Assembly (NCBI GenBank): GCA_031441465.1
Contig: JANOEP010000030.1
Span: 1-18,579 of the forward strand
Direction of reading: 5' to 3'
DNA from: a bacterium
GTDB lineage: Bacteria > Krumholzibacteriota > Krumholzibacteriia > LZORAL124-64-63
DNA: 18,579 nucleotides
The translations under genes were made by a program, and so were the position numbers. This document shows, piece by piece, positions 1 to 18,579 of the stretch (within the stretch, counting starts at the first letter, position 1; the number at the start of each line of letters is the position of its first letter). The notes below the pieces were generated by a model, which was not told the DNA's origin, did no database searches, and saw only the letters and a list, made by a program, of their open reading frames with translations.

Positions 1-75
1 CGGTACTACCAGCGCAGTGTGGAGACGACGGCGCTGGCGGTGAACCGGCGGCACCGGCTGAAGTACGCGTTCTGA
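1..75 (+). CDS. 3' end of an unidentified protein gene, truncated by the window edge (RYYQRSVETTALAVNRRHRLKYAF*)
   Basis: Frame 1 is open from base 1 to TGA at 73-75 with GC3-rich codons and is followed by a stem-loop. Too short to assign a family. Confidence 0.5.
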   Translation, partial: RYYQRSVETTALAVNRRHRLKYAF

Positions 76-83
76 AGAGACGG

Positions 84-113
84 CAGAGGCGAGGCCGCGG
101 GGCTTCGCCTCTG
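84..113 (+). terminator. Stem-loop after the upstream gene (possible terminator or 3' stabilising hairpin)
   Basis: CAGAGGCGAGGCC-GCGG-GGCTTCGCCTCTG: 13-bp stem with one G.U pair on the + strand, 8 nt after the stop. There is no U-tract. Confidence 0.45.
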
Positions 114-146
114 GTAGGGACAATCTTGCGGCCAGAACTCACGGGT

Positions 147-175
147 TTGACACGCCCGCCCCCGCCGTCTACGCT
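147..175 (+). promoter_or_regulatory. Sigma70-type promoter for the kinase/pyrophosphorylase gene
   Basis: TTGACA (147-152), 17-nt spacer, TACGCT (170-175). RBS GGAGG at 201-205 precedes ATG 212. Confidence 0.65.
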
Positions 176-211
176 CGGCCGGCACGGCCACTCGACTCCC
201 GGAGGCGCACC

Positions 212-1012
212 ATGAAGACGATCTTCGTCGTTTCGGACGGCACCGGCGGCACGGCCCGCCGCGCCCTCGACGCCGCCCTGACGCAGTTCCCCGACGCGGC
301 GACCGACATCCGGATCCGCTCCGACCTCCACGACGCCGGCCAGGTCGCGGAGATCGTCCGCGACGCGGCCGCGCAACACGCCGTCGTGGTGCACACGCTC
401 GTCTCCCACGAACTGCGCGCCGAGATGCTGCGGGCGGGCCGCCATCACGACGTCCCCACACTCGACCTCATGGGACCGCTGCTCGAGCGGCTCTCGCTCG
501 AGCTGGCCGCCTCCCCGGCCGAGCTCCCTGGCCTGTTCCGCCAGCTCAACGAGGACTACTTCCGGCGGATCGAGGCGATGGACTTCGCCATCCGCCACGA
601 CGACGGCCAGCGCACCGAGGGTCTCGGCCGGGCCGACTTCGTCCTGGTCGGCGTGTCGCGCACCTTCAAGACGCCGCTGAGCGTCTACCTGGCGACCAAG
701 GGCTGGTTGGTGGCCAACGTGCCCCTGATCCTGGACCTCCCGCCGCCGGCGGAACTGCTCGAGATCCCGCCCGACCGCGTCGTCGCGCTCACGACCGAGC
801 CGCACCGCCTGGCCGCCCTGCGGCGCGTGCGGGCCGAGCACCTTGGCCACGCCCTCGGCGACTACGACGACCTGCGCCACGTGCGGCGCGAGCTGGACTA
901 CGCGCTGGCGCTCTACGCCCGCAATCCCGGCTGGGCGGTCGTGGACGTCACCGGCAAACCGATCGAGGAGATCTCCGGCGAGATCCTCTCGCTGCGCGGC
1001 TGTCGCACCTGA
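212..1012 (+). CDS. ppsR: PEP synthase / pyruvate,phosphate dikinase regulatory protein (kinase-pyrophosphorylase, DUF299/PSRP family), 266 aa
   Basis: Family motifs IFVVSDGTGxTA, VVHTLV, DLMGP, YFRRIEAMDFAIRHDDG, ADFVLVGVSRTxKTPLSVYLA, VANVPL and DVTGKPIEE. Good RBS. Confidence 0.95.
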   Translation: MKTIFVVSDGTGGTARRALDAALTQFPDAATDIRIRSDLHDAGQVAEIVRDAAAQHAVVVHTLVSHELRAEMLRAGRHHDVPTLDLMGPLLERLSLELAASPAELPGLFRQLNEDYFRRIEAMDFAIRHDDGQRTEGLGRADFVLVGVSRTFKTPLSVYLATKGWLVANVPLILDLPPPAELLEIPPDRVVALTTEPHRLAALRRVRAEHLGHALGDYDDLRHVRRELDYALALYARNPGWAVVDVTGKPIEEISGEILSLRGCRT

Positions 1013-1046
1013 AAAAGCGCCGCCCCGGCCGAAGCCGGGGCGGCGC
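1012..1046 (-). terminator. Intrinsic terminator for the minus-strand CBM20 gene, possibly bidirectional
   Basis: Perfect 13-bp stem GCGCCGCCCCGGC (1017-1029) / GCCGGGGCGGCGC (1034-1046). On the minus strand the loop is c(UUCG)g and is followed by UUUUU (A5 at 1012-1016). It lies between convergent genes. Confidence 0.85.
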
Positions 1047-1080
1047 CCTCTTGCACGCTCTCCGTCAGAACGCGCCGTCT

Positions 1081-2226
1081 CTACCGGTACATCGACTTCA
1101 CGGAACCCCAGTCGGCGTTCTCGTTGCCCACGGGGTTGCAGGCGCCGTTGGTGTTGTCGTCCCAGTTGGACGACAGCGTCTGCTCGCTCGGCGAGGCGTT
1201 GCTGATCACGAAGGTGCGGTTGGCCGCGCTCTCCCACGTGCCGCAGTCGTCCTTCTTGAACTTGTACTCGACCGTCAGCGGGGTCGGCATCCCCTGCGGG
1301 AAGACGATGCAGATCTGGTACAGGCCCGGGCCGACCTGGACGGCCGGCACGCCGGCGCCCCAGTTCGAGAGCTGGGCCACCGAGCCGATGGCGCACACGC
1401 CGCCGGTGTTGTCGATGCCGTCGAGGCACACCTGCAGGCAGACCGTGCGGTCGGCGTCCAGGACGTTGCCGAGGTTGCAGCCGATGGGCAGGTTGTTCCA
1501 GCTGTCGGCGCCCAGGACCACCGAGGTCGTGCCGTCGGTGGGCAGCATGACGGGCCGGTTGCCCGCGCCTTCCCACGTGTTGCAGCCGTCCTTCTTGAAC
1601 TTGTACTCGAAGTAGGGGTTGTGGCCGGCCAGGAAGGTCACCACGACCTGGTACAGGTCGCCGCTGAGTTGGGTCATCGTCACGCCCGTGCCCCAGTTGC
1701 CGATCTCGGGCGCGCCGCCGATGACGCAAGGAGCGCCGGATGTGGCCTCGCCGCTCATGCACAGCGTGAAGGTCACGTTCACGTCGACCGGCAGCACGTT
1801 GGTCACGTTGTAGCGCTGCGGGGGCGAGTTGTTGGCCTGGTCCTTGACGTCGGTGTACCAGGTGTCGTCGGTCAGGTCGTGGAACTTCACGTGCACGTCG
1901 ACATACGACGCGCCCATGAGCATCGTCTGCGGGACCTGGACCGTGTACTCGTCGTTGTTGCCGACGTCGCCCTGGAACGTCATCTGGACGGTGGTCACGG
2001 CGCCGCCGTCGGCCGACATGTCGCAGAAGGCCTCGATGCCGGCGCCCTGCCCGCCGGCGTCGGTGGCGCCGAACTTATAGCACTGGGCGTAGACGTTCAC
2101 GGGTCCGGTCGGCACGACGATCGCGCCGCTGTTGGGCCACACGTTACCGCCCCAGCCCATGACGGCGGCCGCGTTGCCGGCGCCGAGGGCCAGCAGCAGC
2201 ACGGACAGCAGAAACACTTTCTTCAT
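1081..2226 (-). CDS. Secreted protein with two tandem CBM20 (starch-binding) modules and no recognisable catalytic domain, 381 aa
   Basis: Signal peptide MKKVFLLSVLLLALGAGNAAA; RBS GAGGAGG (2231-2237). Two repeats carry the CBM20 pattern G-x3-(E/Q)(I/L)xNW ... EYKFKK ... WExxxNR. The N-terminal domain (VYAQ...GQGAGI...GDVGNNDEY) recalls accessory modules of amylopullulanases (from memory). Confidence 0.85.
   Translation of the reverse strand: MKKVFLLSVLLLALGAGNAAAVMGWGGNVWPNSGAIVVPTGPVNVYAQCYKFGATDAGGQGAGIEAFCDMSADGGAVTTVQMTFQGDVGNNDEYTVQVPQTMLMGASYVDVHVKFHDLTDDTWYTDVKDQANNSPPQRYNVTNVLPVDVNVTFTLCMSGEATSGAPCVIGGAPEIGNWGTGVTMTQLSGDLYQVVVTFLAGHNPYFEYKFKKDGCNTWEGAGNRPVMLPTDGTTSVVLGADSWNNLPIGCNLGNVLDADRTVCLQVCLDGIDNTGGVCAIGSVAQLSNWGAGVPAVQVGPGLYQICIVFPQGMPTPLTVEYKFKKDDCGTWESAANRTFVISNASPSEQTLSSNWDDNTNGACNPVGNENADWGSVKSMYR
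1248..1610. repeat. Internal duplication of the CBM20 module: identical 24-mer at 1248-1271 and 1587-1610
   Basis: CGTCCTTCTTGAACTTGTACTCGA occurs twice, 339 nt (113 codons) apart, and encodes EYKFKKD on the minus strand. Confidence 0.9.
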
Positions 2227-2312
2227 GATTCCTCCTCAAAAGGATGCTGCCCGTGAGCGGCACGGGCGATCAGGCCGCACAACGCCTTGTCGTGGCGTAT
2301 CGTGGAGCCCTC

Positions 2313-2321
2313 ATTGTAACA
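2313..2321 (-). promoter_or_regulatory. Extended -10 promoter candidate for the CBM20 gene
   Basis: Minus strand reads TG-T-TACAAT in an AT-rich patch about 90 nt upstream of the ATG. No correctly spaced -35 was found. Confidence 0.45.
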
Positions 2322-2381
2322 TATAAACAAACATCCTTGATCAAATTATCTGCGATACATGCGAATTCGGGGCTCTCGGTG

Positions 2382-2547
2382 GATGCGTCCAACAAGGAAC
2401 GTACAGATCTGCCGGGACCGGGGACGCGCCCCGGGCACTTCCTGTGCCCGGGAGCGCTTGGCTTTCAGGCCTCTGCGCCCTCCTGGCGCAGAGACCTTTC
2501 AGACACCCCGGTCCCGGCAGATCTGTACGTTCCTTGTTGGATGCATC
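2382..2547. repeat. 166-bp palindromic element: 42-bp inverted repeats enclosing two hairpins (T-shaped fold)
   Basis: Arm 2382-2423 (GATGCGTCCAACAAGGAACGTACAGATCTGCCGGGACCGGGG) is the reverse complement of 2506-2547 at 41 of 42 positions. Inner hairpins lie at 2426-2457 (loop TTCCT) and 2467-2497 (loop CTCCT). CTTTCAG occurs at 2462-2468 and 2496-2502. Confidence 0.95.
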
Positions 2548-2583
2548 TCTTCACGAAGCACGAAATCGTATGCTCCGCCATGT

Positions 2584-2599
2584 TATTGCGGTGGCAATA
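2584..2599. promoter_or_regulatory. Candidate MarR-family operator TATTGC-GGTG-GCAATA
   Basis: Perfect 6-4-6 palindrome in an AT-rich tract 43 nt upstream of the MarR start. Its TTGC-N4-GCAA core matches the layout of the E. coli marO sites. Confidence 0.6.
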
Positions 2600-2642
2600 T
2601 TTTATGTTGCAATGGTTGAGTAGTTCATCTTATGGTGGAGGC

Positions 2643-3086
2643 ATGAACGACCATGAACTCGACCTCGAGGCCAGCTTTTCTTTTCAGTTGCTGCGGACGG
2701 CGCATGGGGTGCAGGTGCACCATCAGCGGGCGTTGGGGGGGGAGGCGGTGACGCTCAGCCAGTTCTGGGTGCTGAAGGTGGTGTGCGACGGGGCGGCGTT
2801 CCGGCCTTCGGACGTGGCGCGGCGGCTGGGGGTGCATCCGGGGGACGTGACGCGGCTGATCAGGGGGCTGTCGGCCAAGGGGCTGCTGACGCGGTCGCGG
2901 CGGGGGGACGATCAGCGGGCCCTGCACCTGGCGCCTACGCCCAAGGGCGAACTGGTGGCGGCCGGGATGGCGGCGGCGGTCGCGCGGGCGGACGCGGCTC
3001 TGGCGGCGGCGGCCGGGCTGGAAGCGACGGAACGGCTGATCGGGATGCTGAACGCCCTCCAAGGTCGGACCGGCGGACGCGGATAG
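2643..3086 (+). CDS. MarR-family transcriptional regulator, 147 aa
   Basis: Start reassigned from 2244 to ATG 2643 (RBS GGTGGAGG). Winged-helix pattern TLSQFWVL...SDVARRLGVHPGDVTRLIRGLSAKGLLTR, wing DxR motif (DDQR) and TPKG. Confidence 0.9.
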   Translation: MNDHELDLEASFSFQLLRTAHGVQVHHQRALGGEAVTLSQFWVLKVVCDGAAFRPSDVARRLGVHPGDVTRLIRGLSAKGLLTRSRRGDDQRALHLAPTPKGELVAAGMAAAVARADAALAAAAGLEATERLIGMLNALQGRTGGRG

Positions 3087-3093
3087 CCGCCCG

Positions 3094-6000
3094 TCACATG
3101 TTCCTTCTGTACTGCCCACCCACCTCGTACAGCGCCGCGCTCATCTGCCCCAGCGAACACACCCGCGACGCGTCGAGCAGCGCCTCGAAGACGTTGCCGT
3201 GCGCGACGGCGAGGCGCTGCATCGCGCGCAGCGCTTCGGGGGCGCGACCGGCGTTGCGCCGCTGGTAGTCGGCCAGCGAGACGATGGCGTACTCCTTCTC
3301 CTGCGACGTCGAGCGGATGACCTCGCCGGGGATTGCCGTCGGGGAGCCCTTGGGGTCGAGGTAGGTGTTCACGCCGATGATGGGCAGCTCGCCGCTGTGC
3401 TTGCGCGACTCGTAGAGCAGGGATTCCTCCTGGATGCGGGTGCGCTGGTACATGCGCTCCATGGCGCCCAGGACGCCGCCGCGCTCGCTGAGGCGCTCGA
3501 ACTCCGCCAGCACCGCCTCCTCCACCAGGTCGGTCAGCTCGTCGACGATGAACGCGCCCTGCAGGGGGTTCTCGTTGCGGGCCAGGCCCAGCTCCTGGTT
3601 GATGATCAGCTGGATGGCCATCGCGCGGCGCACCGACTCCTCGGTCGGGGTGGTGATCGCCTCGTCGTAGGCGTTGGTGTGCAGGCTGTTGCAGTTGTCG
3701 TAGATCGCGTAGAGCGCCTGCAGCGTGGTGCGGATGTCGTTGAAACCGATCTCCTGGGCGTGGAGCGAGCGCCCGGAGGTCTGGATGTGGTACTTGAGCT
3801 TCTGCGCGCGCTCGTTGGCGCCGTAGAGGTTGCGCAGGGCCTTGGCCCAGAGGCGCCGCGCGACGCGGCCCATCACGGCGTATTCGGGGTCCATGCCGTT
3901 GCTGAAGAAGAACGAGAGGTTGGGCGCGAAGTCGTCGACGCGCATGCCGCGCGACAGGTAGTACTCGACGTAGGTGAAGCCGTTGGCGAGAGTCAACGCC
4001 AGTTGGGTGATCGGGTTGGCGCCCGCCTCGGCGATGTGGTAGCCGCTGATCGAGACCGAGTAGAAATTACGCACGCCGCGGTCGATGAAGGCCTGCTGCA
4101 TGTCGCCCATCATGCGCAGCGCGAACTCGGTGGAGAAGATGCAGGTGTTCTGGGCCTGGTCCTCCTTGAGGATGTCGGCCTGCACGGTGCCGCGCACGTT
4201 CGCCAGGGTCTCGCGGCGGATCCGCTCGTAGATCTCGGGCTCGAGCACCCGGTCGCCGCCGGAGCCGAGCAGCAGCAGGCCCAGGCCGTCGTGCCCCTGG
4301 GGCAACGGGCCCTGGTAGGCGGGACGCGGCAGGTCCAGTGCGGCGTATTCGCCCGCGATCCGCGCCGCGACCTCGTCGGCGCGGCCTTGGCTGCGCAGCC
4401 ACTTCTCGCACTGCTGGTCGACGGCGGCGTTCAGGAAGAAGGCCAGCATCATCGGCGCGGGGCCGTTGATGGTCATCGAGACGCTGGTGCGGGGGTCGGT
4501 CAGGTCGAAACCGCTGTAGAGCTTCACCGCGTCGTCGAGGGTGGCGACGCTCACGCCCGAGTTGCCGACCTTGCCGTAGATGTCGGGGCGGCGGTCGGGG
4601 TCCTCGCCGTAGAGGGTCACCGAGTCGAAGGCGGTCGAGAGCCGCTTCGCCGGCATGCCCAGCGAGACGTAGTGGAAGCGGCGGTTGGTGCGCTCGGGTC
4701 CGCCCTCGCCGGCGAACATGCGCGTGGGGTCCTCCCCCTCGCGCTTCAGCGGGAAGACGCCCGCGGCGTAGGGGAACTCGCCGGGTACGTTTTCGGTCAG
4801 CAGCCAGCGCAGCACCTCGCCCCAGTCGTCCCAGCGCGGCAGCGCGACGCGGGGGATGCGCGTGCCGCTGGGCGAGAGCGAGACCAGGGGCTGCGCCACC
4901 GTCTTGTCGCGCACCTGGAAGCTGTAGGCGTCCTGCGCGTAGCGGTGGCGGGTCGCGGGCCAGGCGCGCAGCAGTTCCGCGCAACCGGCGTCGAGGCGGC
5001 GCAGCAGCGCCGCGTAGCCCGCCAGCAGCTCGGCGCAGCCGGCGGGGTCGCCCGCGCGGGGTTCCGGCGCGGGCAACACCTCGGCGGGGTCGGGCGCCGC
5101 CCCGCGCAACTCGCAGAGCGCGCCGTGGAGCCGGTAGAGCCGGCGCGCGAGCCCGCCCTGCTCGGCGACGAAGGCGTCGTGGCGACGGCTGGCCTCGACG
5201 ATCTCGGACAGGTAGCGCGTGCGCGCCGGCGGGATCACGAAGTTGCGCTCGGTGGTGACCGGATCCCCGCCCACCGCCGTGGGGAAGTCCGCGCCCGTTT
5301 TGGCGCCGATCACACGCATCAGGTGGCCGTAGAGCGCGCTCAGGCCCGGGTCGTGGAACTGGCTGGCGATGGTCGCGAAGATCGGCAGTTCGCCGGGCGC
5401 GGTCTCGAACAGGCCGTGGTTGCGGGCGTACTGCTTGCGGACGTCGCGCAGGGCGTCCTGCGAGCCGCGGTGGTCGTACTTGTTCAGGGCGACGACGTCG
5501 GCGAAGTCGAGCATGTCGATCTTCTCGAGCTGCGACGCGGCGCCGTACTCGGCGGTCATGACGTACAGGGAGACGTCCGAGTGCTCGACGATCTCGGTGT
5601 CGCTCTGGCCGATGCCCGAGGTCTCCACGATCACCAGGTCGAAGCCGGCCGCGCGGCAGACGGCGATGGCGTCGCGCACATGGCCGCTGAGCGCGAGATT
5701 GGCCTGGCGCGTGGCCGGCGAGCGCATGTAGGCGCGCGGGTCGCCGATGGCGTTCATGCGGATGCGGTCGCCCAGCAGGGCGCCGCCCGATTTGCGCTTG
5801 CTCGGGTCGACGCTGACCACCGCGACGGTCTTGTCGCGGAACTCGTGCAGGAAGCGGCGCACCAGCTCGTCCACCAGCGACGACTTGCCGGAGCCGCCGG
5901 TGCCGGTGACCCCCAGCACGGGCGCGCGGCGCGCTTCGGCCAGCGCCGCGATCCGCGGCGCGATCCCGGCGTAGGCCGCCGGCAGGTTCTCGGCCAGCGT

Positions 6001-6546
6001 GATCGCGCGCGCGATCGCCTGCGGGTCGCGGGCCTCGACGCCGGCGACCAGTTCGATGCCGTCCGCCGTCACGGTCGGGAAGTCGCAGCCCCGGAGCACC
6101 TCGTCGATCATGCCCTGCAGGCCCATGGCCCGGCCGTCGTCGGGCGAGAAGATGCGGGCGATGCCGTGGGCGTGCAGCTCGGCGATCTCGTCGGGCAGGA
6201 TGGTGCCGCCGCCGCCGCCGTAGATGCGCGTCGCCGCGCCGCGCTCGCGCAGCAGGTCGTGCATGTACTTGAAGAATTCGAGGTGCCCGCCCTGGTACGA
6301 GGTGATGGCCACGCCCTGGGCGTCCTCCTGGATCGCGCAGTCCACGATCTCGCGCACCGAGCGGTTGTGCCCGAGGTGGATCACCTCGGCCCCGCCCGCC
6401 TGCAGCAGCCGCCGCATGATGTTGATGGCGGCGTCGTGGCCGTCGTAGAGACTGGCGGCGGTGACGATGCGCACGTGGTGCTGCGGCTTGTAGGGCTGGA
6501 CTGGTTTGTGGGGCTGGACTGGTTTGTTGGGCTGAATTTGGGGCAT
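3094..6546 (-). CDS. icmF: Fused isobutyryl-CoA mutase / MeaI GTPase chaperone IcmF (AdoCbl-dependent), 1150 aa
   Basis: N-terminal B12-binding domain ([22 protein letters not shown]); GTPase ([30 protein letters not shown]); mutase barrel (RMFAGEG with the ICM-type Phe, [45 protein letters not shown]); C-terminal GGQYRRNM. Confidence 0.97.
6481..6534 (-). repeat. Three 18-bp tandem units in the icmF 5' end encoding [18 protein letters not shown]
   Basis: Minus-strand units are CAGCCCAACAAACCAGTC, CAGCCCCACAAACCAGTC and CAGCCCTACAAGCCGCAG. Confidence 0.9.
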
Positions 6547-6620
6547 GCACGTTCCTCGCAGACGAAAGGAGCGCCCGGCTCGCGGGGCCGGACGGTCATC
6601 GATCTTCGAAACTCCTGGAA

Positions 6621-6649
6621 GTTATAGCACAGGGGCCTATCCTGGGCAA
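6621..6649 (-). promoter_or_regulatory. Sigma70-type promoter for icmF
   Basis: Minus strand: TTGCCC (6649-6644), 17-nt spacer ending in TGC (extended -10 TGn), TATAAC (6626-6621). Confidence 0.6.
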
Positions 6650-6680
6650 TGCGCCCCGGCGGCGACTGCGCACCAGCAAC

Positions 6681-6708
6681 TTGCGTTGCGCCGCGGTTTC
6701 GTTACCAT
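6681..6708 (+). promoter_or_regulatory. Possible divergent promoter for the YkgJ/desulfurase operon
   Basis: TTGCGT (6681-6686), 16-nt spacer, TACCAT (6703-6708), upstream of RBS GGAGG at 6728-6732. Confidence 0.4.
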
Positions 6709-6737
6709 CGAGGGACACCCGCGTCCCGGAGGATCCC

Positions 6738-7307
6738 ATGGCCGTCCGCCCCCCGACTCCGAAGAAACCCGTCTTCAAGGTCAGCAGCTGCGAGTGCGCG
6801 GACTGCCGCGCCGCCTGCCTCAACTCGCCGGGGTGGTTCCAACCCGCCGAAGTCCCCCGGCTGGCCAAGCATTTCGGCCTGACGGTCGAGGAAACCTTCC
6901 ACAAGTACCTGGCCGTCGGCGTGACCCACACCACCGACGGCTCGCCCCGCCACGGGGTGATGCCCCACAAGCTGCGGGACCACAAGAAGCCGGGCGGCGT
7001 TTGGACTCTGCCCGAACTGGCCGTTCCCGGGCGCTGCATCTTCTTCGACCACGGCAAGTGCTCGATCTACGGCGTGCGTCCCTACGAGTGCGCCCGCATG
7101 ATCCACGGCCGCGAGAACGAGGCGGTGAAATTGCGCCGCACCATCGTGAAGAACTGGACCGGCGAGGCCCTGGCGCTTTTCGCCAAGCTGACCAAGACCA
7201 AGCTGACCGGCGCGCCGCCGCCGCTGGGCTCGCGCCGGCCCGGGACCGCGCCCGCGCGCGCGACCGGGAAGAAGAAGCCGCCGACGAAACCGAAGGGCGT
7301 GTCGTGA
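6738..7307 (+). CDS. YkgJ-family (CxxCxxCC-like) Cys-cluster metal/Fe-S-binding protein with a basic Pro/Lys tail, 189 aa
   Basis: ATG 6738 with RBS GGAGG. N-terminal CECADCRAAC and C-terminal CIFFDHGKCSIYGVRPYEC (CxF...CxIYxxRPxxC signature). Confidence 0.85.
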   Translation: MAVRPPTPKKPVFKVSSCECADCRAACLNSPGWFQPAEVPRLAKHFGLTVEETFHKYLAVGVTHTTDGSPRHGVMPHKLRDHKKPGGVWTLPELAVPGRCIFFDHGKCSIYGVRPYECARMIHGRENEAVKLRRTIVKNWTGEALALFAKLTKTKLTGAPPPLGSRRPGTAPARATGKKKPPTKPKGVS

Positions 7308-8449
7308 CCGGCGAGCGGCCCGTCTACCTGGACGTCAACGCCACGACGCCGCTGGATCCGCGGGTCGCCGAGACCATGCGCGCCGCCATGGAGTTGTTCG
7401 GCAACCCCAGCAGCGGCCATCTCTACGGACGGGAGGCCCGCGCGGCCCTCGACCTCGCCCGCGCCCGGGTGGCCGGGCTCCTCGGCTGCTCTCCCGCCGA
7501 AATCGTGTTCACGAGCGGCGGCACCGAGGCCAACAACCACGCGATCAAGGGCGCGGCCTGGGCGCGTGCGGACCGCGGCCGGCACCTCGTGATCTCGGCG
7601 GTGGAGCATCCCGCCGTGCACCGCCCGGTGGCCTGGCTCGCGGCCCGGGGCTGGGAGTCGACGACGGTCCCGGTGGACAGCGACGGCCGGGTCGACCCCG
7701 CGGACGTCGCGCGCGCGGTGCGCCCGGACACCGCCCTGGTCTCGGTCATGCACGCCAACAACGAGGTGGGCACGCTGCAGCCGATCGCGGAGATCGCCCG
7801 GGTCGCCCGCGCGGCCGGAGCCCTGATGCACGCCGACGCCGCCCAGTCCGCCGGCAAGGTCGCGGTGCGGGTCGGCGAGCTGGACGTCGACCTGCTGTCG
7901 CTCGCCGGGCACAAGCTCTATGGGCCGAAGGGCATCGGCGCGCTCTACGTGCGCAGCGGCGTGACGATCGAGAACTTGAGCCACGGCGCCGGCCACGAGT
8001 CGGGCCGCCGTGCGGGCACCGAGAGCGTCCTGCTGGCCGCGGGCCTCGGCGAGGCGGCGCGGATCGCCGCCGAAGAACTGGGCGCGGAGTTGCCCCGCTT
8101 GACCATGCTGCGCGACCGCCTCGAGGCCGCCCTGTGCGCAGGCGTTCCCGGCGCCGTGGTCCACGCCAGGTCGGCCGAGCGCCTGCCCAACACCCTGAGC
8201 CTCGGTTTCCCCGGCGCGCGCGCCGACCGGCTCCTGGCCCGGCTGGAGGGCGTGGCCTGCTCGGCGGGCGCGGCCTGCCACAGCGGCGGCGCGGACGTCT
8301 CGGCCGTGCTCGCGGCCATGGGTGCGCCGCGCGAGGCGGCGCTCGGCACGCTGCGCTTCTCGGTGGGTCGGTTCACCACCCGTGAAGACGTCGACCGGGC
8401 CGTGCCCCTGATCTTGGCCGCCGTCGCCGGTGCGCGACGGGAACCATGA
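7304..8449 (+). CDS. Cysteine desulfurase / selenocysteine lyase family PLP enzyme (class V aminotransferase, NifS/IscS group I), 381 aa
   Basis: Start reassigned to GTG 7304 (GTGA overlap with the upstream stop). Motifs YLDVNATTP, GNPSS, FTSGGTEANN, VEHPAV, MHANNEVG, HADAAQ, GHKLYGPKG (PLP lysine), CSAGAACHS (catalytic Cys) and LRFSVGRFTT. Confidence 0.93.
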   Translation: MTGERPVYLDVNATTPLDPRVAETMRAAMELFGNPSSGHLYGREARAALDLARARVAGLLGCSPAEIVFTSGGTEANNHAIKGAAWARADRGRHLVISAVEHPAVHRPVAWLAARGWESTTVPVDSDGRVDPADVARAVRPDTALVSVMHANNEVGTLQPIAEIARVARAAGALMHADAAQSAGKVAVRVGELDVDLLSLAGHKLYGPKGIGALYVRSGVTIENLSHGAGHESGRRAGTESVLLAAGLGEAARIAAEELGAELPRLTMLRDRLEAALCAGVPGAVVHARSAERLPNTLSLGFPGARADRLLARLEGVACSAGAACHSGGADVSAVLAAMGAPREAALGTLRFSVGRFTTREDVDRAVPLILAAVAGARREP

Positions 8450-8482
8450 CCCGGTCCTGGCCGATTATTTTCAGCCGCGCGT

Positions 8483-8511
8483 CAACTTTTCGGGAGCTCC
8501 TGCGTGTCTAA
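8483..8511 (+). promoter_or_regulatory. Candidate ECF (sigmaE-like) promoter for the DUF5916 gene
   Basis: cAACTT (8483-8488), 17-nt spacer, GTCTAA (8506-8511), resembling the GAACTT...GTCnAA consensus. Confidence 0.4.
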
Positions 8512-8553
8512 TGCTGCGTGACGGATTCCGGACACGAAACCAGGAGAACGACG

Positions 8554-11244
8554 ATGCCCCGACCGCCCCGAATTCCGCCCGCCGTCCGCATGACCCTGTT
8601 GCTGGTGGCGTCCCTGCTGGGATTGGCTCTGGCCGTCTCGCGGGCGCGCGCGCAGGACGGGCCAGGCGCGGGCCTGGGGCGCGTCGAGGCGTTGAAGCTC
8701 GTAGAACCCGTCCGCATCGACGGTGTCCTGGACGAAGCGGCGTGGCAACGGCCGACGGCCCATCCCCTGTACCAGAACGAACCCGACAACGGGGCGCTGC
8801 CGCGCCAGCCCACTGATTGGTGGGTGGCCTACGACGACGAGGCGCTGTACGTAGCGGCACGGCTGCACGAGAGCGCCCCCGAATCGATCCGCACCTGCCT
8901 GGGCCGGCGTGACTCGTGGCTGAAGTCGGACAGCGTATCCCTCGATTTCGATACCTACAACGACAACCGCACCGGTTTTTCCTTCTCGGTCAATCCTTCC
9001 GGCGTGATCGGCGATGCACAACTCTACAACGATGGCGCTGAAGACAGCACCTGGGATGGCGTCTGGGCTTGCGGCACGCGGATGGACGCGGGCGGCTGGA
9101 GCCTCGAGATGCGCATCCCGTTCGCGCAACTGCGCTTCTCCGACGCGCCGCAGCAGGTCTGGGGAATCAACTTCACGCGCTACTACTCGCGCTGCAACGG
9201 CCGCGAGGAACTGTTCCACCGGCCCCGCCAGGAGTCCGGGTACCTGAGCCGCTTCCCCGACCTAGTGGGGCTCGCCGGCGTGCAGCCGGTGCGCGAAGTC
9301 GAGGCGCTGGCCTACGGCACGGCCCGCGGCCGGTTCGAACAGATCGCCCCCGGCGACCCCTTCCGCTCGACGAGCGAGTACGACGCCGACGCCGGTCTGG
9401 ACCTACGCTACCGAATCACCAACGACCTGGCCGTCTCGGCCACGGTCAACCCCGACTTCGGTCAGGTCGAGGTCGATCCCGCTGTGGTCAACCTTTCCGA
9501 CGCCGAAACCTACTACCCCGAGAAGCGTCCCTTCTTCGTCGAAGATACCGGGACCTTCCGCTTCGGCCGCGAGGGCACCAACAACAACTGGAACTTCAAC
9601 TGGAGCGACCCGACGCCGTTGCACAGCCGCCGCATCGGCCGCTCACCGCAGCTGCGCCTGGGCGATCACGATCACGCCGACGTGCCCGGCACGGCGACCA
9701 TCCTGGGCGCGGTGCGCCTGGGCGGCACTGTGGGCGGAATGCGGATCGGGGCGATGAGTGCGTTGACCTCGGACGAACGGGCCCGGCTGTCGACGGACGG
9801 CTTCGCAGGCGAGCAGCTCGTCGAACCGCGAACCAGCTACAACGCCCTGCGCCTGCAGCGGACCTATGCCGGCGGCCGGCGCGGTCTGGGCCTGATGGCC
9901 ACCGGCGTGCTGCGCCGCCTCGATGATCCCGCAGCCCGCGACCAGCTCGCCGCGCAGGCGTGGTCGCTGGGGCTGGACGGCTGGACGCGCCTCGACACCG
10001 GCGGCACCTGGGCGCTGCGCGGCTACCTGATGGGCTCGCACATCAGCGGCGCGGCGCCGGCGCTGGACTTGGTCCAGCGCTCGGCACGGCGGTACTTCCA
10101 GCGTCCGGACGCGGACTACCTCGGCTACGATCCTACGCGCACCGTCCTGGAGGGTTGGATCGGCCGCGCCATGCTCAACAAGGAGAAGGGGTCCTTCACG
10201 CTCAACACCTCCATCGGTGCGGTGTCGCCCGGCTTCGAGATCAACGACCTGGGCTGGCTGTCCCGCTCCGACCGCGTCAACTCGCACCTGGCGGTGGGCT
10301 ACCGCTGGTCCGAGCCGACGCGCCTGTTCCGCGGCCGCTCCGTGTCCCTGGCTGGATATCGGACCTGGGACTTCGGCGGCCGGCCCGAGGACGTGGGCTT
10401 CGGCGTCTTCACCGGCGGCACCTTCGCCAACTACTGGGGCTTCGACGCGCAGGTCTTCGCCGCGCCGGACCGCTATTCGAACCACTACACCCGCGGCGGA
10501 CCGCGCATGGTCGTGCCGACCTACGCCAGCGCCGACTTCTCGTTCTACACCGACACGCGCCGGTCCACCACCGCGAGCCTCGGCGGCAGCTACGGCGAGG
10601 TCAGCGACAGCAGCATCTACTGGGGCCTGTGGTCCGAGGTCGCGGTGCGCCCCTCGGACGCGCTGCTGTTGACGTTCTCCCCGACGTACAACGCCACGCA
10701 CGAGGCGACGCAGTGGGTGACGCGCGTGGCCGACCCCCTGATGACCGCCACCTACGGCACCCGCTACGTCTTCGCGTGGATGGACATGCAGCAGCTATCC
10801 CTGACCACGCGCGTGGACTGGACCTTCACGCCGCGCCTGACGCTGCAGACCTACCTGCAGCCCCTGTTCGCCACGGGCCGCTACCGGGACCTCAAGGAGT
10901 TCATGCGGCCGAGCACCTACGATTTCGCCGTGTACGGCCGCCACGGCGGCTCGACGGTGGAGCGCGGAGAGAACGGCTCCTACGTCGTCGATCCCGACGG
11001 CGACGGGCCGGCGCCCGCCTTCACGGTCGCGGACCCGGATTTCAACCTCAAGTCGCTGCAGGTGAACTTCGTGCTGCGCTGGGAGTACGACCCAGGCTCC
11101 ACGTTCTACCTGGCCTGGACCCAGGGCCGCGCGAACTTCGACGATCCGGGCAGCATGGACCTGCGCCGCGACGTGCGCTCGCTGCTGGAGGCCCCGGGCG
11201 ACGACATCGTCATGGTGAAGATCACGCGGCGCTTCGGCATCTAG
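8554..11244 (+). CDS. Exported CBM9/DOMON-like plus DUF5916 domain protein, probably outer membrane, 896 aa
   Basis: ATG 8554 with RBS AGGAG (8542-8546). Signal peptide ends ARA|QD. N-terminal IDGVLDEAAW...YDDEALYVAA...WSLEMRIPF; conserved NPDFGQVEVDPAVVNLS..ETYYPEKRPFF and SRRIGR; aromatic-rich beta-strand-like C-terminal region. Confidence 0.85.
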   Translation: MPRPPRIPPAVRMTLLLVASLLGLALAVSRARAQDGPGAGLGRVEALKLVEPVRIDGVLDEAAWQRPTAHPLYQNEPDNGALPRQPTDWWVAYDDEALYVAARLHESAPESIRTCLGRRDSWLKSDSVSLDFDTYNDNRTGFSFSVNPSGVIGDAQLYNDGAEDSTWDGVWACGTRMDAGGWSLEMRIPFAQLRFSDAPQQVWGINFTRYYSRCNGREELFHRPRQESGYLSRFPDLVGLAGVQPVREVEALAYGTARGRFEQIAPGDPFRSTSEYDADAGLDLRYRITNDLAVSATVNPDFGQVEVDPAVVNLSDAETYYPEKRPFFVEDTGTFRFGREGTNNNWNFNWSDPTPLHSRRIGRSPQLRLGDHDHADVPGTATILGAVRLGGTVGGMRIGAMSALTSDERARLSTDGFAGEQLVEPRTSYNALRLQRTYAGGRRGLGLMATGVLRRLDDPAARDQLAAQAWSLGLDGWTRLDTGGTWALRGYLMGSHISGAAPALDLVQRSARRYFQRPDADYLGYDPTRTVLEGWIGRAMLNKEKGSFTLNTSIGAVSPGFEINDLGWLSRSDRVNSHLAVGYRWSEPTRLFRGRSVSLAGYRTWDFGGRPEDVGFGVFTGGTFANYWGFDAQVFAAPDRYSNHYTRGGPRMVVPTYASADFSFYTDTRRSTTASLGGSYGEVSDSSIYWGLWSEVAVRPSDALLLTFSPTYNATHEATQWVTRVADPLMTATYGTRYVFAWMDMQQLSLTTRVDWTFTPRLTLQTYLQPLFATGRYRDLKEFMRPSTYDFAVYGRHGGSTVERGENGSYVVDPDGDGPAPAFTVADPDFNLKSLQVNFVLRWEYDPGSTFYLAWTQGRANFDDPGSMDLRRDVRSLLEAPGDDIVMVKITRRFGI

Positions 11245-11298
11245 ATCGGCATCCAGTCTCCGCTGGCGCGGCCGAGGCGCGGCGCGTACGATGCGGCC

Positions 11299-12297
11299 AT
11301 GACCCACGCGACGGCATTCACCGCGGCGGCCCGCGTCCGCACGCCCCTGATCTGCGGCCCGATGTTCCCCTGCAGCAATCCCGAGCTGGTGGCCGCCGTC
11401 TCGGCGGCCGGCGGTCTCGGCGTGGTGCAGCCGATGTCCCTGACGTCGGTGCACGGCTGGGACTTCCGCGATGGCCTACGCCGGATCCGCGAGCTGTCGG
11501 GCGGCGCCCCGGTCGGGCTGAACGTCCTGCTCGAACACGGCTTCCGGCGCTACCAGCGGCGGTTGGACGCGTGGATCGACATCGCGCTGGAGGAGGATGT
11601 ACGCTTCTTCCTGACCGCCCTGGGCCACCCGCGCCTGATCGTCGACCGCATCCACGAGGCGGGCGGGCTCGTCTACCACGATGTGACGGGCAAGGGCTTC
11701 GCCGTCAAGGCCGTGGACGCCGGGGTCGACGGGCTGATCTGCGTCAACGACCGCGCCGGCGGCCACGCCGGGCGGCGCACGCGCGAACGGCTGTTCGAGG
11801 AACTCGCCGGATACGGGCTGCCCCTGGTCTGCGCCGGCGGCGTCGGCACGCCCGCGGAGTTCCGCGAGGCTCTGGACCTGGGCTACGCCGCGGTCCAGTG
11901 CGGCACGCGCTTCATCGCCACCGACGAGTGCACGGCCCACGCCGACTACACGGCGGCCATCCTGGCGGCCCGCACCGCGGACATCGTGCTGACCGAGAAG
12001 CTCACCGGCGTGCCGGTGTCGGTGATCCGCACCCCGACGATCGACAGGCTCGGCCTGGAGGCCGGCGGCCTCGCCAAGCGCCTGCTGCGCCACCCTCGCA
12101 CCAAGAAGTGGATGCGCGCCTGGTACCTGGGGCGCTCGCTGCGCCGGTTGCCCGCGGCCGCGCGCGGGGGAGGCGCCTACCGGGACCTGTGGCAGGCCGG
12201 GCGCAGCGTCGAGGGGATCGCTGAGGTGTTGCCGGCGGGCGAGGTGGTGCGCCGGTTCGCGGCGGCGCTGGACGAAGGGCGCCCGGGAGCGCCGTGA
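11299..12297 (+). CDS. Nitronate monooxygenase / FabK-like FMN oxidoreductase, 332 aa
   Basis: PLICGPM..CSNPELVAAVSAAGGLG, AVDAGVDGLI, AGGH (catalytic His), AGGV, GTRFIATDEC and WQAGRSV. Confidence 0.9.
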   Translation: MTHATAFTAAARVRTPLICGPMFPCSNPELVAAVSAAGGLGVVQPMSLTSVHGWDFRDGLRRIRELSGGAPVGLNVLLEHGFRRYQRRLDAWIDIALEEDVRFFLTALGHPRLIVDRIHEAGGLVYHDVTGKGFAVKAVDAGVDGLICVNDRAGGHAGRRTRERLFEELAGYGLPLVCAGGVGTPAEFREALDLGYAAVQCGTRFIATDECTAHADYTAAILAARTADIVLTEKLTGVPVSVIRTPTIDRLGLEAGGLAKRLLRHPRTKKWMRAWYLGRSLRRLPAAARGGGAYRDLWQAGRSVEGIAEVLPAGEVVRRFAAALDEGRPGAP

Positions 12298-12692
12298 AGA
12301 TCCTCTGTTCCTACTGCAGCGCCACGAAGCGCGAGGACGACGGCCTGCTGCCCGCCGTCGAGCGCTACCTCAGCGCGCGGCTGCGGGTCCTGTGGCTGCG
12401 GGGCCGCGCGCAGGGCACGCCCCTGTTCATCCTGTCGGGCGAGTACGGCCTGCTCGGCGCCGAGGAGCCCATCCCCTGGTACGACCACCTCCTGCAGCCG
12501 GACGACGTCGCTGCCCTGGCCGCCGACGCGGCGGCGCTCCTGCGCGGGTTGCACGTCGAGTCGGTGGCATACCACACGGCGCCCCTGGCGGAGTACCCGG
12601 CCGTGCGCCCCTACTTCGACGCGATCAGCGCCGCCTGCGCGGCGGCCGGCGTGCCGCTAACGGTGGAAACCCTGCCCGGAAACCTGCCCTGA
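12294..12692 (+). CDS. Small DUF6884/YaaA-like protein of unknown function, 132 aa
   Basis: GTG start overlaps the upstream stop (GTGA). Pattern CSATK...PAVERYLS...FILSGEYGLL...IPWYDHLL matches the family as I recall it. Confidence 0.7.
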   Translation: MKILCSYCSATKREDDGLLPAVERYLSARLRVLWLRGRAQGTPLFILSGEYGLLGAEEPIPWYDHLLQPDDVAALAADAAALLRGLHVESVAYHTAPLAEYPAVRPYFDAISAACAAAGVPLTVETLPGNLP

Positions 12693-13451
12693 CCGCACGG
12701 CGCCGATCACCGCCGCGAAGCGGCCCGCAGCCGCGCCCTCGCGGCGGTAGCTGTAGAAGAGGTCGTTGCGGCAGAGGGTGCAATAACCGGAGGTGACGAT
12801 GGAAGTGTCGGGCAGGCCGGCTTCGCGCAACTGCGCGCGGTTGGCGGCCCAGAGGTCGAAGTGGAGGCGGTCCTCGTGGGCGCGGAAGAATTCGACGGCG
12901 CCGGAACCGAGTTCCGACAGGGCGCGGTCGCGCACCTCTGCACCCACCTCGTAGCAGCAGGGGCCGGCCGAGGGGGCGATGCCCGCACGCAGGACCGCGG
13001 GATCGACCCCGGCCCGTGCGAGCGCGGCGATCAGGCGCGCGGTGATCCGCTGCACGGTCGAGCGCCAGGACGCGTGCGCCACGCCCCAGATCGGCGCGCC
13101 GTCGGGCCGCGCGCCGGCCACCAGCACCAACGGGCAGTCGGCGCTGCGGGCCATGACGCCCAGGCCGGGACGGTCGGTCCACAGGGCGTCGCCGGGGCCG
13201 GCGTAGCCGGGGACGTCGGCGTACAGGACCGTGTCGCCGTGGACCTGGAACGCCCAGGCGGCGCCGTCGAGGCCCAGCGAGGCGGCCAGCGCCCCGGCCG
13301 GCACGGCGTGCGACGGGTGGTGGGAGGGCTCGTCGCCGAGGTCGGGGCCGTCGCGCGTGGTCACGGTGTGCACCAGACCAGGCGCGGCGAGATGGGGGAA
13401 GACGCCGCGTCGGCGGCCCTGACCGTCGTCGACCAGAACGAAGCCGCTCAC
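12657..13451 (-). CDS. pgeF: PgeF/YfiH-family protein (peptidoglycan editing factor; purine nucleoside phosphorylase/polyphenol oxidase-like, DUF152), 264 aa
   Basis: Start reassigned to GTG 13451 (GTGA overlap with the Mur ligase stop). His-Cys-His triad motifs QVHG, SADCPLV and HASWR; also PSAGPCCYEVG and CTLC...FYSYRRE..AGR. Confidence 0.92.
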   Translation of the reverse strand: MSGFVLVDDGQGRRRGVFPHLAAPGLVHTVTTRDGPDLGDEPSHHPSHAVPAGALAASLGLDGAAWAFQVHGDTVLYADVPGYAGPGDALWTDRPGLGVMARSADCPLVLVAGARPDGAPIWGVAHASWRSTVQRITARLIAALARAGVDPAVLRAGIAPSAGPCCYEVGAEVRDRALSELGSGAVEFFRAHEDRLHFDLWAANRAQLREAGLPDTSIVTSGYCTLCRNDLFYSYRREGAAAGRFAAVIGAVRSGQVSGQGFHR

Positions 13452-14839
13452 TTCAATGTTCCTTCGGCCCGCCCGGCCACCGCGGCCAGGGCGTCGCGCG
13501 CCAGATCGGTGAGCGAGGGGTCGCGCGCGCCCATCACCAGCACCAGATCGCTCGCGCGGGCTTCGTCGGCGATCAGTCGCGGCAGGTCGGCGCGTTCCGC
13601 CGCGAAGCGGGCGTCGCGCCCGGCGGCCCGGACCCCGCGCACGAGGTCCTGCGAGGAGATGTCGCGGGTCACGGTGCCCCCGGCGAAGAAGATCTCCGGC
13701 AGCCAGAGCACGTCGGACGGCGCGAGCGCCTCGGCGAAGGCGGCGACGAGGTCGTCGCGCAGGAAACGCGTGGGTCCGAAACCGTGGGGCTGGAAGACGG
13801 CGAGGATGCGGCCGCCGCGCAGGCGGGCCGCGGCCAGCGCGGCGCGCAGCTTGTCCGGGTTGTGGGCGAAGTCGTCGACGACCGTCACGCCGCGCGCCGC
13901 GCCGACGATGCGGAAGCGCCGCGCCACGCCGCGGAAATCGCGCAGCGCGGCGGCGATCTGCGGCAGGGCGGCGCCGCACGCCTCGGCCACGGCGGTCGCC
14001 GCCAGCGCGTTGAGCACGTCGTGGCGGCCGGGCGTCGGCAACGCGAACTCGGTGCCGCCGACGCGGAAGCGAGAACCGTCGGGAAGCAGTTCCACCGCCT
14101 CGGCCCGCAGGTCGGCGCGCGGGCCGAACCCGAAGCGCACGTCGGGCCGCAGCTCGTCGAGGTTCGCGTCCTCGCCGCAGATCAGCGGGCCGGTCACGCG
14201 GTCGCGGAAGGCGCGGAACATCGCCGCCACCTCGGCGGTCTCCTTGTGGTCGCGCTGCAGGTTGAGCACCACGCCGCACCAGGGCTCGTAGCGCACCAGG
14301 CTGCCGTCGCTCTCGTCGGCTTCGACGACCAGCAGCTCGCCGGCGGGGTCGGCCCAGGCGTTGCCGGAGACGCCGCGCTCCTCCAGCTCGATCAGGGCGC
14401 CGCCGGTGATCACCGACGGCTTCAACCCGGCGCCGCGCAGGGCGGCGAAGGTCATGGCCACGACCGTCGACTTGCCGCTGGTGCCGGTGACGGCGATCGT
14501 GCGCCGCGCCTTCACGAAGCGGGCCAGCAGCTCGCTGCGGTGCAGCAGGGGCACCCCGCGCTCGCGCGCGGCGCGCACGTCGGCGTTGTCGTCCTCCACG
14601 GCGGTCGAGATCACCACGGCGTCGCAGCCGGCCGCCGCGCCGGACCCGTCCTGGGGCGTGATCACGACCCCGGCCGCGGTCAGCGCGGTGCGCAGCTCGG
14701 CGTTGCCGCCGCGGTCGAAGGCGCGGTCGCTGCCCGAGACGCGCCCGCCCAGCGCGGCGTGGTAGAAGGCCAGTGCGGACATGCCGCTGCCGCCGACCCC
14801 GATGAAGTGGTAGGCGGCCGGGCGTTCAGACGACGACAA
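13448..14839 (-). CDS. Mur ligase, divergent MurC/Mpl-like (UDP-N-acetylmuramate--amino acid/peptide ligase), 463 aa
   Basis: HFIGVGGSGMSALA, SGSD, P-loop GTSGKST, EADESDGS, LNLQRDH, DDFAHNP, VFQPHG and LVMGAR. TTG start is preceded by GAGGGG and overlaps the upstream gene by 14 nt. The exact substrate is uncertain. Confidence 0.88.
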   Translation of the reverse strand: MSSSERPAAYHFIGVGGSGMSALAFYHAALGGRVSGSDRAFDRGGNAELRTALTAAGVVITPQDGSGAAAGCDAVVISTAVEDDNADVRAARERGVPLLHRSELLARFVKARRTIAVTGTSGKSTVVAMTFAALRGAGLKPSVITGGALIELEERGVSGNAWADPAGELLVVEADESDGSLVRYEPWCGVVLNLQRDHKETAEVAAMFRAFRDRVTGPLICGEDANLDELRPDVRFGFGPRADLRAEAVELLPDGSRFRVGGTEFALPTPGRHDVLNALAATAVAEACGAALPQIAAALRDFRGVARRFRIVGAARGVTVVDDFAHNPDKLRAALAAARLRGGRILAVFQPHGFGPTRFLRDDLVAAFAEALAPSDVLWLPEIFFAGGTVTRDISSQDLVRGVRAAGRDARFAAERADLPRLIADEARASDLVLVMGARDPSLTDLARDALAAVAGRAEGTLK

Positions 14840-15380
14840 CGGGATCCCCCTCGTCGACGCACTCGAACAGGTTGAGCACGTCGGTGTTGCTCATGCGGAT
14901 GCACCCCTGGGAGACGGGCTCGCCGATGCGGTCCTCGTGGTTGGTGCCGTGGATGTAGATGAAGCGCGCCTCCGAGTCGCAGCCGGGGCCGCTGTTCACG
15001 CCCGCCTCGCAGCCCTGCAGGGTGAGGATGCGCGTCAGGATGAGGTCGTCCTGCGGCGCGGGCTCGCCCGGTCGCCACACGCCCTCGGGCTCGCGGCTGC
15101 TGAACCAGGTGCCGAGTTCCTGCCCGGCGCCGATGCGCCGCGCGATCCGGTGCACGCCCGGCGGGGTGCCGAAGGAGCCCTCGCGCCCGTTGATCCCGGC
15201 GGTGGCCGTCGAGACGCCGTAGACGCGGCTCGCGCGCCCGTCCTCGACCAGGACCAGGCACTGGTCGGCGACGCTCACCAGGAGCCAGCGCGGCGGCTCC
15301 TCCCCCAGGACGCGCCGGAGGCTCGCGAGCGCGTCGCGGTGCATCTCGCTGTCGATCAAGCCGTTGCCGCCGCGTTGCAT
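14826..15380 (-). CDS. YkuD-family L,D-transpeptidase/carboxypeptidase catalytic domain protein without signal peptide (ElsL-like), about 184 aa
   Basis: VSVADQ...YGVSTA...GTPPG...ILTRIL...IYIHGT...SQGCIRMSN (catalytic His and Cys). Start is ATG 15380 or 15344; neither gives a hydrophobic leader. Confidence 0.88.
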   Translation of the reverse strand: MQRGGNGLIDSEMHRDALASLRRVLGEEPPRWLLVSVADQCLVLVEDGRASRVYGVSTATAGINGREGSFGTPPGVHRIARRIGAGQELGTWFSSREPEGVWRPGEPAPQDDLILTRILTLQGCEAGVNSGPGCDSEARFIYIHGTNHEDRIGEPVSQGCIRMSNTDVLNLFECVDEGDPVVVV

Positions 15381-15548
15381 GAACCTGCCCCCCGGGTGGA
15401 TGCTCCCGGCGCGACCGTAACACCGGCCCGCCGCGCCGGGCAACGGCCGACTGCAAACAACTGTGAATTTGAAAACAGCGCGGCCGATGACCATGGTTGG
15501 TTTCCGGACCGCCCGTCCACCACCGATCCCCCCGCCCGCGGAGGAGCC

Positions 15549-17789
15549 ATGACCGAGATCAGGGGCGCTGCGCTGCCGTTCGACATCGACCGCGCCCTCG
15601 ACGATCAGATCCTGGCCGTGATGCAGAACCGCCCGACGGTGGTGCTGACCGAGGCGTTGGATCCGCGCACCGTCGAGGCCGCCTGCCACCTCTCACGCTT
15701 CGCGCGGCTGGTGTTCCTGGCGGACGAGGCGGCGGTGCGGGCCGTCCAGCGCGATCAGTTGCCCCACCTCGACGCGACCCGCGTGGCGTACACCTTCCAG
15801 AACGCGGCCTTCATCGACCCGGCGACCCGTTCCGACCTGCTGGACGAGTTCGTCGACGAGTACCTGGCCCTGCCCGCGGAGCTGCGCCGGGCCGACCTGC
15901 CGCAGGAGGCGCGCCTGCTGCTGAGCGAGCCCGCCCGCTTCGGCATCATGTGCGTGCGCTGCGGCCACGCCGACACGGTCGTCGGCGGCCTCACGCACGA
16001 GCCGCGGCAGTACTTCCGGCCCATGCTGCGCCTGCTGCGCGTCAACAAGGTCATGTGCGAAGCGGGCATCTTCGTGCTGCCCCCGGATCACCCCGAGGGC
16101 ATCTTCCCGCACAACATCGTGATCTTCGGCGACGTGGGCGTGAACGCGACGATGACGCCCGAGACGCTGGCCCGCATCGCGGTGGGCACCTGCGCCGTGG
16201 CCCGCGACCTCTTCCCGGAGGACGTGCTGCCGACGATCAACGGCGCCATCGTCAGCTACTCGCACAAGGGCTCCGACGAGGGCCCGTCGCCCGAGCTGGT
16301 CCGTCGCGCCACGGCCCTGGTGCCCGAGATCCTCGCCGAGCGCATCGCCCTGGGCGAGCGCTATCGCACGATCCACATCGAGGGCGAGGTCAAGATCTCC
16401 ACCGCCCTGTCGCGGCGCTCGGCCATGTACTACCAGCCGGCCGAGGGAGCGCCCGGGGGCACCAACGTCATCATCGCGCCCAATCTCGACCTGGGGAACC
16501 TGCTGTTCCACCTCTACGCCACGCGCTACCCGGAGGCGAAGAAGTTCCCGGTGATGTTCGGCGTGCGCTTCAAGGGCGTGGACCTGCCGATGGACTCCTC
16601 GGCGCAGGACGTCATGCTCGCCGTCAAGGCCAGCCTGCTGCGCCACCACAAGTTCGGCCACTGGACCCGCACCCCCAAGGACACCTTCTTCCCGCGCCCG
16701 CGCATCCTGGCGATCAACCCCGGCTCGACCAGCACCAAGATCAGCGTCTACGAGGGCGACCTCGAGTGCTTCACCAAGGAGCTGCAGCACGGCGCCGCCG
16801 AGCTGTCGCCCTACGATTCGCGGCCCATCACCGAGCAGGCGGGCTTCCGCAAGGAAGCCGTGCTGGCCGCGCTGGCCGAGCACGACCTGACGCCGGCCGA
16901 CCTCGACGCCGTCGCCGGGCGCGGCGGTCTGGTGCGGCCCATCCCCCACGGCACCTACGCCGTCAACGAGCGGATGCTGGCCGACCTGCGCGCCGCCGTG
17001 GGCGGGGAGCACGCCTCGAACCTCGGGGCGCTCATCGCCGACGAACTCTGCCGCGGCACCGACCTGCCCGCCTACATCGTCGACCCCGTGGTCGTGGACG
17101 AGGTCTGGGAGAAGGCCAAGATCACCGGCTTCAAGGCGGTCCGCCGCCTGGTGATCAGCCACGCCCTGAATCAGATCGCCACGGCGCAGCGCTTCGCGCA
17201 GGAGCACGAGACGTTCTACGAGCGCATCAACGTGATCGTCTGCCACATGGGCGGCGGCATCACCGTCGGCGCCCATCGCCGGGGCCGCTACCTGGACGTC
17301 AACAACGGGCTCAACGGCGAAGGCCCCTTCACGCCGCAGCGCTCCGGCACCGTGCCCACCGGACAGCTCATCGACCTGTGCTTCTCGGGCCGCTTCACCC
17401 AGGCCGAACTCAAGCTGCTGAACAAGGGACGCGGCGGGCTGATCGACCTGCTCGGCACCGCGGACCTGCGCGAAGTGGAGCGGCGCGTCGCCGACGGCGA
17501 CGAGTGGGCGACCCTGGTCTTCGACGCCATGGCCTACCAGATCGCCAAGCACATCGCCATGCTGCTGCCCGCCTTCCAGGACGAGCCCGTCGACGGCATC
17601 CTGCTGACCGGAGGCATGGCCCGCAGCGCCGGTCTGGTCGCGGCGATCCGCTCCTACGTCCCGGCGCACTGCGGCCGGGTCGTCGTCTATCCCGGCGAGA
17701 ACGAGATGGCCGCCCTGGTCCAGGGAGCCCTGCGCGTCCTGAACGGCAAGGAAGAGGCCCGCATCTACGCCCCGGAGGCCGAGTCGTGA
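15549..17789 (+). CDS. buk: Fusion of a degenerate phosphate acyltransferase (PTA/PTB) domain (about aa 1-375) and butyrate kinase (about aa 385-746)
   Basis: Start reassigned to ATG 15549 (RBS GGAGG). Kinase motifs ILAINPGSTSTK, GRGG, EHASNLG, VDPVVVDE, HALNQ, HMGGG, LTGGMA and YPGENEM. The N-domain has PTA-like segments (GHADTVVGG, SYSHKGS, NVIIAPNLDLGN). Confidence 0.92.
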   Translation: MTEIRGAALPFDIDRALDDQILAVMQNRPTVVLTEALDPRTVEAACHLSRFARLVFLADEAAVRAVQRDQLPHLDATRVAYTFQNAAFIDPATRSDLLDEFVDEYLALPAELRRADLPQEARLLLSEPARFGIMCVRCGHADTVVGGLTHEPRQYFRPMLRLLRVNKVMCEAGIFVLPPDHPEGIFPHNIVIFGDVGVNATMTPETLARIAVGTCAVARDLFPEDVLPTINGAIVSYSHKGSDEGPSPELVRRATALVPEILAERIALGERYRTIHIEGEVKISTALSRRSAMYYQPAEGAPGGTNVIIAPNLDLGNLLFHLYATRYPEAKKFPVMFGVRFKGVDLPMDSSAQDVMLAVKASLLRHHKFGHWTRTPKDTFFPRPRILAINPGSTSTKISVYEGDLECFTKELQHGAAELSPYDSRPITEQAGFRKEAVLAALAEHDLTPADLDAVAGRGGLVRPIPHGTYAVNERMLADLRAAVGGEHASNLGALIADELCRGTDLPAYIVDPVVVDEVWEKAKITGFKAVRRLVISHALNQIATAQRFAQEHETFYERINVIVCHMGGGITVGAHRRGRYLDVNNGLNGEGPFTPQRSGTVPTGQLIDLCFSGRFTQAELKLLNKGRGGLIDLLGTADLREVERRVADGDEWATLVFDAMAYQIAKHIAMLLPAFQDEPVDGILLTGGMARSAGLVAAIRSYVPAHCGRVVVYPGENEMAALVQGALRVLNGKEEARIYAPEAES

Positions 17790-18579
17790 CCCCGATCCGC
17801 ACCCTGGACGAGATGGTCGCATCCCTGCGCTCGATGCCTGCCCGGCACGTGGCCGTGGCCGCGGGCCACGACCCCAACACGATCGAGGCCGCGGCGCGCG
17901 CCGTCCGCGAGGGGATCGCGCGGGTGACCCTGGTGGGCGACGCGGCCCGCATCGCCGCGCTCTGCGCCGCGCAGCGGCTCGACGAGCGCGCCTTCGACGT
18001 GGTCGACGAGCCGGACGTCGCGACCGCGGGGCTGCGCGCCCGCGACCTGGTGCGCGAGGGCCGCGCCGACGTGCTGATGAAGGGCCTGATCCCCACCGCC
18101 GACTACATGAAGTCGATCCTGGACAAGGAGCGCGGCCTGCTGCCCGCGGGCGCGGTGCTGACCCACCTGACGGTGTTCGAACTGCCCGCCCACAGCGCCC
18201 GCCACGGCAAGCTGCTGTTCGTCAGCGACGTGGCGGTCATCCCGTTGCCGGATCTCGCGACGAAGAAGCAGATCCTGCGCTGCTGCATCGACGCGGCCCA
18301 CAGCTTCGGGCTGGAGCGGCCCCTGGCCGCCCTGCTGGCCGCCAGCGAGAAGGTCAGCCCGAAGATGCCGGCGACCGTCGAGGCGGCGGCGATCACCGCG
18401 GCCGCCGCCGCGGAATTCCCCGACGCCGTGGTCGACGGGCCCCTGGCCCTGGACGTCGCCATCTCGCCCGAGGCCTGCGACATCAAGGGCCTGGTCTCGC
18501 CGCTGGGCGGCGCGGCGGACATCCTGGTCTTCCCCAACATCGAGAGCGGCAACATCTTCTACAAGGCGGGCACGCTGCT
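17786..18579 (+). CDS. ptb: Phosphate butyryltransferase, 3' truncated by the window edge (absent from the ORF track)
   Basis: GTG 17786 overlaps the buk stop (GTGA). My translation: MTPIRTLDEM...VAVAAGHD...ADVLMKG...SDVAVIPLP...ASEKVSPKMPAT...VDGPLALDVAIS...ADILVFPNIESGNIFYK. No stop occurs before the window end. Confidence 0.92.
   Translation, partial: MTPIRTLDEMVASLRSMPARHVAVAAGHDPNTIEAAARAVREGIARVTLVGDAARIAALCAAQRLDERAFDVVDEPDVATAGLRARDLVREGRADVLMKGLIPTADYMKSILDKERGLLPAGAVLTHLTVFELPAHSARHGKLLFVSDVAVIPLPDLATKKQILRCCIDAAHSFGLERPLAALLAASEKVSPKMPATVEAAAITAAAAAEFPDAVVDGPLALDVAISPEACDIKGLVSPLGGAADILVFPNIESGNIFYKAGTL

Follow-up and report, generated by a model that had tools for sequence, protein, structure and literature searches.

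A butyrate kinase fused to a phosphotransacylase-like domain without the catalytic Ser-Arg pair, probably a docking or sensing module for its partner enzyme

The gene described here joins a phosphotransacylase (PTA)-like N-terminal domain to a butyrate kinase (Buk) in one chain, and its stop codon overlaps the start of a separate gene for a Ptb-like phosphotransacylase. The N-domain keeps the PTA fold, has Pro-Met where active Pta has the catalytic Ser-Arg pair and, judging from its sequence, very probably lacks normal Pta or Ptb activity. Because the key catalytic residues are lost yet the domain is tightly conserved, we propose that it now probably serves the partner enzyme encoded alongside as a docking or sensing module. 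The window (the whole stretch of DNA that was analysed, 18,579 nt) is an entire contig, and ptb runs off its end after 264 residues, before the Ser-Arg motif. The features of the window are as follows.

15540..15546, + strand: Shine-Dalgarno-like GGAGGAG, 2 nt 5' of the fusion ATG
15549..17789, + strand: fusion gene, 746 residues, PTA-like N-domain plus butyrate kinase (ORF, Pfam and NCBIfam matches)
15549..16700, + strand: N-domain, residues 1-384, PTA_PTB fold, remodelled at conserved Pta positions
16017..16019, + strand: Arg157 codon (FRP), equivalent of Methanosarcina Pta Arg133 (alignment)
16392..16394, + strand: Lys282 codon (EVK), replacing the Gln of the E-L/M-Q motif (alignment)
16581..16595, + strand: DLPMD, residues 345-349, replacing DLSRG of active Pta (HMMER alignment, homologue survey)
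16701..17786, + strand: butyrate kinase domain, residues 385-746 (TIGR02707, 1saz/1x9j, Foldseek)
17786..18577, + strand: Ptb-like phosphotransacylase gene, with its GTG start inside the fusion TGA (GTGA) (PTA_PTB and Ptb models)

The fusion is a single ORF from the ATG at 15549 to the TGA at 17787-17789, as an earlier note on this DNA had proposed, and both domains are matched by profiles. That note had also raised the prospect of a stop between the domains; this was looked for, and the homologues share the continuous ORF. Specifically, an assembly artefact is ruled out by one continuous ORF in the best 120 of 740 matches, all full-length homologues (64-95% identity), by the fusion in 24/24 further genomes from its family (three of them partial matches short of a terminus) and by a continuous fusion in 76/80 genome loci, the rest being two stand-alone N-domains and two loci cut by contig ends. 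These proteins carry the plain database name 'butyrate kinase'. No solved structure covers both domains, and no Foldseek match exceeds TMq 0.46. The two-domain AF2 model has a pTM of 0.85, which hints that the two domains are held in a definite arrangement.

The C-terminal 362 residues form an ordinary Buk, like Thermotoga maritima butyrate kinase 2 (1SAZ, 1X9J). Residues 385-738 match the NCBIfam equivalog TIGR02707 at 438.5 bits (cutoff 289.1), Pfam Acetate_kinase (PF00871) matches the C-terminal half at 56.9 bits (cutoff 22), and residues 385-744 align with 1saz/1x9j at E 5e-96. Foldseek superimposes the domain on solved Buk chains with TMt 0.89-0.93 and rmsd 1.7-2.0, in the ASKHA kinase fold. 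The conserved kinase reported earlier is a full, intact Buk by TIGR02707 and by these solved-Buk matches, and the full-length protein is predicted to be an active butyrate or short/branched-chain acyl kinase. Unlike the T. maritima enzyme, it carries 384 additional residues, an apparently dead paralogue of the enzyme it works with. Substrate-level ATP formation from butyryl-CoA and branched-chain acyl-CoAs classically runs through the Ptb-Buk pair, which metabolic engineers use widely. As in the ptb-buk gene pair, the Buk of the fusion adjoins a ptb-family gene; unlike in that pair, the order here is buk then ptb.

The N-domain has the two-lobed fold of Class I Pta (M. thermophila 1QZT, P. gingivalis 6IOW) along its whole length. 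Residues 25-357 match Pfam PTA_PTB (PF01515) at 91.3 bits (cutoff 24), and the AF2 model (pLDDT 88.6) matches Pta and MaeB PTA chains with TMt 0.75-0.82 in Foldseek. Unlike Class I Pta, the domain is without the catalytic Ser-Arg and scores far under the curated NCBIfam Pta cutoffs (TIGR00651, 84.4 vs 311.2; NF007233, 102.6 vs 310). Motifs were compared in HMMER alignments to the solved Pta chains 1qzt and 6iow, with residue pairs counted along 1qzt. All three motifs named in the earlier note were found where it had placed them: DLPMD, EGEVKISTA (residues 278-286) opposite Pta DGELQVDAA, and GDVG (residues 194-197) opposite ADSG/ADCA. The alignment with Methanosarcina Pta likewise agrees with that note in placing Pro347-Met348 at the Ser-Arg positions; Ser309, Arg310 and Gly311 correspond to Pro347, Met348 and Asp349, while Asp307, Asp316 and Arg133 are retained as Asp345, Asp354 and Arg157. 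The N-domain also keeps E35, R40, D195, SYS..GS and the G316-N317 helix of Class I Pta, together with D345 and D354, and differs from it in altered equivalents of Gln244, Lys257, Thr211 and Lys283 (numbering counted on the 1qzt/6iow alignment).

The lost pair is the one that matters for catalysis in the two Ptas studied. Replacing Ser309 and Arg310 greatly affects kcat in Methanosarcina Pta (MtPta), and S311A and R312A completely or dramatically lower the activity of P. gingivalis Pta (PgPta); Asp345 and Asp354, which are kept, are the equivalents of two other PgPta residues whose mutation hit activity (PMC6461089). In the alignment, the catalytic Ser occurs in 0.93 of the 46 Pta rows and the Arg in 0.98, and Asp345 and Asp354 are present in 0.94 and 1.00 of 63 rows of the clade of the window's fusion (clade A). 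A motif survey of these 120 full-length homologues (the best of 740 matches), two of which did not fit the pattern, gave the consensus G[VIL]DL[P/A/S/T][M/L/V/A/I]D, with Pro at the first varied position in 99/120 and, at the second, Met in 110/120 and Arg in 1/120. Since Ser-Arg is absent across these best 120 of 740 homologues (0/120), the substitutions are not due to chance or error.

The N-domain is constrained nearly as the kinase is. Over 42 rows, mean pairwise identity is 66.5% in the N-domain vs 71.7% in the kinase, and 129/356 vs 157/356 columns are at least 95% conserved. Remodelling was scored in the 63 clade-A rows, using those columns in which the 46 Pta rows agree with 21 rows of Ser-Arg-bearing fusions (clade B). 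Replacements fixed in clade A are Pro to Met202 (0.97), Gln to Lys282 (1.00), Lys to Tyr295 (0.97), Arg to Met348 (0.98) and Gly/Ser to Asp349 (1.00), as well as Thr to Asn/His/Asp239. At position 282, for example, every clade-A row has Lys (100%) and every clade-B and Pta row has Gln (100%). Going by these alignments, the seemingly dead domain is remodelled and retained rather than decaying.

The same data bear on whether the domain is still an enzyme, with an active site rebuilt around residues such as Lys282, Tyr295 and Asp349 and perhaps another substrate, so that the operon would encode two transacylases. The replacements are indeed polar or charged and fixed, Asp345 and Asp354 are retained, and the conservation of the N-domain is close to that of the kinase. 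However, in the two Ptas studied, activity fell sharply or vanished when Ser or Arg was lost (PMC6461089), the Arg became Met and not another base, the TIGR00651 score is lower than that of a Ser-Arg fusion (84.4 vs 137.1 bits), and a Ser-Arg Ptb lies beside most Arg-less fusions, which fits a lost activity supplied in trans. We regard a rebuilt enzyme as highly improbable.

The loss of Ser-Arg can be placed within a wider fusion family. Fusions that keep Ser-Arg occur in Myxococcota and in 'Rickettsiales'-labelled and Deltaproteobacteria MAGs, and stand-alone forms of the N-domain family occur in Caldithrix and KSB1. Arg is missing at the catalytic position in 62/80 genome loci; the Arg-less group is mainly Acidobacteriota, cultured Geothrix species among them, and comprises soil and sediment bacteria. 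In a maximum-likelihood tree, which had no MaeB rows, all 34 N-domains of the fusion family group together (100/100) next to Pta, on a long stem of their own (2.66 changes per column). Ser-Arg lineages are basal, Ala-Arg forms come next (100/99, 100/100), and the Arg-less forms are a single crown clade of 14 rows (97/89). The earlier note had taken retention of Ser-Arg in homologues as evidence against its reading; Ser-Arg is retained in distant members of the fusion family and in none of the close homologues (0/120, best of 740). Because Ser-Arg is the older state on the tree, its distant occurrence does not refute the loss, which on this phylogenetic evidence is derived and fixed in a large clade.

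The Ser-Arg-bearing fusions share the architecture, the N-domain family and an M-F-D-I/L-E start with the fusion described here, and in both they and clade A a His stands where Pta has Lys283. Unlike clade A, they retain Ser-Arg, the E-L/M-Q and SYSTRGS motifs and the Lys257 equivalent, and they lack the Arg157 equivalent that clade A has. These relatives may, from their motifs, be true one-chain transacylase-kinases.

The adjacent ptb, which the earlier note had recognized, is borne out by the GTGA overlap, by matches to Ptb models and by the Ptb neighbours in relatives, in which Ser276-Arg277 is invariant (26/26 aligned rows). The window gene matches PF01515 at 141.9 bits, and its best NCBIfam matches are Ptb models. 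The overlapping start at GTG 17786 is supported because the consensus of the Ptb alignment also contains xxPIRTLD, the peptide encoded 5' of the first ATG; in one same-genus relative the two genes are separated by a 1-nt gap. Against the curated Ptb cutoff of TIGR02706 (410.5), the 264-residue fragment of the window scores 228.2 and two complete Ptb neighbours in relatives score 287.1 and 306.4, so that even complete neighbours of the fusion fall short of it.

The association with ptb recurs among Arg-less fusions. Among 58 informative Arg-less loci, 43 have a ptb, on the same strand in 22 (gap -25 to +227 nt) and convergent in 21, and 15 have none within the 5-6 kb examined. By comparison, ptb was found in 0/16 informative Arg-bearing loci (0/13 Ser-Arg, 0/3 Ala-Arg/Lys); the loci of related organisms are non-independent counts in this comparison. 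A whole-genome search of five Arg-less genomes without a local ptb found Ptb elsewhere in four and weak Pta-type matches only in the fifth. The idea that Ser-Arg fusions have no Ptb at all was rejected: 4/5 such genomes carry Ptb-like genes elsewhere (34-38% identity), and therefore the contrast is one of adjacency, not of genome content. Lys282, Tyr295, Met202 and Asp349 are already present in the three Ala-Arg/Lys loci without adjacent ptb, so most of the remodelling predates the ptb linkage. No conserved wider operon was found; beyond the fusion and ptb, the neighbours vary by lineage. These varying neighbours include an Rnf operon and HDOD proteins, and a molybdenum oxidoreductase lies upstream in two Ser-Arg loci.

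A physical partnership was modelled between the N-domain (residues 1-384) and a complete Ptb, taken from a relative in the same genus that has a 95% identical fusion. The pair scored 0.74, and the best of three controls scored 0.00; the score mark that the pair passes is reached by 116/157 solved complexes and 2/215 mismatched pairs. The runs share at least 93% of contacts, with partner pLDDT of at least 85. The modelled contacts lie on the PTA dimer face, at residues 310-326, 235-237 and 283-287 of chain 1, and the replaced residues 348-349 are among them. The pass may reflect only likeness to solved PTA homodimers, and homodimers of the N-domain itself can be expected to use this face too.

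Homodimerisation could even be the whole function, with the domain setting how the kinase oligomerises or how stable it is, and neither binding a ligand nor touching Ptb. PTA-fold proteins are dimers (PMC6461089; PMC7902834), helix 311-322 of the dimer face is nearly invariant in the alignment, and a neighbouring ptb is missing in 15/58 informative Arg-less loci. Such a purely architectural role, which we consider improbable, leaves unexplained both the new fixed residues at former active-site positions and the ptb linkage.

In contrast to the architecture, the Ser-Arg loss, the constraint and the ptb association, which are observed, we infer the loss of activity, the pairing with Ptb and the channelling that make up the following mechanism. 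The N-domain would no longer catalyse the phosphotransacylase step, and the separately encoded Ptb would perform acyl-CoA + Pi <-> acyl-phosphate + CoA. The dead domain would pair with a Ptb subunit through the PTA-fold dimer face, thereby holding the live transacylase against the kinase, and acyl-phosphate would pass directly between them. Pairing of the N-domain with Ptb as a pseudo-subunit, through the canonical face, is the mechanism that we favour, though tentatively. A fuller version, an asymmetric heterodimer of live Ptb and dead domain tied to Buk, in which the dead subunit reaches into or gates the Ptb site and hands acyl-phosphate on to the kinase, would be a channelling machine from acyl-CoA to ATP built with a pseudoenzyme; we consider it unlikely. 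Here Lys282 would replace the Gln that the opposing monomer supplies in PTA dimers; the acetyl pocket of the dimeric MaeB PTA domain is lined by a residue from the other monomer (PMC7902834). This version would have arisen in steps from a bifunctional transacylase-kinase in one chain, by loss of Ser and later of Arg, and the ancestral and intermediate states would still be extant.

A PTA domain can also serve as a sensor. The MaeB PTA domain is without PTA activity, binds acetyl-CoA and transmits its occupancy to the fused enzyme (PMC7902834). Like MaeB (6ZNG, 6ZNT), the fusion combines a PTA fold lacking the consensus catalytic residues with another metabolic enzyme; unlike MaeB, its partner is butyrate kinase, which acts after the transacylase in the pathway, and its PTA domain stands at the N terminus. 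The N-domain model resembles MaeB PTA chains (TMt 0.79-0.82) as well as Pta chains (0.75-0.81), whereas in sequence it is nearer Pta (E 8.5e-21 to 7.6e-12) than MaeB (about 1e-10 and weaker). By analogy, the dead domain could bind CoA, acyl-CoA or acyl-phosphate and tune the kinase allosterically, with no Ptb contact needed.

Arg157 speaks for such a sensor: it is present in 100% of the 63 clade-A rows and variable in the 21 clade-B rows, and its PgPta equivalent contacts CoA phosphates, while in MtPta the residue affects Km (PMC6461089). So do the fixed new residues in the old active site, as a ligand pocket would show, the remodelling that is older than ptb adjacency, and the inter-domain arrangement suggested by the two-domain model. 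On the other hand, the counterpart of Arg87 is gone, since position 109, an Arg in 0.87 of Pta rows, varies across clade A, and a sensor alone leaves the frequent, often overlapping ptb neighbour unexplained. The route of inactivation also differs: MaeB deviates at the Asp316-equivalent Asp and at a Ser/Thr, whereas the N-domain lost the Ser309/Arg310 equivalents and kept Asp354. This residue comparison rests on PMC7902834, because the PDB matches to MaeB stop short of the motif, at residue 343. We judge the sensor somewhat unlikely.

The earlier note had read the protein as either a scaffold that recruits Ptb or a kinase regulated by CoA or acyl-CoA. A PTA fold without Ser-Arg, an intact Buk and a separate ptb hold at the level of sequence, which singles out neither role: synteny and the passing complex model point to the Ptb scaffold, and the retained Arg157 and the MaeB precedent (PMC7902834) are consistent with a CoA or acyl-CoA sensor.

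A full-text literature search, read by titles and abstract starts and with subscription journals outside its scope, found no paper on a PTA-like-Buk fusion. What is new is a derived loss of Ser-Arg inside a wider fusion family that keeps it. For annotation, the N-domain should not count as a second transacylase in genome-based tallies of the butyrate pathway. The Ser-Arg-bearing relatives, if they are single-chain transacylase-kinases, would be useful parts for pathway design. If docking of Ptb or sensing of CoA esters is indeed what the N-domain does, the PTA fold would have a second, independent regulatory or scaffolding use after MaeB, and this would be a rare case in which active ancestor-like, half-way and end-state forms are all available to compare.

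The window is the entire 18,579-base contig of a 3.49-Mb genome (74 contigs, G+C about 70%). The fusion joins a PTA-like N-domain (residues 1-384) to a butyrate kinase (Buk, 385-746).

Fusion gene in the window
GGAGGAG sequence, plus strand, 2 nt 5' of the fusion ATG
15549 (ATG) to 17787-17789 (TGA), plus strand, fusion ORF, one uninterrupted frame of 746 residues

The kinase half is ordinary. Specifically, the C-terminal half matches the acetate-kinase family in Pfam, and residues 385-738 match the NCBIfam butyrate kinase model TIGR02707 with 438.5 bits (cutoff 289.1). Residues 25-357 match Pfam PTA_PTB (91.3 bits, cutoff 24), and the N-half falls far short of the NCBIfam phosphotransacetylase (Pta) models (84.4 against a cutoff of 311.2; 102.6 against 310). 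Elsewhere in the source genome, a different contig carries an ordinary pta-ackA pair. The next ORF starts at a GTG overlapping the fusion stop (GTGA), matches Pfam PTA_PTB and the NCBIfam phosphate butyryltransferase (Ptb) models, and stops at the contig end, 264 residues in. This GTG is the likely ptb start, because the Ptb alignment consensus preserves the peptide encoded from it up to the first ATG. In one relative of the same genus, the two genes are separated by 1 nt.

The translated ORF carries DLPMD, EGEVKISTA and GDVG where the earlier note had placed them. In the HMMER alignment to solved Ptas, DLSRG is the counterpart of DLPMD (345-349), DGELQVDAA that of EGEVKISTA, and ADSG/ADCA that of GDVG. 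By position in the 1qzt alignment, Ser309, Arg310 and Gly311 are replaced by Pro347, Met348 and Asp349, while Asp307, Asp316 and Arg133 are retained as Asp345, Asp354 and Arg157. In Methanosarcina Pta, replacement of Ser309 and Arg310 strongly affects kcat, and Arg87 and Arg133 chiefly affect Km (PMC6461089). The N-half is very probably incapable of the Pta/Ptb reaction. Its scores below the model cutoffs and its lack of the catalytic pair place it outside the Pta equivalog families.

A word-indexed protein search with the fusion gave 740 matches (E <= 1e-5), the best 120 of which were characterised. These 120 have 733-790 residues, both Pfam domains and 64-95% identity, and the named ones are all called 'butyrate kinase'. 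Their motif is G[VIL]DL[P/A/S/T][M/L/V/A/I]D, with Pro at the first varied position in 99, Met at the second in 110 and Arg at the second in one; Ser-Arg occurs in 0 of these 120, and two do not match the pattern. The fusion was matched in all 24 other genomes of the window's family (three partial, short of a terminus). In 16 genomes from six other families of the class, the whole fusion was not matched, and the kinase part or the Pta part was found alone. Two relatives' genomes of the window's family, G013 (contig C1:224382-226604) and G008 (C261:424-2649), have one in-frame TGA each inside the match, which may stem from a sequencing mistake, a disrupted gene or a match extending 5' of the true start. 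Another genome of the same genus, G004, has two fusion and ptb copies, C11:26471-28705 (locus L016) and C10:133320-135554 (L020), with 95% and 94% identity to the window protein and the same HDOD genes on their flanks; either the locus is duplicated or the bin mixes two strains.

An exhaustive N-domain-only search gave 39 representatives at E <= 1e-30, followed by ordinary Ptas at about 30% identity. More divergent fusions of full length, together with a few proteins that stand alone, retain Ser-Arg or Ala-Arg, plus E-L/M-Q. Scanning with a single genome taken per species yielded 80 loci, which were classified by script on positions 347-348.

States of positions 347-348 in the 80 loci
Ser-Arg: 15 loci; Caldithrix, KSB1, Myxococcota/Polyangia, 'Deltaproteobacteria' and 'Rickettsiales' labels; 13 Buk-fused, 2 stand-alone; E-L/M-Q, SYSTRGS
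Ala-Arg or Ala-Lys: 3 loci; Spirochaete labels; Buk-fused
No Arg, DL[A/P][M/L]D: 62 loci; Holophagaceae including five cultured Geothrix species, Holophaga, Thermoanaerobaculaceae, Terriglobia and a few others; 60 Buk-fused, 2 cut by contig ends; EVK or EIK (PVK in 2), FGDVG or near variants

A careful maximum-likelihood tree was built from 48 rows: 34 fusion-family N-domains, 11 ordinary Ptas and three Ptbs, which served as the root. All 34 are monophyletic (100/100), and a long stem separates them from the ordinary Ptas. Ser-Arg lineages diverge first, with supports of 85-90, not all strong. One Ala-Arg protein is sister (100/99) to a clade (100/100) containing the remaining Ala-Arg/Lys forms, within which 14 Arg-less rows, including the window protein, form one crown clade (97/89). 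The tree indicates that the Ser-Arg loss is derived. Ser was lost before Arg, each apparently one time, because Ser-Arg is shared by Pta, Ptb and the early-branching lineages. The two stand-alone Ser-Arg N-domains, from Caldithrix and KSB1 MAGs (L021, 5971-7125, plus strand; L022, 5279-6439, plus strand), form their own clade (100/100). Their nesting within the fusion family, with no buk within 6 kb, suggests that the kinase was secondarily lost or separated.

At the sequence level, the N-domain is remodelled rather than decaying. Among 42 crown-clade rows, mean pairwise identity is 66.5% for the N-domain versus 71.7% for the kinase, and 129/356 versus 157/356 columns are at least 95% conserved. 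We compared 63 Arg-less rows at columns where 46 Ptas and 21 Ser-Arg fusions agree. Fixed new residues are Lys282 from Gln (1.00), Asp349 from Gly/Ser (1.00), Met348 from Arg (0.98), Met202 from Pro (0.97), Tyr295 from Lys (0.97), Asn/His/Asp239 from Thr and Gly194 from Ala. Met202, Lys282, Tyr295 and Asp349 are already present in the three Ala-Arg/Lys loci. Arg157 is in all 63 Arg-less rows and variable in the 21 Ser-Arg fusions; the Arg87 equivalent is gone from both groups. That such changes have rebuilt the domain into an enzyme is the least probable of four readings of why it is kept, and we regard it as quite unlikely.

The ptb survey counted Ptb matches of at least 80 bits anywhere in the locus, with 5-6 kb per side where the contig permits. 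A ptb was found in 43/58 informative Arg-less loci (4 more have too little flank), 0/13 Ser-Arg loci (2 more uninformative) and 0/3 Ala-Arg/Lys loci, counts that are a description and not a statistical test because related genomes are non-independent. Of the 43, 22 are on the same strand with gaps of -25 to +227 nt and 21 are convergent, mostly Geothrix-type. The contrast weakens at genome level: Ptb-like genes occur elsewhere in 4/5 Ser-Arg-clade genomes (34-38% identity), and ptb occurs elsewhere in 4/5 Arg-less genomes without an adjacent one (42-48%). Ser-Arg is present in 26/26 aligned neighbouring Ptbs. The transacylase step would be supplied by the separately encoded Ptb, not by the N-half.

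No conserved neighbourhood beyond ptb was found across the fusion loci compared. In the window's family, the sole other recurring neighbour is a MurC/Mpl-like Mur ligase and YkuD L,D-transpeptidase pair, divergent and upstream of the fusion (window 13448-15380, minus strand). It recurs in other genera (L017, a single open frame spanning both domains); L015, L016 and L018 have candidate counterparts there, ORFs of similar size. Directly after ptb, two other genera of the family have a complete Rnf-type operon (L017, 2469-9299, minus strand; L019, 8827-15635, plus strand) with RnfC, RnfD, Rnf-Nqr subunits, RnfB-like, RseC and ApbE; the window's genus (L015, L016) has two HDOD-domain genes in its place. 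On the same strand, two Ser-Arg fusions directly follow the genes of a molybdenum oxidoreductase of xanthine-dehydrogenase type, with FAD-binding, 2Fe-2S and MoCo subunits (L026, 133-3822, plus strand; L027, 2209-5904, plus strand). Some Holophaga-type loci without a Ptb neighbour have an ordinary Pta-type gene 0.1-3 kb downstream on the opposite strand (L089, 11023-12642, minus strand, PF01515 403 bits; L067, 5375-6400, minus strand; L072, 9017-10033, minus strand). At 9 kb upstream of the fusion, the window also encodes IcmF, in which isobutyryl-CoA mutase and GTPase are fused (3094-6546, minus strand; NCBIfam NF045497, 1714.1 bits, cutoff 1500; B12-binding, MeaB and mutase domains). Because IcmF interconverts butyryl-CoA and isobutyryl-CoA, it may feed an acyl-CoA pool shared with the fusion.

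AlphaFold2 modelling of the whole fusion from a 48-row alignment gave a mean pLDDT of 88.6 and pTM of 0.85, with low confidence only at the ends and residues 239-244 and 297-301. In Foldseek, the C-half matches Buk chains (TMt 0.89-0.93), the N-half matches Pta chains (0.75-0.81) and MaeB PTA chains (0.79-0.82) about equally, and no solved chain spans both halves (TMq at most 0.46). As the hybrid malic enzyme MaeB shows, a PTA fold can act as a sensor, and the acyl pocket is lined by a residue of the opposing monomer (PMC7902834). That opposing-monomer residue makes the Gln-to-Lys282 change and the interface position of 348-349 noteworthy. A MaeB-like CoA or acyl-CoA sensor is our second-ranked reading, possible and somewhat doubtful. 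MaeB PTA domains are not close kin of the fusion N-domain. By analogy, MaeB would be its nearest case in function, a repurposed PTA fold, with a different partner enzyme and inactivation route.

Because the window ptb is truncated, the partner modelled with the N-domain was a full-length Ptb from a relative in the same genus; the fusions of the two genomes are 95% identical. The model scored 0.74, a mark reached by 116/157 solved complexes and 2/215 mismatched pairs; the best of three controls scored 0.00. Contact agreement between runs is at least 93%, and partner pLDDT is at least 85. The modelled contacts of the N-domain fall on the face by which PTA folds normally dimerise (residues 310-326, 235-237 and 283-287) and take in residues 348-349. 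Since PTA homodimers are already solved, this pass may reflect mere likeness to them, with hetero- and homodimer indistinguishable. A purely architectural dimeriser, ranked third, seems improbable.

A full-text literature search, by titles and abstract starts, found no publication on a PTA-like-Buk fusion. New here are the derived loss, with its Ser-Arg sister lineages and intermediates and the tree that orders them, as well as the catalogue of remodelled sites, the contrast in ptb adjacency and the complex model. We rank first, tentatively and at somewhat under even odds, that the N-domain is kept for pairing with Ptb as a pseudo-subunit, which would form a tethered transacylase-kinase assembly. 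Such pairing is compatible with CoA/acyl-CoA sensing, and the two are non-exclusive.
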